Shown here one piece after another: positions 1 to 64,000 of a stretch of DNA of 64,000 bases (positions are counted from its first letter, which is position 1; each line of letters starts with the position of its first letter). The notes below the pieces were generated by a model. The model was not told the origin of the DNA. It did not search any database and saw only the letters and a list, made by a program, of their open reading frames with translations. Location: positions 7,424-71,423 of IMG/VR virus record IMGVR_UViG_2935901341_000001; one strand, 5' to 3'. The DNA comes from a virus. Position numbers and translations under genes: made by a program.

Positions 1-79
1 GGAAATTCAGCGAGCGGGTGCGGTCTCGATGATCACAGGCGCCGACTACGCGCCGATCGTCAGCTGATCCCTGGAGGTC

Positions 80-283
80 ATGCAGATGGGCACGTTTAAC
101 GGACAAGAATTCGGCAAGGAAGTCGTCGCTATCGTGACGGACTATCTCGAACGGACCCTGTCTCCCATAGCGGCTCGTCTCGACGCGGTTGAGGCCCGTC
201 TCGCGCTTCTTGAAGCTCAGGCCGGCGCGACAAAGGCCAAGCCGATTGTTCGCATCGCCGCGCGCTCGGGGCCGACAACATGA
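80..283 (+). CDS. Small hypothetical phage protein (coiled-coil)
   Basis: 67-aa ORF preceded by GGAGG; ATGA overlap with the next ORF. Confidence 0.55.
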   Translation: MQMGTFNGQEFGKEVVAIVTDYLERTLSPIAARLDAVEARLALLEAQAGATKAKPIVRIAARSGPTT

Positions 284-486
284 TGACGGTCGATGACGTC
301 CAGCAGGTCGATGCGGTGCTCTGCGAGGACGGCCGGAATGTCGGCTTTTACGCTTGGAGAGCCGACGATGAATCGATCTTCTGGTCGATCTCGCTGGGGC
401 CGATGATAGTCAACGAGGACGCCTTCGACGACATGCTGCCGGAGTGGGTTACGCTTGGCTGGGAGATGCTCGTTCAGCAGGCGTAG
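280..486 (+). CDS. Small acidic hypothetical protein
   Basis: 68-aa ORF translationally coupled to 80-283. Confidence 0.45.
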   Translation: MMTVDDVQQVDAVLCEDGRNVGFYAWRADDESIFWSISLGPMIVNEDAFDDMLPEWVTLGWEMLVQQA

Positions 487-562
487 CGGGGGGGGTGGGC
501 AAAGCCAAAATGGCCGGCCGGCAAAAGACCCGCGCGCCCCTCACGGCCGGAATTTTTTTTGG
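487..562 (+). other. cos-like packaging-signal region
   Basis: G-run, then GGTGGGCAAA...GACCCGCGCGCCCCTCACG...GAATTTTTTTT, the pattern typically seen just upstream of terS in cos phages. Confidence 0.4.
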
Positions 563-602
563 CGCCGGCAAAACATCGTCACGGAGGTTTTTCCAGTCCG
601 CT

Positions 603-935
603 ATGAAGGAACCTTCGACAGGAATATGCAAAGGCGGTCGGCCGCCGCATCGCCCCTCTGACACGGACCGGCGGATTGTTGAATTGGCCGCCAGCTATGC
701 CGTTCCTACTATCAAGATCGCGGAACTCCTGGCTATCAGCCAAAAAACGCTTTTTCGGCACTACCGATCGCAGCTCAATGTGGGCGCCGCTCGCGTTGAG
801 GCCGCGCTCGCGCTGCGGCTCTATGAGCTTGCCGCCGGCCGGGGCGACATCGCTCTCCGGGCGACCATCTTCATATTGAAGGCGCGTTTCGGGTGGTCGC
901 CGTACCTGCCGGCGCCGCGCCGGCCTTTAGGCTAA
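603..935 (+). CDS. Terminase small subunit-like HTH protein
   Basis: GRPPHRPSD...IAELLAISQKTLFRHYRSQL...ATIFILKARFGW resembles HTH-type TerS proteins; start moved to ATG 603. Confidence 0.55.
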   Translation: MKEPSTGICKGGRPPHRPSDTDRRIVELAASYAVPTIKIAELLAISQKTLFRHYRSQLNVGAARVEAALALRLYELAAGRGDIALRATIFILKARFGWSPYLPAPRRPLG

Positions 936-1594
936 TGCCGGCTATTGTTGCGCACCTCCAAGGTCTTAATTCTGCGTGTCGAATGGACGGCCAGCACGTT
1001 GCATACGAATCTGATTCCGGCCCAACGAGCGCTAAGCGCAGTCAGTAGGTACTGAGTGGAGAAGAGGACCGCTGCCAGCCACGGGGCGGCCGTAGCAGTG
1101 CTAATCCAGTACAGTGACAAGGGGACGAGTACGACCAGCGGCAGGGACACGGCAGCCATATCTCGGTACATCAAGAAATCCTTGTGAACACCTGCCACAG
1201 CAGGGTCGTTTTGAACGAGCTTATAGAGCTTGTACCACTTGGCGTTCTGGTCGGAAGGAGCAGTGGGTAGGGTTCCGACGTTCTTTTTCAGCGCGGCCAT
1301 ATCAACGCGGCGGTCACCGGGACCGTACTTGGTGAAGGCTTCGCAGCCGGGTAATACGCCGCGCGGTTTCCAATACACGAGCATTGCCTTTACGTCAGGC
1401 GGAAGCACGTTCGCGACCAGAAGCACTACAACGGGCATCACCGTTGTGGTCATTACACGTCCGATGCCGACTTGGGTGAGCGTTGCCCCGCTCAGGAACT
1501 CCGGTGCGACGAACAGCAGCACGGCGAGTACATCGGCGACGGCGAGCAGTACCAGCCATTTCATATTGAGCGACTTCGGGTCAGTACTCTTCAT
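932..1594 (-). CDS. Four-TM membrane protein, putative effector partner of the MBL hydrolase
   Basis: Two hydrophobic pairs flank a soluble loop (LPGCEAF...QNAKWYKLY...HKDFLMYRD); ATGA overlap with the upstream hydrolase. Confidence 0.8.
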   Translation of the reverse strand: MKSTDPKSLNMKWLVLLAVADVLAVLLFVAPEFLSGATLTQVGIGRVMTTTVMPVVVLLVANVLPPDVKAMLVYWKPRGVLPGCEAFTKYGPGDRRVDMAALKKNVGTLPTAPSDQNAKWYKLYKLVQNDPAVAGVHKDFLMYRDMAAVSLPLVVLVPLSLYWISTATAAPWLAAVLFSTQYLLTALSARWAGIRFVCNVLAVHSTRRIKTLEVRNNSRH

Positions 1595-2454
1595 CCCCAG
1601 CACTCCGTGTCGATGAAGTAGTCTCCGTTGGCATTCACCGTGAATTGAATCCAGCCATCGCGGCGAGTTGTGAGAACGTGACGGTTCTTCGTGGTCGTGC
1701 GGACGCGGACGCCCTGATCGCGTACGACGCGGCGGTAGTCGGGAACGGTTCGCTGCGTATCATGCTCGATAGGTTTGTCCGAAATGACCACAGCGTCAGG
1801 AGTAAAGTAGGTGAAGATGTCCGGGCAATATCCGTTCTCGCGGCCGTGGTGGGACGCTACAAGAATGTTGGTGCCGATTAGTTCAGCGCAGAAGTCCCGA
1901 CGCTGGAGCAGCGCGAGCCAGCCAGCTTTCTCCAGGTCGCCGGGAAATAGGATTTTAAAGCCGTGGTACTTGAAGAACACAACCAGACTCAGGTCGTTAG
2001 TATTCAGGAAAAGCGGGTATGGATTCGAGAAGACCGAAGCCTGAATACCGCCCATGTTCGCGTTAAAGGGCGTATTGGTCGGGATGTTGAAGCTGTCGCA
2101 AGCTTCCACGTACCACGAAGCGTCCTTGCTCAACGGGCCACCCAAGGACTTGATAGCCCGCATCTCTTGCCCAGAATAAGAATTGTTACGAAAGAGCGTG
2201 TCGACGTAGATGCCCTCGGCCTGCAGGCCACGCAGGTCCGCCATGTGGTCCTGATCGGCGTTGGTGATGAACAAGTAGTCGAGCCTGTCCCTCCCCAACT
2301 CTCTGCGGATGTACGTACTTGGACGCCAATCGTCGGTGCAACCCGAGTCGATCATTCCCAGCCGGCCATCGAACTGGCCGTTGACGTGCTGCACCATCGC
2401 GCAAGCACCGTGCTGCACATCCCAGATGCGCAACCGCATCTCGCCTAGCATCAT
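1591..2454 (-). CDS. ComEC/Rec2-like metallo-beta-lactamase-fold hydrolase
   Basis: DVQHGAC, IDSG, TNADQDH (degenerate HxHxDH), NDLSLV, FPGDLE, ASHHGRENG motifs. Confidence 0.85.
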   Translation of the reverse strand: MMLGEMRLRIWDVQHGACAMVQHVNGQFDGRLGMIDSGCTDDWRPSTYIRRELGRDRLDYLFITNADQDHMADLRGLQAEGIYVDTLFRNNSYSGQEMRAIKSLGGPLSKDASWYVEACDSFNIPTNTPFNANMGGIQASVFSNPYPLFLNTNDLSLVVFFKYHGFKILFPGDLEKAGWLALLQRRDFCAELIGTNILVASHHGRENGYCPDIFTYFTPDAVVISDKPIEHDTQRTVPDYRRVVRDQGVRVRTTTKNRHVLTTRRDGWIQFTVNANGDYFIDTECWG

Positions 2455-2810
2455 GAAATTCCCCCACGCTATCTGGAATATGACGGAGCACAACCAGGAG
2501 CATCGAGCTGCACAAAAGCTCACCCGATAAGCGCGATTCGTGGAGCGGAGGTCAATCCGGGGGCCAGCATTGTCCACCGCGCATTTCATGCGGATTCGGT
2601 CGCGCTATCAAGCGGGCCGGCGAGCTGCTGAAGGAATTTGATGACAGAGGCCGCCCGGCCAAAAATAGTGACGATGCCGTCACTAATATTTCGCTGCGTG
2701 AAGCTGCCGAGGCCGCCGGCATGTCCGAACGCCAGAAGGTCACCGCCATCCGAGTCGCCAATGTTCATTCTAGAGATTTAAGAACACAGCATCGCGTTGA
2801 TTAGCGAAAA

Positions 2811-3128
2811 TCAGTGGTAATTTTCCCGCAGAAATATCATGTATATTCCCGGGAGTACCCACAAATATAGCGAATAGATAGTGAGCTTTCGCCTCAATCT
2901 TTTGCACTCATTTGCGATTTCCGGAGGACAACTTGGATGGCCGTACGCTATTCCCGTAACAATGCTTCCGAAGGCATGGTATGTGATCGGGCCATACTTT
3001 TCTGCGCGAGCGGCGAGACGTTCATTTTGAAAATAAAACCAGACGGTCAGCAAGCAAATCGCGTACATGTCAACGCCCAGGACGACGCGAATCCCCAGAC
3101 TAATCTGATCATGACTTAAGCCGCCCAT
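2811..3128 (-). CDS. Small two-TM hypothetical protein
   Basis: 105-aa ORF in AT-richer DNA with N- and C-terminal hydrophobic segments. Confidence 0.5.
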   Translation of the reverse strand: MGGLSHDQISLGIRVVLGVDMYAICLLTVWFYFQNERLAARAEKYGPITYHAFGSIVTGIAYGHPSCPPEIANECKRLRRKLTIYSLYLWVLPGIYMIFLRENYH

Positions 3129-3315
3129 TGCATTGCCTCTCGCCGGTTAGTGCTACCATGCCGCGAGCAAGTTTAGTTTGCAAGCGACAGCAGCGCGGAT
3201 TGATGGGCGGGCCGTCAAAGAGCGGCCTCCACACGCGATGTTCGGCACGGAGCATATCCCCCCCGGCCCTGCCGACGAAACGCGCTGGCGGCCCCGTGAG
3301 AGGCAAGGCGGAGCA

Positions 3316-3816
3316 TCAGCGCCGGGTAGATAGCCGCCAGAGTTCGGCAAGGTCATCAAGGCTCATACGGAGGCAATCCGCTGCTGTCAGCCTTTCCCGT
3401 TTTCCCGCGAAAATCTCAGTCAGTGCAAACCCTTCGCCGCAGACGGCGGACACAAGGCCGTACATCCGGGCCCCGAGGAGAGCCCGGCATCGGGCCAGCT
3501 CCTTGCCCGCGTTGACCTCCCTCTCGGTGATAGGATCGCGGGCCTTGCCACCGTCGACATGTTCCTTGCCGTAGTCGATGGCGCCGGCTCCCTTTCCACC
3601 GATCGATTCCCACAGCGCCCGGAAGCGCGTCGCGGCTGCTACCTGAGCAGCGTCGAGAACTCCCCTTGCCGCCATTGTCGTGATGGCCGATTCGCGGACG
3701 TTCATCATTGCGACGACATCGCGAGGGTTCGTCTCATCCGCCGGATGGGCGCGGGAATGAAAGGGATTCTCCACGAGGACAGGGCGGAGCTTTAATTTCT
3801 TGGATGGCGCGGGCAT
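3316..3816 (-). CDS. Phage DUF6456/Q-like late regulator-type protein
   Basis: GVLDAAQVAAATRFRALWE...GAIDYGKEHVDGG...LVSAVCGEG pattern of alphaproteobacterial prophage Q-position genes; start moved to ATG 3816. Confidence 0.65.
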   Translation of the reverse strand: MPAPSKKLKLRPVLVENPFHSRAHPADETNPRDVVAMMNVRESAITTMAARGVLDAAQVAAATRFRALWESIGGKGAGAIDYGKEHVDGGKARDPITEREVNAGKELARCRALLGARMYGLVSAVCGEGFALTEIFAGKRERLTAADCLRMSLDDLAELWRLSTRR

Positions 3817-3966
3817 GGACGGAGAATGACAGAACATCAAGGGCAGGAAAAGTGCGGCGCAGCCGGGGTTTTGACCGGCGTCTATGTGCCATCCTATGTG
3901 CCGTGGAGCTGCCGGGAGCCAAAAGAGCCTCGCGGAACTTCGTTGTAATTGTTGGTAAGATTTTGC

Positions 3967-3987
3967 GGCACATGAATGGCACATGAA
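3967..3987. repeat. Tandem direct repeat GGCACATGAA x2 (possible integrase arm-type sites)
   Basis: Exact copies at 3967-3976 and 3978-3987, about 60 bp from the tRNA 3' end. Confidence 0.5.
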
Positions 3988-4009
3988 AGGCCCCGGAAGT
4001 CCGGAGCCT
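3984..4009 (-). terminator. Probable intrinsic terminator downstream of tRNA-Cys
   Basis: AGGCTCCGGA-CT-TCCGGGGCCT hairpin followed by TTC on the minus strand. Confidence 0.5.
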
Positions 4010-4043
4010 CTTGCTAAGTCGCTGTTTTTGTTGTGGAATTTAT

Positions 4044-4117
4044 TGGAGGCCTCGCCCGGAATTGAACCGGGGTACAAGGATTTGCAGTCCTCTGCGTCAC
4101 CACTCCGCCACGAGGCC
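4044..4117 (-). tRNA. tRNA-Cys (GCA), CCA encoded
   Basis: GGCCTCGTGGCGGAGTGGTGACGCAGAGGACTGCAAATCCTTGTACCCCGGTTCAATTCCGGGCGAGGCCTCCA folds as a cloverleaf with a GCA anticodon. Confidence 0.97.
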
Positions 4118-4158
4118 TCACCTGTGACCGACAGCGAAAAATATCGTGTGGTGGCGCG

Positions 4159-4187
4159 GATTTAGAATGATCCTAACGGAAGCGCAA
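4159..4187 (-). promoter_or_regulatory. Sigma70-type promoter of tRNA-Cys
   Basis: TTGCGC-N17-TAAATC followed by a GC-rich discriminator CGCGCCACC. Confidence 0.6.
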
Positions 4188-4192
4188 GAGGG

Positions 4193-4227
4193 TTCATTCT
4201 GAATTCGGTCCTTTTTTCATTCTGAAT
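4193..4227. repeat. Direct repeat TTCATTCTGAAT x2, each containing the palindrome TTCA-N3-TGAA
   Basis: Copies at 4193-4204 and 4216-4227, just upstream of the tRNA -35 box. Confidence 0.6.
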
Positions 4228-4382
4228 AAGTGTTTCCAGAACGTTCCTCGTTGGCGAGTGGTCTAGGCATCCTTGTCAAGCTGGCCATGATCGGTCCCCT
4301 CCCCATGGAGCGTCCAGTCCTGCGGGACGGTGCTTTCCTATCCACCTCGGACCGGTTGTCGGGACCGCGCCAGTATCCACGT

Positions 4383-4676
4383 TCACCGGGTTCGTCCCGG
4401 TCGTCCCGGAGTATTATCGCAGACCCATGTTGCAGGACCGTCAATAAACGCGGTGTAAGTGTCATCGAATTGCTGATCGCAAGCTGCTTGGACGTCGACA
4501 ACGATCTTTATCTTGTCGTCCACACAAAGAACTTTCCCGTTGCTAACCTTCGCGCTTGAGCCTGGAAAATTGGACCTGCAGTAAAGATCAAAGTCAGGGA
4601 ATTCCTCGCCGGAGTAGGCGGGTTTCGTAAAAGGAAGGAGGATCAACACTGCAATCGAACAGATCCGAACCAACAC
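4383..4676 (-). CDS. Secreted Cys-rich small protein (cargo)
   Basis: Signal-peptide-like N-terminus (ending PAYS), DFDLYCR...VLC...AAC...WVC. Confidence 0.6.
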   Translation of the reverse strand: MLVRICSIAVLILLPFTKPAYSGEEFPDFDLYCRSNFPGSSAKVSNGKVLCVDDKIKIVVDVQAACDQQFDDTYTAFIDGPATWVCDNTPGRPGRTR

Positions 4677-4789
4677 GCAGAGATCCCCTTCACTATTTGA
4701 AATAGTTTAATTTAATACATTGCTAATGTAAAATCCAATCATTTGATGTAGTATTGCTTTCGTTACCAATCTTCAACGTGGAGGCAAAA

Positions 4790-5248
4790 ATGCGCAGCGC
4801 GAGTACAAAATGCGTTTATATGCTGCTCGCTGGGATCGCAGGTATCGCGTGTGACATGAACTATTCAATCGCCGATGACTTCTTTACAGACTCCTGGCAC
4901 AAAATGGAGGATGCCACTCATAGTGTCGGTGACGGTGCGAAACATCTCGGGGGCGAGGTTATTAAGGAAGGGATAAAAGTATTCCACCCTGACCCTCCTG
5001 ATTGCAGGAACAAAGAAAACCTGCAGCCTGGCTGCCCGGGGTATAAACCGAACCGGCACCAGAATTTAGCGCGAGACGTTAGGGCTCGTGGTAATCTGCG
5101 TTGCAATGGCCCCGGTGATAAGCGTTATTCAGCCGGCTCGCGTGCATGCTTTACGGACAATGAGGAATACTTTTGTACAGGCGTTTCAGATAATTCCGGC
5201 GACCCAAATAATGCTATGTGGGAATCCACGGGGGGCAAGTGCAAATAA
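4790..5248 (+). CDS. Secreted Cys-rich protein (cargo)
   Basis: GGAGG RBS before ATG 4790; hydrophobic N-terminus; several Cys in the C-terminal half. Confidence 0.65.
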   Translation: MRSASTKCVYMLLAGIAGIACDMNYSIADDFFTDSWHKMEDATHSVGDGAKHLGGEVIKEGIKVFHPDPPDCRNKENLQPGCPGYKPNRHQNLARDVRARGNLRCNGPGDKRYSAGSRACFTDNEEYFCTGVSDNSGDPNNAMWESTGGKCK

Positions 5249-5371
5249 GTCACGCTGGATGGATGCGGGGCCAACGGATACTGATTCCGACCTGAGTATC
5301 TGTTGGCCCCACTTATTTTTGCACTTTGGGTCAAAGATCTGTGGCCGATACTGGGGCAAAAACGCCGACCG

Positions 5372-6424
5372 CTATCTATCCTCATTGAGTTGATAGATGG
5401 TGGCTTGATCGGCGGCGTCTCGCAGACCCTTATAAGACGCGTGCCGCAACTTCCCGTCATGCGTCCAGGCCCGGTATTCGATCTCGGCGACAAGCTTCGG
5501 CCAGACGAAGACCGCGTTTCGCTTCCGCCCGGTATCGACGGCGGGTTTGTCGATGGTCAGATTGTCCAACTTCTTCCGGAGATCAGCCGCAGAGTGTTCG
5601 TTAAAGCCGGTTCCGACTCCCCCAACATAGACGAGCTCGTTTCCCTTGCGCGCGGCAAGCAACAGCCGGCCGATGCCTCCGAACGATGCCGTCGACTTCT
5701 CATAGCCAATGATCACAAAGCCATCGCTCTGAATGCATTTGATCTTCAACCAGTCGCCCAACCGGCCGCTCCGATAGGTGCTGTTCCGGTCTTTCGCGAT
5801 GATGCCCTCTAGGCCATGCTCGCAGGCGATCCGCAGGAGCACGTCTCCATCCGCCTCGATCTCCTCGGATAATCGAATGGCATCTTCGCCCCCGGCAGGC
5901 ACCAAGCCCTCGAGGAGATGGCGCCGTGCCGAGAGTTCGGTTCCGGTGAGGTCACGGCCATCGAAATAGAGCAGATCGAAAGCCAGAAAGACCGCTTCCC
6001 GCGACGTCCGCTTCCCGCCCCGGCCGCCAAGAGATTGCTGAAGCCTGCCGAAATCCGACCGACCCAACTCGTCGAACACAACGGCTTCGCCGTCCAATAT
6101 CGCGGTAGAGACGGAAAGGCGTTTCGCCTGGGCGACAATCGCGGGGAAACGATCTGTCCAGTCATGGCCGCCGCGCGTGAGGATGCGCACGCCAGATGGC
6201 TCGATATGAACCGCCAGGCGGTAGCCGTCCCACTTCACCTCGAAGGCCCATTGCCGGCCTTTGGGCGGCTTGGTCTTGAGGAGAGCAAGACAAGGATCGA
6301 CACGATCCGGCATGGGGTCGAGGGGAAGATTCGGTTGCGCGGGATTTCGAGGCTTGCGCGGCCGGGATCGAACCGGCCTGTCAGCGTCCTGCAGAAGGGG
6401 CTTTGGTGTTGGCGGCTTTGTCAT
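5372..6424 (-). CDS. ligD: ATP-dependent DNA ligase (LigD ligase-domain type)
   Basis: EVKWDGYR (motif I), LDGEAVV, AFDLL, EGIIAK, WLKIK, OB-fold ending LRHASYKGLR. Confidence 0.93.
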   Translation of the reverse strand: MTKPPTPKPLLQDADRPVRSRPRKPRNPAQPNLPLDPMPDRVDPCLALLKTKPPKGRQWAFEVKWDGYRLAVHIEPSGVRILTRGGHDWTDRFPAIVAQAKRLSVSTAILDGEAVVFDELGRSDFGRLQQSLGGRGGKRTSREAVFLAFDLLYFDGRDLTGTELSARRHLLEGLVPAGGEDAIRLSEEIEADGDVLLRIACEHGLEGIIAKDRNSTYRSGRLGDWLKIKCIQSDGFVIIGYEKSTASFGGIGRLLLAARKGNELVYVGGVGTGFNEHSAADLRKKLDNLTIDKPAVDTGRKRNAVFVWPKLVAEIEYRAWTHDGKLRHASYKGLRDAADQATIYQLNEDR

Positions 6425-6511
6425 GCCGCCATCCCATCAGCAATGCTTTAAAAAGCAATTGCCCAATAAGTATTATCGACGCCCCTGATGATGAGCACAT
6501 GTCAGCACCTC

Positions 6512-7228
6512 TCAAAATCTTTGAGGACCAGGCACTTCGCCACTCACATCTCGGTCGCCGTCCCAGTACCCGTCCGCCACCGGACCGGGGCCAAAGAAAT
6601 CGTTCGGATCAAATCGTAGAGCCATGGCTTCGACGACGCGAGGATCCGCAGCATGTTTCAGATATAGCTCATTGAGAGCCTTCGCTCGCTCATCCCTGAT
6701 GACTTTGGCTCTGTCTGCGGCGATTGGCGCTAATTCCCGCAAGTCCGCGATCGCAGCGCCGAGATATTTTGCTCGCCTCCGGCTGAATTTAAAGTTTTCG
6801 TCGTCGGCGCCGACCCTCACCGTTGCCCGCTCGTCAAGCCATTTCAAACCGTATTCCTTGGTTGGGCTACCAAAATGCGCGATTACCTTGTCCCGTAGAT
6901 CGGTGATCTTGTCGTGCTTTTTGCGTTGGTCAGCGGTGTATTTGCCTGCCCCAATGGGATTTCGCGCGCTACCCCCCGAGTGAGTAGCTCGGCAGTAGCT
7001 AATGACCGCGTGGGTCATCAAAGCCCCTGAAAACTTTTCCGCCACAACCCGATCTGTATGAATCTCAGCGAGAGTATCGAGCGATCCGATGACGTCGTAT
7101 GTTAATTCGCACAAAACAGATGCCGCAGCCTCGAATAGGCCGATCGCATTGGTGAAATCTTCCAGGTCTACATGTTTTTTGAGGGTGCGCTTAACAAGGG
7201 TTAGATCGATAGCGAACCTGTCTTCCAT
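6512..7228 (-). CDS. Hypothetical protein with HEPN-like Rx4H motif
   Basis: AVISYCR...HDKITDLRDKVIAH; GAGGAG RBS before ATG 7228. Confidence 0.7.
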   Translation of the reverse strand: MEDRFAIDLTLVKRTLKKHVDLEDFTNAIGLFEAAASVLCELTYDVIGSLDTLAEIHTDRVVAEKFSGALMTHAVISYCRATHSGGSARNPIGAGKYTADQRKKHDKITDLRDKVIAHFGSPTKEYGLKWLDERATVRVGADDENFKFSRRRAKYLGAAIADLRELAPIAADRAKVIRDERAKALNELYLKHAADPRVVEAMALRFDPNDFFGPGPVADGYWDGDRDVSGEVPGPQRF

Positions 7229-7352
7229 GTGATTCTCCTCGCTGGGTGGCAGCATCTCATGCCGCTGCGGTCCTGGCGATATGTTACTCGCAGATTTGCG
7301 AGTCGACGCCCTGACTGCAGTGCTGTCTTCTTCGAAAAAAAGGAGGCAAACT

Positions 7353-7757
7353 ATGAGATCATTTCATACAACTGTGCAGGTTGACATCGCGCTCTGGGCG
7401 GTCACCTTCGTCAGCGAGTTTGGTTTCGACGAAACCAGGATCCTGACCCGCGCCGAGTTCATCATGCCAGATCAATACCAGCCAAAATACAGATGGCGCG
7501 AGACGTGGCCCGGAGAAGGCCATCAGGACTTCGCCGGGTTCGACGGTGAACAGTCTTTCGGCCGCATTCAATTAGACGCGCTGACCAGCAGCAGGTTGGG
7601 CATGTGGAAGTGGAACGCCACCCACGTTCCATGGGTGCGAGAGCACATCGCGCCTCACAGCGGATGGGAGGCAACGTACCGGGAGGCGTGCTGTAAGGTG
7701 GAGGAGCATTACGAGAAGCTGCTGGAATCGCACAGTCGGCCGAAAAGCGGTGGATGA
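7353..7757 (+). CDS. Hypothetical protein (Trp-rich, rhizobial type)
   Basis: AGGAGG RBS before ATG 7353; YRWRETWPG...WKWN...GWEAT; alternative start at 7464. Confidence 0.65.
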   Translation: MRSFHTTVQVDIALWAVTFVSEFGFDETRILTRAEFIMPDQYQPKYRWRETWPGEGHQDFAGFDGEQSFGRIQLDALTSSRLGMWKWNATHVPWVREHIAPHSGWEATYREACCKVEEHYEKLLESHSRPKSGG

Positions 7758-7829
7758 CGCTCTTCGGAGAAGGCATATCGTACAGCGCTTGAACGGACGT
7801 CTTTCCGCCCTATCCTGATTCCAGGGGTT

Positions 7830-8042
7830 ATGAGGGCCGTTATGATCCGATCCAAGATAGCAGAAGTACAAACGACGATGAGCGACGAAGAAGTCGCCCT
7901 CTGCCAAAGGGTGTATGATCACGTCAGGTTGGCGCGACACGTGACAAGAGATGGCGACCTTGATGAGCTGGCCAGACGGATCATCCAATCCTTCCAGCAC
8001 GGGGTCACGGACGAGGACGCGTTGACGCGGCTTGTGATTTAG
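7830..8042 (+). CDS. Small hypothetical protein
   Basis: 70-aa helical ORF typical of rhizobial accessory DNA (ELARRIIQSFQHGV). Confidence 0.6.
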   Translation: MRAVMIRSKIAEVQTTMSDEEVALCQRVYDHVRLARHVTRDGDLDELARRIIQSFQHGVTDEDALTRLVI

Positions 8043-8189
8043 AAGCCCTGGCTAGATGGCCTTTTTCAGTACATTAGCGGCCGCCCAACGCACAGGAGAG
8101 TTAGTGCTCGGGGTTTAGCAAGAATCGCTGAGCGGCCCGCTGAATGATTTAAACTATTACTCGAAAAACCGAAGTCAATTTGTATTTTC

Positions 8190-8204
8190 GGACGAAACAG
8201 GAAC
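8190..8204. promoter_or_regulatory. Possible alphaproteobacterial LexA box
   Basis: GGAC-GAAACAG-GAAC, one mismatch to GAAC-N7-GAAC, in AT-rich intergenic DNA. Confidence 0.35.
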
Positions 8205-8343
8205 AATAACCTCTTTAGTTGAAAATTAATCTGTGGGCGCAGAAGCTCTGGAAAGTAATATTTATTGCAAATCCATGTAAGTTATGCGAACTAACTTATT
8301 GCAGCGCAACACATGCTGCCTAGAAAGCACCCCCCTTCCTAAT

Positions 8344-8368
8344 CCCCGCGTCGCGGGGTTTTCTTTTT
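8344..8368 (+). terminator. Intrinsic terminator
   Basis: CCCCGC-GTC-GCGGGG followed by TTTTCTTTTT. Confidence 0.7.
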
Positions 8369-8443
8369 GTGGGCCAGCGTAAACTTCAATGAATCTCTCA
8401 ACCGACCGGTAACCAGATTTAGCCCCAGATATGGCCGGGCAGG

Positions 8444-8749
8444 TTGAAAGCAGGTATAAATCGCTCTCGTTTAACTTGTGTCGATGGAGCCTGCCTAAAG
8501 ATGTTGATGAATTCGACCACCCCTCATATCACAGTTCATAGCTGGCTCCCCGGCACCTCGAACAAGGAGTTTATCTCTCTGCAGGCAGCTATTGAATACG
8601 CGGGGGAGCACATCGACGAGATTCCGGCGATCGAGATCCTTATCCACACAGGCGCCCATCGTTATGTCATCATTTGGGGCGATCAACTTGCCGCCTTGAT
8701 CACGCGGGTTTGCGTTCCTCATCGAGGCAAGGCATCCCAAGGACATTGA
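8444..8749 (+). CDS. Hypothetical protein (start uncertain)
   Basis: ORF of up to 101 aa with plausible composition. Confidence 0.45.
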   Translation: MKAGINRSRLTCVDGACLKMLMNSTTPHITVHSWLPGTSNKEFISLQAAIEYAGEHIDEIPAIEILIHTGAHRYVIIWGDQLAALITRVCVPHRGKASQGH

Positions 8750-8873
8750 GCCTGAAAATCGCCAACCGGCTCGGGTTCCTGCGTCGACGCGAAGGCGCTG
8801 GGTACCGGCCTTGCAATCTTCGCGATCCGCCTCTCCTGCCGGTTAGGAGCCATTAATCGGTCCGTAACCGTAA

Positions 8874-8898
8874 GGAACTTTTGCGGCTATCTACTGTT
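8874..8898 (+). promoter_or_regulatory. EcfG/RpoE2-type general-stress promoter
   Basis: GGAAC-N16-TGTT versus the known GGAAC-N16/17-CGTT consensus. Confidence 0.45.
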
Positions 8899-8902
8899 AA
8901 GC

Positions 8903-9008
8903 CACAAGGATCGCACGGGCGCCCCATAGTGGGGTGGTTCGCTTCCCTTCCTTCCTGTGCGGTCCGTCCTTTCCCCAAGCTGCCCTGTTTCGGCGGGGCT
9001 CCTTTTTG
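8903..9008 (+). ncRNA. Candidate small RNA with CU-rich anti-SD-like tracts
   Basis: 5' hairpin GCCCCATAGTGGGGT, CTTCCCTTCCTTCC and TCCTTTCCCC tracts, terminator GCCCTG-TTTCGG-CGGGGC-TCCTTTTT; no ORF on this strand. Confidence 0.45.
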
Positions 9009-9175
9009 GTCCACAGCGAGCTACTTCAGCGCCTTGATCTCTCGCGGATGAAAGAAAAAAATCCGTCGGCACGGGAACAATAGGCTCAGTTGGTCGTAAT
9101 GCCTCGGGCCGTGCGGAGATTTGTCAACGGCAGCCACCCGACACTTCGATGTGCGGCCCACTTCAACCCAGAACT

Positions 9176-9203
9176 AGCCCCGCTCCGAAGCGGGGCTTTT
9201 TTT
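9176..9203. terminator. Terminator hairpin downstream of the lysis module
   Basis: AGCCCCGCT-CCGA-AGCGGGGCT-TTTTTT, 15 bp past the last late gene. Confidence 0.7.
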
Positions 9204-9217
9204 GGCATGGGCATATC

Positions 9218-9646
9218 TCAATTGATCTTCAGCCAATGCCTGACCCAGGCAACAGCGCCGTCGCTTGCATAGGCAATCATCCCGCCGACCGTCAACCCGG
9301 CGAAGGCAATGAGCCCTGATATGCCGTAGCCGAGGGTTTTCATTTTCTTCCACTCCTCGAGAGTGGGGGCGACCGCTTCGTGGTTCTTCTCGACGGTTTC
9401 CTTGATGCTTTTGATCTCCTCGCGCAGAGTGGCATCTACGCCGCTGCTGATCTCGACCACTTTATCCAGTAGGTGGATCTGCTGCCTCTGCTCATCGAGG
9501 CGACGATGGATCACCGCTCGGCTTTCGCGAGCATTGTCCTTCTCGTCGCCGAGATCCTCTCGAATGAGGGAAACGCTTTCTTCTATGCCCGTTAATCTGC
9601 CTTCGACCCGTCCGAGGGCTCGGAGTATATCGTCGTTGGATGTCAT
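9218..9646 (-). CDS. DUF1515-like coiled-coil protein with C-terminal TM
   Basis: LGRVEGRLTGIEE...ESRAVIHRRLDE plus C-terminal TM; usual position after spanins in rhizobial prophages. Confidence 0.8.
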   Translation of the reverse strand: MTSNDDILRALGRVEGRLTGIEESVSLIREDLGDEKDNARESRAVIHRRLDEQRQQIHLLDKVVEISSGVDATLREEIKSIKETVEKNHEAVAPTLEEWKKMKTLGYGISGLIAFAGLTVGGMIAYASDGAVAWVRHWLKIN

Positions 9647-9661
9647 CGATCCGAGGTCCTG

Positions 9662-9940
9662 CTACTTCGCCGCGTCGACGGCCGCCACGCAGGCAGCGCG
9701 ACGGTATTCGCCAATGTTGCGTGACGTCCGATCGGCCGACCACCCGTTCAAGATTTCTTCCTGCGTCATGTCCCGATCCGGCTTCGGCGAGAGCGCAGGC
9801 GTCACCTTCCGGCATTCCGGCGGCAGAACCACCGTCACGGTCCGCGTGATGACGATCGGCTCCGGCTTTGGATTAGTCAGGGAGCAGGCCGACACGATCA
9901 CGGGAAAGGCCGATAGCGCTGCCATCAGGAAGTGCCGCAT
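9662..9940 (-). CDS. o-spanin (Rz1-like lipoprotein)
   Basis: Lipobox IVSAC, Pro-rich, overlaps the 3' end of the i-spanin. Confidence 0.75.
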   Translation of the reverse strand: MRHFLMAALSAFPVIVSACSLTNPKPEPIVITRTVTVVLPPECRKVTPALSPKPDRDMTQEEILNGWSADRTSRNIGEYRRAACVAAVDAAK

Positions 9941-10232
9941 TGCGTTTCCTCAATTCTTCGAGCTGCTGGGACGCGGCGTTAACGCGACTGGCCGCGTCCG
10001 CCTGGATCTCGATCACCGCCTTGGCTTGGTCGGCGATCTTCTGGTTCGCTTCGGCGTTGGCTTTCTCGATCTTCGCCGTCCACGTCTGATCGGCGAGCGC
10101 TTTGGCATTTGCCGTAGCGTCGTCGACCATCGAACGAATTTCCCGGATCGAGCCATAGATGAGGCCGGAGATGACCAGCACGAGCGCCAGCGCGACCACG
10201 CCGATCGCGATCGGTTTTGACAAGCCGAACAT
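9873..10232 (-). CDS. i-spanin (Rz-like)
   Basis: N-terminal TM followed by an Ala-rich coiled coil, directly after the endolysin. Confidence 0.75.
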   Translation of the reverse strand: MFGLSKPIAIGVVALALVLVISGLIYGSIREIRSMVDDATANAKALADQTWTAKIEKANAEANQKIADQAKAVIEIQADAASRVNAASQQLEELRKRNAALPDGSAIGLSRDRVGLLPD

Positions 10233-10696
10233 CAGATGCCCTCAAGGCAGAATTGGCGCTCTTTCTGCCGGCGCCGGATCAGGCCGGGAAAGACGATGCC
10301 GGCAGCACGGTTCCACTTGAGGAGGGCTTCGCAGCCTTCAGCCGTCTTCCCCTGGTTGATCAGCTTGATCGCGCTGGATCCACACGCCGCTTTGACGCCG
10401 ATGTTGTAGCTGAATGAGGTCAGGGCAACGAAACGGGCATCCGGCAGTGGAACCTTGACGCACTTTTCTATTCCTGCCGCATAGGTCTGCAGCTCCAGAG
10501 ACAGAAGCGCCTTGCACTGCTCCACAGTCTTGCGGTCCCCCGGCTTCACGCCGTTGGTGCTGCCATAGCAGATCGTCCACGGCTGGCCCTGCGTAGCCGG
10601 ATCGGGATAGGCGTTCTGCCGCAGCCCCTCGAACGATCCAACGAGCGCCACGGCCATGGCCGCGGCGGCACTACCCTTCTGCAGGCGGCTTGCCAT
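10232..10696 (-). CDS. Endolysin, GH24 lysozyme
   Basis: FEG-x-AYPD-x-WTICYG catalytic E/D/T pattern, C-terminal GLIRRRQKER; Ala-rich SAR-like N-terminus. Confidence 0.93.
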   Translation of the reverse strand: MASRLQKGSAAAAMAVALVGSFEGLRQNAYPDPATQGQPWTICYGSTNGVKPGDRKTVEQCKALLSLELQTYAAGIEKCVKVPLPDARFVALTSFSYNIGVKAACGSSAIKLINQGKTAEGCEALLKWNRAAGIVFPGLIRRRQKERQFCLEGI

Positions 10697-10925
10697 TCAA
10701 ATCTCCTGAAACTTTTTGCTGGACGAAGATGCGGGCGATGATCGCCGCGACAGCCAAGAGGCCGGTGATCGCCGACATGGCGAGCTGGATGTAAATGTTC
10801 TTCGCCACCCAGGTTGCGGCGACGAAGGTATAGATCGGCTCGAGGATGATGAAGAACAACGCCAGCACCATCAGCCGCACCGACCAGGCACGCTTGAGCA
10901 CCTCGCGCCAGTTATGGACGAGCAT
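10671..10925 (-). CDS. Holin (two TM)
   Basis: MLVHNWREVLKRAWSVR, two TM segments, charged C-terminus, upstream of the endolysin. Confidence 0.8.
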   Translation of the reverse strand: MLVHNWREVLKRAWSVRLMVLALFFIILEPIYTFVAATWVAKNIYIQLAMSAITGLLAVAAIIARIFVQQKVSGDLNGKPPAEG

Positions 10926-10985
10926 GGGTATTCTCCTGTTTGGGGATGACGGCTTCAGCCGTTATGTGGCAAGCGGCAGAGGACG

Positions 10986-12203
10986 TTACGCCGCAAGCCT
11001 CGCTTCGAAGTAGGGGTCTACGTAAGGCACCATACCGGCGGACACCTTGGCTGCCATGTTGGCGTGGGGGGTGCTGCCAGGGTGGATTTCATCGTTCGGA
11101 TAGGTCGTGTAGTCGCCTGCCTCTGCGATGATGTCATGGTACTTGTCCAATAGACCATCAGCTTTTGCAGCCAGCCACGCGTTGTAGTCATTGCGGACTG
11201 TGTTCTGGGCGCCCGTGAGGGTGCCTCTGGGGATGATCGAAGAGGCGTGGACTCGGAGGTAGCAACCATACGGCCCCACGATGGAGCGGGCATAGGCGGC
11301 CAGGTCCGTGAAGCGGGCCTTCATGGTCGCAAGGTCTGCCGACGCGGCGATGTCGTTAGTGCCGAGCTGGATGAAGATGTCCGTGACGTAGGGCCACAGG
11401 AGCTTCTGGACCGGCGCAACGGCAACCATCTGGTTCTGGATCTTGTTGGCGTCGATGCCCTGCTTGTGCCACGGGAAGCAGTGCCCGTTGACCGATCTCA
11501 TCGCACGGGCGAAGAAGCCCTGCGTGGAAGAGGTGTTCGTGTCGTCCTTGAAGTAACCGATGCTGTCCAGGACGCCAATGACGCATGCCATGGGGACATA
11601 AGGGATACCCAGGACCATGGCTGGAGGGCAAGCTGGGCCTGCCGAGGTACCCGAGTTGTTTAGTACGCCACCACCTGCTCTGAGGAGCTGTGAGCCCCCT
11701 GTCGTTCGTAAGCCCTGGGAGCCAACGCCGTTGTTGGTCACTGAGGACATGGTGTCCGTCACCAGGGGGACCGTGCGGTAGAAGCCGCTGTAGTTGGTGG
11801 TGTCTGCGTCCCACTCCATACCCGCTACGGGGTCTGTGAGGATGATCTCGCCGGGGTTAGTTACCCCAGTGTTGCCCCCAGCGTAGAGTGACCTCACCGG
11901 GGTATTCACACCAGTCAGCTTCTCGGCTGCGCGTTGCCACGTCATCGTGTTGGCGGGGGACTGGATCTCAACGCCTGACCCCGGGGCCACATAGGCGTGA
12001 GCATCCAAAAACCTGATGTTCTTGACCTTGGCGGGTCCGACTACGTGACCATTCCGGCCCTGCCCGTTGGTATTGCTACCTGCAAGGGCAACTGGGGGAG
12101 CGTTAGGGAAGTACGTATCGCCAGTCACGAGCTGGAGTCGGAAGGGGTCTGGATAGCCGCGTTTTGAGAGCAGCAGCCGCCTTGTTGCGCGCGCGACTGC
12201 CAT
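10986..12203 (-). CDS. SGNH/GDSL-type esterase, probably virion-associated
   Basis: VLDSIG (block I variant), GTND (block III), DEIHP (block V); N-terminal beta-rich domain. Confidence 0.75.
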   Translation of the reverse strand: MAVARATRRLLLSKRGYPDPFRLQLVTGDTYFPNAPPVALAGSNTNGQGRNGHVVGPAKVKNIRFLDAHAYVAPGSGVEIQSPANTMTWQRAAEKLTGVNTPVRSLYAGGNTGVTNPGEIILTDPVAGMEWDADTTNYSGFYRTVPLVTDTMSSVTNNGVGSQGLRTTGGSQLLRAGGGVLNNSGTSAGPACPPAMVLGIPYVPMACVIGVLDSIGYFKDDTNTSSTQGFFARAMRSVNGHCFPWHKQGIDANKIQNQMVAVAPVQKLLWPYVTDIFIQLGTNDIAASADLATMKARFTDLAAYARSIVGPYGCYLRVHASSIIPRGTLTGAQNTVRNDYNAWLAAKADGLLDKYHDIIAEAGDYTTYPNDEIHPGSTPHANMAAKVSAGMVPYVDPYFEARLAA

Positions 12204-12204
12204 T

Positions 12205-12978
12205 TTAGACGTCCACGCTATGCAGGGTGATCTTGTAAACTTCGCTGTTGGCCGCCGGCGTGTAGCCGCCGGCTGTCACCAGATAGGCAGAGATATCGGC
12301 GGTCACGAGCTTCATCTGCTTGTTGACGCCGGTAAAGTCGCAATAGAGCGTACCGCCGCCGATAAGGACCGGAGCGCCGAGATCGATAAAGCAAAGGAAG
12401 GGTCCGCGGTCCGTACCCGCCCAGGTGAACGCCGCATTATCGGCGATGGCTGATGGAGGTGCGGAGCTGTAGAGATAGAGCCGGAAGCTCGTCATCCCGG
12501 ATGGGATCGCCGCGATATCAACTTCCAGCTCGGCCCGGGTGATCAGGATCGATCCTCCCGACTTGCCGATCGCCGCGAAGTTCAGCACCCCGCCCCCCGT
12601 CTGCCCAACGACGTCGCCCGCCGTGTAGGCCGTCACGTTCGCTGGCCTGGTGAGTGTCACCGCGACATCATGCGCCGTCGATTTCTGGTCGACCGGTATG
12701 GCCGGCTGATCGGTCGCGATGTTGACGGCTGGGCTCTGTGCCACCGTTCTCACACCGAGCTGCGCAACCAAGCCGGTGCCGAGCGAAGCGGTGACGGCAT
12801 CAACCGAGGCTTTGACGGCATCAACCGAGGTCTTAAGCGCCTTTGTGCGCTCAAGCAGCGAATTCGCCGTTGGGTTTGCCGTCACCTCTCCGAGAAGCTT
12901 TGCGATCGCCGTCAAGGTTGCGACATCGATCGGGTCGCCATTGGCGTCGAGAACTGTAGCCTGATCCACTTGTGCCAT
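12205..12978 (-). CDS. Putative virion structural or adaptor protein
   Basis: N-terminal coiled coil then beta-rich domain, inside the late operon. Confidence 0.7.
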   Translation of the reverse strand: MAQVDQATVLDANGDPIDVATLTAIAKLLGEVTANPTANSLLERTKALKTSVDAVKASVDAVTASLGTGLVAQLGVRTVAQSPAVNIATDQPAIPVDQKSTAHDVAVTLTRPANVTAYTAGDVVGQTGGGVLNFAAIGKSGGSILITRAELEVDIAAIPSGMTSFRLYLYSSAPPSAIADNAAFTWAGTDRGPFLCFIDLGAPVLIGGGTLYCDFTGVNKQMKLVTADISAYLVTAGGYTPAANSEVYKITLHSVDV

Positions 12979-13998
12979 TTAAATCACCTGTCCGATGTAC
13001 TGGGAGTTGCCGATGGAACTGAAATCGAGAGAAGGTGGCGCCGGAGGAGCCACAGGCGGGTTGATCCCGCCGAAGGTTCGCGTGATCGCCATCGTCGCGG
13101 CTGAGGTCGGATCGAGAATTGCTGTGAACGGAACTTCCATGACGACAGCCCGGCCGTTGCCCGGGCCGATCGGCGAGCCGTTTGTCAGTTTCACTTTGGG
13201 GATGCTGATTTCGTAGGAATTGTTGACCGCATCGGTAAGCGTTGCTGCTATCCCGATGTCCGAGTGGTCGATGATCGCTTGATAGAGATCCGCGCTCTCG
13301 AAGACCGCCGTCAGGCTGCCCGTCACGTCGAACAGGCCCAGGCCGAAATCGTAGACCTCATATCGCCCGACAACGTCGACGGCGTAGAGGTTGTTGTTCA
13401 CCCTGATGGAAAGCGACTGGAGCTTGGGTGTGGCTGCGAGGCCTGTTATCGAAAGAGACGCGACGTTCAACGCCGCATTGAATACTGGCGTCGTCGTGGC
13501 GTCGATATACGTCGATCCTGAGACTACTGTTGTTGCCGGATCGGGGCTTCCGACACCGAGAATCCCCCAATTTGCCGTGACGTTCTGTTTAGCGTTCAGC
13601 TGGAGATCGAGAGTGTTGATCCGGCACCCTAGGTAACGGGTGAACACATCAGTCACGCCCATTTCGAACCGCTTCTCAAAAGCCAGCGTCTTTACCTGGA
13701 CGCTGTTCTTCAGAGCGGATCCCGACCAAGATCCACAAAAGAGGGCAGCGAACCAATCATCGAAGGTGAAAAAGGAAAGGAGCGTGTTGACGGGGCCGGT
13801 CACCTGCCGTCCAACGTCCGTGACATCAGTCCGATTACGATCGTCCCGAACCTCGTCGGAGCTGATCGTCTGCTTATCCAGCGTCAGCCCCTCGCTGACG
13901 TAACGGGCGGTCTGCCAAGACGGATTCGCGGGGATAACGCCCGGCGTCGTCTCTTTGACAAACGCGAGCTGCGTCTGTGAGCCGTGGGCTACAGTCAT
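12979..13998 (-). CDS. Second tail tube protein (paralog of 25916-26848) with C-terminal extension
   Basis: Colinear with the main tube protein (45/60 identical in the first 60 aa by my count); extra GGINPPVAPPAPPSLDFSSIGNSQYIGQVI. Confidence 0.9.
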   Translation of the reverse strand: MTVAHGSQTQLAFVKETTPGVIPANPSWQTARYVSEGLTLDKQTISSDEVRDDRNRTDVTDVGRQVTGPVNTLLSFFTFDDWFAALFCGSWSGSALKNSVQVKTLAFEKRFEMGVTDVFTRYLGCRINTLDLQLNAKQNVTANWGILGVGSPDPATTVVSGSTYIDATTTPVFNAALNVASLSITGLAATPKLQSLSIRVNNNLYAVDVVGRYEVYDFGLGLFDVTGSLTAVFESADLYQAIIDHSDIGIAATLTDAVNNSYEISIPKVKLTNGSPIGPGNGRAVVMEVPFTAILDPTSAATMAITRTFGGINPPVAPPAPPSLDFSSIGNSQYIGQVI

Positions 13999-14074
13999 AT
14001 TAGGCTCCATCTATCGGGATTGCCCACGTCTTCAGACGTTGGCGGCGCGCTTGCCTAAGACGCGGATCTGGCGA

Positions 14075-14641
14075 TCATGTAGTCGGCGCGGGCCATATCA
14101 CGGCATCGTAGGCGGCCTGTGCCGCGTCGGCGTCCTCGGCCGATGCGATCGCCGCTTTACCGCCAAGGCGCGCGGATTCGATCTCGGCGCCGATCATCTG
14201 CCACTGCGCATAGGCCGCGACTACGATCTGAGCCACTTCGGCGAGACTGTCGGCTGTAATTCCAACCTCTGCCGAAAGCATAGGGAAATCGCTCGGCTGC
14301 GGATCCTCGGAAGCAACAAAGGCCTTCGCCTCTGCCGCCTTCGCTTGATAGGTCATGGCCTGCCCGGCTCCAGGCGTGATGTATTTCAGCCGCTCGAACT
14401 CCGCGGCGGCGTCGAGCGCGCTCCTCAGCTGCACTTTCAGCTCTTCTAGCGTCGGCTCTGGCGGCGTTGGCTCTTCCGGGTTTTCCGGACTTTCCGGCTG
14501 ATGGACCCCAAAGCCCCCGTCAATGCTCACGACAAGACCGTTGATCATGCCGTCGATCGCCGCCGCATATTGCTCGTTGGTGATCTCAAGAGCGCCGGGA
14601 AACGGGTCTGTGGCGACCTTTCCATTGGCTGCGTACGGCAT
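14075..14641 (-). CDS. Tail fibre assembly chaperone-like protein
   Basis: Follows the fibre gene; ITPGAGQAMTYQAKAAEA...YAQWQMIGAEIE...IWP pattern. Confidence 0.7.
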   Translation of the reverse strand: MPYAANGKVATDPFPGALEITNEQYAAAIDGMINGLVVSIDGGFGVHQPESPENPEEPTPPEPTLEELKVQLRSALDAAAEFERLKYITPGAGQAMTYQAKAAEAKAFVASEDPQPSDFPMLSAEVGITADSLAEVAQIVVAAYAQWQMIGAEIESARLGGKAAIASAEDADAAQAAYDAVIWPAPTT

Positions 14642-15501
14642 TATGCGATCCTCATATAGGCTTTGACGCTTAAGTTTTTCATGCGGGTTTCCGTGGCGGT
14701 ACGCGCGACAAGCGCCGCATTGAAACCTATTGTTCTCATGGCGATGTCAGCGCCGCTCACAGCGACTGGCGTAGCTTGTCCGTTGGCACCGCTATCAAAC
14801 ATTGCCCCGCCATAATTCGTCACCATTTCGCCGCCGCCGCCGGCGTTGGTGCGGCGAAGATCAAACGTGCCGCTGATGTTTTGAACGGCGTCGTTCTGAG
14901 TGTTGTTGGGGGATGTAGACGGGCGCTCGATTCGGCTTTCCGTATTCAACAAGTGGATCGTTTGCCCAAGCATGGGTGACGAGGCATAGTTGATCACGGC
15001 GGTAGCCGCTACCAGCGGCGCCGATCCGGACACGCTCTCAGTCGTCAGTTTTCCGTTGTTGAAGGCGCCGACCCCGGTTAGGCCCGACGTCAACTCGATC
15101 CAGATTGTGTCGGACGTCGTGGAAGGAGGAATGTCGACACCGGTAAGCCCGGTGTTCAACATAATCACTTCGCCGATGGCACGCGATCGCCATTTCAACA
15201 CCGGATTGGTAAGAGCGGCGGCTATTGCGTCGGCGTTTGTCCCGTCGCTATAGGTGATTTTTCCAGTCGCAATATCCAGCGTTAGAACGAGATTATCGTC
15301 CGAGCCATCGTAGAAATAGAGCTTCCGCTGACCGGCGGTGGCGGTCGAGACCCAAAACGATCCGTCAACTGCATAAGCCGGACGGGAGGAGCCTGAATGA
15401 CCGCTCACCGCGGCCTTGAAATTGTCATCGATCCGCGCTGCCATCGTTGTCGGCGACGCGGGGCCGACTGTCGGGACGCTGAAGATTGCCGCCTGACTCA
15501 T
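14641..15501 (-). CDS. Tail fibre / receptor-binding protein
   Basis: Start at ATG 15501 (ATGA overlap with the tip protein); GHSGSSRP N-terminal anchor, AIGEVI and QNDAVQNISG collar-type motifs, ETRMKNLSV end. Confidence 0.8.
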   Translation of the reverse strand: MSQAAIFSVPTVGPASPTTMAARIDDNFKAAVSGHSGSSRPAYAVDGSFWVSTATAGQRKLYFYDGSDDNLVLTLDIATGKITYSDGTNADAIAAALTNPVLKWRSRAIGEVIMLNTGLTGVDIPPSTTSDTIWIELTSGLTGVGAFNNGKLTTESVSGSAPLVAATAVINYASSPMLGQTIHLLNTESRIERPSTSPNNTQNDAVQNISGTFDLRRTNAGGGGEMVTNYGGAMFDSGANGQATPVAVSGADIAMRTIGFNAALVARTATETRMKNLSVKAYMRIA

Positions 15502-18500
15502 TGGACGTATCCATATCCTTTTGCCACATAGTCGAAAGTTCGCGCTACCGGCGCACCTGACGCATTTCGGAAGATGATCGTGAACCCAGCCGACGTCTTG
15601 CCGGTGATCTGGTAGTAATCGCCGGTCTGCATGTTTTGGGCGGCTATTGAGACGCCACTGAGCACGTAGTACGCCGGCGAAAAGCCGATCGAGAGGCCGC
15701 TTGTTGACACGACCAGGTCGTTCTCGGCGATCACCCGATCTGGCATGTCGACCGTGACAGAAAGCGTCTCCACCACGGGCGTGACGTCGAACTGCTGCGA
15801 AAGCAGTCGCGCGCGGAACCGATAAGCACGCGCCGCAACGTCTGACGTCACCAGCTCCGCCCAGTCGCTCCATGCCGGGCTCCCCGAGGGGTCGTCCACC
15901 GTGGACGAGATCTCAACCCGCACATTCCACAGTGCATCCGAGGCCATTCCGAAGAATTCAGGAATGTCGAACCAGTCGCCGCGCTTAAATAGGTCAAGAC
16001 TCGCGACGAGGCCGTAGGCCGACACTTCGGCGCTCACCCTAGATGTATGCACCTCGCCGAGGTCGATGATGTCTGCAAAATCGTAAACCCCCTCGGTCAG
16101 GAAGCCGCTGATCGACAAAAAATAGTCTTCGACAGAGAACCAGTCGGCCAACTCGAACAAGTTGGTGGCCGTATCGAGCTGCAGAACGCCACCAAGAGCA
16201 ACAACGCCGCTCTTGGCGCCAAGAAAGTCCGGCGCATCTGCCATCGCCTCGACGGCGTTGAAGGCGGTCAGCGGATTGACGGTGCTGACGATCAATGCCG
16301 CATTTACCGATTGAAGACCGGCGAAATTGACCGCTTTGATCAAGTATGTTCCGACCATTGCCGCGACCTGCGTCTGAGAACCGATGACGTTGGTCCGCAG
16401 GGTCGATGCGGTCTGCCATGTCACCCCGCTGATCGAGGGCGAAAAGCGGATCTCGCAATGTGAAAACGCCTGGTCGGCCTGTAGCGTCCACTGCAGCAGG
16501 GCGATATCGCCGCTGATCCCGATCCTGAAGTCCTGCACATCGGCGGGGTTCGAGGCAAGGATGCTGCAGATAAACGATCCGATCAGGAAACCAGAAAGCT
16601 CCCCGCTTGCGAACACAGCACGAATCCTCACATCGTAGACACCAGTCGCCAGATTGACGATGCGAGCCTGAGGCGCGCTCACACTTGGTATCGTGATCCA
16701 GAATTCATCGCCGGTGGCTCGATACTGCACGATATAAGACGCCCCTGCGCCAGCGTTTGGCGCCTGCCATGCAAGGTCGATCGCCGATGTCGCCGGCGAT
16801 GTCGTCCAGATCGTTTCGACATAGGACAGACCTGTCGGAGCCGAGGCCCGGTAGTCCGGAATGGGCGCGATGCCCGTCTGGAATGGCGGTATCGTACCGG
16901 TATCGGCCTGCATGATGCCGGGGGCATCATCCACCAGCTCCAGCCGCGCGGAGAGATCCTGCCGTGCCGTGATGCTCTTCACGCGCAGGACGACGCTTTC
17001 GAACCCCTTTTCTCCGAAGAGAGCGAGATCACCTGGCGCCGGCAAGTCGCCAGCATCGGAAAACTCGAAGGTGTCGAAGTCGCCGTCGGCTCCAACGATC
17101 GTCCTCACGATCGACGAGCCGTCGGCGGCACGGAACCGCATGGAATAGCTCTTGCCGGCCTGCATTGTTAGCAGATCGTCGAGGACAACGCTCTCTGGCG
17201 AGGAAATGACCGTTCGCACCCTGGCCGTCCCGGCGCCCCACATGACGACGTCATGATTGACGCGCACGCGATCGCCGCGCGTGCACACCAGATGCTCGAA
17301 GTCGGTATCAAGCGAATAGGTCTCCCGCTGCAGCCGCAGCTGCGCGATGTGATAGCGACCCTGCTTCCAGATCAGGTTCGGGTCAGTGACGCCTGAGAAT
17401 TCGATGCCTTCCAATTTTGTGGCATTGCTTTTGTTATAGCCGTCGTCATAGACAACCCGCTCGTCGTTCAGATAGCTGTTGTCGCGATTGATGAATTTGA
17501 CCCGGAAGGCATGCGGGAGATCCGCGAAAGCCCGAACCGACGAGAAGTTAGCAGAGTTGCGCGGCGAGAAATGCTGCACGATGGGCGAATCTGGCACATC
17601 CCAGACAACTCCCCACCGACCATCGCGATAAGATACGGCTGCCCGGCCGGCCGCGGCTATTTCTGTCAGCCGATCATAGACCGATTTTTGTTCACTCGCG
17701 ACTAGGTCGAACGTAAAACCCCTCGCCAAACAATATGCGCGCCACGAATGGATGCTGTCGAAATCAATTTGTGCGTCCGGCACCGGCCGCGCATTGCCGT
17801 TGCCTCTGAGGACTTGCATGAAATGGTCTGCAGGGTTCCTGGTATCCTGCGCGTGCAACCAGGCCTCGCCGTCCCAGATCGGGATTTTAGGGGTGGCGAG
17901 GCAGTTGAAGGTGTTGACCGTGCCATTCAGCTGTCCAGTCGCCTTGATCCGCATGGCGATCAGCGTCAAGGGCTTCGGGAAGTTGATCACAGGCTCGTTG
18001 CGTCGCCCACGAACGGCAGTCCAGTAGACCGTCTCTGAGACGTTGTCCTTGCCTTCGTAATCAGGTGTGGATTTGCGGGTGCGGACATCATACTTCCCGC
18101 GCGCTACGCCGTTGGCAAGTGTCCGGCGCACCGCCTGCGGTGAATTCGAAGTCAGGTCGATCGTGCCAAGCGAGAGCCATGTGCTGCTGGTCGAGAGTTT
18201 GTACTGAACCTCCACCCACACGGTATAATAAACGCGATTGCCTTTCGACGTGTATCGATAGGTTCCGTTCGGCGCGCTCACATCAACCGAGATCTCGTCG
18301 ATGTCGTCCGCCGTCGTCCGCTCGACCCATCCGGTAGGACCGTCGAGGAGAACGGAAACGTCCTCCTGATAGACTGGCTTTGTGTAGAGCGTAAGCGGTG
18401 TAGCGGTGTGGTCCTCAATGATCTCGATGTTCAGATTTTCGAACTTCGATATCGGCGTCTCACCAATCTTCAAATCGGATACGGCGATCGGCCCGTAGCC

Positions 18501-19130
18501 GACAACGAACAGCATCCGCAAATATTGATCATCGCCGACAAGTTCGGTGTAGGCTCCGGCCGCATACGGCGGCGAGATACGGTGCACCCCGAAGATTTCC
18601 GGTATTGCCCCATATTGAGCTGCAGTGTTTTGCGCGCCTCCAATCGAATAGAGCGTTTTGGCAGACGGCAGAGAATCCGGCTTGGCCACCGGAAAAAGCG
18701 CGTTGATGATCAAAGAACCGGCGATGGAAATGCCAGCTCCGATCAGGCCGGTCGCCACACTCGCTGCTGCACCCGTAAGGCCGAGGAGCGTGCCAGCAAT
18801 CCAAGGCGCTGCCACCGCTGCGAAGATGGCGACGACCAGGCCAGCAATCATGCGTAGAGCACCCTTGCCGGGCACCTTGACGATGACAACGGAGACGCCT
18901 GGCTTCACGCGCACGCGCGGCCAATTCCGCTGCTCGATCACATGGCCGCCGAGGGAGATATGCAGCCGCACCGGATCGAGCCCGCAGCATGAGATTATCT
19001 CATCGATCGACAGACCGGCCGGCACCACGACATGCTCGCGGTGCTGGCGCAGCGGCGATCGACGGATGTAGACATCGACCCTTTCATCAGGCGCAATAAT
19101 CTGGGCATCCGCGTTGCGGACGGTCAGCAT
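15498..19130 (-). CDS. Tail tip / host-specificity protein (lambda J-like, with fused I-like N-terminus)
   Basis: 1210 aa; AAQYGAIPEIFG, YLRMLFVVGYGPI, RETYSLDTDFEHL, FN3-like segments. Confidence 0.88.
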   Translation of the reverse strand: MLTVRNADAQIIAPDERVDVYIRRSPLRQHREHVVVPAGLSIDEIISCCGLDPVRLHISLGGHVIEQRNWPRVRVKPGVSVVIVKVPGKGALRMIAGLVVAIFAAVAAPWIAGTLLGLTGAAASVATGLIGAGISIAGSLIINALFPVAKPDSLPSAKTLYSIGGAQNTAAQYGAIPEIFGVHRISPPYAAGAYTELVGDDQYLRMLFVVGYGPIAVSDLKIGETPISKFENLNIEIIEDHTATPLTLYTKPVYQEDVSVLLDGPTGWVERTTADDIDEISVDVSAPNGTYRYTSKGNRVYYTVWVEVQYKLSTSSTWLSLGTIDLTSNSPQAVRRTLANGVARGKYDVRTRKSTPDYEGKDNVSETVYWTAVRGRRNEPVINFPKPLTLIAMRIKATGQLNGTVNTFNCLATPKIPIWDGEAWLHAQDTRNPADHFMQVLRGNGNARPVPDAQIDFDSIHSWRAYCLARGFTFDLVASEQKSVYDRLTEIAAAGRAAVSYRDGRWGVVWDVPDSPIVQHFSPRNSANFSSVRAFADLPHAFRVKFINRDNSYLNDERVVYDDGYNKSNATKLEGIEFSGVTDPNLIWKQGRYHIAQLRLQRETYSLDTDFEHLVCTRGDRVRVNHDVVMWGAGTARVRTVISSPESVVLDDLLTMQAGKSYSMRFRAADGSSIVRTIVGADGDFDTFEFSDAGDLPAPGDLALFGEKGFESVVLRVKSITARQDLSARLELVDDAPGIMQADTGTIPPFQTGIAPIPDYRASAPTGLSYVETIWTTSPATSAIDLAWQAPNAGAGASYIVQYRATGDEFWITIPSVSAPQARIVNLATGVYDVRIRAVFASGELSGFLIGSFICSILASNPADVQDFRIGISGDIALLQWTLQADQAFSHCEIRFSPSISGVTWQTASTLRTNVIGSQTQVAAMVGTYLIKAVNFAGLQSVNAALIVSTVNPLTAFNAVEAMADAPDFLGAKSGVVALGGVLQLDTATNLFELADWFSVEDYFLSISGFLTEGVYDFADIIDLGEVHTSRVSAEVSAYGLVASLDLFKRGDWFDIPEFFGMASDALWNVRVEISSTVDDPSGSPAWSDWAELVTSDVAARAYRFRARLLSQQFDVTPVVETLSVTVDMPDRVIAENDLVVSTSGLSIGFSPAYYVLSGVSIAAQNMQTGDYYQITGKTSAGFTIIFRNASGAPVARTFDYVAKGYGYVQ

Positions 19131-19519
19131 GGGCTATACCTGAAGTAACCGGCGATGCGGCTTCGCCAGCGCATGTCACCCATCCGTTCGATCTGCGAGG
19201 GATGCGGTCCCTCCGAATGCAGCATCTGCCCATTGCCGATGAACACCCCGACATGGCTTTCGTCGCGACCGACGCGCATCAACACGCAATCTCCCGGCAC
19301 CGGCGCCTTGACATCTACCCAGTGCTGGGCCTTTTCGGCACCGATCAGTTGCGAGATCTCGCGTCGGTGAAAATCCACGTCGGTCATTTCGGCTGAATAC
19401 GAGGGGATCGGCGTGCCGCGGACGTCCCGGAAATAGAGAAACAGGATGCCCCAGCAATCTGCACCGTCGTAATCGCGACCGTGCGGCACATAGGGAATCC
19501 CGACAAACCTCTCCATCAA
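19124..19519 (-). CDS. NlpC/P60 tail-associated peptidase (lambda K-like)
   Basis: ADCWG...HVGV...LHS catalytic pattern. Confidence 0.9.
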   Translation of the reverse strand: MMERFVGIPYVPHGRDYDGADCWGILFLYFRDVRGTPIPSYSAEMTDVDFHRREISQLIGAEKAQHWVDVKAPVPGDCVLMRVGRDESHVGVFIGNGQMLHSEGPHPSQIERMGDMRWRSRIAGYFRYSPC

Positions 19520-20016
19520 AACAGCCCCGGAAACGCACCGGGCGTGAACTGCCCGGCCGGATGCGGTTCATTGATCAAGGGATCGGCAACAATGGTGTTC
19601 GAGATAGTGAGATCCTCGATCGTCGCATCCGACATCTGAAGCACCGGCACAGTTATCTCCACCGTGTCGGGGTCTGAGGCCATGATGATTTCCAGCTTGA
19701 CGCTCGGTGGCGTCGCGAAGGTGCGTAGGAGCGCCACCAGCGTGCGGTCGATATTGTCCAACGTCAGCTGCACCCGTGGAGCGCTATCGCTCTTGTCGTC
19801 CGGGAGGGTGAACTCGAACGGCAGGAAGATATACTGCTCGCCCCGACTTTCAGTCCCGTAGATCAGCGGATCCTCCGAAAGTCGCGTGGTCGGATCGCTG
19901 GAAATATAGATCGGCTCTTCCAGGCTCTCGTGCGTCACCGTCAGGAGGCAGATCGGAACCTCGTCCGTCTCCTGCGCATAAATAGCGCTTCGAAACGCCG
20001 CGCTCAGATCCCTCAT
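19516..20016 (-). CDS. DUF1833-like minor tail protein
   Basis: YIFLPFEFTLPDD...VQLTLDNID...FTPGAFPGLF. Confidence 0.85.
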   Translation of the reverse strand: MRDLSAAFRSAIYAQETDEVPICLLTVTHESLEEPIYISSDPTTRLSEDPLIYGTESRGEQYIFLPFEFTLPDDKSDSAPRVQLTLDNIDRTLVALLRTFATPPSVKLEIIMASDPDTVEITVPVLQMSDATIEDLTISNTIVADPLINEPHPAGQFTPGAFPGLF

Positions 20017-20366
20017 GGCAACACCTCGAGACCGATTTGCACGCGCCAAATAATCCCGATCGGCGTATAGGAAGCCGGCTGGCGCATCCTTACCAACAGC
20101 GGAGAGCCGCCATGGGGATCGGGGAAATTGAAAGCTTTCGAACGATCTTTGATGTCGTTCTTCACGAAAGACTTAAAGGCCTGACGCTGAGCCTCGCTCA
20201 TCTCCATGCTCCCGGTGATCGGCTGGACGTTCGATGTCGTGCGCCGGCGAACCTTCGCCGGCCCGACTGACACGTTGCTCGCGAGAAGATTGTCGGCGTC
20301 CTCTTCAGAATAGCCGTCCTTCAAGAAGGCCTGCGGCAGTTCGGCCGGCCAAGATGGGACTGTCAT
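20013..20366 (-). CDS. Distal tail protein (lambda M-like)
   Basis: WPAELP...GPAKVRRR...FNFPDP directly after the tape measure gene. Confidence 0.8.
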   Translation of the reverse strand: MTVPSWPAELPQAFLKDGYSEEDADNLLASNVSVGPAKVRRRTTSNVQPITGSMEMSEAQRQAFKSFVKNDIKDRSKAFNFPDPHGGSPLLVRMRQPASYTPIGIIWRVQIGLEVLP

Positions 20367-23300
20367 CGGCGCGCGAGCCCTTCCGAAAGACCGAATTGCG
20401 ACTTCGCTGCTCTGCGCGAGCTCGAGCCAGGTGTGTTGAGTTTGGCGGCAACGACCTCGTCGATGACCACGTCGAACTGCGGGCCGTCGTTCGTATCGCG
20501 CCGCTGCGTCCGGACATTCGATGAGGTGTTGTTGATGACGTTGAATTTCACATTCAGGTTCGCCGCAGATCTCGATGCGAGAAGCCCTTCCGTCACCTTG
20601 TTGGGAACGACCTGCGCGCCACGCGGGAGGTTCACCAGCTCTCGGCCGTTTTCGCCGACCATTGCGACGCCGCCAGGCGCATTATCGGTACCGTTCGCAT
20701 AGCCGCGGACAAGGAAGCTGCCGAATGTCGTATTCGGCGCCCAGAGAGCGCTTGTCGGCGAAATGCCGCCAAACAATTTCCCAACGCCTCCGAGGCCTCC
20801 GGATGGACTGTTGACGCCATTTGCCGCCGCCATGAGCTGCTGCGAGAACTGGCCGATGCCATTCCCAAGGTTGCCCAGGCCCTGCGCTGTGTTGTTGACG
20901 GCCGGCCCGAGACTGTTGAGGCCGCCACCAAATCCACTCAGACCCTTCGTTGCGACGCTAGCGGAAGAACTGAGCTTGTTGACCGCATCGGCGGCGCTCT
21001 CCATGTTCTGGTTGGCACCGATCCCCTGCCACTTGCTAATTCCCGCCTTGCCGGCGCCATACCACGCGCCCCAGCCGTTTTTGGCCGCATGGTCGAGCGC
21101 GAAATCAACGCCTGCAGGCCCATTCGCAGGGACAGCCGGATCGAGGCCGGTTTGCGCCATGAATGAGTTCCCAAGACCCCCGCCCTTATAGAGCTGGAAT
21201 GGACCGAAGGACGGCTCCTGGACGCCATTCTTGAAATAGTTTGACTGCAAGTTCCAGCTGCTGAGACCACCTTCGGAGCGCGCAACAGCAAGTGCTGTGC
21301 TTGGATCGATGCCGCGCTGGGCAGCCGCCTTGGCAATGTAGGAAGCGATATCCGTTTGCGGGATCTGCGTGATCGTGGATTTGACAGCTTGGTCGATAAG
21401 ACCGCCGCGCCGGCTGAGCGTCTCAACGGACGGCAGCACGGCAGAGGTGACGTTGCCGGTAACGACGCCTGGCAGGTTCTGGTTGGCTGCCGCGGGAATG
21501 TTGCCGTTGGCACCAAGGAGGCCACCAAGCGCTCCAGCCGTCCCCCCGTTGATTACGACGTTCGCGGCGGTGACGTTCATTGCACCGACGCTGCGATCGC
21601 CGAGGAGGCCGCCTAGTGCGCCGCTTCCGCCCTTGGCCAGGTCAGAGAAGGTTCCGAGGTTAGTTCCGAAGGCACCATTTTTCAGCGGGTTGGCCACGCC
21701 TAGCTCAAGAACCGTCTTCGTGACGTCCTTCAGCACGCTGTTCAAGACATCGACCGGCTTTTCACCATTGACGATGCCGTCGACGACAGTGTCGATCGCG
21801 CTGGTACCGGCATCGCGATAGGTATCCCAGGCATCCTTGCTGCGATCGAGGGCGAGGTTCTGATCCACAATGGCGCCTGCAACTTCGCGGATTGCTGCCG
21901 CCTGCTTCCCCGCGGCATCGATGCCAAGATCACGGATCTTCCGCTCGGCATCGAAGCGCGCCAGCGTTTGCGCCTGGACGGCCGGCGTCTCACCGACGAC
22001 GGCTTGCTGAGCCCGCAGACGCTCCAGCGCGTCGGTTTGGCTCTTGATATAGTCGGTCGCCGAGGCCTGCCGCTGCTCCTCTGCCAACCCGGCGTATGAC
22101 CGCCGCAGATCGTCGAGGATTTCCTTCAGTTCAGTCTTTCGCTCGCCTTCGGCCGTGTCGTAAGCCAAAACGAGGGGGCGAAGCGCCAATTCCTCCTGAA
22201 GCTTGCTCTGCGCCTCGCCGCGCGTAATGGTCCCGGCGGCAACCTGCTGGTCGAGCTTTAGCCGGGTCGCCAGTTCGGATTGCATGTCGGCGATTTGCGA
22301 GCGATTGCCGGAAAGGAACTCCTCTATGGCCATCGTGTAAGCGCGCTGCGCCGCCGCATTGGCTTCCGTGGCGCTGACTTCCTGCAGACTGAGCTCGATA
22401 CGCGTGCGGCGCTGGATCAGCTCAGCGCGCAGGATCGGATTGCGTTCGTTGCTCGCGGCGATATCGAGCTTCTCGATCTCCGTCAGGCGCGTCTGGCGGC
22501 TGAGCAGCGCCTCAAGCAGCGTCTTTTTCGCTTCGAGGGCGGAGTTGATGCGCTCCTCCTGCTCCGCGCTTGTTCCGGCCCGCTGCGCCTCGAGCGTCGC
22601 GATCTGATTTTGCAGCGTCTGGATCTGCATCAGATTGCCGACGGCCGGCGACTGGTCGGCGACGCCAACGGCGGCAACGCCTGCGTTGGACAGCCGGGCG
22701 CTTTCGCGATCGCGCGCTGCCTGCTCGTCGCGCTGGCGCTTCTGCTCCTGCAACTCCTGCAGGCGGGTCGAGTCCGCGAAGGGCTGAAGATTGGTCGGCG
22801 AGAAGAGGCCGAACAAACTGGAGAGCGGATTGCTCTTCAGCCGCTCCTGCACCTTCTCGGCTTCCGCGATCTGCTCTTCCAGCGAAGGGCCATAAATGGA
22901 GCGGTCTACCGCCTGCCCGAGCTTATCGAACGCCCAACCCGCGAAGGTACCAACGTTTTGCCAGGCCCGGCCCAGTGCGGTTGTGGCTTCGGTCGCCTTG
23001 GCAAGCCGGTTCGGCAATGCATCAAGCAGCACGCTCTGGGCTTCGGTCAGGCGGTTCTGCGCTGCGAGGTTCGAAGCATATTCGGCCGTCTTGGCGTCGA
23101 TCAGACCGTATTGCCGCGAAAGGGCGTCGGCCGCGGTAGCAGGATCGGCAAACATCTGCGCCAGGGTCTCCCCGGCTTTCGACGCATCCTGACCGATGGT
23201 AACGCCGAAATTCTTCGAGATCCCGATCAGGCGCTCGTAGTTCTCCGATCCGATCTTGCCCGTCCGGAGGAACTGAACCTCCATATCTCGAGCCGCTTTG

Positions 23301-24922
23301 ATCGAGATGCCGGCAGCAGCAGCGCCAGCCTGGGCGGATGCTTCAAGCTGATCCCGGCTGCCCGCCACGGCGCGGCCGAGGCCGCTCGCCGCTGTGTCCA
23401 CCGCCTTAACCGAGACGATGTAATCGTTCCACGCCTTGGCGGCGGTTCCGAGGACGGCGACGGTGCCGGCGATCGCCAGCGTAGCTGCGCCAGTCGAACT
23501 GACCAGGCTCTTGATGGCCGTGCTGTCGGCCGCGAAGATCTGCGCGATCTGCGGTCCCTGCTGAAGCGCGACCTGAGAAAGCGGCATACCGAGCGCGAGT
23601 GACTGCGCAACGTCGGTGCCCTGATAGAGCAGATTCGTCAGCTGATAGCTCGGCAATCCGCTGACGCCGCCCTTCTTCTGGCGGTTCAGCTCTGTCGAAT
23701 ACGCGTCGTAACGCTGACGGGCGACCAGCTGGGCCCTGCCGAGCTCTTCGGTCGAGATCGCGCCGCGATCCGCGAGGCTCTGATACTCGGCCAGTTCGGC
23801 GTTCAGACGGCTTTGCGCGGCGCTCAACGGGTCGATCTGCGCGCGCACGGCGGCAACCTGCCGCTCGAGCTGCTCGGCCGCCTGCGCACTTTCCTCGAAA
23901 ACGCTCGCGGAAGCACGCGCCGACGTGCCGTAACCGTTGATCCCGAGGCGATCATTCAGATCGGACGAGAACGACGCCCCCTGCTGCTGCCGGCGAAGCC
24001 TGTCCAGTTCATCCTGCTGGGCGAACTGCTGCGCGAAAACGGCTGCGGAGTCCCGTGCCGAGGTCCCTGCCCCGCCGGAGAAGCGACGGTTCAAATCGGC
24101 CGCGAAATTCTGGGCCTCCTGCTCCGCACGCATGCGGGCAATTTCGAACTGGCGGGTGAAGACGGCGGCCGACTGGGCTGCGGTGTTATCGTTCGCCAAG
24201 CCAACACCCAGGCGCTGGTTGAATGCGGACTGAGCGCGATCGGCCGCCTGCGCTTCCCTCGCCTCCTGCGCAAGCCGGGCATACTCTTCGCGCTGGCGCT
24301 TGGCTGCGGCGGCAACAGCATCATGCTTCGTGACGATCGCCTCGAGCGCGCGTTCGTATCCGCCAGTGATTTGCACGCCGAGGCGCTCGGCTTCTGCCAA
24401 ATCATTGAGTTCACCCGAGAGTCGCTGCGCGGAAACGTAGGTGGGGTCGAACTGCTGGCGTAGCTGCTCGATCCGCGCGGACATCGCCGTCGCGGACTCG
24501 GCGACCGTGCTCTGGCTCAGCTTGGAATTGACGTTCTCGATCGCCGACGCGAGGCCGGTGTAGCCGCGCTTGGTCAGTTCGGCCGCATCGGCAACCAGGC
24601 CGAACCGCTTCTGCAGTCCGGAATAGATCAGCTCAAGGTGCTCGACGGAAGCGGCGCTGGTATCCTGCGAGCGTGCTAGACGAACGAGTTCGGAGTTGAA
24701 CTTGGCGGCGTTGCCGTAGCCGTCGACATAGGTTCGGCTCAGGCGCTCGAGCAGCGGGACGGCCGAGGATACTTTGATGGTAAGACCGTCGACGGCCTGG
24801 CCGGAAGCCCTGCTTGACTCCGTCCCTGCGCGATCGGCGGCGACCTTCTGGTTCATGCCGGCGACATATCGCCCGGCATCGAAATCAGATGTGACGCGCA
24901 GAGTGCGCAACTCTACAGCCAT
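20363..24922 (-). CDS. Tape measure protein with internal lytic-transglycosylase-like domain
   Basis: 1519 aa Ala-rich helical; QVALQQGPQI TMP motif; GIDPSTALAVARSEGG...GPFQL...WGAW muralytic segment near 21040-21350. Confidence 0.93.
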   Translation of the reverse strand: MAVELRTLRVTSDFDAGRYVAGMNQKVAADRAGTESSRASGQAVDGLTIKVSSAVPLLERLSRTYVDGYGNAAKFNSELVRLARSQDTSAASVEHLELIYSGLQKRFGLVADAAELTKRGYTGLASAIENVNSKLSQSTVAESATAMSARIEQLRQQFDPTYVSAQRLSGELNDLAEAERLGVQITGGYERALEAIVTKHDAVAAAAKRQREEYARLAQEAREAQAADRAQSAFNQRLGVGLANDNTAAQSAAVFTRQFEIARMRAEQEAQNFAADLNRRFSGGAGTSARDSAAVFAQQFAQQDELDRLRRQQQGASFSSDLNDRLGINGYGTSARASASVFEESAQAAEQLERQVAAVRAQIDPLSAAQSRLNAELAEYQSLADRGAISTEELGRAQLVARQRYDAYSTELNRQKKGGVSGLPSYQLTNLLYQGTDVAQSLALGMPLSQVALQQGPQIAQIFAADSTAIKSLVSSTGAATLAIAGTVAVLGTAAKAWNDYIVSVKAVDTAASGLGRAVAGSRDQLEASAQAGAAAAGISIKAARDMEVQFLRTGKIGSENYERLIGISKNFGVTIGQDASKAGETLAQMFADPATAADALSRQYGLIDAKTAEYASNLAAQNRLTEAQSVLLDALPNRLAKATEATTALGRAWQNVGTFAGWAFDKLGQAVDRSIYGPSLEEQIAEAEKVQERLKSNPLSSLFGLFSPTNLQPFADSTRLQELQEQKRQRDEQAARDRESARLSNAGVAAVGVADQSPAVGNLMQIQTLQNQIATLEAQRAGTSAEQEERINSALEAKKTLLEALLSRQTRLTEIEKLDIAASNERNPILRAELIQRRTRIELSLQEVSATEANAAAQRAYTMAIEEFLSGNRSQIADMQSELATRLKLDQQVAAGTITRGEAQSKLQEELALRPLVLAYDTAEGERKTELKEILDDLRRSYAGLAEEQRQASATDYIKSQTDALERLRAQQAVVGETPAVQAQTLARFDAERKIRDLGIDAAGKQAAAIREVAGAIVDQNLALDRSKDAWDTYRDAGTSAIDTVVDGIVNGEKPVDVLNSVLKDVTKTVLELGVANPLKNGAFGTNLGTFSDLAKGGSGALGGLLGDRSVGAMNVTAANVVINGGTAGALGGLLGANGNIPAAANQNLPGVVTGNVTSAVLPSVETLSRRGGLIDQAVKSTITQIPQTDIASYIAKAAAQRGIDPSTALAVARSEGGLSSWNLQSNYFKNGVQEPSFGPFQLYKGGGLGNSFMAQTGLDPAVPANGPAGVDFALDHAAKNGWGAWYGAGKAGISKWQGIGANQNMESAADAVNKLSSSASVATKGLSGFGGGLNSLGPAVNNTAQGLGNLGNGIGQFSQQLMAAANGVNSPSGGLGGVGKLFGGISPTSALWAPNTTFGSFLVRGYANGTDNAPGGVAMVGENGRELVNLPRGAQVVPNKVTEGLLASRSAANLNVKFNVINNTSSNVRTQRRDTNDGPQFDVVIDEVVAAKLNTPGSSSRRAAKSQFGLSEGLARR

Positions 24923-24971
24923 TTGTCTATCCTTCGATACGGGGTGATATAGCTAGCGCCGGAACGCGCCG

Positions 24972-25337
24972 CTATTCCTTGTCGGTCTTCAACCGCTCGG
25001 CCTCGATCTCAAGGAAAACTCGATCGAGAGCGTACATGGTCTGGAGAAATCGCCCGAAGTCGTTTCCGGTGATGCCGTGATCCCGGGCATAGGTGCTGAG
25101 GGCCACGTAGGAGATGGGCGTTTGGCCGCCGAAGGCGCCGTAGAACCGGTCGTAACGGAGGGCGTCGAAGGCTCTAAAATAGAGATCGTGCCACGGACGC
25201 GGCTTGAAGCCGCGATCCGATGTTGTCTGAAGCCATGCCTCTTCTGGATTTTCGTCCGCGATCTCGCGAAGCCATTCCGATATTTCTGCCGCCTCCTCGC
25301 GTCCTAGTCGGTGACGGAAGGCGGCAATGAGTTTCCC
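24972..25337 (-). CDS. Tail assembly chaperone gpT-like extension, made by -1 frameshift
   Basis: The -1 frame opens at the slippery site: GKLIAAFRHRLG...ALRYDRFYGAFGGQTPISY. Confidence 0.75.
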   Translation of the reverse strand, partial: GKLIAAFRHRLGREEAAEISEWLREIADENPEEAWLQTTSDRGFKPRPWHDLYFRAFDALRYDRFYGAFGGQTPISYVALSTYARDHGITGNDFGRFLQTMYALDRVFLEIEAERLKTDKE

Positions 25338-25732
25338 TCTTCGGCCACGGTGTATTCGACTTCGATCTGGCTGATCTTTGCCGCGCACCATCCGATTGCC
25401 TGAACCACGACACGGTATTCCGGATCGCTCAGCGTCGCCAGCGCTAGTTCCTGCGTATAATCCTCATCCAGCCCCTCCCATCCGTGAAGGATGTGTTCGG
25501 CGTACAGCGCGCCGAGCTCGGCATTGATGACTTCGGTGGGAACTGGCGAGTCCCCATAGATCTTTCCGACGCGCTGGAACATCAGACCGCGAGCCGTCTC
25601 ATATTCCGGCATAGTCAAAGCAGAAACGTTGAAACGTACCCCTTCCCAGTCGGGAAAGGGTATCCAATCACCCTTCTTCTCTCGTTCCAGGTTTGCCTTC
25701 AGGCTTGTCAGCTTCAGTTTCCGCGATGTCAT
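25304..25732 (-). CDS. Tail assembly chaperone gpG-like
   Basis: GDWIPFPDW...ILHGWEGL...LSDPEY; located between tube and tape measure genes. Confidence 0.85.
   Translation of the reverse strand: MTSRKLKLTSLKANLEREKKGDWIPFPDWEGVRFNVSALTMPEYETARGLMFQRVGKIYGDSPVPTEVINAELGALYAEHILHGWEGLDEDYTQELALATLSDPEYRVVVQAIGWCAAKISQIEVEYTVAEEGNSLPPSVTD
25331..25337 (-). promoter_or_regulatory. Programmed -1 ribosomal frameshift heptamer G GGA AAC
   Basis: X XXY YYZ pattern in the gpG frame, 9 codons before its stop. Confidence 0.8.
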
Positions 25733-25916
25733 TGGTGCTGCTTTCTTCCTCGGCTACAGGCGCGTCCTGGGTGAGCTTCTTGGCGCGCATGAGTTTGATG
25801 AAATCTGCGGGCATGGGCTCGCTTTCCACGCCGGCGGTGAAGTGGGTTTTGACGTCGTTCGGAAAGCCGGTGAACGACACTGCAGGAATGAAGGTGCCTT
25901 TGTACTTGCCAGCCAT
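25668..25916 (-). CDS. Small hypothetical tail-region protein
   Basis: ORF coupled to the tube gene stop; acidic low-complexity tail. Confidence 0.6.
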   Translation of the reverse strand: MAGKYKGTFIPAVSFTGFPNDVKTHFTAGVESEPMPADFIKLMRAKKLTQDAPVAEEESSTNDIAETEADKPEGKPGTREEG

Positions 25917-26848
25917 CACGCAACCGCCCTTGTTACGACCAGAGTTGCTGCGGCGGTTGCGTCGATGATGGCGGTGAAAGGCACCTCCATTACAACGGCG
26001 CGACCGTTTCCAGGACCGACGGGCGAGCCGTTTGTCAGCTTCAGCTTCGGAACCGAGAACGTGTACTTATTGCCGGTGCTGGCGCCGATCGTGAAGGTCA
26101 GCGACAGATCGCTGTGATTGATGACCGCGTCGAACAGATCCTTGTTCTCGAAGATCGCGGTCATGGACCCCGAGACATCGAAAAGGCCGAAGCCGAAGTC
26201 ATAGGTCTCGTATTGGCCAATGGCATCAACGGCGTAGACGTTGTTGTTGATGCGCAGCGATAGCGCTTGCAACTTCGGACTTGCCGTTACGCCGGCTATG
26301 ACGAGCGAACCGACATTCAGGGCGGCATTCAGGACCGGCGTGGTAGTCGGATCGGTGTAAGTCGCCCCGGTGACAATCGCAGTATCCGGATTTGGACTGC
26401 CAATGCCCATCAGGCCCCAATTGGCAGTAACGTTCTGCTTCGCATTCAACTGCAGGTCCAGCGTGTTCACCCGGCAGCCGCGGTAACGGGCATAGACGTC
26501 GGTCGCGCCCAGCTCGAATGTCTTTTCGAACGCCAGCGTCTTCACGACGTTGCCGTTTTTCAGGACGTTGGTCGCCCAGTCGTTCGCGAGTAAGGCGCTG
26601 AGCCAATCGTCGAACGTGCCGTATGACAACAGCGTGTTGATCGGGCCAGTGACCTGGCGCCCGACGTCGGTCACGTCGCTGCGATTCCTGTCCGGCCGAA
26701 CTTCGTCAGACGACACCGTCTGCTTGTCGAGCGTGAGGCCTTCGGTCACGTAACGCGCTATTTTCCAGGTCGGCGTCGCCGGGATTGTGCCCGGTACCGC
26801 CTCCATCACGTACGCAAGGCGTGTCTGCGAGCCGTGAGCTACAGCCAT
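25916..26848 (-). CDS. Major tail tube protein
   Basis: Canonical position after the tail terminator; beta-rich 310 aa. Confidence 0.88.
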   Translation of the reverse strand: MAVAHGSQTRLAYVMEAVPGTIPATPTWKIARYVTEGLTLDKQTVSSDEVRPDRNRSDVTDVGRQVTGPINTLLSYGTFDDWLSALLANDWATNVLKNGNVVKTLAFEKTFELGATDVYARYRGCRVNTLDLQLNAKQNVTANWGLMGIGSPNPDTAIVTGATYTDPTTTPVLNAALNVGSLVIAGVTASPKLQALSLRINNNVYAVDAIGQYETYDFGFGLFDVSGSMTAIFENKDLFDAVINHSDLSLTFTIGASTGNKYTFSVPKLKLTNGSPVGPGNGRAVVMEVPFTAIIDATAAATLVVTRAVA

Positions 26849-26944
26849 GATAAGGGCTCCATCAGTGGGAAGGGCGCGTCGTCACGACGGGCCAGTGCGC
26901 GCTTGCCGAAGGCGCGTGTTCGGCGTCCGGACGGGCCGGAAGTG

Positions 26945-27361
26945 CTATGATCCAGTGGTGTCGCGCCGATCGAAGCCGATCGTCAGCGTCATCGCGAAGA
27001 AGTTGGGAAAGTCCCTGCCCGGCTCGCCGCTGCCGATCGACATGCGCTGAAAGTTCATCGTGCCGACCGGATGCTCGCGAAACAGGTTCGAAAGACGCTT
27101 TGCGATCGCCCTCGCCTCACGCGATCCGGTACCGTCCGGAACCATGACGTGGAAATAGGCCGCGCCATCCTCGACCCACTCATTCTGTCCCGGCGCGCCA
27201 AAGGTGTCCTGCTCGAGCAGATCTCCGACGATCTCGACATAGACGAACGCCGTCTGGGAATCTGGATCGCTGACCTTGTCGTTCTCGTAGATCACGACCG
27301 TCTCCGACCAGGAGTCGAAGAGCACCTCGCTGATCGCGTCGAAAGCTTCCGGACTTGCCAT
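26945..27361 (-). CDS. Tail terminator-like protein
   Basis: VIYEN...FVYVEI...VPDGTGS...LSNLF pattern and position. Confidence 0.75.
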   Translation of the reverse strand: MASPEAFDAISEVLFDSWSETVVIYENDKVSDPDSQTAFVYVEIVGDLLEQDTFGAPGQNEWVEDGAAYFHVMVPDGTGSREARAIAKRLSNLFREHPVGTMNFQRMSIGSGEPGRDFPNFFAMTLTIGFDRRDTTGS

Positions 27362-28012
27362 TCAAAGCACCATGGACATGATGACGGCGGGATAGCTGAT
27401 TGGCATGCCCGCCTGCCGATCTTTTCGTCGTCCCTGGCTGTGCTTGAGCACGTAAGGGATTTCCGGATGAACGCCGGCGGCGATATCCAGCCATTTGGTT
27501 TCGAAGAGGTACCCGGCGCCTGTCCGCCCTTCGTTGCCAAAGCGGCGCGCCAGCGCCCGCTTCGTGCCGTCGAAGATCGCAAAACGCTTGGTGCCGAGCA
27601 GACCAGCCTCAGCCTTTCGAATGTAGGGCTGGAAGTTGGTGACGATGACCTCGGAGGCCGCGGCCACGTCGGTGTCGTGGGGCACGACCTCACCGTTGAC
27701 CACGACGATGAATGAGTTGCGAAAGCGGCCACTGCGCACCGGCGAGCGGCGCTGCAGTTCCGAAATCGCATAGGCGATAATCTCAGCCCAAAGCGAGAAC
27801 TGGTAGACGATCGGCCCAGGCGCGATGACCTCGTCTTCGGACTGCGCCAGTCGGCCGTTGACATACAGTTGGTAGCTCTTGCTCGCGCCGCCGGTTTGGG
27901 CCCGGCGTAGCTCCGCTCGCGCAAAGTCGGCGAGCGCCTTGTTGATGGCCGCCGGCGCAATGCCGGCAGTCGCCAGTTGGATTTCCCGCTCGAAAGTTTC
28001 GAAGGTCGCCAT
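27362..28012 (-). CDS. Neck / tail-completion protein (HK97 gp10-like)
   Basis: SPVRSGRFRNS...VTNFQPYIRKAE motif. Confidence 0.7.
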   Translation of the reverse strand: MATFETFEREIQLATAGIAPAAINKALADFARAELRRAQTGGASKSYQLYVNGRLAQSEDEVIAPGPIVYQFSLWAEIIAYAISELQRRSPVRSGRFRNSFIVVVNGEVVPHDTDVAAASEVIVTNFQPYIRKAEAGLLGTKRFAIFDGTKRALARRFGNEGRTGAGYLFETKWLDIAAGVHPEIPYVLKHSQGRRKDRQAGMPISYPAVIMSMVL

Positions 28013-28359
28013 CAACCGCCTATCATCAGCTTCATGCGAACCAGTACGTTGCGCATCTTGTAGCGTTTCGGCAATTCGACGTTCCGTTCCTTGCTGTCGA
28101 CCACGATTTTGTCGCCCTTCACGATCGGCAAGAAGCCTCCAACATGCGTAGGGCTGATGATCACGTTCGAGAACGTGCTGTCGATGCTGCCGGCAAGTTC
28201 CTCCGCCTCGAGGGGGCGGACGAAAGCCGGAATGGAGACTTCAATTTTCGGCCGGGGATTGCCGGTCGGAGCCGTATAGCGACGAAGAATGACAATCTCT
28301 CCGGACTCGTCGAGTGTTCGATCAAGCTCAGCGATCGCTTCCGCGGGCGTGATCATCAT
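28012..28359 (-). CDS. Head-closure / head-tail joining protein
   Basis: ESGEIVILRR...KGDKIVVD; position. Confidence 0.65.
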   Translation of the reverse strand: MMITPAEAIAELDRTLDESGEIVILRRYTAPTGNPRPKIEVSIPAFVRPLEAEELAGSIDSTFSNVIISPTHVGGFLPIVKGDKIVVDSKERNVELPKRYKMRNVLVRMKLMIGG

Positions 28360-29006
28360 GCGATCAGCACATTTCGATAGAGCGCCAGGCGGGCCAGGAG
28401 ATCCGGCGGTACCGGCGAAAGCTCGGTGCCGGGAATCGCCCCAACCCAGAAATCGAGCTTGCGGGTCTGAACATCCGGCACTTCGATGCTTTCCGACTTC
28501 ACGAGCGGGTCGCGAGAGCTGGAAGACAGCCTCAAACGAGCGAGATCGGCGGCGATCGCGACCAGATCGGGGGGAACGTCAGCCAGACCCGCGACATATG
28601 TCACCTCGATCGTGCCGTTCTGCCAGCGCCACGGGCGGCCGCCATTCACTCGCGTGAGGATCCCGGCGCCGCGGTTGATGAAAAAATCGCTGCTGATGAC
28701 CGCCGACGAAAGCTCCGTGACGGTCGCGGACACGATAAACCGGCGTGACAGCAGTATTTCGCCGTCGCAGTGCTCGTTCCAGATCGTCTCGACGATGGTT
28801 TCGGCCTTCAACGACGGGACATTGATGCCATCGGAGGCGACATTGCAGGCTATCGCGAGTTCAGCCGAGATCTGCAGGCCGAGTTGGGTAAGCTTGGCAT
28901 CTTGCGACGTGTCGCCGTCATCTAGACCGGCTGCCTCCCGCAATTGCGGCAAGGTGAGCAAGGAAGGGCTTGCCGTCGGCACGGTAACGGTGAAGTTCTG
29001 GCGCAT
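28356..29006 (-). CDS. Head-tail connector (gp6-like adaptor)
   Basis: LLTLPQLR...IEVTYVAGLADVPPDL. Confidence 0.75.
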   Translation of the reverse strand: MRQNFTVTVPTASPSLLTLPQLREAAGLDDGDTSQDAKLTQLGLQISAELAIACNVASDGINVPSLKAETIVETIWNEHCDGEILLSRRFIVSATVTELSSAVISSDFFINRGAGILTRVNGGRPWRWQNGTIEVTYVAGLADVPPDLVAIAADLARLRLSSSSRDPLVKSESIEVPDVQTRKLDFWVGAIPGTELSPVPPDLLARLALYRNVLIA

Positions 29007-29057
29007 CGGAGCCCTTCCAGCGGAAAATTGGGCGGCATCGAAATGCCGCCCTGTCGG

Positions 29058-29777
29058 TTACTTGGCCTTCGGCTTGAGCGCCTCGATGTAGTCGGCCTTG
29101 GTATTTGCCTCGGAAAGATCGACGCCGATTTCCTTGGCATACGCTTCCAGGTCGGCCTTGTTCATCGTGTTGAGCTCGGCTTCCGATTTCTTGTCCGACT
29201 TCGACACATCCGGGAGGGGATCCCCGAACTGGTTGGTCGCCTTGTTCTCGCCGCTCACGTTGGCGCCTCCCTTGTTCGCTGCGTCCTGCTGCTGGGCCGC
29301 GGCATCGGCTTGGACCTGCTGCTGCTGGACAGAGGCGGCTGCGGACGGCGGAGTTGCCTGGCCGGGCGCGGAAAGGGGCTGCTCGAAGACGCCGGAGTTC
29401 GGATCGACGGCGGTGATGGCGGGCGCGCCTTCGAATTCGCGCAGCATCTGAGACTTGGCTTCGGAGATGAGAACTGCGTGGACCATGTTGCCGGAGAACG
29501 GCGTGCCACTGCGCGCGATGATCGCCTTAAGATCCTCGTCGGACGCAGCGCTGAGACGCTTATCGAGCGCATCGATGATGCGGCGGTTCAGCTCTTCGTC
29601 TGCAGGCGTGGCGGTATTGCTGGTTGCGGCTTCAATGAAACCGGCATCCTTCAGCCCCTGAAAAGTCGTGTCCTGGACCGTGTAGCCGGCCGGCGGGAAG
29701 TCGTCACCAGCCTTGAGATGCAAGAAATTTGCCCCATCGAACGCGAATGGGAAGCTCTGCTTCACTGTGCCTTTCAT
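29058..29777 (-). CDS. Head-region protein with C-terminal HeH/Rho-N-like motif
   Basis: MNKADLEAYAKEIGVDLSEANTKADYIEAL; A/Q-rich linker. Confidence 0.7.
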   Translation of the reverse strand: MKGTVKQSFPFAFDGANFLHLKAGDDFPPAGYTVQDTTFQGLKDAGFIEAATSNTATPADEELNRRIIDALDKRLSAASDEDLKAIIARSGTPFSGNMVHAVLISEAKSQMLREFEGAPAITAVDPNSGVFEQPLSAPGQATPPSAAASVQQQQVQADAAAQQQDAANKGGANVSGENKATNQFGDPLPDVSKSDKKSEAELNTMNKADLEAYAKEIGVDLSEANTKADYIEALKPKAK

Positions 29778-29866
29778 GGCGGAAGTCCTTCTGAATTTGT
29801 GGTGGAGGAAACCGACGCACCAGCGCGTCGGCGTTTTTCATCCGCCCTCGGTGCCCCCGACGTTGA

Positions 29867-30292
29867 TTAGGCCGGCGGGTTTGCCGTCGGCCGGAGGTTC
29901 TGCTTGCCCATGATCCAGACCGCAGATAGGAACACGTTGCCGGTATTGCCGGTCGGCGTGATCGTTGCACGGACATACTGCTTGCCGCCCGTGTAGCCGA
30001 TCTTGCGGATGCCGTTGTCGGCGGCAAAAGTGAAGCCTGCGAGCGTGAGGCTGCCGTTCATCTGGTCGGCCGGTACCGCCGCTGCGTCAGACAGGTTCGC
30101 AGCATCGCCGTGCTCCATTGTCACGGCAAATGTCGCATCAGCGTCGGCGATGTCACCGAGGATGATGGCGAGCGCCACAGCTTCCGCACCGAGACGATTG
30201 AGGATCTGCGAAACAAAAGGGGTATTGTCGGCGACTGCAGCGGCCGGGGAAATCGCCCGCTTCAGGTCGATGTTATTGATCAGGTCCCTCAT
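29867..30292 (-). CDS. Putative capsid decoration protein
   Basis: Beta-rich 141 aa directly after the capsid gene. Confidence 0.65.
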   Translation of the reverse strand: MRDLINNIDLKRAISPAAAVADNTPFVSQILNRLGAEAVALAIILGDIADADATFAVTMEHGDAANLSDAAAVPADQMNGSLTLAGFTFAADNGIRKIGYTGGKQYVRATITPTGNTGNVFLSAVWIMGKQNLRPTANPPA

Positions 30293-30380
30293 GGGAGCCT
30301 CCGTGAAGACCGGCGCGCTGCGCGCTGAAACCGGGTGATGTCAGGAAATGGCGCGGCCGAAGCCGCGCCGAGCGAAGCGA

Positions 30381-31760
30381 TTAGGCCGAGACCACCTGCA
30401 GGGCGTAGGCCTCAAAGTCGACGACGTCGCCGCCGACACGCTGGCGCGTGTAGAACTCGACGAAGGGCTTCGAGGAATACGGGTCGCGCAGGGTGCGGAT
30501 GCCGAGGCGATCGACGACGGTATAACCGGCGCGGAAGTCGCCGAACGCCACCGGCAGCGCGCCGGCGCCGACGGACGGCATGTCGTCGGCGCGGCGGATG
30601 CTGTAACCGAGCAGGACCGAGGGCTTGCCAGCTTCGAGGCCCGGGCGCCAGATGTACTGGCCCTGGTTGTCCTTGAAGAGCATGACGGCCCCGACGGTGC
30701 CGCGCTTCATCAACCAGTTCGCGTTGGCCAGGTACTTGTCCTTCAGCGAGAAGGTCATCGTAACCAGGCCATCCGGCGTAAGCGTCGTTGCGTTACCGGA
30801 TGCCACCTGGGCGATGGTGCCACGCACGCCGGCCGAGCCGGCCGGATAGGTCAAGATGCCGCGCGGCTTCTTGATGCCATTGCCCGAGATGAATGCCAGA
30901 GCGCGCATGCGGGCGAACTTTTCCGAAACCTTCCGCTCGAGCCATGCTTCGATATCGATGCCGGCATCTTCGAGCAGTTGCTGCGTTGCCTTCGGCTTCG
31001 CATAGATCTCGAAGACCGGAATGCGCTGCACGCCGACTTGCGGGGTGGATGTTTCGGGACGCGCGTCCGTCTCACCTACCCAGCCGGCGCCGGCTTCGTC
31101 GGTGTCGACCGCGATTTCGATCGCATCCGTCGTAATGGTCTCGTGATAGGCGAGCTCATCGAGAGGCGACGTTTCGTAGATCTTGGTGATGATCCGCGAG
31201 CTGGTCGCCGTCGGCGTCAGATAGCCGCCGTCCGGGTCAGAGCCGACCAGCATTGCCTTCTGCTCTTCGAGGGAGAGCATGTTCACCTCGCGGCGAAGCG
31301 ACATTTTGAAGGCGTCTTGGTAGGCCTTGTACTCTTCGACGTTGGTGTCTTCGGGCTTCAGGCTGGTGTTGAGCTTCAGCTCGCCACGACGTGACATCGC
31401 AGTGCGCTTGAACTCGGTCGCTTCCAGGATCAGCTTGCCCTGGTCTCCGCCGTTGCCGCCGCCTGGACGGTTCAGCTTCTTTTCGATTTCGAGGATCGCT
31501 TTGGCCTCGGTTTCGGCCTTTGCGAGAATCTCGGCGACCTTCTTCTCGATGGCCTCGTGCTTCGCTTCTACGCCGCGGGTCAGGGCCTCGAGATCGGACT
31601 TCAGCTGTGTTCCGTCGCCGGCCGATTTACCGGCCTTTTCGGCCAGTTCGCGGACTTCCTTCAGGTCCTTTTCCATGCTGGTCTGAAGCGACTTATAGTC
31701 CTCGCCGACGCGCTTCACCTCGCGCTGGACATCGTCCAGCACGTCCTTGATATCGGGCAT
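30381..31760 (-). CDS. Major capsid protein, HK97 fold
   Basis: Coiled-coil delta domain; DPDGGYL, EAGAGWVGE, LLGY, AFGDF, RVGGDV. Confidence 0.96.
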   Translation of the reverse strand: MPDIKDVLDDVQREVKRVGEDYKSLQTSMEKDLKEVRELAEKAGKSAGDGTQLKSDLEALTRGVEAKHEAIEKKVAEILAKAETEAKAILEIEKKLNRPGGGNGGDQGKLILEATEFKRTAMSRRGELKLNTSLKPEDTNVEEYKAYQDAFKMSLRREVNMLSLEEQKAMLVGSDPDGGYLTPTATSSRIITKIYETSPLDELAYHETITTDAIEIAVDTDEAGAGWVGETDARPETSTPQVGVQRIPVFEIYAKPKATQQLLEDAGIDIEAWLERKVSEKFARMRALAFISGNGIKKPRGILTYPAGSAGVRGTIAQVASGNATTLTPDGLVTMTFSLKDKYLANANWLMKRGTVGAVMLFKDNQGQYIWRPGLEAGKPSVLLGYSIRRADDMPSVGAGALPVAFGDFRAGYTVVDRLGIRTLRDPYSSKPFVEFYTRQRVGGDVVDFEAYALQVVSA

Positions 31761-31785
31761 AGCGCCCTCCGTTATGAGATGTTGG

Positions 31786-32484
31786 TCAACCCGCCCGGAG
31801 CTTCTTCAGCTCTTCGAGCAGTTCCACCGCCGCCTTCTCATCACAAGAGGACGTCGTGGGTTGGCCCTCAGCCTCACGCTGAAGGTGCTTCTTCACGATT
31901 GCGACGGCCTTCACGGCATCGTCACGTGAGAGAATGGTTTTCAGATCGCGCTCAAGATCGCGCGGATTGAGCAGATCGAGCGCCTTGACCTGGCCGATAA
32001 GCGCCTTGTCGTTGGATCCCCAAGTCACGATACTGACTTCTTTCAGGTCGATCTCGTGCAGGACGCGATACGGGTCCGTGGGCTTGGTGCCCATGGTGTA
32101 TTTCGTGGCGCGATAGCCGATGGAGAGGCCGTCCAGTTCACCGGCCTTCAGGCCTTCATAGATCATCTGGCCGCGATCGGTATTCAGTGCAAACAGCTCG
32201 CCCGAAACCTTCAGGCCCTTGCTGTTTTCCTCCATCGAGGTCCACTTGCCGATCGGCAGCATGTCTTCGACCGGGCCGTAAAAGCCGCCGTGCTGCAGCA
32301 GCATCTTCGGCAGCTTAGTCTTGCCTTCCCACTCGCGAAGAGTTGCTTTGAAAGCGCCCTTCTCGATTACGTCGCCGTGGGAATCGAGGTTGCCGAACAC
32401 CGCGCCGTAGCCGGAGAACGTGCCTTCCTTCGCTGAACCGCCCTCGAACTTGACCTCGATAAGCCCGGTTTCAAGATGATCCAT
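31786..32484 (-). CDS. HK97-family prohead protease
   Basis: FSGYGAVFGNLDSHGD, MLLQH, LSIGY, EVSIVT. Confidence 0.93.
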   Translation of the reverse strand: MDHLETGLIEVKFEGGSAKEGTFSGYGAVFGNLDSHGDVIEKGAFKATLREWEGKTKLPKMLLQHGGFYGPVEDMLPIGKWTSMEENSKGLKVSGELFALNTDRGQMIYEGLKAGELDGLSIGYRATKYTMGTKPTDPYRVLHEIDLKEVSIVTWGSNDKALIGQVKALDLLNPRDLERDLKTILSRDDAVKAVAIVKKHLQREAEGQPTTSSCDEKAAVELLEELKKLRAG

Positions 32485-32486
32485 GC

Positions 32487-33794
32487 CTATTCTCCAGGTG
32501 GCGGCAGCGCCGGCGTGGCCGGCGGCGTGAGAAGTATCGGTTTCCCGTTTTCGTCGATGGCGACCATGTTCGCCGGCACATAAAGGCGATCCCCGCCGGT
32601 GACTGGCGGGAGTTCGTCGAACCCCCGGATTTCGTTGGGTGTGAGCCAACCCGGGCTGCTCTTTCCAAGCGCAGTCGAATTGTATTCGCCCTTGTCCTTC
32701 ATGGCCGGGCTTAGGAAATCTGCGTCGACGAAACCGGTATAATACCCCTTCTGCCGCTGCTCTTTCTTCAGCAGGAAGAGGTCGCCGGAGCCGCCGAACC
32801 GGCGATGGATAGGCCGGATGCAGTGAACAAGATGGGCTAGAAACATCTGCTCGGCCGAGGCGAACGTCGCGTTCTTGTCGCCGGAAAAACCGATCATGAT
32901 CGGCATCACGCGGAGAACTTCGCAGATCCGCTCGACCTGGAATTTTCTGGTTTCGACGTGCTGCGAGTCCACGCCCGTCATCTGAATGGGAGAGAACTTG
33001 GCCGCACGGTCGACGACCATGATCTTGCCGGTGTTCTCAGCCCCGCCGAAATGGCGGCGCACCCACGCCGCAAGCTTCACGAGTCCGGCTTCTCCGATCG
33101 CCCCGTCGGTAGAAAGCACACCACTCGGCCGGGCGCCGTTGCGGTGGAACATCGCGTGGCTCTCTTCCGTCGCCAACGCAAGACCGATTGCCTCGGCCGC
33201 GTAGCGAACGATGTTGAGCCCCTCGATCGTGTCCCAGGACGGCCCTTTCACATGCCAAATCCGATCGCCAGGCACCGTTTCCGTGGTGCCGTCGATGCCT
33301 GTCAGCGTGTAGGTCCGCATGTAGTCCGAATTCACCTTGCAGACGACGCGGGAGGGATCCAGCAGGATCATCTCGACGATCTCGCCGCGCACCTTGTTGA
33401 GGAACGCGTAGGAGCGACCGGCCAAATCGACATGGAAGCTCTGCGTCTCCCGAAATTCGAGACTCGTCATCCACTCGTTCGGCGCAGTCGCCAACAGATC
33501 GTAGAGCGGTTGGTCGCGAGCTTCCTTGCGATCGACCACTGTCTTGCCGTTCACCGACTTCTCGGTTCGCTGGTAGAGCTTCCACGGTACCGTCGCGAGG
33601 CCATCGGCGCGGACGCGGCAGCAGGCAAGCACGGTCGTCACGCTGAGGGCGGACTTCCAGTTGACCGAAATGCCCGTCTTCGAGGTGGCGAATCCGCCGA
33701 AGAAATCGGCCCACATCTGGTCGACCAGACCGTAACGACTTTCTTCCTTCCGCTCACCGCCACCGCTGAAGAGCGAACCAAAGAAGCCCTTCAT
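32487..33794 (-). CDS. Portal protein, HK97 family
   Basis: IWHVKG, FHRNGARPSGVL, SQHVETRKFQVERIC, WLTPNEIRG. Confidence 0.95.
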   Translation of the reverse strand: MKGFFGSLFSGGGERKEESRYGLVDQMWADFFGGFATSKTGISVNWKSALSVTTVLACCRVRADGLATVPWKLYQRTEKSVNGKTVVDRKEARDQPLYDLLATAPNEWMTSLEFRETQSFHVDLAGRSYAFLNKVRGEIVEMILLDPSRVVCKVNSDYMRTYTLTGIDGTTETVPGDRIWHVKGPSWDTIEGLNIVRYAAEAIGLALATEESHAMFHRNGARPSGVLSTDGAIGEAGLVKLAAWVRRHFGGAENTGKIMVVDRAAKFSPIQMTGVDSQHVETRKFQVERICEVLRVMPIMIGFSGDKNATFASAEQMFLAHLVHCIRPIHRRFGGSGDLFLLKKEQRQKGYYTGFVDADFLSPAMKDKGEYNSTALGKSSPGWLTPNEIRGFDELPPVTGGDRLYVPANMVAIDENGKPILLTPPATPALPPPGE

Positions 33795-34006
33795 GCCTGC
33801 GACCTCGGCGCTGTCAGCAACGCAAAGGCGATCATGAGCACGCCGGCGACAATAAATCCGGCCGGCGCGAAGATCAGCCACGCGCCATAGGCGATAGCCC
33901 CGGCCCCGATAAGACCGATGCCGTCACGGAGAAGCGCCGGAACAAAGGCCGCAGCGATCAAAACAGCCAACCGCAGAACGCGACCGGCGAACCTAAGGAA
34001 GCGCAT
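33791..34006 (-). CDS. Small membrane protein between terL and portal
   Basis: 71 aa, mostly hydrophobic, coupled overlap with portal. Confidence 0.7.
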   Translation of the reverse strand: MRFLRFAGRVLRLAVLIAAAFVPALLRDGIGLIGAGAIAYGAWLIFAPAGFIVAGVLMIAFALLTAPRSQA

Positions 34007-34020
34007 ACGGTTGCTCCAAA

Positions 34021-35883
34021 TCAGAATGTGTTTGCCATTGCCTCGTCGAGGGCGGCCATTTCGGCTGCGATCTTGGCCTCGAGCGCGTCGAGATCCTCTT
34101 CGCTATCCCAGACGGACTGTTCGCCGGTTTCGCCGAGGTCGGCGGCGCCGGCAAGCATCGCCAAGACCGTCATGCCGTCGATGCGGCCACGCTGGTGCTT
34201 CTTGATGAAGAACCGATTGTTCTGGGCGTCCGGCTGGATCGCCGCGTTGCCGGAGCACCACTTGGTGATCGGGCTTTCGTCGATAACAATCCGACGCTGC
34301 AGGATTCGATCCTCGAATTTCTGCAGCGACCGCGGCATCCAGAGCGCCTTCTTCGACTGCATGCCGAGGCGCCCCTGCCCGTGGATGATGATCTTCAGGC
34401 CAGAGCCGATCTCACCTTCCGGCTCCCAGACCCACGTTTCCAGGCCGACGTTGTCGCATGCCTTGCGGAAGTCGGTCAGGAACGCCGGGTCAACGACCAT
34501 CGCGGCGACGTTGCGCTGCGCGCGGACGCGCTGAATCAAAACGGCGATGAATTCGTATTCGATCGACCGGCCAGGTACCAGATTGAGGAGCGGCGGGATG
34601 GCCGCCGCCCACTCGACATACTGGGCGTGATCTTCTTCGGCCTTTTCCTTCAGCTTCTCAGCCGGCTTCCAATATTGCACCGCCGCGTGCAGAACGTCAT
34701 CGCTGTCCACCCAGCCGATGCCCAGCGCCGTTAAGTCGTTCTTTTTCGACAGATCGAGGCTGAGGAAAACGTCGGCGTCGTCGGCATCGGCGATATCGAC
34801 ACTGCCCTGCACCGCTTCCCAGAAATCGAGATCGATCCAGTATTCAGACGACCCGACCGGCACGCCGAAGTAAAGGCGCTCTGTGCTCAAGCGCATGCCG
34901 ACCGAGTTGCGGGCCGAGTTGACCTCGATCCTGACGTTCTCGACCGGGAACGTGATGCCGAGGCACGGCATCGATTTCTTCCAGCAGCTCTCGTCTTCGA
35001 ACGGCTTATCGTTCGGGTCGACGCGAGCGATGAAGGCGAACGCGGAATCGTCTACCGCCTCACCGCGCAGGATGCGCTGGTGGAGCTGGCTCCATTCCGT
35101 CGCGACCGGCTGATCCGCTGCCGGCGTGTTCGTCGACATCCACAGTAGGAAATCGCCCGGCATTTTGGCGCCGGCGGATTTCCATGTCTTCAGGGCGCCG
35201 TCCGATTTCCACTCGTGGATCTCATCGGCCGCCACATAGGACGGACGCGGGCCGTTGACCTTCTCGTCACCAGCGAGTGAGCGGAACTTCGATCCGCTCT
35301 CCGGATGCTCGAGCATCCAAATCATGTCGCCGGTTCCGCGCGTCAAAATCGTGCCGCGCGAGACGAGACTTTCGCCGTCGAACTCCGCCTCCGGCATTTC
35401 CGCCAGCGCCATCGCCGCAGCGTCGCCGAACAAGACGTTCGCCTGGTTCCGGTCCTTCGCGATCGCATAGCACTCAGCGCGCGGGATGCCTCGAAAGCCC
35501 ATCGTGTAGAGACCTAGCGCCGCGGCGACCGGCGATTTGATCTGGCCCTTTCCGGCTTCGATCCATGCCGTTCTGTACCGGAGACGGTTGCTGTCCTTTC
35601 GGTACCAGCCGTAGAGCGAGCCGACGACGAACGTCGTGTAGCTCGGCAGGTGGAACGGCTCTCCGGCCTTCGCTCCTGCTGTGACCGTGAGGCAAGACGG
35701 GAAAAAGCCCAGAGCTTTCCTGGCGGCTTCAGGCCGCCATTCAAGGCCGCGTTCGTGGCAGGTTTTCAGATCGTTCAGATGCCGCTGGCAAGCCAGTCGG
35801 CCGAAATGTCCGGACGTGACCCAACCGTCGACGACTTCCTGAGCCCAGAATGTGACGGGATCACTTGCTTCCAAGGTAGTCAT
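34021..35883 (-). CDS. terL: Terminase large subunit
   Basis: Walker A variant AGKGQIKS, Walker B AADEIHE, nuclease LDLSKKND and GRIDG. Confidence 0.95.
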   Translation of the reverse strand: MTTLEASDPVTFWAQEVVDGWVTSGHFGRLACQRHLNDLKTCHERGLEWRPEAARKALGFFPSCLTVTAGAKAGEPFHLPSYTTFVVGSLYGWYRKDSNRLRYRTAWIEAGKGQIKSPVAAALGLYTMGFRGIPRAECYAIAKDRNQANVLFGDAAAMALAEMPEAEFDGESLVSRGTILTRGTGDMIWMLEHPESGSKFRSLAGDEKVNGPRPSYVAADEIHEWKSDGALKTWKSAGAKMPGDFLLWMSTNTPAADQPVATEWSQLHQRILRGEAVDDSAFAFIARVDPNDKPFEDESCWKKSMPCLGITFPVENVRIEVNSARNSVGMRLSTERLYFGVPVGSSEYWIDLDFWEAVQGSVDIADADDADVFLSLDLSKKNDLTALGIGWVDSDDVLHAAVQYWKPAEKLKEKAEEDHAQYVEWAAAIPPLLNLVPGRSIEYEFIAVLIQRVRAQRNVAAMVVDPAFLTDFRKACDNVGLETWVWEPEGEIGSGLKIIIHGQGRLGMQSKKALWMPRSLQKFEDRILQRRIVIDESPITKWCSGNAAIQPDAQNNRFFIKKHQRGRIDGMTVLAMLAGAADLGETGEQSVWDSEEDLDALEAKIAAEMAALDEAMANTF

Positions 35884-36349
35884 CGGCGGCGCGCTTCTTC
35901 CTTCCGGATCTTGGCGGCGCCTTCTCGGCTCGGCCGCGCTCGGTCGGCGGGATGCCGAGTTCGCGCTCGGCGGCCATCACCCGCTTCATCGCGGCGTCGG
36001 CGATCGCCTTGTAGGGGTTGTGCATCATAACTTTCGTCTTCGGTGCTGGCGTCATGACGCCGTAGCGGGCGACGTGCGCCTCAGCCAATTTCCAGTCAGC
36101 GTAGGCGCCGGCCGCCATTTCGATCAGCACGTCATTGTCGACGTCCAAAAGCCCTTTTCGAGCAAGGCTTTGCGTGAGAGTCTTCCAGCGTTCGCTTGCG
36201 ATCTTCGCGCGACGCTTGCCCCATTCCTTCACGTTGATGGTCATAAGCCAGTTCGGCTCATCGATTTCGACGTCCGGCACTTCGGCGCCGGGGAACGGGC
36301 CCGGCACCACATTCGATGCCGGGGTAGGATTCGGTTTTCTGCCTCTCAT
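35861..36349 (-). CDS. terS: Terminase small subunit, P27 family
   Basis: MRGRKP...HNPYKAIA...ELGIPPTER. Confidence 0.9.
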   Translation of the reverse strand: MRGRKPNPTPASNVVPGPFPGAEVPDVEIDEPNWLMTINVKEWGKRRAKIASERWKTLTQSLARKGLLDVDNDVLIEMAAGAYADWKLAEAHVARYGVMTPAPKTKVMMHNPYKAIADAAMKRVMAAERELGIPPTERGRAEKAPPRSGRKKRAADDYLGSK

Positions 36350-36478
36350 GGGACTCAAGCTACTCGGCAGCAAGGCCGGCTATGGTTTATCGGAGTACAG
36401 GCTTTCCGAAGAGTATCTGTTGCGAGATCCTCGTCTGGCATGGTCTGTTACTTCGTCGTCAAAAAAGAGGAATCGACT

Positions 36479-36685
36479 ATGTCCACGCGCTCGCAACTCA
36501 GTTGGAACGACTTAGCCATGTTCGAAATCGACGACGATGCGCGCCTGTACTGGAAGGGCGAAGCTGTCGTGCTTGAGAAAAGGCTCAAGTTGGAGGCCTA
36601 TCAAGTCTGGCTCGCAAGCCTCGCAACGTTCGGGACACTGTTGTCCGGTATTCACCCTTTCGGCCAGTCGTTCGGCTGGTGGTGA
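36479..36685 (+). CDS. Small cargo protein with C-terminal TM, antisense to the late operon
   Basis: GAGG RBS; FEIDDDARLYWKGEAV plus hydrophobic tail. Confidence 0.65.
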   Translation: MSTRSQLSWNDLAMFEIDDDARLYWKGEAVVLEKRLKLEAYQVWLASLATFGTLLSGIHPFGQSFGWW

Positions 36686-36987
36686 CGAACGAACGGCGAA
36701 GATCTGTGGCTGCCCCTTAAGGCGCGGCCTAAATAGCCTCCTGAGGCTGCTCGATACCATTTGTCGAAGGCATCATGGACTTTCCTTAGATCAGCCTCGA
36801 GCTGTTCTCGGCTTTTGTTGCCGTCCATGTCGTTGGTGCCGAACGTCTCGTAACTGAGCTCCCAAGCCGTTGGATACGCGATAGCTTTGCCGGCCTCGAT
36901 CCATTCATTATAGGCCGCGCGGACCTGGTCCTGCGTCTGTGTCGGGCCTTGTTTCGTCGGCAGTGGGAATTCGAAGCGCGTCCTCAT
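36652..36987 (-). CDS. Hypothetical protein between the cos-like region and terS
   Basis: ORF of about 111 aa with plausible composition. Confidence 0.45.
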   Translation of the reverse strand: MRTRFEFPLPTKQGPTQTQDQVRAAYNEWIEAGKAIAYPTAWELSYETFGTNDMDGNKSREQLEADLRKVHDAFDKWYRAASGGYLGRALRGSHRSSPFVRHHQPNDWPKG

Positions 36988-37009
36988 GACCACCTCAATT
37001 ATGAGTCCG

Positions 37010-37115
37010 AATTTCAAGAAAGGGGGGTCGTCTATTTTGCTCTCACTGCGAACGAAGGCCCCGGACGGTGGCGCCCCCACCCGCTCCAGACATTCGACCG
37101 CCCCCCGGGGGCTAT
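37010..37115 (-). other. cos-like packaging region of the main prophage
   Basis: CCCCCGGGGGGCGGTCGAA...ACCGTCCGGGGCCTTCGTTCGCA...AAAAT between HNH and terS, as in HNH/P27-TerS cos phages. Confidence 0.5.
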
Positions 37116-37363
37116 CGGCGAGGCGGCGGCGCTCGATCTGGGTTTGGGTGGAGGTCTTGACCGATGACCACTGAAACGCGCTGGTTCACTTCAAGCGCTT
37201 CCGCTGCCCTATCCAAATCCGTTGCACGGGCGTCGAGCACGTTGGCCTTGCTGCTGTAAGAAGCAGCTTCAGCCAGCAGGGCTAACGCTGCGCCCCTGTT
37301 CTTGTCTGCAAGCTCGCGATCTGCGTTCGCCTGCTGGCGCAGATGGATAATCGCTTCGTTCAA
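37112..37363 (-). CDS. Small coiled-coil hypothetical protein
   Basis: TTG start with AGGAG RBS, coupled to the HNH gene. Confidence 0.6.
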   Translation of the reverse strand: MNEAIIHLRQQANADRELADKNRGAALALLAEAASYSSKANVLDARATDLDRAAEALEVNQRVSVVIGQDLHPNPDRAPPPRR

Positions 37364-37689
37364 GGCTTGCTCCTATGCCAAGGGTGGCGAGGGTCGAGGG
37401 GCGCACCGTCCACAGTGCAGCCTTGCACCACGACATTGCCACCACGTCGACGAGCTCCGCCGCGTTGCTCTTTCACCTGCCTGTCATGATGGCCGCAGAA
37501 TGTGCGCGTGTTGCCGATCACGTCTAGCGCCGTTGGATGATCCACATTCGGGCGGGTGACGATGTGGTCACAGACAAGGCGGTCAGTCCGACCACAGCCA
37601 GGCACAACGCAGCGCCAGCCGTCGCGCTCATGGGTGGCGCGCTTGAGCGCCTTCCAATGAGGGGAATCATAATACCGATTGCGGGCCAA
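37360..37689 (-). CDS. HNH endonuclease (packaging-associated)
   Basis: YDSPHWKALK...RDGWRC..C...DHI...GN...C..H; GC..DG.PLDP.HPW end; start estimated. Confidence 0.85.
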   Translation of the reverse strand: MARNRYYDSPHWKALKRATHERDGWRCVVPGCGRTDRLVCDHIVTRPNVDHPTALDVIGNTRTFCGHHDRQVKEQRGGARRRGGNVVVQGCTVDGAPLDPRHPWHRSKP

Positions 37690-37823
37690 TGGCAGCACCT
37701 GCGATATGTCCGCAAAACCCGGAACGATTGAAGAACAAAATTCCTGTTGGTTGCAAGCGGCTCGACATGTGCATAATGCGGCAGCAAGGCAGCACCAAAT
37801 TCCTTTTGGTGAAAGGTGCGCCA

Positions 37824-37945
37824 TGCAATCCGACAGTCTCACGATTTCCGTTCTCGGAATGAACGCCACAGCGAGCGGGCAATTCGCCATTGTCGCCCTG
37901 GTGGCGATATTCGCGACCGTGGCACTGCTGAGACTTCGGAAATGA
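37824..37945 (+). CDS. Possible 40-aa membrane peptide
   Basis: MQSDSLTISVLGMNATASGQFAIVALVAIFATVALLRLRK. Confidence 0.4.
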
Positions 37946-38105
37946 AAAGGCGGCCAACCCGGAAGGGCGACCGCCTGTCGATAGACGCAAATCAAGCATC
38001 CGCAGCGATATGACTCGTTAGCTCGATTTCTGTCAACACCCCCTGCTCAAGCTGAACGCCATCTTCAAGCCCTCAGCCTGTCACCGGATTACCTACCTCA
38101 AACCC

Positions 38106-38321
38106 TGTAGAGAGGCGCTTGATAGCGCCTCTACTAGGTTAAGATATAAATATTCCGCGCGTGCGTGCGCGAGGCCGGTGCCGATTTTCCGCGCTTTTTC
38201 CGCGATCCTTCCGCAGGTCGATTTCCACACCCCTTATAGAGTAATGCAACCGGCAGCGTGAAAAGCCGATTTTCCGCATTTCTTCCGCACATATTCCGCG
38301 ATCCTTCCGCGAAACTTCCGC
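38106..38321 (+). repeat. Hairpin + TATAAATATT + CG-alternating tract + 8 TTCCGC repeats in two 11-bp-phased arrays
   Basis: TTCCGC at 38187, 38198, 38209 and at 38272, 38283, 38294, 38305, 38316. Confidence 0.85.
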
Positions 38322-38572
38322 AGACGCGGGGCCGGAAAGCAGGCCGTGGTTCAACCTGCGATCATTCCCCAAAAAATATTTTCGAGATGCGGTGATTTGG
38401 GCAGCTGAACGGCCGGATGACGCCCGAAAACGCGCACCAGGGCGAATCACTTTCGCACCGTCAAAGCCGTAATGAATGCGGTTTTCCGAGCGTGGCGACG
38501 TCAAAACGAAAATTAAATCGGTTTCAAAACAAAGCCTTAGCGTTTTCGCATTCGATTTACGAGAAAACCGCA

Positions 38573-38600
38573 TTGCATAACGAAATGAATTCGATATTCT
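38573..38600 (+). promoter_or_regulatory. Probable early promoter for the 39.2-53.3 kb block
   Basis: TTGCAT-N16-TATTCT, the same 16-bp geometry as the PR- and PL-like promoters. Confidence 0.5.
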
Positions 38601-38606
38601 CCAAAT

Positions 38607-39190
38607 CACCGAAGCGAAAACGAAATCACTTCGGGATTGCGAGACGGCCTTTTCCTCCCGCAATGTTTTTTGAAAAGCTGGCGAACGGTCTGGTTATCAG
38701 CCGCAAGGTTTGGGCGACAAACTCGCGAAAGCGGGCAAAGCCTCGATTGAACGGAAGGTTTCCCGGCCCTCGCATATCAGCGTTATAGGGCGACCCAATG
38801 CTAAGGCATTACCGGCATGACAAAGCCGGGTTTGGGGAAGGACGCGCGACAAGCGGGAGGGTGCAAGCCCCTCATGCGGACTGAAATGACTTGTCTCTGT
38901 GAAGGTTCCGACCGAAGCGACCCTGATGCGAAGCGAAAGCCGAGTGTGTCAGATCATCGTTAGGCGGCGGGAAGATAGCAGGCAACCCAGATAACCGCGT
39001 TCGCAGACTGGGCAAGAGCTGCACCCCACAACCGATAACAGGCACGGGTTCCCCTAGCACAAGATCACAACGGAAAATCTGAAGGGCAAGCAACCACTTG
39101 CCCCTCTTGCCACATGCAAGGAAAGCGCCGCCGCAAGGCTGGCGCTTTCCCGGCATTTGGCCGTCAACCGCCCCTGCGCGAGGGGCTTTC
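38607..39190 (+). ncRNA. Large structured untranslated RNA / leader
   Basis: More than 10 consecutive hairpins, four with GNRA tetraloops; no convincing ORF. Confidence 0.55.
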
Positions 39191-39208
39191 AATCAGGAGA
39201 ATACGACA

Positions 39209-39811
39209 ATGGCACAGTTTGCAATCATCACCGGCAAGGCACTCAAGAACGCTATCGCTGGCCGCGGCGCTCAGATCGCCACGTTCACGCAGCGCGAGCA
39301 CCAGCTCGCCGTTTCGGCGCTGGCACACCTCGGCGAACACAACGACGTCATCTATGTCCAGGCGCTCTATGACATGAGCCCGGCCAACTACCAGCGCGGA
39401 CTGCGCCTGTGGTTCCTCGAATTCGGCAAGTGCACGTTCAAGGCCAACGAATCCGGCAAGGGTGGCGTGTTCATCTATGCCAAGAGCAAGGCCAGCGATG
39501 TCGAGGGCGCGATGAAGGTCGCACCGGCGAATTTCGAGAAGGAAGCCAAGGAGTCGACCACGGAAGCCAAGGCTTTCAGCGTCACCGACTATCTCGCCAA
39601 GGTCGTCGAGAAGCTGATGAAGGAAGGCGCCGACGTGCGTGTCATCCGCGCCATCGAAGGTGCGCAGAAGGTCGCCGCTGGCCCGGTCGTGGTCGTCCGC
39701 AACCAGAAGCCCCTGCCGACGGCGGCCGAAAAGAAGGCCGCAGCGCCGAAGAAGGCCGCCAAGAAGGCCGATCCGATGCAGGCACCTGCCGCCAACGGCA
39801 TCGCCGCCTAA
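39209..39811 (+). CDS. Early phage protein resembling conserved early ORFs of lytic podoviruses; Lys/Ala-rich tail
   Basis: AGGAG RBS; AIAGRG...HQLAVSAL.HLGEHND...L.LWF..FG pattern recalled from PHA01782-like proteins (not searched). Confidence 0.65.
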   Translation: MAQFAIITGKALKNAIAGRGAQIATFTQREHQLAVSALAHLGEHNDVIYVQALYDMSPANYQRGLRLWFLEFGKCTFKANESGKGGVFIYAKSKASDVEGAMKVAPANFEKEAKESTTEAKAFSVTDYLAKVVEKLMKEGADVRVIRAIEGAQKVAAGPVVVVRNQKPLPTAAEKKAAAPKKAAKKADPMQAPAANGIAA

Positions 39812-39864
39812 CCGCGAGGCTCGGCCCGGGTCGCCGGGCCATCCTCCCAACATAGGGATATCGT

Positions 39865-40101
39865 ATGTCCATCGCCTTTGATACACTCGGCTATGCGAAA
39901 CGCCTGCGCGATGCGGGCATGAATCAGAAGACGGCGGAAGCTCACGCGGAAGCCGCGCGGGATTTCATCATGGCTGAGCTCGTCACGAAAACGGATCTCG
40001 CCGCAGCGCTCGACACTCTCACGCTGCGGCTGACCACCCGCCTTGGCGGCATCATGGTAGCCGGCGTCGGCGCGCTGGCGCTGATCATCAAGCTGACCTA
40101 G
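39865..40101 (+). CDS. DUF1640/CCDC90-like protein
   Basis: FDTLGYAKRLRDAG...QAE-like...LVTKTDL plus C-terminal TM. Confidence 0.8.
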   Translation: MSIAFDTLGYAKRLRDAGMNQKTAEAHAEAARDFIMAELVTKTDLAAALDTLTLRLTTRLGGIMVAGVGALALIIKLT

Positions 40102-40126
40102 TCACCCACACCATAATTCAGACGCT

Positions 40127-40156
40127 GCAAGCCCGGCCATCGTGCCGGGCTTTTGC
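40127..40156 (+). terminator. Intrinsic terminator in the early block
   Basis: GCCCGGC-CATCGT-GCCGGGC-TTTT. Confidence 0.65.
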
Positions 40157-40182
40157 GTTTCCAGCCATAAGGAACCGGACTA

Positions 40183-41064
40183 ATGAATATGATCTATGCC
40201 CCGAATACGGCCCGCTTCGACCACACGGCGCGCGCGATGACCGAAGACGAGATGCGCCGCGTTGCGCCGTCCATCTTCGCGGTCGAGGCTCACGAAAGCC
40301 GCTCCGAGCGGTTCCAGCCCATCCCCACGATTGAAGTACTCCGCGGCCTCATGCGCGAAGGCTTTATGCCAGTTGGCGCACGGCAGGCACGCACTCGTGA
40401 CGAAGGCCGAAAGGATTTCACTAAGCATATGATCAGAATGCGGCGCCTCGACGATGGCAAGGATTACAGCGTCGGCGACACTGTATTCGAGATCATTCTG
40501 AAGAACGCCAACGACGGTACGGCCGCCTATGACCTCATGGCGGGCCTCTTCCGCATCGTCTGCAAGAATTCGCTGGTCAGCCAGACCGGCACCTTGGACA
40601 GCTTGAAGGTGCGCCACAGCGGCACCCCTGAAGGCGTCCAAGGGAAAGTGATCGAAGGCACCTACGAAGTGCTGCGCAATGCCGAGGCGGCGCTTGCCGC
40701 GCCCTCCGACTGGAGCGGCCTGCAGCTCGACAAGGACGAAAAAATGATTCTTGCCGAAGCCGCGCATGTGCTTCGGTTTGACGATCAGGATGGCAACCTT
40801 GCGAAAGCGATTGATCCGGCGCGGTTCCTGACAACGAAGCGCGTAGCCGATCGCGGAAACGATCTCTGGACCCAGTTCAACGTCGTCCAGGAAAACGTCA
40901 TTCGCGGTGGTCTGCACGGCACCGTGAGTGACGATCAGGGCCGCCGCCGCAACGTTTCCACGCGCGCTGTCAAAGGCATTGACCAAGACGTCAAGCTCAA
41001 CAAAGCGCTCTGGCTGGTCGCAAGCCGTATGGCCGAGCTCAAGGGCGTAGCAGCCGACGCCTGA
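40183..41064 (+). CDS. DUF932/DUF945 family protein
   Basis: HESRSERFQPIPT, FTKHMIR, NANDGTAAY, GLFRIVCKN, DLWTQFNVVQEN, IDQDVKLNKALW. Confidence 0.9.
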   Translation: MNMIYAPNTARFDHTARAMTEDEMRRVAPSIFAVEAHESRSERFQPIPTIEVLRGLMREGFMPVGARQARTRDEGRKDFTKHMIRMRRLDDGKDYSVGDTVFEIILKNANDGTAAYDLMAGLFRIVCKNSLVSQTGTLDSLKVRHSGTPEGVQGKVIEGTYEVLRNAEAALAAPSDWSGLQLDKDEKMILAEAAHVLRFDDQDGNLAKAIDPARFLTTKRVADRGNDLWTQFNVVQENVIRGGLHGTVSDDQGRRRNVSTRAVKGIDQDVKLNKALWLVASRMAELKGVAADA

Positions 41065-41237
41065 CTCGGCATCTCGATTTCCGAAAACTCCCATGGACGG
41101 GGCTGGCCTCATCATCCGCCAAGCCGCGTGGGGACTCGTCGCCGGGCGAGGGAAAAACAAACCGGGCACCACGAGGCTAGCGCGCCGGGCGCGTGGTGGC
41201 ACCCTTATCAAGTGGCGCAATGGTGGTCATGTCCACC

Positions 41238-41266
41238 CTGTCCTGAGCATGACGGTAAAGGGCTCA
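41238..41266 (+). other. Compact H-type pseudoknot upstream of the acidic ORF
   Basis: Stem 1 CTGTC/GACGG; loop TGAGC pairs with downstream GCTCA across a TAAAGG linker. Confidence 0.4.
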
Positions 41267-41294
41267 CCCCACGACCAACAACGAAAGGATAGCT

Positions 41295-41528
41295 ATGGCC
41301 GACATCGAAACGGTCAAGGAAATCGCTTGTGATGATGGAGTGTCGTTCGATTACGACGAACTAGGCGAAAAGCTCGACGAGCTTGCATCCGAAGCGGTCG
41401 ATGACCCCTTTCCCTCTGTCTACGTTCGTCATCAGGGCCTTCTTTTCAGCCCCACAAAGGCGACGCTCTACAAGTCCACGGATGATGATGGCGACGTCAC
41501 TTGGGAAATCATTCTCGACGTCGAATAA
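41295..41528 (+). CDS. Small highly acidic protein
   Basis: GAAAGGA RBS; 21 D/E versus 5 K/R in 77 aa. Confidence 0.75.
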   Translation: MADIETVKEIACDDGVSFDYDELGEKLDELASEAVDDPFPSVYVRHQGLLFSPTKATLYKSTDDDGDVTWEIILDVE

Positions 41529-41591
41529 TCCGCACACGATAGCCCGGCCTCGCGCCGGGCCTTTGCTTTCCACCTTTTTGGAGAAACGGCA

Positions 41592-41777
41592 ATGCCAAGC
41601 CAGCATTCCAGTCGCATGCGCATGCCCGCCGATTGGGAAACAGCCCGCCAGCGCCAGCAGCGCCAGGCCGCCGACGAACTGGCGGCATATCTCGACAAGG
41701 CCGCGCTGATGCGTGCCCGCATCGCCTCCGCAAGAATTCTCATCTCCGAACCGGTCACCCCCTCAGCCGGTCGGTGA
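41592..41777 (+). CDS. Small hypothetical protein
   Basis: GGAG RBS; 61 aa. Confidence 0.6.
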   Translation: MPSQHSSRMRMPADWETARQRQQRQAADELAAYLDKAALMRARIASARILISEPVTPSAGR

Positions 41778-41848
41778 GCGCAAGCAATCCCCCATGTCGC
41801 TTGCGCGGCCGCACGTTCCCTGCCCTGGACGTGCGGCCTTCCGGCGAC

Positions 41849-42127
41849 ATGAAACGAGGCCTTCCAAAATCCAAGCTTTCACCCGCCCAGCGGCGCAAAG
41901 CCGCTATCACTCGCGCGTTCCCCGGTTGGTACCTCACCGACGGCCAGACGTGTGCGGCCGCGCACATCACTGCTGCGTTTCGCTCGATTGCCGAGCTCTC
42001 GACGATCCGCGCCTACCTCGCACGCGGAAAGCTCTCTGAAAAAGAGGGCGAGATTTACACGCAAACCGCCGTCCGCTCCGCGAGGTTCAACCTCGCGATC
42101 GGCCGGGACCCCTCACCTCTTCCCTGA
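41849..42127 (+). CDS. Small basic hypothetical protein
   Basis: ATG 41849; in operon orientation. Confidence 0.5.
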   Translation: MKRGLPKSKLSPAQRRKAAITRAFPGWYLTDGQTCAAAHITAAFRSIAELSTIRAYLARGKLSEKEGEIYTQTAVRSARFNLAIGRDPSPLP

Positions 42128-42142
42128 AAGGATCCTGCACGC

Positions 42143-42238
42143 ATGAGCTTCCAGGACATCGCGGCGTTTTTCGCCATCGGCCTTTTCACTATCGCAGTTT
42201 CAGAATGGGCGCCGGTCATCGCGGCGCTCGCCCACTAA
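42143..42238 (+). CDS. 31-aa hydrophobic peptide (absent from the ORF track)
   Basis: GAAAGGA RBS; MSFQDIAAFFAIGLFTIAVSEWAPVIAALAH. Confidence 0.55.
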   Translation: MSFQDIAAFFAIGLFTIAVSEWAPVIAALAH

Positions 42239-42254
42239 TCGAGGAAATCCGAAC

Positions 42255-42578
42255 ATGATCAACAGACAGCGCGCCGCCAGCGTGGACAACTTCGTACGCC
42301 AGTTCGCCGCCGAGCGCGAACATGAGGGCGTCGAAAAGATCGCCGCCGAGATGATCGGCGGAATTCTGCATTGGGTAATGCGCAATGCCGAGATGGCGGG
42401 TGACGACGGTCGCAAGCCCGCCCTCGCTGTCGCCCGTGTCGGCCTGTCGTCGTTCATTAGCGACGTGCACCGCATCGAGGGCGTGCCGAAGGCGCCTGAG
42501 TGCTACACGCTCATCACCGTCCGCACACGAGAGGGACTTTGGGTCTCTGAGACCGGATTTGAGGAACTTATTCAATAG
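42255..42578 (+). CDS. Hypothetical protein
   Basis: GAGG RBS; 107 aa. Confidence 0.65.
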   Translation: MINRQRAASVDNFVRQFAAEREHEGVEKIAAEMIGGILHWVMRNAEMAGDDGRKPALAVARVGLSSFISDVHRIEGVPKAPECYTLITVRTREGLWVSETGFEELIQ

Positions 42579-42783
42579 CTTCGATCAAATCTAGGACACC
42601 AGCTCAATGGTCCAGCATAAGATTTCAACCGCAAATGCCTCTAGTGCTGTCGCAACCAGAACTCATCATTTACTCACCACAAAGAGCTAATTGCGCGCCT
42701 GCCGTGTTGGTGTACCTTCGAGGATGAGTTGCAAGTGTGCAACGGTATGCGACTTGGATGCGAACCAGTGAGGGGGGCTGATT

Positions 42784-43845
42784 ATGTTTAAGTTAACTTT
42801 GTTGCTCGTCGGCGCGGTTATGATCGCAGAAGGAGCCCAGGCTCGTATTTCCTGCGGTGAAGTATACGCTAACAGTGTCCGCAACATATCAATTGAGAGT
42901 AGATTGGCGATCGAGAAAGATTTTCTCTTTAATCGGCATTGCTCGGCGAGTGGTGAAATATCTCAGTCGAGCTCCGGGTTCGATTTCACTGCAACGGTAA
43001 AGGCAGTCGACATCGGCTTTGGCGGTACTCAGAGCGATGCTCGCCAGTGGATGGAATCATTCTGCAAGGAGCATCTCCAAACGAGGGACCGTCAGGACGA
43101 ACTGTTCAGGTTTGACAACACGGTCGTGGTTGACGCCTTGAAATCGTTCAACGAATGTCGAGCGCTCGAGATCAATGAGACGTACATCACTCACGTGCTC
43201 GTCGAACCCCGTGCGGCGATCCTGACGGTGGACTTCAATCGAGACACAACGAACCTACGCTTCCGTGGAATTACTTACGACACCAACGTGGCGGAGTGCT
43301 GGACAACTGGCCTCACCGAAAGTGGTGATACTCTCGTTCTAAACAATACGACACAAGAGTTTGAGGTGAAACGATCCTTCTCTGTGATATGTGAGCGCAA
43401 GGGCACTCCAACCAACGCGGGCTCTACGAAATTCGAGCGCTTCGTCATCGGCCTCGACACCAATCACGGCCCATATACCGTGACGATGCCGCTAGAGGAA
43501 TTGGCCGGGTTCGACCTCGGGAGCGAGTACAAGCGGAACGTCCTGGCGTTATCTGCAGAGATTCAGCAGTTGCAGTCCGACAAGGCTGGTCTCGCCGGCG
43601 CAGTTAACTCCCTAGAGCAGCGGATAGCGAATGCGTCGGCAGAGTTGCATTTGGTCCGGCAAGGGCAGTATGCCCCGGGAGGATATTGGGAGCACGTCGT
43701 TTGCCCTCAAGATGGCGGAGACCTAAATGCCCACATGCAACGCATCTGCGGAATAAGAAAACCACAATCGAGGCACCTCGATACCCAAGGCGGAAATCGA
43801 TGTGGGTACAGCTTCTATGCCTATGCCTGCGTGAACACCAATTGA
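42784..43845 (+). CDS. Secreted Cys-containing protein with coiled coil (cargo)
   Basis: Signal peptide ending AQA; paired Cys; coiled coil then Cys-rich C-terminal domain; DNA less GC-biased than its flanks. Confidence 0.8.
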   Translation: MFKLTLLLVGAVMIAEGAQARISCGEVYANSVRNISIESRLAIEKDFLFNRHCSASGEISQSSSGFDFTATVKAVDIGFGGTQSDARQWMESFCKEHLQTRDRQDELFRFDNTVVVDALKSFNECRALEINETYITHVLVEPRAAILTVDFNRDTTNLRFRGITYDTNVAECWTTGLTESGDTLVLNNTTQEFEVKRSFSVICERKGTPTNAGSTKFERFVIGLDTNHGPYTVTMPLEELAGFDLGSEYKRNVLALSAEIQQLQSDKAGLAGAVNSLEQRIANASAELHLVRQGQYAPGGYWEHVVCPQDGGDLNAHMQRICGIRKPQSRHLDTQGGNRCGYSFYAYACVNTN

Positions 43846-43925
43846 TCCGAGACTGTGCCAACAGCCATTGGCGAGGCGATAAGCCTCGCCTCTTGAGCTC
43901 ATCTCGATCATGCCCTGTGAAAGCA

Positions 43926-45167
43926 CTACGTCTCAGCATCCGAGGGTTCCGGCTTTTTCCGCGAGATCTTGGGGACCAACTCTTTACCGTGATCCACCAA
44001 TTTTTGAACCAAACTACCTTCAAGAAATTCGTGAATGGGGCTGCCCGGTGTCGGCTTATCAAGCAGCCGCAGAGGCGGTTCGTCCAAGCGTTTGAGAGCC
44101 GATGAGAACAGTGATTGCGCGAAATCGCCGCTCAGGTCGCGAGCCTCACGTCGATACCCCTCGTAGGCTTTTGAAACCGATGCCTTGAAAGCATAATCCT
44201 CGGCAAGTCTGAAGCGTTGACCGATCTGCTTAGTCGACAGCCATGCGAACCAGATCGGCGCTCCCACGCTCAATACCGACAGAGCAACTTGAGTCCAGAC
44301 GCGTGTGGGATCGAAAGCCGTTGCGGCGAATGTATCCCGCATGTCCTCCAGTCTGACCCACCCAATGACCAAAAGCGTGACTAGTGAAAGAGCAAGGCCG
44401 CCGACCCAGACGTAGACAGACGAATTAAGCTTCCGTGCTCGCTCGTCGAACGCAGCTGCCAAGCCGATTGTCGTGGTGACTCGGTATGCCTCAGCTGCTT
44501 TAGCGAGCAACTCGGCACTTTCGTCTGCTAAACGACGGCTCGTCGCGACGTGTTCGACTGCCGTTCGATGAAGCTCGTCTATCTTTCCTACCATCTGCGC
44601 GGATGCAGATGATGCCTCCCTGACTTCGGCCTGGGTGGCACGCAGTTCCTGGAGTGTTGACGGCAAAGCTTCGGCAGCTTCAGTTGCGTCCGAGATGAGG
44701 CGCAGGTTTTTTTCGAGCTTGTCCTTGTCTGGCGTCAGAAGATCGATCTCACGCTGGACCTGATGCAGGCGCCGAACGAGAGCGGATGGAAGCGCGTTCT
44801 TCTCCGGACGCTTCCAAACCAGCAGTGTGGAAAGCTCCGCGGAAAGCGCACTCATAGTAATCGCGATAGCCTGCAACCCAGCTGGAATGTTGCCAGGTAA
44901 ATTGGGCAACACGGAAGCGCTGATGAATTCGACGGTCTTGGCAACATCGATCAGAATTGCTTCGAACTCTTCGTCTTCCCCTTCCGATTTGGCAGACTCA
45001 ATAACATTCTTGATCGACTGCGCCATCCAAGCCACGTGGCTGGGAGAGATCGCTGGAAATGTCCATCCCTGCGAAGGGTTCAAAAGTTCGCCCGGCTGAG
45101 GAAGGGCCTCAAGGGCATCATAAATCTTGCCCAAACCACTGGATGCAGTCTCAAAATCGCTCGCCAT
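43926..45167 (-). CDS. Coiled-coil protein with two C-terminal TM segments (cargo)
   Basis: Long heptad region, two TM, RLAEDYAFKASVSKAYEGYRREA motif. Confidence 0.8.
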   Translation of the reverse strand: MASDFETASSGLGKIYDALEALPQPGELLNPSQGWTFPAISPSHVAWMAQSIKNVIESAKSEGEDEEFEAILIDVAKTVEFISASVLPNLPGNIPAGLQAIAITMSALSAELSTLLVWKRPEKNALPSALVRRLHQVQREIDLLTPDKDKLEKNLRLISDATEAAEALPSTLQELRATQAEVREASSASAQMVGKIDELHRTAVEHVATSRRLADESAELLAKAAEAYRVTTTIGLAAAFDERARKLNSSVYVWVGGLALSLVTLLVIGWVRLEDMRDTFAATAFDPTRVWTQVALSVLSVGAPIWFAWLSTKQIGQRFRLAEDYAFKASVSKAYEGYRREARDLSGDFAQSLFSSALKRLDEPPLRLLDKPTPGSPIHEFLEGSLVQKLVDHGKELVPKISRKKPEPSDAET

Positions 45168-45324
45168 TCACATCCCCCACCCTTTGGTCCTGCATCAATA
45201 ATTCGCTGCGGGCCAAACCGACAAGCGAAATTTCTTCGACACGCAACCGATCGCCATGCAGAGACGGACAAAATGAGCAACAGCAGCCGCCTTCGGGCGG
45301 CTTTTTCTTTGGGAGAATGACGGC

Positions 45325-45591
45325 ATGATCGAAATCCTCATCGGGCTTTTTGTCGGCGGCACCATTGGCGTTTTCGCCATGTCGTCCGGCCGGGCAAGCG
45401 CTGAACAGCCCGGAAACCCGCTCGCCCCATTGGTCGAGGAGATGCTCACCACACTGCGTTTCAACCTCCTCCTTCTGAAAGAGGAGTTGAAGAACAGGCG
45501 CTTCTCTGGCGTGGCCGAATACATCGCGCCTGTCCAGTCGGCGGTGGATCGCACCGAGCAAATAATCGCAACAGCAGAGGAATGGACATGA
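45325..45591 (+). CDS. Small protein with N-terminal TM
   Basis: MIEILIGLFVGGTIGVFAM; overlaps the ATPase start. Confidence 0.65.
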   Translation: MIEILIGLFVGGTIGVFAMSSGRASAEQPGNPLAPLVEEMLTTLRFNLLLLKEELKNRRFSGVAEYIAPVQSAVDRTEQIIATAEEWT

Positions 45592-46880
45592 GCTTCGGTA
45601 AGGTAACCATGTCGGCCCAGGAACTTGAGCGCCTGCCGCCCGCTCAGCAGCGACTTGCCAAGGCGCTAGCGGCAGAGATGGGAGCTCCACTGCCGGTCAA
45701 GGCCGTCGTGGACGATACGCCACCCGCCGGCGGTATCGATCTTGGCCGCTCCGATTTTGGAAAGACCGTCTATCTGGATATCGAAAAGCTGCTCGACGGC
45801 CGCCTGCTGGTCCAGGGGACGTCGGGCGCCGGCAAGAGCTGGACGCTGCGCCGGATCGTGGAGCAGACGAACGGCCTCGTTCAGCAGATCATCATCGATC
45901 CGGAAGGCGAGTTCGGTTCCATCGCCCAACACTACGACTTCCCGATCCTCGACGGGACGAAGCTTGACCCCGCCGCGCTGGCGGTCGCGGCCGGCCGGGT
46001 GCGTGAGCACCGGCTATCGGTCCTGCTCGACCTCTCCCAGCTCGATCGAGAAACGCAGATGCAGAGCGTGACGGCATTCGTCGGCGCGCTGATCGCCGCA
46101 CCGCGCGAGAACTGGCACCCCGCTATGATCGTCATCGATGAGGCACATCTGTTCGCCCCGTTCGGCGGCGCTGGCCTTGCCGCCACTTCCGTGCGCCAGG
46201 CTGCAACGCAGACGATCACGGATCTCATGAGCCGCGGCCGAAAGCGCGGTCTCGCCGGCGTGCTGGCCACGCAGCGCATCGCTAAGCTGGCAAAGTCGGT
46301 CTCGTCGGAAGTCTTGAACTTCATGATCGGGCTGAACACGCTCGATATCGACATCCGGCGCGCGGCCGAGATGATCGGCTGGGATGCCAGCAAGGGCTTC
46401 GATCGCCTGCCGATGCTCAAGCCCGGTGACTTCGTTGCATCGGGCCCCGCGTTCTCTCAAGCGCCGGCCACCCTTCATATCGGCCCCGTCGAGACACGCC
46501 ACATCGGCGCCCGTCCGGAGATGGTCGCGCCTGCCATGATCGACGCCGCCGGCGCCGCATCTCTGCTCGACCTCGAGCAGCTGCACGCAGCGACGGCCGG
46601 TGACGAGGAGATCCGATCGGAAGCGAGCATCCCGCCCGCCTATCGATCGATCCGTGCCTTCATCCGCGAGCCTGCTTTCGCCGATGCCGGCAGGGTTTGG
46701 GAGGTGCTGCGACCGCTCGCTCCGCAAGGGGCAGCGGTAACCGACCTGGCCGACTACCTCTCGATCGATGTCGGCCGGGTATCGGCCGCCCTCGCCCTCC
46801 TCGACAGCTATGGCGCCGTCGAGATCAGCGACCTGAGCGAAGGCCGTGCCGTCCGTGTTGGAAAAGGAATGACGATATGA
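45582..46880 (+). CDS. HerA/DUF87-like P-loop ATPase with C-terminal wHTH
   Basis: GTSGAGKS, IDPEGEF, VIDEAHLF, RGRKRG, ATQR. Confidence 0.88.
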   Translation: MDMSFGKVTMSAQELERLPPAQQRLAKALAAEMGAPLPVKAVVDDTPPAGGIDLGRSDFGKTVYLDIEKLLDGRLLVQGTSGAGKSWTLRRIVEQTNGLVQQIIIDPEGEFGSIAQHYDFPILDGTKLDPAALAVAAGRVREHRLSVLLDLSQLDRETQMQSVTAFVGALIAAPRENWHPAMIVIDEAHLFAPFGGAGLAATSVRQAATQTITDLMSRGRKRGLAGVLATQRIAKLAKSVSSEVLNFMIGLNTLDIDIRRAAEMIGWDASKGFDRLPMLKPGDFVASGPAFSQAPATLHIGPVETRHIGARPEMVAPAMIDAAGAASLLDLEQLHAATAGDEEIRSEASIPPAYRSIRAFIREPAFADAGRVWEVLRPLAPQGAAVTDLADYLSIDVGRVSAALALLDSYGAVEISDLSEGRAVRVGKGMTI

Positions 46881-47713
46881 CCCTGAAGCCTGTCTCCTTC
46901 AGCAAGCCGATCGTGCACGAACCGCGCATCTCCGCTCCCTATGTGGCGGGCAAGCGTGACAAGAGATATTGGACCGAGGAAGAGAAAGCCATCATTCGGA
47001 GGTACTTTCCGGATGGTGGCGCGGGCGCATGTCTCGCGCATCTCGGTCCCCATCGCACACCGTCAGGCGTCTATAATCAGGCGCGCATGATGGAGATCAC
47101 CTCCAGCGCCTCGTCCCCGCACCGAGGTAGCTATGAAGCCACTCCAGAGTTGGATGAACGTATCCGCACCGAATGGCAGCAGCTGGATGCCGGCAAGAAA
47201 GGCGTGGTCAACGATCTCGCCGACCGCCTCGGCATTCCTCGGTGGTGGCTGTCAAAGCGATTGACGCATCTTGGTCTTACGCACCGCCACAAAAAGGAAC
47301 CCCTGTGGACGCCTGCAGAAGACGAGCTCATGAAACGAGCGCCGCTGCACCAGCCTGAGAAAGCAGCGAAGATGTTCCGTGAGCATGGCTTCATCCGCTC
47401 GCCGACGGCTATCATGGTCAGGGCGAAGCGCCTCAACCTGTCTCGCCGAGCTGCTCGAGAAGAACTGTCCGCCACCCAGGCCGGAAATATCCTCGGCGTC
47501 GATATCAAATTCATCACCGGCCGAATCCTCTCTGGCGAACTGCCTGCGACGAAGCGCGAAGATAACCGCCGGGCCCAGCAGGGCGGGAGCTCTTGGGACA
47601 TTAAGCCGGACGATCTGCGGCAATGGATCCTCGACAACATCGACGTGGTCGACCTGCGCAAAGTCGACAAGGTCCCCTTCATCATGCTCATCGCGGGAGG
47701 CGACAATGGCTAG
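46877..47713 (+). CDS. DNA-binding protein with Myb/SANT-like repeats and HTH
   Basis: WTEEEKAII and WTPAEDELM repeats; excisionase-like LSATQAGNILGV; ATGA coupling. Confidence 0.75.
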   Translation: MTLKPVSFSKPIVHEPRISAPYVAGKRDKRYWTEEEKAIIRRYFPDGGAGACLAHLGPHRTPSGVYNQARMMEITSSASSPHRGSYEATPELDERIRTEWQQLDAGKKGVVNDLADRLGIPRWWLSKRLTHLGLTHRHKKEPLWTPAEDELMKRAPLHQPEKAAKMFREHGFIRSPTAIMVRAKRLNLSRRAAREELSATQAGNILGVDIKFITGRILSGELPATKREDNRRAQQGGSSWDIKPDDLRQWILDNIDVVDLRKVDKVPFIMLIAGGDNG

Positions 47714-48018
47714 GCGATGCTTTGATCAGCGTAGGATTCGATTGCCCTGGCAAAAGCCTTCAAGGCTTGCGGCGCATTATTGAGCGCCATCGCACGGGCA
47801 AGCGCCTCAAAGTCACCGGCTCCGATATCCACGATCATGTCGCTATTCCCGCCCCCTTTGGACGGCACCGCGAATCTGATCTGGACACCAGTCTGCCAGG
47901 GCACCAATCCCTGCACGGCGTACGCCACGACTTCTATGTCGGCCGTGACCTCGGCGAACTGATCTGCCTGTCTGGTCGCGCCTTTGCGCATCACTTTCGT
48001 GTCGATCAAATTTGCCAT
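47710..48018 (-). CDS. Antisense hypothetical protein
   Basis: GAGAGG RBS before ATG 48018; fills the gap between plus-strand genes. Confidence 0.55.
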   Translation of the reverse strand: MANLIDTKVMRKGATRQADQFAEVTADIEVVAYAVQGLVPWQTGVQIRFAVPSKGGGNSDMIVDIGAGDFEALARAMALNNAPQALKAFARAIESYADQSIA

Positions 48019-48039
48019 CACACCTCTCAAGGAAAATCT

Positions 48040-48834
48040 ATGACCGGTCCTCACCTCAAGAGCATCGTGAAGCTCTTCGAGTCCTGTCGATATCGGCACG
48101 ACATCTATACAGTTTTCTCGGATTGGTGCGAGTGCGCCGCGATCTCCCTCAGCAACGCGATGGATATCCGGCAACGGGAGAAGCGGGACGCTCGCTATAT
48201 GGAGATCATCGGCCGATACGATCGCAACGTCGTCGAGACCTTCCCGAAGATCATGGGCGAGGTGGTGATGGCGCTCGAGGCGGGACCACAAGACATCCTT
48301 GGCGCAACATTCCACGAGCTTGAGCTCCACAACACCGCGCGCGGACAGTTCTTCACTCCATATGAGCTCTGCCGGATGATGGCTAAGATAAACGTCGGGA
48401 GCGCCGAAGATCTGCAGAAGCACATCAATCAGCGTGGCTACATCACGGCGCAAGAACCAGCCGTCGGCGCCGGCGCAACGATCATCGCACTTGCCGAGGC
48501 AATCAAGGATCTTGGCATCAACTACCAGCAGCATCTGCACGTGACGGCAATCGACGTGGATCCTCGCGCTGTGCACATGGCCTACATCCAGTTCTCGCTA
48601 ATGCACATCCCGGCTCAGGTGATTGTCGGAGACACGCTCAGGCTGGAGTTCCGCGAGGACTGGTTCACGCCAGCGCATATCATGGGCTTCTGGTCAGGAC
48701 GGCTTGCTGCCGATCGGCACCAACTCCAAGCGGCGATCGAGGTGCCCACTGTTGAAGTCCCGCCACCGGAGATCGTCAAGCCGCCGCCCCGGCATCTCTT
48801 GGGCCTACCACTTTTCGACTTCGCCCTGCCTTAG
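48040..48834 (+). CDS. N6-DNA-methylase-like protein lacking the NPPY/F motif
   Basis: GQFFTPY, EPAVGAG (motif I), AIDVD, GDTL then ends FTP with no motif IV. Confidence 0.8.
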   Translation: MTGPHLKSIVKLFESCRYRHDIYTVFSDWCECAAISLSNAMDIRQREKRDARYMEIIGRYDRNVVETFPKIMGEVVMALEAGPQDILGATFHELELHNTARGQFFTPYELCRMMAKINVGSAEDLQKHINQRGYITAQEPAVGAGATIIALAEAIKDLGINYQQHLHVTAIDVDPRAVHMAYIQFSLMHIPAQVIVGDTLRLEFREDWFTPAHIMGFWSGRLAADRHQLQAAIEVPTVEVPPPEIVKPPPRHLLGLPLFDFALP

Positions 48835-49154
48835 CGGCACTTGATATAGACCAGGTAGGTTTTCGACGTTCCGCCGGTCCCAAATGTTCCGGTCGCAATC
48901 TCGTCTTCGGAAACGATCTGAGCAGCTGGGCACTGCGTTTTCATGTAATCCAGAGCCCACTTGTCGCGGTTGGCCTTGTCGTCAGGGGTGAATCCGAAGT
49001 CGACGCTGTTCTTGATATAGACGACATAGTCACTGCCCGGGGAACTGGATTTCTCAACGCGCAGCGCGCCCCCACTTTCCAACATCCGCATCTGCGACTG
49101 GCATCCAACCAAAGCGAGCGCGCACAGCGCTGCGACAAGCAACTTCGATCTCAT
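48831..49154 (-). CDS. Antisense lipoprotein (cargo)
   Basis: Lipobox LVGC after a short hydrophobic signal. Confidence 0.8.
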   Translation of the reverse strand: MRSKLLVAALCALALVGCQSQMRMLESGGALRVEKSSSPGSDYVVYIKNSVDFGFTPDDKANRDKWALDYMKTQCPAAQIVSEDEIATGTFGTGGTSKTYLVYIKCR

Positions 49155-49283
49155 CAATCCCTCCGGCGAGTCCCTTGCGTAACTCTCACCGGGAGGATCG
49201 CGAAGTCAAACAGAATTCGGTCATCGACCGATCCACCACCGCCGACAGGCGGTTTTTTTATGCCCAACATCAGGAGAAACCGC

Positions 49284-50468
49284 ATGCAATCCGAGAATAT
49301 CGTAAAGCTTTTCACCGCCGAAAATCCCTCGGCACTCATCGACCGTGCCGATCTGACCGAATGCGTCACGCTGCTCGCCAAGCTGTGCAGCGGCAAGCAG
49401 CCGATGCCCATCCTCAACCATATCCGTATGGCATCCGAGTCCGGCGGCATCGCCTTCACTGCGACCAATCTCGACATCCAGGCGGAGACGTCGCTCGTCG
49501 CTGACGTCGACGCCCGCTTCTCGGCGGCCCTGCCGGCCGCGGCGTTGCTTAAGCTCATGAAGAAGGGCACGCCGAGTTCGACGGCGATCCTTGAGCTGCT
49601 GTCTGATGAAGCAGACGAAGACGCCGCGCGAAGTGTTGCCAGCAAGTGCGCTATTCAGCTTGCCGGCACGCGCTTCGTGCTCGACGCGCTGCCGACCGAC
49701 GACTTTCCCGACCCGATTCGTCACATGGAAGGTGCGAAGGTTCAGCGCTTTTCGGTTGCCAGCGCGGTTCTCTGGAACGCGATCGACGGGACGATCGACG
49801 CGGCCTCGACTGACCAGACGCGCTACTACTTGAACGGCGTCTACATCCACAATCACAACGGTTATCTGCGTTTCGTCACCACCGACGGCCATCGCCTCTA
49901 CATCCAGGATACCAACGTCAAGACCGGGAAGTTCGAGATCAGCGCCATCGTGCCGACCGAAGGTGCGAAGTTCGTCGCATCTCTGATCGACGGCTACGCC
50001 GGCGCCAATCCCGTCAAGGTCGAGATCTCGTCGACCGTCGCCGTCTTCGTCTTCCGCGATATCGCCGTGAGCTTGAAGCTGATCGACGGCACCTATCCCG
50101 ACTATCAGCGCGTCATACCGGCCGAACCGGACAAGTTTGCGACCATCGCAGGCGGCGAACTGTCGGAGCGCGTTGCGTCGCTCGTCGAGTGCACCGGTGC
50201 TTCGACCGTCAAACTGAAGTTTGCTGCCGAGCAACTGACCATCAGCGCAAACGGCACTTCAGGTGGGGGCACGACAGGGATGGATTGCGACTACCAGGGC
50301 GACGAATTGGAGATCGCCTTTGATGCTCGCTATCTCCGTTCGTCGATCGAGGCGGCAAGCCCCGACGGTAGAAACATGCGGTTCCGCCTGGCCGACGCCG
50401 TCTCGCCAGCCACCGTATCCGGCTCGATCGGCGGCTGGACCGGCATCCTGATGCCGTCCCGGGCCTGA
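49284..50468 (+). CDS. dnaN: Phage-encoded DNA polymerase III beta sliding clamp homolog
   Basis: PILNHI, TATNLD, RYYLNGVY, VTTDGHRL, LIDGTYPDYQRVIP, IAFDARYL, LMP. Confidence 0.92.
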   Translation: MQSENIVKLFTAENPSALIDRADLTECVTLLAKLCSGKQPMPILNHIRMASESGGIAFTATNLDIQAETSLVADVDARFSAALPAAALLKLMKKGTPSSTAILELLSDEADEDAARSVASKCAIQLAGTRFVLDALPTDDFPDPIRHMEGAKVQRFSVASAVLWNAIDGTIDAASTDQTRYYLNGVYIHNHNGYLRFVTTDGHRLYIQDTNVKTGKFEISAIVPTEGAKFVASLIDGYAGANPVKVEISSTVAVFVFRDIAVSLKLIDGTYPDYQRVIPAEPDKFATIAGGELSERVASLVECTGASTVKLKFAAEQLTISANGTSGGGTTGMDCDYQGDELEIAFDARYLRSSIEAASPDGRNMRFRLADAVSPATVSGSIGGWTGILMPSRA

Positions 50469-50537
50469 TCACCACGACCATCAACCTCAACCGGGCCGCC
50501 GAGAGCGGCCCTTTTCATTTCAATCAGGAGAAACCCC

Positions 50538-50921
50538 ATGACCGACGCACCTGAACCCGTCGACATCCAGGTCGGCACCAACATTCGCGGGCTGCGCTTG
50601 CTCCGCAAGATGACCCAGATGGAGGTCGCCAAACACCTCGGCATCACATTCCAGCAACTGCAGAAATACGAGAAGGGCGCGAACCGCGTTAGCGCCAGCA
50701 AGCTGCACAAGATGGCAACCATCTTCGGCGTTCGCGTCGAGGCCCTCTTCGAAGGCACCGAAGGGACCGAGCAAAACGCGGTCGCCGTGCTGGCGCCGAT
50801 CGATCGCGAAGCCCTGACCCTCGCCCGGGACTTCGAAGCGATCGCCAACCCGAACGTCCGGCACTCTATCCGCGGCCTGGTGAAGTCCATCAGCCGCCAG
50901 CAGGTGGCCGATGCCGCGTGA
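50538..50921 (+). CDS. XRE-family HTH regulator
   Basis: VGTNIRGLR...GITFQQLQKYEKGANRVSAS. Confidence 0.92.
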   Translation: MTDAPEPVDIQVGTNIRGLRLLRKMTQMEVAKHLGITFQQLQKYEKGANRVSASKLHKMATIFGVRVEALFEGTEGTEQNAVAVLAPIDREALTLARDFEAIANPNVRHSIRGLVKSISRQQVADAA

Positions 50922-51001
50922 GCTTGCCTCCCGCCGGCGACGGTCAAGCCGGCTTGCCTTCCACCGTTACCCGAAATCGCAACTCAAGAGGTTCTACCGA
51001 A

Positions 51002-52762
51002 ATGGAACAACTGTCGCTCACCACGGATCGGCTCGTGCTGGATCCAAGCAATGCCCGCAGGATGCGGGACAAGGACTCGCTGGCTTCGCTGAAGGCGTCC
51101 ATCCTCGCCCTCGGCATCATCCAGCCGATCACGGTTCGGCCGCCCGACGCCGCTGACCGTGACCTCGAAGGCGATCGCTATCGCGTCTTCGCAGGCGGAC
51201 GCCGCCTTTCCGCCGTTACGGAGTTGATCATCGAAGGCAAACTTCCGTTGGACTATGAGCTGCCCGCGCTCGTGAAGGACGTCGACGATACCGGCGCCGA
51301 CGAAATGAGCTTGGCGGAGAACATTCTGCGCCGAAACATGCTGCCGGTCGACGAGTTCAAGGCTTTCTCTCGTTTGGCTGAGCAGGGAATGTCCGCGGAG
51401 GATATCGCCCTTCACTTCGGTCAGACGGTCAAGTTCGTTAGGGGCCGGATGGCCCTTGGCAATCTTCATCCCGTCATTCTGGCGGCGTTCGAAAATGAAG
51501 AGCTTACATGGTCAGCCGTCACAGCCTACACAATCGCGGAAGATAGGGACGCCCAGCTCCAGACCTATGAGGGGCTGGAGGGCTACCAGAAAAACCATGC
51601 CCACTACATTCGTCAGAAGCTTTCGGGCTCAGCGATGGAGGCCGACAATAAGGTTGCCAAGTTTATCGGCGAAGAAGCTTACCGCGCGGCCGGCGGCGTA
51701 ATCCAGGAGGACCTTTTCCAGGAGAATCGCTATTGGACGTCGTCGCAAATCATCGAAGATTTGAAGCTGGCGAAGCTGGAACAGCTTCGTTCCGACTACC
51801 TTGCTGATGGATGGTCTTTTTTCAAGACGCTCGAGGAAATGGGATGTCAGGATTGGGAGCTTCGGAGCGAACCCGCGATTGGCTCCGGATTGACGGAAGA
51901 GCAGATCAATCGGCTCGACGAACTCGGCAACATCATCGAAACCTTGTATGATGGCGTCGATCCGGACGAGCTGAGTCCTGAAGACAAGGCTGCTTACAAA
52001 AAGACCACTGAGGAATACGACACCCTCGAAAAGGTTGCCCGCGTTTATACCAGCGAGCAGAAGAGCCAGCTCGGCGTCGTGCTCGACAGCTACCTCAAGA
52101 TCAGGGTAGGCGTTCTCGAAGTTGGCAAGGCGGCGAAATCGGACGCGGCGGCCAGCAAAGCCGAGAAGGACCCGCTCGCCTTATCCGCACCGACTTTGAG
52201 CGAACTCGGCAAGGCGGCCACGACCGCGCTGGCCCAGGCGGTGGAGGCGCAGCCCGACAAGGCCCTCGCGCTGTTGGCTGCGTTGCTGGAACTCGCCCCC
52301 ACTTCACCGTGGCAACAGCATAGACCTGGCCGCCTTAGTATCGGCGCTCCCGGGGTGACGGCCGGCAATGCCAATTATGGCCTGGCTGCAAAGCGCTCCT
52401 TCAGCGAGGCCTTCGAGGAATATGCTGCGATGAAGGCCGTCGATCTGAAAAAGGCGCTCGCCCGGTTGGTGGCGGGTGCCGTCGATATCAGCCAGGAATG
52501 GCTACCCAGGAACGCCGACATGCGCGTTGCAACGCTCGATGCTTTCGGCGTCGACCCTACCCCGCACTTCGATGTCGACTCCTTCTTCACCGCGGGGCGT
52601 AAGCCGATCATCGCGGCCGCCTATAAGGAAATGGCCGGCCAGGACCTGAAGGACGGCAAGAAGGGCGATATGGTCGCGATCGCTGTCGACGCAGCAAAGA
52701 AGACTGGCTGGCTTCCCGAATATCTCCGAACGGCGACATACAAACCGAAGAAGGCGAAATGA
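51002..52762 (+). CDS. ParB/Srx N-domain protein of the plasmid/ICE type
   Basis: LKASILALGIIQPITV, AGGRRL, SLAENILRRNM, HTH IALHFGQTV, GWLPE C-terminus. Confidence 0.88.
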   Translation: MEQLSLTTDRLVLDPSNARRMRDKDSLASLKASILALGIIQPITVRPPDAADRDLEGDRYRVFAGGRRLSAVTELIIEGKLPLDYELPALVKDVDDTGADEMSLAENILRRNMLPVDEFKAFSRLAEQGMSAEDIALHFGQTVKFVRGRMALGNLHPVILAAFENEELTWSAVTAYTIAEDRDAQLQTYEGLEGYQKNHAHYIRQKLSGSAMEADNKVAKFIGEEAYRAAGGVIQEDLFQENRYWTSSQIIEDLKLAKLEQLRSDYLADGWSFFKTLEEMGCQDWELRSEPAIGSGLTEEQINRLDELGNIIETLYDGVDPDELSPEDKAAYKKTTEEYDTLEKVARVYTSEQKSQLGVVLDSYLKIRVGVLEVGKAAKSDAAASKAEKDPLALSAPTLSELGKAATTALAQAVEAQPDKALALLAALLELAPTSPWQQHRPGRLSIGAPGVTAGNANYGLAAKRSFSEAFEEYAAMKAVDLKKALARLVAGAVDISQEWLPRNADMRVATLDAFGVDPTPHFDVDSFFTAGRKPIIAAAYKEMAGQDLKDGKKGDMVAIAVDAAKKTGWLPEYLRTATYKPKKAK

Positions 52763-52823
52763 GACGCGGCGCTTCGGCGCCGCTCCTCTCCACTCCGAAT
52801 CGTATATAGACAGGACACGAATA

Positions 52824-53294
52824 ATGATCGCGACGACAGAGGTAGCCTCGGTGGCCGACGAAGAAAGCAATGATTTCCGCACCTGGATGAAGTCCTTGGG
52901 CTACAACGCCAAGCAGGTTTCCAATGCCGGCGAGGTAGTTGGCATGTCACCCTCCCTTGCCGGCCATTCCAGCCGCGGCCTTCGCGAGCTCTCCTATACT
53001 GAGCGACTTGCAATGGCCGCAGCAACGGCAGGTCTTCCTGCCTGGACACCGGAGAAGGCTGACGAGATTGAGACGGTCAGGATATTGCGACGAATCCTGA
53101 GTGACGAAATAGCCGCAGCTCAAACAGGCGTGGCCACCCAAGAAGAGGCCATGCGGACAATCAAGGCACTCATCCGCTCTGAAGCCTACCGGATAGCATC
53201 GGAATCTAGGTCGACGAATGCTGCTGATTCGGAGACGGATCAGGCGATCCTTGCTCTTCTGCGGGCCGCCGTGCAGGGTACCAGCGCGCGTTGA
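52824..53294 (+). CDS. HTH-type hypothetical regulator
   Basis: FRTWMKSLGYNAKQV...GLRELSYTERLAMAA; convergent overlap with the next gene. Confidence 0.65.
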   Translation: MIATTEVASVADEESNDFRTWMKSLGYNAKQVSNAGEVVGMSPSLAGHSSRGLRELSYTERLAMAAATAGLPAWTPEKADEIETVRILRRILSDEIAAAQTGVATQEEAMRTIKALIRSEAYRIASESRSTNAADSETDQAILALLRAAVQGTSAR

Positions 53295-53979
53295 AGTCAC
53301 GCATCGTCATCATGTGGAAGCGCACCGACAGCTCGTCGAGCGCTTTCAGCAGCCTCATGATGACGCGGTCGCGCCGATCGGCACGCACCTTCTCCCAAAG
53401 CCACACGTCGTGAACGACGACGTCCTCGACTATAGAGAACGGGGACTGCTCCAATCCCGGCGTCTGGTTTGCTCCTCGCAGCTCACTGAGCCAGCGGATG
53501 CAGTCCATCTTGTAATCCCCCGGCAATCGGCCGGGGATCCCGCCACCGCTTGAGCCTTCGAGGTTCGCGGCCTTCAGACCCGAGATCTGTGCGCCCTCTG
53601 AGATGCTGCGCAGCCGCTGACCGGCATTGAGCCGGCGATTGGCCGCACCGCCGGCGTCGTCCTTCCCCTGCAGCAATCCTTTGCTGTAGAGATATTCGAG
53701 TGGAGCGGTATTGGTGATGATCGGTACCGCTCGCTCCCGTCCGATGCTGGCGATCTCCGCTGGTCGGCCGTCGCGCCCTGCGCGGACGGCGATATCGTCT
53801 ACCGCCTTCACCTTTGCCTCCCAACCGTGCGCCTTCGCCATAGCGGCATAGAATTCATTCCGCCGCGGCTCGAACTCTGGCCCTCTGCCATAATAAGCGA
53901 CCAAGGGAAGCACCTTCTTGCCAAGGGCCTCCCGATCTAACCGCAACTCCTTCAGCCGTTCTTTCAGCCCTGCCCTCAC
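53206..53979 (-). CDS. Late-gene regulator candidate (Q position, DUF6456-like)
   Basis: LEYLYSKGLL...AGQRLRSISE; last gene of the Cro-replication operon. Confidence 0.6.
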   Translation of the reverse strand: MRAGLKERLKELRLDREALGKKVLPLVAYYGRGPEFEPRRNEFYAAMAKAHGWEAKVKAVDDIAVRAGRDGRPAEIASIGRERAVPIITNTAPLEYLYSKGLLQGKDDAGGAANRRLNAGQRLRSISEGAQISGLKAANLEGSSGGGIPGRLPGDYKMDCIRWLSELRGANQTPGLEQSPFSIVEDVVVHDVWLWEKVRADRRDRVIMRLLKALDELSVRFHMMTMRDFNARWYPARRPAEEQGSPDPSPNQQHSST

Positions 53980-54299
53980 ATGCGCCTCCGGAGCGGCCCA
54001 GGCTTGCCGGTCTCGCCGAGCGGCAGGATCGTAAACGGCACTCGATCAAGCATGCCGTCGTCGATAGGCTCGCCCTGGTCGAGCCGAATTCCTTCAAGTT
54101 CCTTCAGCTTTTCCCGCCGCTCCTGATCGCTCATCTGGGACCGGCCGTTGTATTCGCTTCGCCCGATGATGCCGGCCACCTGTTTGGTGCGCAGGCTGAG
54201 CGCGATCGCGATCGTCCGTTCGGTATAGCCGATCAGCCAGAGCACATAGGCGACGTATTTCACTCGGTCCCCATGGTGACTACGAATTGTTTTTCTCAA
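53976..54299 (-). CDS. Hypothetical HTH-like protein
   Basis: Coupled overlaps on both sides. Confidence 0.7.
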   Translation of the reverse strand: MRKTIRSHHGDRVKYVAYVLWLIGYTERTIAIALSLRTKQVAGIIGRSEYNGRSQMSDQERREKLKELEGIRLDQGEPIDDGMLDRVPFTILPLGETGKPGPLRRRM

Positions 54300-56533
54300 A
54301 ATGGCACCTCTACTTCCCCTCGCCGGAAGGCATCGATTTCCGGATCATCACTCGCATTGAAGATTTCCGCCTGGCGCTGCGGGTCCGCCTCCTTGCGGGG
54401 GAATGTGCGCGCGAAGCCTCGGATCGGCTTGCCGGTCCACCACATGTAAGGCGCGTCGTAGCCCATGATGCCGTACTTCTGCAGGCCGTCCCGAGCGGCC
54501 GCCACCGCCTTACGAACGCGCTCACGAGCCTTCTTCTTGTCCGGCTCCTCGACCATTTTCGAGACGACGAGGTCGGCATAGTCGGAATAACTGACGACGG
54601 TCTTGCCCACCGCGGCGATTGGACCGTCCATACGATCGGCCACGAGCTTGCCGTGCTTGTCGAGCGCCTCGAAAAAGTTGATGAGGAAGCGGCGCTCGGA
54701 CGGATTGACCGAGAAGCCCTCGGCCTGCTGGAGCTTCTTCAGCCGTTCTTTCTCGTTAACCGACAGCACGACGCATGAAGTGATGTCACGCTCGTTGGCT
54801 TCATCGTAGCCGACGATGACCTGCGCTAGCGAGAAGTCGATTTTCACGCCGTCCTCGTCATCCTTCTGCTTTGAGAGAACGAGCGTCCGGACCTTGGTGA
54901 CTTCGTCGTTGGTGACGGTGAGCACCTGGTCGACGTCGGCATACAGCGACGTGTGGCCACGTAACTTTTTGCCGTCCGCATTGAGGTGGTGCACGATCAT
55001 GACGTGACAGCCGCACTCGCTGGAGATCCGGTCAACATTCTCCATGATTATCGACACATCTTTGCCGCTGTTCTCGTCGGCGCCGGCGGTAGCTTTCGAG
55101 AATGTGTCTATGACGACAAGGCGCAGAGGCTGGCTCATGACCAGCTTCCAAGCATTGATCTCATCGATCAGCTTTTGCGTGTCACCCTCTTTCGAGAAGA
55201 GATCGACCCGCGACGGCATCAGATAGAATGGCACCTCCTCGGTTTCAGGTACCGCGAAATGCATGCGGTAGGCCTTCGCCCGCTTCTTTAGGCCGCGCGA
55301 GCCCTCGCCCACCTGATAAATGACTCCGCCCTGCTGAACCGGCCGGCCGAGAAATTCTTGACCGCGGGCGACGCACATAGCGAGGTGCAACGTGAGGAAA
55401 GTCTTGCCAGACCCAGACGGGCCGGCGACGACGGAGCGGTCGCCGACAGTCAACATGCCGTGGACTAGATATTCGAGGTCCTGCCCGGGCTGGTCCAGGT
55501 CATGCCACGACATGACGCCGAATTGCGAGCGCGGCGCCTCAGGCGACCACAGCGGCGCTTTGTCGATGAGGGCGCTTAACCGCTCGGCTGTACCGCCGCC
55601 CCTCTCCTTCCAGTCGGTGATATCTTCCTTCGGGCCACATTCCGGCCAGTGCTTGGCGATGTCGAGCACGCGCACGCTGAACGCCTTGCCGCGCAGCGCA
55701 GCCGCGCGCGCTTGGATGCGGTTGCGTCCGGTGTCATCGTTGTCGTTGCAGATGACGACATCGAGGCCGGCGAGCTCGTCGTCAAACTCAGGCTCCCAAT
55801 ATTTGGCCCCGCCGACGTTCGTGGTTCCGACGAATCCCCAATCGGTGACCGTGTCGGCATCCTTCTCCCCTTCCATAAGGAGAACGGTTCCGCCGCCCGC
55901 CTTTTTCATCTTGCGGATTTCGGCGAGATTGTAGAGGTACCGAGCGGCGTCGGGGAAATCTTCCTCGGTCTCGTATTTCCGGTCTTCCTTGGTCTTCCAC
56001 CAATTCGCCGTCTCGCCCTTCTTGACCTTCGATCTTCCGTAGCGGCCGGCCTGCAGGCCCCATACCCAGCCGCCTTTTGGATGCGGCCGGCGCTGCATGA
56101 ACCGTCGTGGCGCTGACTTCGGGAATTTCAGGACCTGGATGGCGAGCTTGCCGGCATCGTCGAAATATTCGTAGAAGGCGATCGGCTTTGGATCCATGAA
56201 GTCGGGAAAGCCGCCGGGGATATCGACGGGAGCGTGCTGCTTAGCAACAGGGTTTTCGCGGCTCTCGAGGTAGCCGTTGTCGACGAGCCACTCGATGGCC
56301 TCGCCTTTGCTTAATCCTTTGAACGCGCGCAGCAGCTCGATAACGCCGCCGCCCATCTGGTCCTCGTGGTCGTACCAAGTCGACTTTCCGAGATCGACGG
56401 CGATCGAGCCGTTCTTGCCCCAGCGCAGTTCCGAGCGCGAGGACAGATGCTTGTTCGGATCGCCTATCGTTTCTCCGAGGATCCGGCGCGCGACCGGCTC
56501 CATGATGGCTGCGAATTCTGCATTATCAGTCAC
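54296..56533 (-). CDS. Primase-helicase (TOPRIM + RecA/AAA_25 helicase)
   Basis: EGEKDAD, DND; GPSGSGKT, VVIDTFS, IVHH, LRGHTSL; start estimated at GTG 56533. Confidence 0.9.
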   Translation of the reverse strand: MTDNAEFAAIMEPVARRILGETIGDPNKHLSSRSELRWGKNGSIAVDLGKSTWYDHEDQMGGGVIELLRAFKGLSKGEAIEWLVDNGYLESRENPVAKQHAPVDIPGGFPDFMDPKPIAFYEYFDDAGKLAIQVLKFPKSAPRRFMQRRPHPKGGWVWGLQAGRYGRSKVKKGETANWWKTKEDRKYETEEDFPDAARYLYNLAEIRKMKKAGGGTVLLMEGEKDADTVTDWGFVGTTNVGGAKYWEPEFDDELAGLDVVICNDNDDTGRNRIQARAAALRGKAFSVRVLDIAKHWPECGPKEDITDWKERGGGTAERLSALIDKAPLWSPEAPRSQFGVMSWHDLDQPGQDLEYLVHGMLTVGDRSVVAGPSGSGKTFLTLHLAMCVARGQEFLGRPVQQGGVIYQVGEGSRGLKKRAKAYRMHFAVPETEEVPFYLMPSRVDLFSKEGDTQKLIDEINAWKLVMSQPLRLVVIDTFSKATAGADENSGKDVSIIMENVDRISSECGCHVMIVHHLNADGKKLRGHTSLYADVDQVLTVTNDEVTKVRTLVLSKQKDDEDGVKIDFSLAQVIVGYDEANERDITSCVVLSVNEKERLKKLQQAEGFSVNPSERRFLINFFEALDKHGKLVADRMDGPIAAVGKTVVSYSDYADLVVSKMVEEPDKKKARERVRKAVAAARDGLQKYGIMGYDAPYMWWTGKPIRGFARTFPRKEADPQRQAEIFNASDDPEIDAFRRGEVEVPF

Positions 56534-56843
56534 GGTCTGCACCACTCCTGACCCTGCTAACCTCAACTACCTTGCCGCCCTTACGAAACAGCCGCTCTGC
56601 CCGTTCCCGCCGAGCCAAGTGAATCGTGCCCCCGGTGATCTCACCGGAACTGACCAGGTTGCCGTTGAAATATGCGAGCACATGTCTCAAGGCCGCCTTC
56701 GTGGCTGTCAGCTCGTCGTCGAACCGCATTGGGTCGCCGCCCCTATTCAGGAGCGGCTTTGCCTCTGCATCGCGGGCGAAGCGAAGCATCGCACGCCAAC
56801 CGCCGCCACGGAGGGGACGTGCGTAGCCGTCGAACTCGTTCAT
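56526..56843 (-). CDS. Hypothetical protein
   Basis: Coupled in the operon. Confidence 0.7.
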   Translation of the reverse strand: MNEFDGYARPLRGGGWRAMLRFARDAEAKPLLNRGGDPMRFDDELTATKAALRHVLAYFNGNLVSSGEITGGTIHLARRERAERLFRKGGKVVEVSRVRSGADRD

Positions 56844-57496
56844 GCCGACAGCCTTTCGAGACGATAGCCGTCGCCCCTCGATGCGACGATCGTCCAGCCT
56901 CGCGGCTTCAGAACATCACGCCTCATCAACGAAACATTGTTGTGCACGATGCCGATAGCATCGTCCGGACCGCCGTCGGGGTGCTCTTCGAACAGCTTTC
57001 CCACGATCCTTTCTATCGGGACGACGGAGCCTGGTGCTCGGGCGAGAACTTCAAGGATGATGCGGAAGCGCTTTCGCATCGGCAGCTTCAGCAGATCTTC
57101 CGCACCGATCGCTTCCTCAAGAGCGGCGACCTGCAGGTCGTTCGCCTTCACGGCGGGCGCCGGCGCTCGGTCCGCGCCCGCGCGATAGATCTTCCAGGCT
57201 TCAAGGATCCGGACGACGGTCGGCTCGGAGACGCCGAGCGACTTCGCCAATGTCGCCGTGTCCCACTTTTCACCGGCGCGCAGCAGCAGCACCGCACCGA
57301 CGATAGCGTCCGGGTCAGCGTCGGATACCGGCATGCTTTTCTCACGCCCGCAGACGGCGGCGAAACCCATGTCGAAGATTTGGCCAGCCCACATAGCAGT
57401 GGCAATCTTCCGATCTTGGGCTTGCCGGTCGAGGGTGGCCTTGGCTCTCTCGGAAACCGTTATCTGCATCAGCACCATTTTCGACCGAAACGTCAT
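56840..57496 (-). CDS. Regulator with HTH and C-terminal OmpR-like winged helix
   Basis: TLAKSLGVSEPTV; IVHNNVSLMR...IVASRGDGYRL. Confidence 0.75.
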   Translation of the reverse strand: MTFRSKMVLMQITVSERAKATLDRQAQDRKIATAMWAGQIFDMGFAAVCGREKSMPVSDADPDAIVGAVLLLRAGEKWDTATLAKSLGVSEPTVVRILEAWKIYRAGADRAPAPAVKANDLQVAALEEAIGAEDLLKLPMRKRFRIILEVLARAPGSVVPIERIVGKLFEEHPDGGPDDAIGIVHNNVSLMRRDVLKPRGWTIVASRGDGYRLERLSA

Positions 57497-57819
57497 GCCG
57501 CCTCCTCCTTGTCGTTTATGATGCCCATCGCCATCGAGAACATGAGGACGGCCGCGGCCAGCTTGCGGCCGGCGTGCTTGTCCTCGGCGATGGCTGGATC
57601 GCTCGAGAAGGCCTTCCTCGCCGTCTCGACCACGCTATCCATGGTGAAAGTGCACTCGGCATCGACCGGCCGGTTCGGGAACTTTTCCTTGACGGCATCC
57701 CTGATGAGGCAGGTCGACCAGCGGCCATCGCCGTGCTCGACAAGGATCCTGCTGAGGCCTGGCTCCCCCAAAATCTGCAGTCCGAGAAGGCTTTCGCCGG
57801 GCACTGTCCCTTTAGGCAT
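57493..57819 (-). CDS. Hypothetical protein
   Basis: ATG 57819 overlapping the methylase stop. Confidence 0.65.
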   Translation of the reverse strand: MPKGTVPGESLLGLQILGEPGLSRILVEHGDGRWSTCLIRDAVKEKFPNRPVDAECTFTMDSVVETARKAFSSDPAIAEDKHAGRKLAAAVLMFSMAMGIINDKEEAA

Positions 57820-58393
57820 TAAACTTCCCTTTCTCGTCGCCCCAGGCCGTCCAGCCAGGGCGATTAAATCGGCTGAAGAGATCAAGGCGATTGGCCTTCG
57901 GCATCAACTTCTCAGCGGCTTGATAGGCCTCTTCCGGCTTTCTGGAGTGATCTCGTATGAGGCCGGTGAAGCCGGATCTGACGCTTTTTGATGTCCGCGG
58001 GCTGCCGCGAGTGCCGATCAGGAACGGCTCATTGGATCCGCGAAGGATGTAGCCCGTTCCGAAATTGATCTTCCCGTGTTTCGTGGTTTTGAGCCAAGTG
58101 CCGGCGGTCTTGAATTCGAAGCCCCACGCGCCCATCACTGCGAGCGCCTGCGGGATCATAGGGTTCAGTGCCCAGAGCCATAGGAGGCTGTCGTCAGCCG
58201 CCAGGTCGAGAACCGGCAGAGCCTTAATCTCGTCAAGCGACATGGTCCGATATTGTGCCTGCGGCGACTTTCCCTCGCCGGCCTCCGAATACATGCGGTA
58301 GGTCCATGCAGGATCAGCCATGATGAAATCGTAGGAGTGCGGCTGCAGTTCACCGAAAGGCCAGCCACCGAATAGAGGACCTGCGTGGATCAT
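57812..58393 (-). CDS. MT-A70 family adenine methyltransferase
   Basis: DPAW (DPPW variant), LWLW, WGFEFKT, HSRKP, LDLFSR. Confidence 0.88.
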   Translation of the reverse strand: MIHAGPLFGGWPFGELQPHSYDFIMADPAWTYRMYSEAGEGKSPQAQYRTMSLDEIKALPVLDLAADDSLLWLWALNPMIPQALAVMGAWGFEFKTAGTWLKTTKHGKINFGTGYILRGSNEPFLIGTRGSPRTSKSVRSGFTGLIRDHSRKPEEAYQAAEKLMPKANRLDLFSRFNRPGWTAWGDEKGKFNA

Positions 58394-58536
58394 CAGCGCA
58401 CCCGCTGGATAGAGGGGTGGCTGCCACTCAACTGTCTGCTGGCGTGCTGGAAGAGACCGTAAAAACCGAAGCCCAAGAACGTCGCCATCAGCAACGTGAG
58501 GAGGACAGTCGCGATATGACGCATCATCGTCTCCAT
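58393..58536 (-). CDS. 47-aa single-TM peptide (absent from the ORF track)
   Basis: METMMRHIATVLLTLLMATFLGFGFYGLF...; coupled to both neighbours. Confidence 0.5.
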   Translation of the reverse strand: METMMRHIATVLLTLLMATFLGFGFYGLFQHASRQLSGSHPSIQRVR

Positions 58537-58538
58537 GG

Positions 58539-59129
58539 TTAGAGCCTCTTTCTTGACGCGGCTTTGAGGAAGAGGTCGTCGACCGGCTGGGCGAGCTTCG
58601 GCGCAAGCTTAGCCTCAGCCCATGACCAGATCGCCAGAGCGTCGGACCGGTCATGCGACAAGTCCTCGTCGTCGGCGCTGATCCAACCAAGAGCGAGGCA
58701 TTTGCGAAAGACGATCGGCTTGGCGTCCTCGCCCTTCATGCCGCCATTACCGATGAAGTGCTTGCGGACGGTCGATGGCGTCGCATATTCCCACTCGTAG
58801 ACGCCGAGGCCGTAGGCCATGCCTCGCACGGCAGCCGGCAGGCCATAGAGTATTTCGAAGGCCGCGGTTGATGTCTGCCCCTGCTTCGAAGACGGCGCGA
58901 TCGGCATTTCACAGACGATGTTGGTTGGCCGGTAGTCCTCGATCGCGCCCGAGATGAAGCGCATGGCGTTCCAGAACTTGGCGCCGTTTGAGATCGGGCC
59001 GCCCTTCGGCGGGCCGCCGTCGCGTGTGAAATAGCGCGATCCTGATACAGGCTTTCCGCCGGCGACGCCGAAGCTCCAGCCAAAACGCGAGGCAAGATCG
59101 AGCGTAAGAATACGTGGAGCGTCGGACAT
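58539..59129 (-). CDS. RuvC-like Holliday junction resolvase
   Basis: LTLDLA, VCEMP, ATPSTVRKH, HDRSDALA. Confidence 0.85.
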   Translation of the reverse strand: MSDAPRILTLDLASRFGWSFGVAGGKPVSGSRYFTRDGGPPKGGPISNGAKFWNAMRFISGAIEDYRPTNIVCEMPIAPSSKQGQTSTAAFEILYGLPAAVRGMAYGLGVYEWEYATPSTVRKHFIGNGGMKGEDAKPIVFRKCLALGWISADDEDLSHDRSDALAIWSWAEAKLAPKLAQPVDDLFLKAASRKRL

Positions 59130-59270
59130 CGCTATTTTTCTGGTTGTTGATGGAAGCGATCGCTTCGGAAGCCCGACCCGCCGACGACTGCGGGCCGGGC
59201 TCCGACATGCCTTTGTTGCGCGATGGCATGTCGCCGGCGCTCAGGAGAGGGCGCCGTCCAATCTCAAAAT

Positions 59271-59750
59271 TCAGTGCGTGCTGCTGGCAGCTGCCTTTTC
59301 GGCGGCGGCGCCGGCTGCCTCCCAGGCGGCCTGCTCGTCATCGGTCATGTCACTCTTGACGGCATCGACGATCGCGGTGGTGCGATCGTCATCGCTGGTT
59401 TCCTCGCGTTCGACAGCTGCGGCTCCGAGGGGCAGATCGGCGAAATCGCCAAGCGCCTGGCGGATATCCTTGAAGATCTCCTGAGCATCGTTCTCAAGAT
59501 CCTCCATGAGGGAGTCGGCCTTACGCGAATACTCGCGCGCCTTCACGACAGCTTTCAGGACGTTTTTCGGTAAGCCTTGGGTCTTGCCGTCGTCGAGCAG
59601 CTCGGCCTGCGCTTTACGGATGCGCCGGCAGCGCTCCATGTAGCTCATCTTCTCGCGCAGGATCTCCTGCTCGAGCTGCTCATATTTGTCGACGAACGAA
59701 GCCATCTCTTCCGGCGTCGCACGATTTCTGCCTTCAAGTACCCTTGCCAT
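59271..59750 (-). CDS. GapR/DUF2312-like nucleoid-associated protein
   Basis: FVDKYEQLEQE...GLPKNVLKAVVKAR; acidic tail. Confidence 0.7.
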   Translation of the reverse strand: MARVLEGRNRATPEEMASFVDKYEQLEQEILREKMSYMERCRRIRKAQAELLDDGKTQGLPKNVLKAVVKAREYSRKADSLMEDLENDAQEIFKDIRQALGDFADLPLGAAAVEREETSDDDRTTAIVDAVKSDMTDDEQAAWEAAGAAAEKAAASSTH

Positions 59751-59761
59751 CGTTCGGCTCC

Positions 59762-60241
59762 TCAATGTCCATGCGGCGTGTAGGCAAGCCGCGAATGGCT
59801 GGTGCAGTAAAGATTTGCGGTCGACACGCCGCAGAAGATCGGCTCGTGGCCCTTGAAGCCGTTCACCGGCCAGTGACAGCTTTTGGCACCGAGGTTCTCG
59901 AGCGAAACAGGCGCAACTCCGTCGAGGGGATCGAAAGCCCGCGATTTAGCGATCGGTCCGAGGTCGACCATGTCAGGCGCAGGCTTTTGAACGCGATCTA
60001 CCTTCGGAGCCTGAGCCCTTTTCGCGGCGCGATTTCGCGCGGCGGAAACACTGGCGGGATTGGTCTGACCCTTTCCCAAAGCGATCTTGTTGCGCACGCA
60101 AAGGCCTATGATGGCGTTCCTGCTGACACCGGTGAAGCGTTTTGCAATCATATTGGCTGACAGGCCGCTGGCGGCCATCGGCCGAATAGCTTCCAGGCGC
60201 TGCTCTCTGCTGAGCTCAGACCATGCGGGATAGCCGCTCAT
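59762..60241 (-). CDS. gcrA: GcrA-like cell-cycle regulator
   Basis: W...GLSANMIA...VSRNAIIG; C-terminal CHWPV...FCG...YC..H..LAY. Confidence 0.88.
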   Translation of the reverse strand: MSGYPAWSELSREQRLEAIRPMAASGLSANMIAKRFTGVSRNAIIGLCVRNKIALGKGQTNPASVSAARNRAAKRAQAPKVDRVQKPAPDMVDLGPIAKSRAFDPLDGVAPVSLENLGAKSCHWPVNGFKGHEPIFCGVSTANLYCTSHSRLAYTPHGH

Positions 60242-60762
60242 GCTCGCACCTCGGCAGATAGGGATTGAACGACCTGGTGCTGATCGTCGGAGAGCGGGAC
60301 GCCGTGCTCAGCGAGCTTCCTCGCCATCTCAGCTGCGGCGCGCGCGAATTCGCGCCGCGCCTTGGCATTGCGTCGATGGGAAAGGGCCATACGGATTGCC
60401 ATCGCCTCATCATCCCAGAGACGCGACACCTCGCCGTTGAAGATCGAACGCACACGTCGCAGTGAGATATCCGGAGAGAAGCGTCGCAGGTCCGTTGCGA
60501 TCAGGGGATAGAGAACTTTGGCGGGCTGGCGGCCGGCGATCAGGTCGCCGAGCTCGCGAAGCATCGCCTGCGGGGAGGTACCAGACAACCCCTCCCCGCA
60601 CAGCTGCTCCTGGGAGGAACATGCGAAATTATCGTTGCTGGAAAGGCTTTCCAGCCGATTGGTCAACGTTTCCGGCACTTTGGAAACGAGAACTGGCACT
60701 CTCTTCGCATGAACTTGCGAAGGAGAAGATGATGAGACGAAGTCGAAAGCGAGCGCGGTCAT
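60238..60762 (-). CDS. CII-position regulatory protein
   Basis: ATGA overlap with cro; ISLRRVRSIFNGE HTH-like segment. Confidence 0.65.
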   Translation of the reverse strand: MTALAFDFVSSSSPSQVHAKRVPVLVSKVPETLTNRLESLSSNDNFACSSQEQLCGEGLSGTSPQAMLRELGDLIAGRQPAKVLYPLIATDLRRFSPDISLRRVRSIFNGEVSRLWDDEAMAIRMALSHRRNAKARREFARAAAEMARKLAEHGVPLSDDQHQVVQSLSAEVRA

Positions 60763-60974
60763 TGGGCTGCCACCGGAACATCGAAAAACCAGCTGTCGTT
60801 CCACGGGATGCCGCGCGACTTGGCGGCGTCCCGAATATTCTGCATCTCTTCGAGAGACGGCGAAGTGCCGTTCTCCCAACGAGAGACGGAGCCCTGCCGA
60901 ACTTTCGCAATCTCAGCGAACTCGGCCTGGCTGACCTTGAAGACTTTCGTGCGGATGTATCGGATCGGGTTCAT
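60759..60974 (-). CDS. Cro-like repressor
   Basis: SQAEFAEIAKVRQGSVSRWENG, divergent from CI. Confidence 0.9.
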   Translation of the reverse strand: MNPIRYIRTKVFKVSQAEFAEIAKVRQGSVSRWENGTSPSLEEMQNIRDAAKSRGIPWNDSWFFDVPVAAQ

Positions 60975-60981
60975 ACCGCAG

Positions 60982-61009
60982 ATATTATTCGCGAACGAAT
61001 TTTCTGCAA
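60982..61009 (-). promoter_or_regulatory. PR-like promoter with palindromic operator ATTCG-N4-CGAAT (60987-61000)
   Basis: TTGCAG-N16-TAATAT; perfect 5-bp inverted repeat in the spacer; weaker copies at 61019, 61031, 61043. Confidence 0.7.
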
Positions 61010-61059
61010 GCGAAAAATAATCTCAATCGAATTTTGTTGCGAATCCTTTTTCGGATAAA

Positions 61060-61722
61060 ATGATGATCATGCTGAAACCAATGGATAAAATCAGAAGGCT
61101 CATCGAAGCCAAGGGCTGGACGCAGCAGGAAGCGGCCGAGGCCTTCGACGTATCTCAGGCCACGATCTTTCGCTGGAAGGAAGGCAAGGCGGAGCCGGAA
61201 GGCCCGCATCGCGATCGGATCAATGCGGCCTACGAGCAACTGATCGGACTAAGCCCGAATGGCCGCGACGTGATGTTACCCGTGGGCATACCCGTTGAGG
61301 GCGTCATCCAGGCCGGCAACTGGCTCGACACGTCGCTGGTCGACGATGCGCCGGAGGATAGGCCGGTTCTGCCGATTGCTGCCGATCAGCGATTTCCGTA
61401 CGCGAAGCAGTATGCACTGGAGGTTCGCGGCGACTCGATGAATCGCGTTTTCGCTGACGGAAGCTTCGTAATTTGCGTGGATTACGCCCAAAGCGGCATC
61501 GAGATGCGCAGCGATCTGATCGTTCACGTCGAGCAGTGGCGACATGATCTGCGCGAAATCACCCTGAAGGCCATGATCAGCGATGGAGATCATTGGCGTC
61601 TCGAGCCTCGAAGCACAAACCCTGTGCACAAGCCGATCATCATGAACGGCGATCCGTCTGAGGATACCGAGGTTCGGGTTCGCGGCGTTGTCATCGGCAG
61701 CTACAGCCGCATCAACATATAA
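61060..61722 (+). CDS. cI: CI-like repressor (HTH + S24 peptidase)
   Basis: WTQQEAAEAFDVSQATIFRWKEG; AG cleavage site; GDSM; TLK. Confidence 0.93.
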   Translation: MMIMLKPMDKIRRLIEAKGWTQQEAAEAFDVSQATIFRWKEGKAEPEGPHRDRINAAYEQLIGLSPNGRDVMLPVGIPVEGVIQAGNWLDTSLVDDAPEDRPVLPIAADQRFPYAKQYALEVRGDSMNRVFADGSFVICVDYAQSGIEMRSDLIVHVEQWRHDLREITLKAMISDGDHWRLEPRSTNPVHKPIIMNGDPSEDTEVRVRGVVIGSYSRINI

Positions 61723-61749
61723 TTCCAAATAACAAAACTTATCTATCAG

Positions 61750-61867
61750 GGGGTGGCCCTATATGGGCCACCCCTAATGATATTTATATAAAAATATCCG
61801 CGCGACGATCTCTAAGGTTTTTATAAATATTCACGCGCGCGGGCGCGAGCTTCCGCCCATTTTCCGC
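61750..61867 (+). repeat. Second copy of the hairpin + TATAAATATT + CG-tract + TTCCGC element
   Basis: 10-bp-arm hairpin 61750-61774; TATAAATATTCACGCGCGCGGGCGCGAG; TTCCGC at 61851 and 61862. Confidence 0.75.
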
Positions 61868-61944
61868 TCCACAATGATTCGCCTTCGTTTGCAGGCGCTT
61901 AGGCGGTTTGATGAATTGAATTATTCATTCGCGGTTTTTTAGGC

Positions 61945-61972
61945 TTGACGCTAATTCGTTTGAGAATATTAT
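61945..61972 (+). promoter_or_regulatory. PL-like promoter with operator ATTCG-TTTG-AGAAT
   Basis: TTGACG-N16-TATTAT; operator 9/10 match at the same offset from -35 as in PR. Confidence 0.7.
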
Positions 61973-62050
61973 CTCGCTCATCCACCCGTTGAACTGCCAG
62001 CCCATAATTCGGGCTTGAATAGAACCCGGGGCCATCACACGGAAGAGCAG

Positions 62051-62236
62051 ATGTTGGACCAGTGCCGTCACACGAGCGTCGAGGAACAGCCAATCGCTGA
62101 CTGCATTCGCAGGTGGATGGCCGGCAACGCGCTCACCGAGCGCGAGCGCGACCTGGTCGACGACGCCATCTTCTGCAACCGACTTCAAATGATCGAATCC
62201 GTCTTCGAGGACCGGGAGGCAGACCATGTCGGTTGA
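62051..62236 (+). CDS. Small hypothetical protein, first gene of the recombination operon
   Basis: ATG 62051 with GGAAGAG upstream. Confidence 0.6.
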   Translation: MLDQCRHTSVEEQPIADCIRRWMAGNALTERERDLVDDAIFCNRLQMIESVFEDREADHVG

Positions 62237-63161
62237 ATGCACCCTCCCTGGCGATCGCGCCGACTGGCTGGATCTACGTCGCGGTTTCATCACCGCCTCG
62301 GTCGCCGGCGCGCTGCTACAGTGCCACCCCTACACGACGACCTACCAACTCTGGGCATTGAAGACCGGACGGCTGGACGAGGAGACCGAAGAGAACGATG
62401 CGATGCGCCGTGGCCGTCTGCTCGAGCCAGTCGCAGTCCAGATGCTCCGCGAAGAGCGGCCGACTTGGACGATCGACTACCGGGCGGACAATGCCTTCTA
62501 CAGCGATCGCGCCCTGCGTCTGGGCGCTACGCCCGACGCATTCGCCTACCGCCCCGATTTGGGCGGTCGCGGCATCGTCCAGTTCAAGACATCGTCCGAG
62601 GAAGCGTATCGGTCCGGTTGGATCGATCCGGAATCGGGAGCGGTCGAGGTGCCCCTATGGATCGCCGTGCAGGCGATCGTCGAGGCGAAGCTGACCGGCG
62701 CGGCATGGGCTGCCGTCGCTGTTCTAGTCGTCGGTCGCGGCATCCACATGGAGGTTATCGACATTCCCCTGCACCCGCAGGTGTGGCGTGCCCTTCTGTC
62801 GGCTACCGCTGAATTCTGGCGCGTCACCGACGCCGGCGAGCATCCCCCGGTCGACTGGGATCGCGATGGCTCCGCCGTTCTTGACGTCAACCGCTGGAGC
62901 GAGGCCAAACGGATCGATCTTTCTGGCGATGCCGACTTCGATCTCTTCGTCGGAAAGCTCGACACGACGCGTGAAGAGCGGCGGGCACTACAGAAGCGCG
63001 AGGAGCTGCTGCGCGCGCAGATCCTGTTTGCCATGAACTCGGCGGAAATCGCCACCAGCCGACGCTTTGAAGTTGTCGCACCAACCACGGTCCGCGCCGA
63101 CGGCGCAACCCAACGTCAAATCCGGATCAAACTGAAGGATCAGAGCAATGGACGCTTCTGA
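62226..63161 (+). CDS. YqaJ / lambda-Exo-like viral recombination exonuclease
   Basis: WLDLRR..ITAS, GRLLEP, GATPDA, VQFKT (E-to-Q variant of ExK). Confidence 0.88.
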   Translation: MSVECTLPGDRADWLDLRRGFITASVAGALLQCHPYTTTYQLWALKTGRLDEETEENDAMRRGRLLEPVAVQMLREERPTWTIDYRADNAFYSDRALRLGATPDAFAYRPDLGGRGIVQFKTSSEEAYRSGWIDPESGAVEVPLWIAVQAIVEAKLTGAAWAAVAVLVVGRGIHMEVIDIPLHPQVWRALLSATAEFWRVTDAGEHPPVDWDRDGSAVLDVNRWSEAKRIDLSGDADFDLFVGKLDTTREERRALQKREELLRAQILFAMNSAEIATSRRFEVVAPTTVRADGATQRQIRIKLKDQSNGRF

Positions 63162-63948
63162 GGTGGCCGGTCTCGGCCACAACAACCCTCCCACGCCTAC
63201 CCTCTCCGAGCACCTCGCAATCGACTACCGCAAGCTCATGGACCAGGTCGAGAAGCTGGCGGCCGACGCGAATGCCGTCAAGACGCTCGTCGACGCGGCT
63301 GAGAAACCAGATGACGACGGCAAGCCCGCAGGCCTCAACGACGAGCTCGTCGAGAAGATGGTCGAGGTTGGCAAGGCGGCGACCAAGCTGGCTTCCAGTA
63401 GCGGCATCGATAACGACCGCACGTCGGCGACCAAAAGCCGTCGTGATGAGATCGAAATCATCAACGGCTTTTTCAACACCATGAAGGCAAGGGTCGAGCG
63501 CATCAAAACAGCCTTCGCCGAGAAGGTCGGCGCGTACAACGCCGAGAAGCAAGCTCAGGAAGCCCGCGATGCTGCTGAGCGTGCCCGCATTGCCCAGGAA
63601 CTTGCCGCTGAAAAGCTCGAAGAAGCTCAGAACGCCGAGCATTCAGTCCTGGGCGATGTTGTGATGAACGAAGCAGCCGTGCTTGAAGACGCTGCGCAGA
63701 AGGCAGCGCGAGAGGCAGTCAAGGCTGGCACTGGCCCGCTTCGAACCGGCGCCGGCACGGTCAGCAGCAGCGGCCGATGGACGGCGGAAATCACCGACGC
63801 CTCCAAGATCCCGCTCGAGGAACTGCGCACCTTCATCAAGATCGCCGATCTCGAAAAGTTCGTCCGCGCCTACGCCGGCCACCACAAAGACACCAAGCCC
63901 CTGCCCGGCGTCCGGATCTTCCGCGACTCCAAGACCTCCTTCCGCTGA
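63148..63948 (+). CDS. Coiled-coil recombination-module protein
   Basis: GLGHNNPP N-terminus, long helices, LPGVRIF C-terminus. Confidence 0.75.
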   Translation: MDASEVAGLGHNNPPTPTLSEHLAIDYRKLMDQVEKLAADANAVKTLVDAAEKPDDDGKPAGLNDELVEKMVEVGKAATKLASSSGIDNDRTSATKSRRDEIEIINGFFNTMKARVERIKTAFAEKVGAYNAEKQAQEARDAAERARIAQELAAEKLEEAQNAEHSVLGDVVMNEAAVLEDAAQKAAREAVKAGTGPLRTGAGTVSSSGRWTAEITDASKIPLEELRTFIKIADLEKFVRAYAGHHKDTKPLPGVRIFRDSKTSFR

Positions 63949-63960
63949 TCGGAGCCTTCC

Positions 63961-64000
63961 ATGAACGATGTAGCCATTTCGAACGACCCGAACGTTCAGA
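63961..64000 (+). CDS. Partial ORF, probably the ssDNA-annealing recombinase
   Basis: GGAG RBS and ATG at 63961; identity inferred only from position after the exonuclease. Confidence 0.35.
   Translation, partial: MNDVAISNDPNVQ

Follow-up and report, generated by a model that had tools for sequence, protein, structure and literature searches.

The rightward gene block of this phage is separated from the leftward block by a gap of 1.2-1.5 kb that contains no genes, and the question raised by the locus is what is encoded by the last 600 or so bases of that gap, which form the leader of the rightward operon. The window, i.e. the whole 64-kb stretch of DNA that was analysed, is part of an 80,884-base virus record, and its proteins resemble those of Rhizobium leguminosarum and related prophages. 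The leftward structural block includes TerL (34021-35883) and TerS (35861-36373), and an ORF on the - strand (37360-37995) encodes an HNH domain in its C-terminal half. The HNH family match is confined to residues ~105-211 of this ORF; the true HNH gene is probably shorter than the ORF, in which case the gene-free gap may start near 37,700. The rightward block begins with the ATG at 39209 and encodes a 200-aa protein, a 78-aa protein and, third, a DUF932 protein (40183-41064), with a HerA-like ATPase, a methylase-like protein, a DnaN-like clamp and a ParB-like protein later in the block. The first gene (39209-39811) belongs to phrog_1448, a PHROG family without functional annotation, and a Pfam search with its product came back empty. 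The AF2 model of this product (pLDDT 67) has no informative structural match in PDB or AFDB, just a weak winged-helix resemblance. A helical and beta-hairpin core of moderate confidence and a disordered tail rich in Lys, Ala and Pro can be discerned in the model. N-like features and Arg-richness are absent from this protein; the earlier remark, in an initial annotation made from the sequence, that no N-like gene is evident holds for this first downstream gene.

Sequence comparison indicates that the approximately 600 gene-free bases encode a conserved, intricately folded RNA. No conserved ORF is present at positions 38605-39208, where stops occur in all three + frames, and alignment of each homolog with the leader requires 5-11 indel runs with lengths that are not multiples of 3. 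Gene callers left 1.2-2 kb empty upstream of the homologous gene in every contig that was fetched, and the initial annotation's impression that the leader lacks a convincing ORF is upheld on all of these counts. The minimum free energy of the leader (584 nt) is -228.8 kcal/mol, compared with -207.2 +/- 6.4 kcal/mol for dinucleotide shuffles (z -3.37), none of 100 shuffles being its equal; the reverse strand of the leader folds equally well (z -3.87). At gathering thresholds, the sole Rfam match in the whole window is a tRNA at 4047-4117, and a search of positions 37800-39400 at E<=10 produced just chance-level matches to miRNAs and frameshift elements. BLAST of a phage collection with the leader matched nothing, and the exact leader motif is absent from a metagenome collection. 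Mimicry of rRNA was considered and rejected: a blastn comparison with the host rrn leader and 16S rRNA yielded nothing above 10-11-mers.

The leader is kept in about 23 related phages and prophages of Rhizobiaceae. A close set of 15 distinct leaders, gathered via the downstream protein, has 73-87% DNA identity, and the 5' third and 3' quarter are conserved throughout this set. In place of the middle (Domain II, below), 4 of the 15 (L007, L004, L023 and L024) have another sequence, of similar length. Covariation was counted on the RNAalifold structure of the 11 'type-1' leaders only, which has 157 pairs (93.3% of cells paired). Changes on both sides were found at 26 of these pairs, as against 12.5 +/- 2.2 in column shuffles (0 of 500 reaching the observed count), and the control of sliding the partners by 1-3 columns gave 0-10 both-side changes. 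Both the better-than-shuffled folding and the covariation among homologs that the initial annotation had named as tests are thus in evidence, and its notion of an undescribed structured RNA at the head of the operon agrees with a leader that is conserved, covarying and negative in Rfam. Replaced Domain II (2570-2850 in L007 and its equivalents in L004, L023 and L024, at approximately 38790-39050 of the window) is GC-rich and hairpin-dense, and is not detected by the type-1 nhmmer model; a few of its short blocks (GUGAAGAUAC, GGAGCGAAGACAAAGC) resemble type-1 Domain II, and it represents either a module swap or extreme divergence.

Domain II was found upstream of the same gene in more distant phages, with 42-56% protein identity, by an nhmmer search with an HMM of the middle domain (E 5e-25 to 2e-5; L013, L009, L041, L046, L005, L011, L010, L012 and partly L033). 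In Domains I and II, MAFFT does not align the distant members reliably, and the pair counts do not apply to the whole family. A scan of IMG/VR with the pattern CAACCGN{2,3}ACAGGCANGGG returned 22 loci, among which the new members were just L041 and L046; a scan with ATAGGGCRACC..GACAAARCC returned known members and four chance matches in coding DNA. Among 400 genomes of the host's order, the same leader motif was found only in the known prophage and in one likely chance match. A truncated copy of the leader (window 38722-38906, from the middle of Domain I to the middle of Domain II; 85-89% identity) was noted in nine megaplasmids of R. leguminosarum and R. ruizarguesonis (L066 3001-3181, CP050563.1), in unannotated DNA adjoining an IS66 element. 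Since its breakpoints are within helices, this copy probably represents a remnant of phage DNA.

The strand is not fixed by structure alone: the reverse complement has nearly the same RNAalifold energy and number of compensatory pairs. The asymmetry of G-U versus A-C pairs was rejected as a decisive strand test because the reverse-complement control scores almost as high. Read from the other strand, the loops of Domain I become UUUC, UCAC or CGAA, which are outside the stable tetraloop classes. The + strand is favoured by the conserved promoter, boxA, Shine-Dalgarno sequence (SD) and downstream gene, and by the tetraloop classes. The layout on this strand is a promoter, two hairpins, boxA, Domain I, Domain II, a terminator-like hairpin and a pre-SD hairpin (see the table).

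Table. Features of the leader and of the start of the rightward operon (window coordinates)
Feature	Position	Strand	Details
Promoter, sigma70-type, TTGCAT-N16-TATTCT	38573-38600	+	Hexamers kept in 15 close leaders
Hairpin P1, CCGAAG / CUUCGG, A-rich 14-nt loop	38609-38634	+	Invariant in 14 of 15 close leaders
Hairpin P2, boxB-like in rrn order	38636-38664	+	Sequence variable; ends 0-1 nt 5' of boxA
boxA-like element UGUUUUUUGAAAA	38664-38676	+	Family consensus GGUUCUUUGAAAA; directly after P2
Domain I, about 108 nt	38677-38784	+	Enclosing helices GCUGGCGA / UCGC..CAGC; helices 4-8
Domain I, central hairpin			GGUU 38707-10; GGGC 38712-15 / GCCU 38740-43; CUCGC-GAAA-GCGGG 38722-35; GAUUG 38745-49
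Domain II, 190-390 nt across the family	38785-39050	+	Conserved core, variable peripheral stems; helices 10-17
Domain II, blocks of first part			AUAGGGCGACC; Pa 38797-38810; Pb 38812-38829, loop AUGACAAA
Domain II, helices			CCC 38794-96 / GGG 38835-37; H13 38848-53 / 38890-95
Domain II, end			Variable stem ~38900-38985; CCCAG 38986-90 / CUGGG 39008-12; then CAACCGAUAACAGGCACGGG
A/C-rich strand AUCACAACGGAAAAUCUGAAGGGC, then hairpin GGGCAAG / CUUGCCC (39084-39103)	39063-39103	+	Invariant in 15 leaders
Long hairpin GGAAAGCGCC..GGCGCUUUCC	39120-39150	+	Variable loop; GCAA in this phage only
Pre-SD hairpin GCCCCU-GCGCG-AGGGGC (39170-86) and SD AGGAG (39195-99)	39170-39199	+	Helix 24; ATG at 39209
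Intrinsic-terminator-like hairpin after second gene	40129-40152	+	9 bp, 7 GC; tail TTTTGCGTTT

Promoter-like hexamers occupy the same place in all relatives, including L024, in which the promoter sequence differs, and the distant members have cTTGnn-N17-TATyTT at this position. The transcription start predicted in the initial annotation is in keeping with this conserved promoter, and is likely at about 38605-38608. The promoter spacer holds a palindrome, CGAAATGAATTCG. Conserved inverted repeats with AAAACCG..CGGTTTT half-sites were noted at positions 38440-38600, in addition to the palindrome in the spacer, and distant relatives have other palindromes in the same spacer. These inverted repeats look like repressor operators, and the leader promoter is probably repressor-controlled. 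Near-invariance of P1 among the close leaders makes a covariation test of this hairpin impossible; distant members also have a first hairpin at its position, and P1 could also be a DNA operator palindrome. P2 (helix 2) has compensatory changes at three pairs. A hairpin of -8 to -18 kcal/mol lies directly 5' of boxA in 22 leaders, and alignment indicates the same for L001.

boxA is the most conserved linear motif in the 5' part of the leader. The host rrn boxA was read after the 16S genes had been located in two genomes that carry related prophages: both rrn leaders have a hairpin and then UGUUAUUUGACAA (L057) or GGUUUUUUGACAA (L058), the stretch after the hairpin reading UGUUAUUUGACAAUUGAA or GGUUUUUUGACAAUUGAA. 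The boxA of the phage leader agrees with the host rrn boxA at 11-12 of 13 positions, and a hairpin is immediately 5' of boxA, i.e. in rrn order, in this leader as in both host rrn leaders. The pattern GTTNTTTGAMAA, derived from the host rrn boxA, has one exact match in the 64-kb window (38665-38676, + strand; 0.02 expected) and no second exact copy in the 80.9-kb genome. Exact matches are present at the same relative place in the close leaders and in L009, L041 and L046; the remaining distant members have versions with at most two mismatches (GGUUAUUUGACAG, GUUCUUUUGACAA, GGUUCAUUGAAAU and others), always 3' of a GC hairpin. The -35 and -10 hexamers are ~60 nt upstream of boxA, and boxA precedes Domain II by 110-160 nt throughout the family, including the members with 42-50% identity of the neighbouring protein. 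Being invariant, boxA offers no covariation test. Directly after it there is no conserved GU-rich box, GUGUGU occurring solely inside a variable stem of Domain II. From its sequence and place, boxA appears to be a copy of the host-type rrn antitermination signal near the 5' end of the leader.

The central hairpin of Domain I has one topology in 23 leaders, with 20 distinct sequence versions; its loop is GAAA, GUGA, GCAA, UUCG or CUUG in 20 of the 23, and ACUC or UUAA in the other three. In Domain II, the CCC/GGG helix has changed to CGC/GCG independently in L003 and L041, H13 has at least 8 sequence versions, and the stem at 38986-39012 is retained in L008 as CCCUG/CAGGG. The hairpin after Domain II has a U-tail and a terminator-like look in distant members (L009, L041, L011 and L033), and its tail is U-poor in this phage (CUCUUGCC). 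The invariant strand around CACAAGAUCACAACGGAAAAUCUGAA is rich in C and poor in G (C/G about 1.7 at 39022-39100), and is predicted to be unpaired; in these respects it is like a Rho-utilisation site between Domain II and the next hairpin. The long hairpin that follows (helix 23) has four compensatory pairs, e.g. AAGCGCC/GGCGCUU versus AAUCGCC/GGCGAUU, and in distant members the SD is preceded, at a distance of 12-15 nt, by a hairpin of 4 bp that covaries (GCCA/UGGC, GGCA/UGCC or CGCA/UGCG). One or two small ORFs lie between the RNA and the phrog_1448 gene in L011, L010, L012, L041 and L046. With these ORFs and a hairpin with U-tail in distant members, the RNA is tied to the beginning of the operon and not to a particular gene.

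Direct reading and RNAalifold recovered most of the stems that had been listed in the initial annotation, namely P1, P2, Pa, Pb, the stem at 38986-39012, the hairpins at 39084-39103 and 39170-39186, and the stem around 39133 (as the hairpin 39120-39150); the stem listed at 39106-39120 is not conserved. The GNRA loops fared unevenly: GAAA at 38727 stands, and among the type-1 leaders with the stem at 38863, the loop is nearly always G(C/A)AA, with an ambiguous closing pair, but the loop at 38703 is CCAA in most homologs and the one at 39133 belongs to a variable loop. As for the terminators that had been assumed within the operon, the terminator-like hairpin after the second gene is conserved (an equivalent is present at L031 3428-3449), but terminator-like sites in the operon block are no commoner than in shuffles (12 versus 9.2 +/- 3.4).

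The explanation that we prefer, with a probability of roughly 55%, is that the leader is an rrn-type, Nus-factor-dependent antitermination leader. A 5' untranslated leader of ~600 nt would be transcribed from the promoter of the rightward operon, and ~60 nt into the transcript two hairpins would be followed by a linear boxA, to which NusB-NusE of the host would bind. With NusA, NusG and SuhB/S4, RNA polymerase would be converted to an rrn-like, termination-resistant complex capable of crossing 0.55 kb of untranslated, Rho-exposed RNA into the operon. The modified polymerase might also pass the terminator-like hairpins at 39084-39103 in the leader and 40129-40152 in the operon, the latter being a candidate target of read-through. 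In rrn sites, boxB precedes boxA, the reverse of lambda nut, and antitermination is mainly boxA-dependent (PMC8632103); boxA acts outside rRNA too (PMC5725501), and NusB-NusE has a double-stranded RNA site contiguous with boxA (PMC3177189). The antitermination role suggested in the initial annotation has gained a concrete signal in the host-type boxA after a hairpin, whereas transcription, Nus binding and read-through are inferred. This boxA points to host Nus factors instead of a factor-independent mechanism like that of put. Several considerations count against the antitermination reading: terminator-like sites in the block are at shuffle level, the strand is not settled by structure, boxA is too invariant for a covariation test, rrn-type complexes act mainly on Rho and less on intrinsic terminators, and a pyrimidine-rich boxA is naturally complementary to the SD. 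In addition, a boxA site needs ~15-50 nt, so that the antitermination reading leaves ~450 nt of conserved RNA unexplained. Domains I and II have a conserved core exceeding what a boxA site alone would need; they might act, like put, to reinforce the modified polymerase, or else form a folded product that profits from the rrn-type chaperone complex.

This surplus of conserved RNA is where the antitermination leader has its most serious competition. A stand-alone, trans-acting, 'ornate' phage ncRNA of ~450 nt (boxA, Domain I and Domain II) could have its 3' end at the hairpin near 39103, formed by termination or processing, with boxA serving just for the synthesis and folding of the RNA, a role that it has for rRNA and CRISPR arrays too, and with the real job of the RNA elsewhere, e.g. 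in host takeover or anti-defence. We entertain this proposal tentatively, as rather unlikely. A conserved core with variable peripheral stems, such that Domain II varies from 190 to 390 nt, is the usual pattern of a functional RNA, and the U-tail in distant members, the small ORFs that part the RNA from the phrog_1448 gene, and the replacement of Domain II in four phages by another sequence of similar size are all compatible with a separate transcript; but in every case the RNA heads the same operon and has the same orientation, its hairpin has a U-poor tail in this phage, the conserved RNA runs on to the SD, and neither a trans target nor a processing site is known. A related proposal, which we think doubtful, is that Domains I and II are an undescribed, ornate RNA of ~450 nt with a function beyond cis antitermination that borrows the rrn complex via boxA, for example as the first product of an incoming or induced phage to act on the host (anti-defence, takeover), or by reprogramming RNA polymerase itself.

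The predicted pairing of boxA with the SD suggests another role, that of a translational or attenuation riboregulator, in which the leader would respond to a protein, a ligand or Nus factors and thereby control the SD or the leader terminator. In the RNAalifold structure, UUCUUUGA in the boxA region pairs with UCAGGAGAA at the SD, closing the whole leader, and this long-range helix is predicted in both alignments (helix 3, 94.8% paired); a hairpin is always 12-15 nt 5' of the SD, and boxA with Nus factors represses translation of suhB (PMC5725501). We judge this role improbable, considering that the helix has hardly varied on either strand and shows no compensatory changes, that its two strands are more than 500 nt apart, that any U/C-rich boxA complements a purine-rich SD by composition, and that a different SD is the nearest one wherever ORFs are inserted. 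It is far less probable that the element functions as DNA (cos or pac, a replication origin or an operator array), with hairpins that are palindromes for protein binding. The region adjoins HNH and terminase genes, P1 and the promoter spacer are palindromic, and the two strands fold equally well, as such an element would have it; yet compensatory and G-U changes keep the helices and not the sequence, the loops of Domain I are in stable RNA tetraloop classes on the + strand only, boxA, the SD and the promoter all read in the same direction, and the repeat arrays are upstream (38100-38570), outside the leader.

In this lineage of temperate Rhizobiaceae phages, then, what appears to be the host's own rrn-type boxA heads an operon with no N-like gene directly downstream, and is joined to a large RNA fold, conserved but without an Rfam entry. 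If the antitermination mechanism is true, N-independent hijacking of the Nus machinery by phages extends to the Alphaproteobacteria, and a defined RNA of ~450 nt, with a ready alignment of about 23 sequences, has a function that can be tested.

Among known systems, GOLLD and ROOL are similar to the leader in size class (about 600 nt), in being phage-borne and in having multiple domains, but the leader is found in alphaproteobacterial phages, as an operon leader with boxA and SD that does not adjoin tRNAs, and the kinship with GOLLD or ROOL that had been raised in the initial annotation is not borne out by Rfam, even at E<=10. HK022 put is also a cis-acting RNA just downstream of an early promoter, its factor-independent double hairpin of ~65 nt being comparable with the P1+P2 double hairpin of 56 nt at the 5' end of the leader, which likewise has no N-like gene directly downstream. 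The leader is about 9 times longer than put RNAs, and put is not known to require boxA or Nus factors. In common with lambda and phi80 nut sites, which act with N, the leader has boxA soon after a putatively repressor-controlled early promoter; unlike lambda nut, it has a hairpin and then boxA, not boxA and then boxB. A lambda-type nut/N module was rejected: the hairpin is on the wrong side of boxA and its sequence is variable, so that it is not a specific N-binding boxB, the loop of the Domain I hairpin varies as well, and the 200-aa product of the first gene is not N-like. The annotated pL leader of phi80 (~410 nt) has the layout of the rhizobial leader, a hairpin and then boxA ~60 nt after pL, and nhmmer found no homology between the two leaders. 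In phi80 (L067, JX871397, 8792-9207, - strand), the hairpin is GGCGGACAGCAAGUCGCC and boxA is UGCUUUUUAACAA, and ~350 nt of purine-rich structured RNA lie between boxA and N.

The closest resemblance is to the rrn leader site (boxB hairpin, boxA and boxC, with NusB/E/A/G, SuhB and S4), which has the same order of hairpin and boxA, boxA being close to the start of a transcript that is long, structured and untranslated. The leader differs in that it belongs to a phage operon, ahead of protein genes, in that no boxC was recognised in it, and in that its boxA is followed by ~450 nt of conserved RNA dissimilar to the rrn leader and 16S rRNA; in sequence and layout, it nevertheless corresponds to what would be expected of an rrn-type boxA site. 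Stringer et al. in 2020 reportedly found boxA upstream of CRISPR arrays and other untranslated RNAs, and there too a long untranslated transcript would be shielded from Rho by the boxA with which it starts, although the RNA after boxA in the phage leader is a conserved fold rather than a repeat array. rRNA operons and lambdoid coliphages are the established cases of boxA-dependent antitermination, and the conserved structured leader RNA of the rhizobial phages, with its host-type boxA, appears to be a variation on this known boxA/Nus theme.
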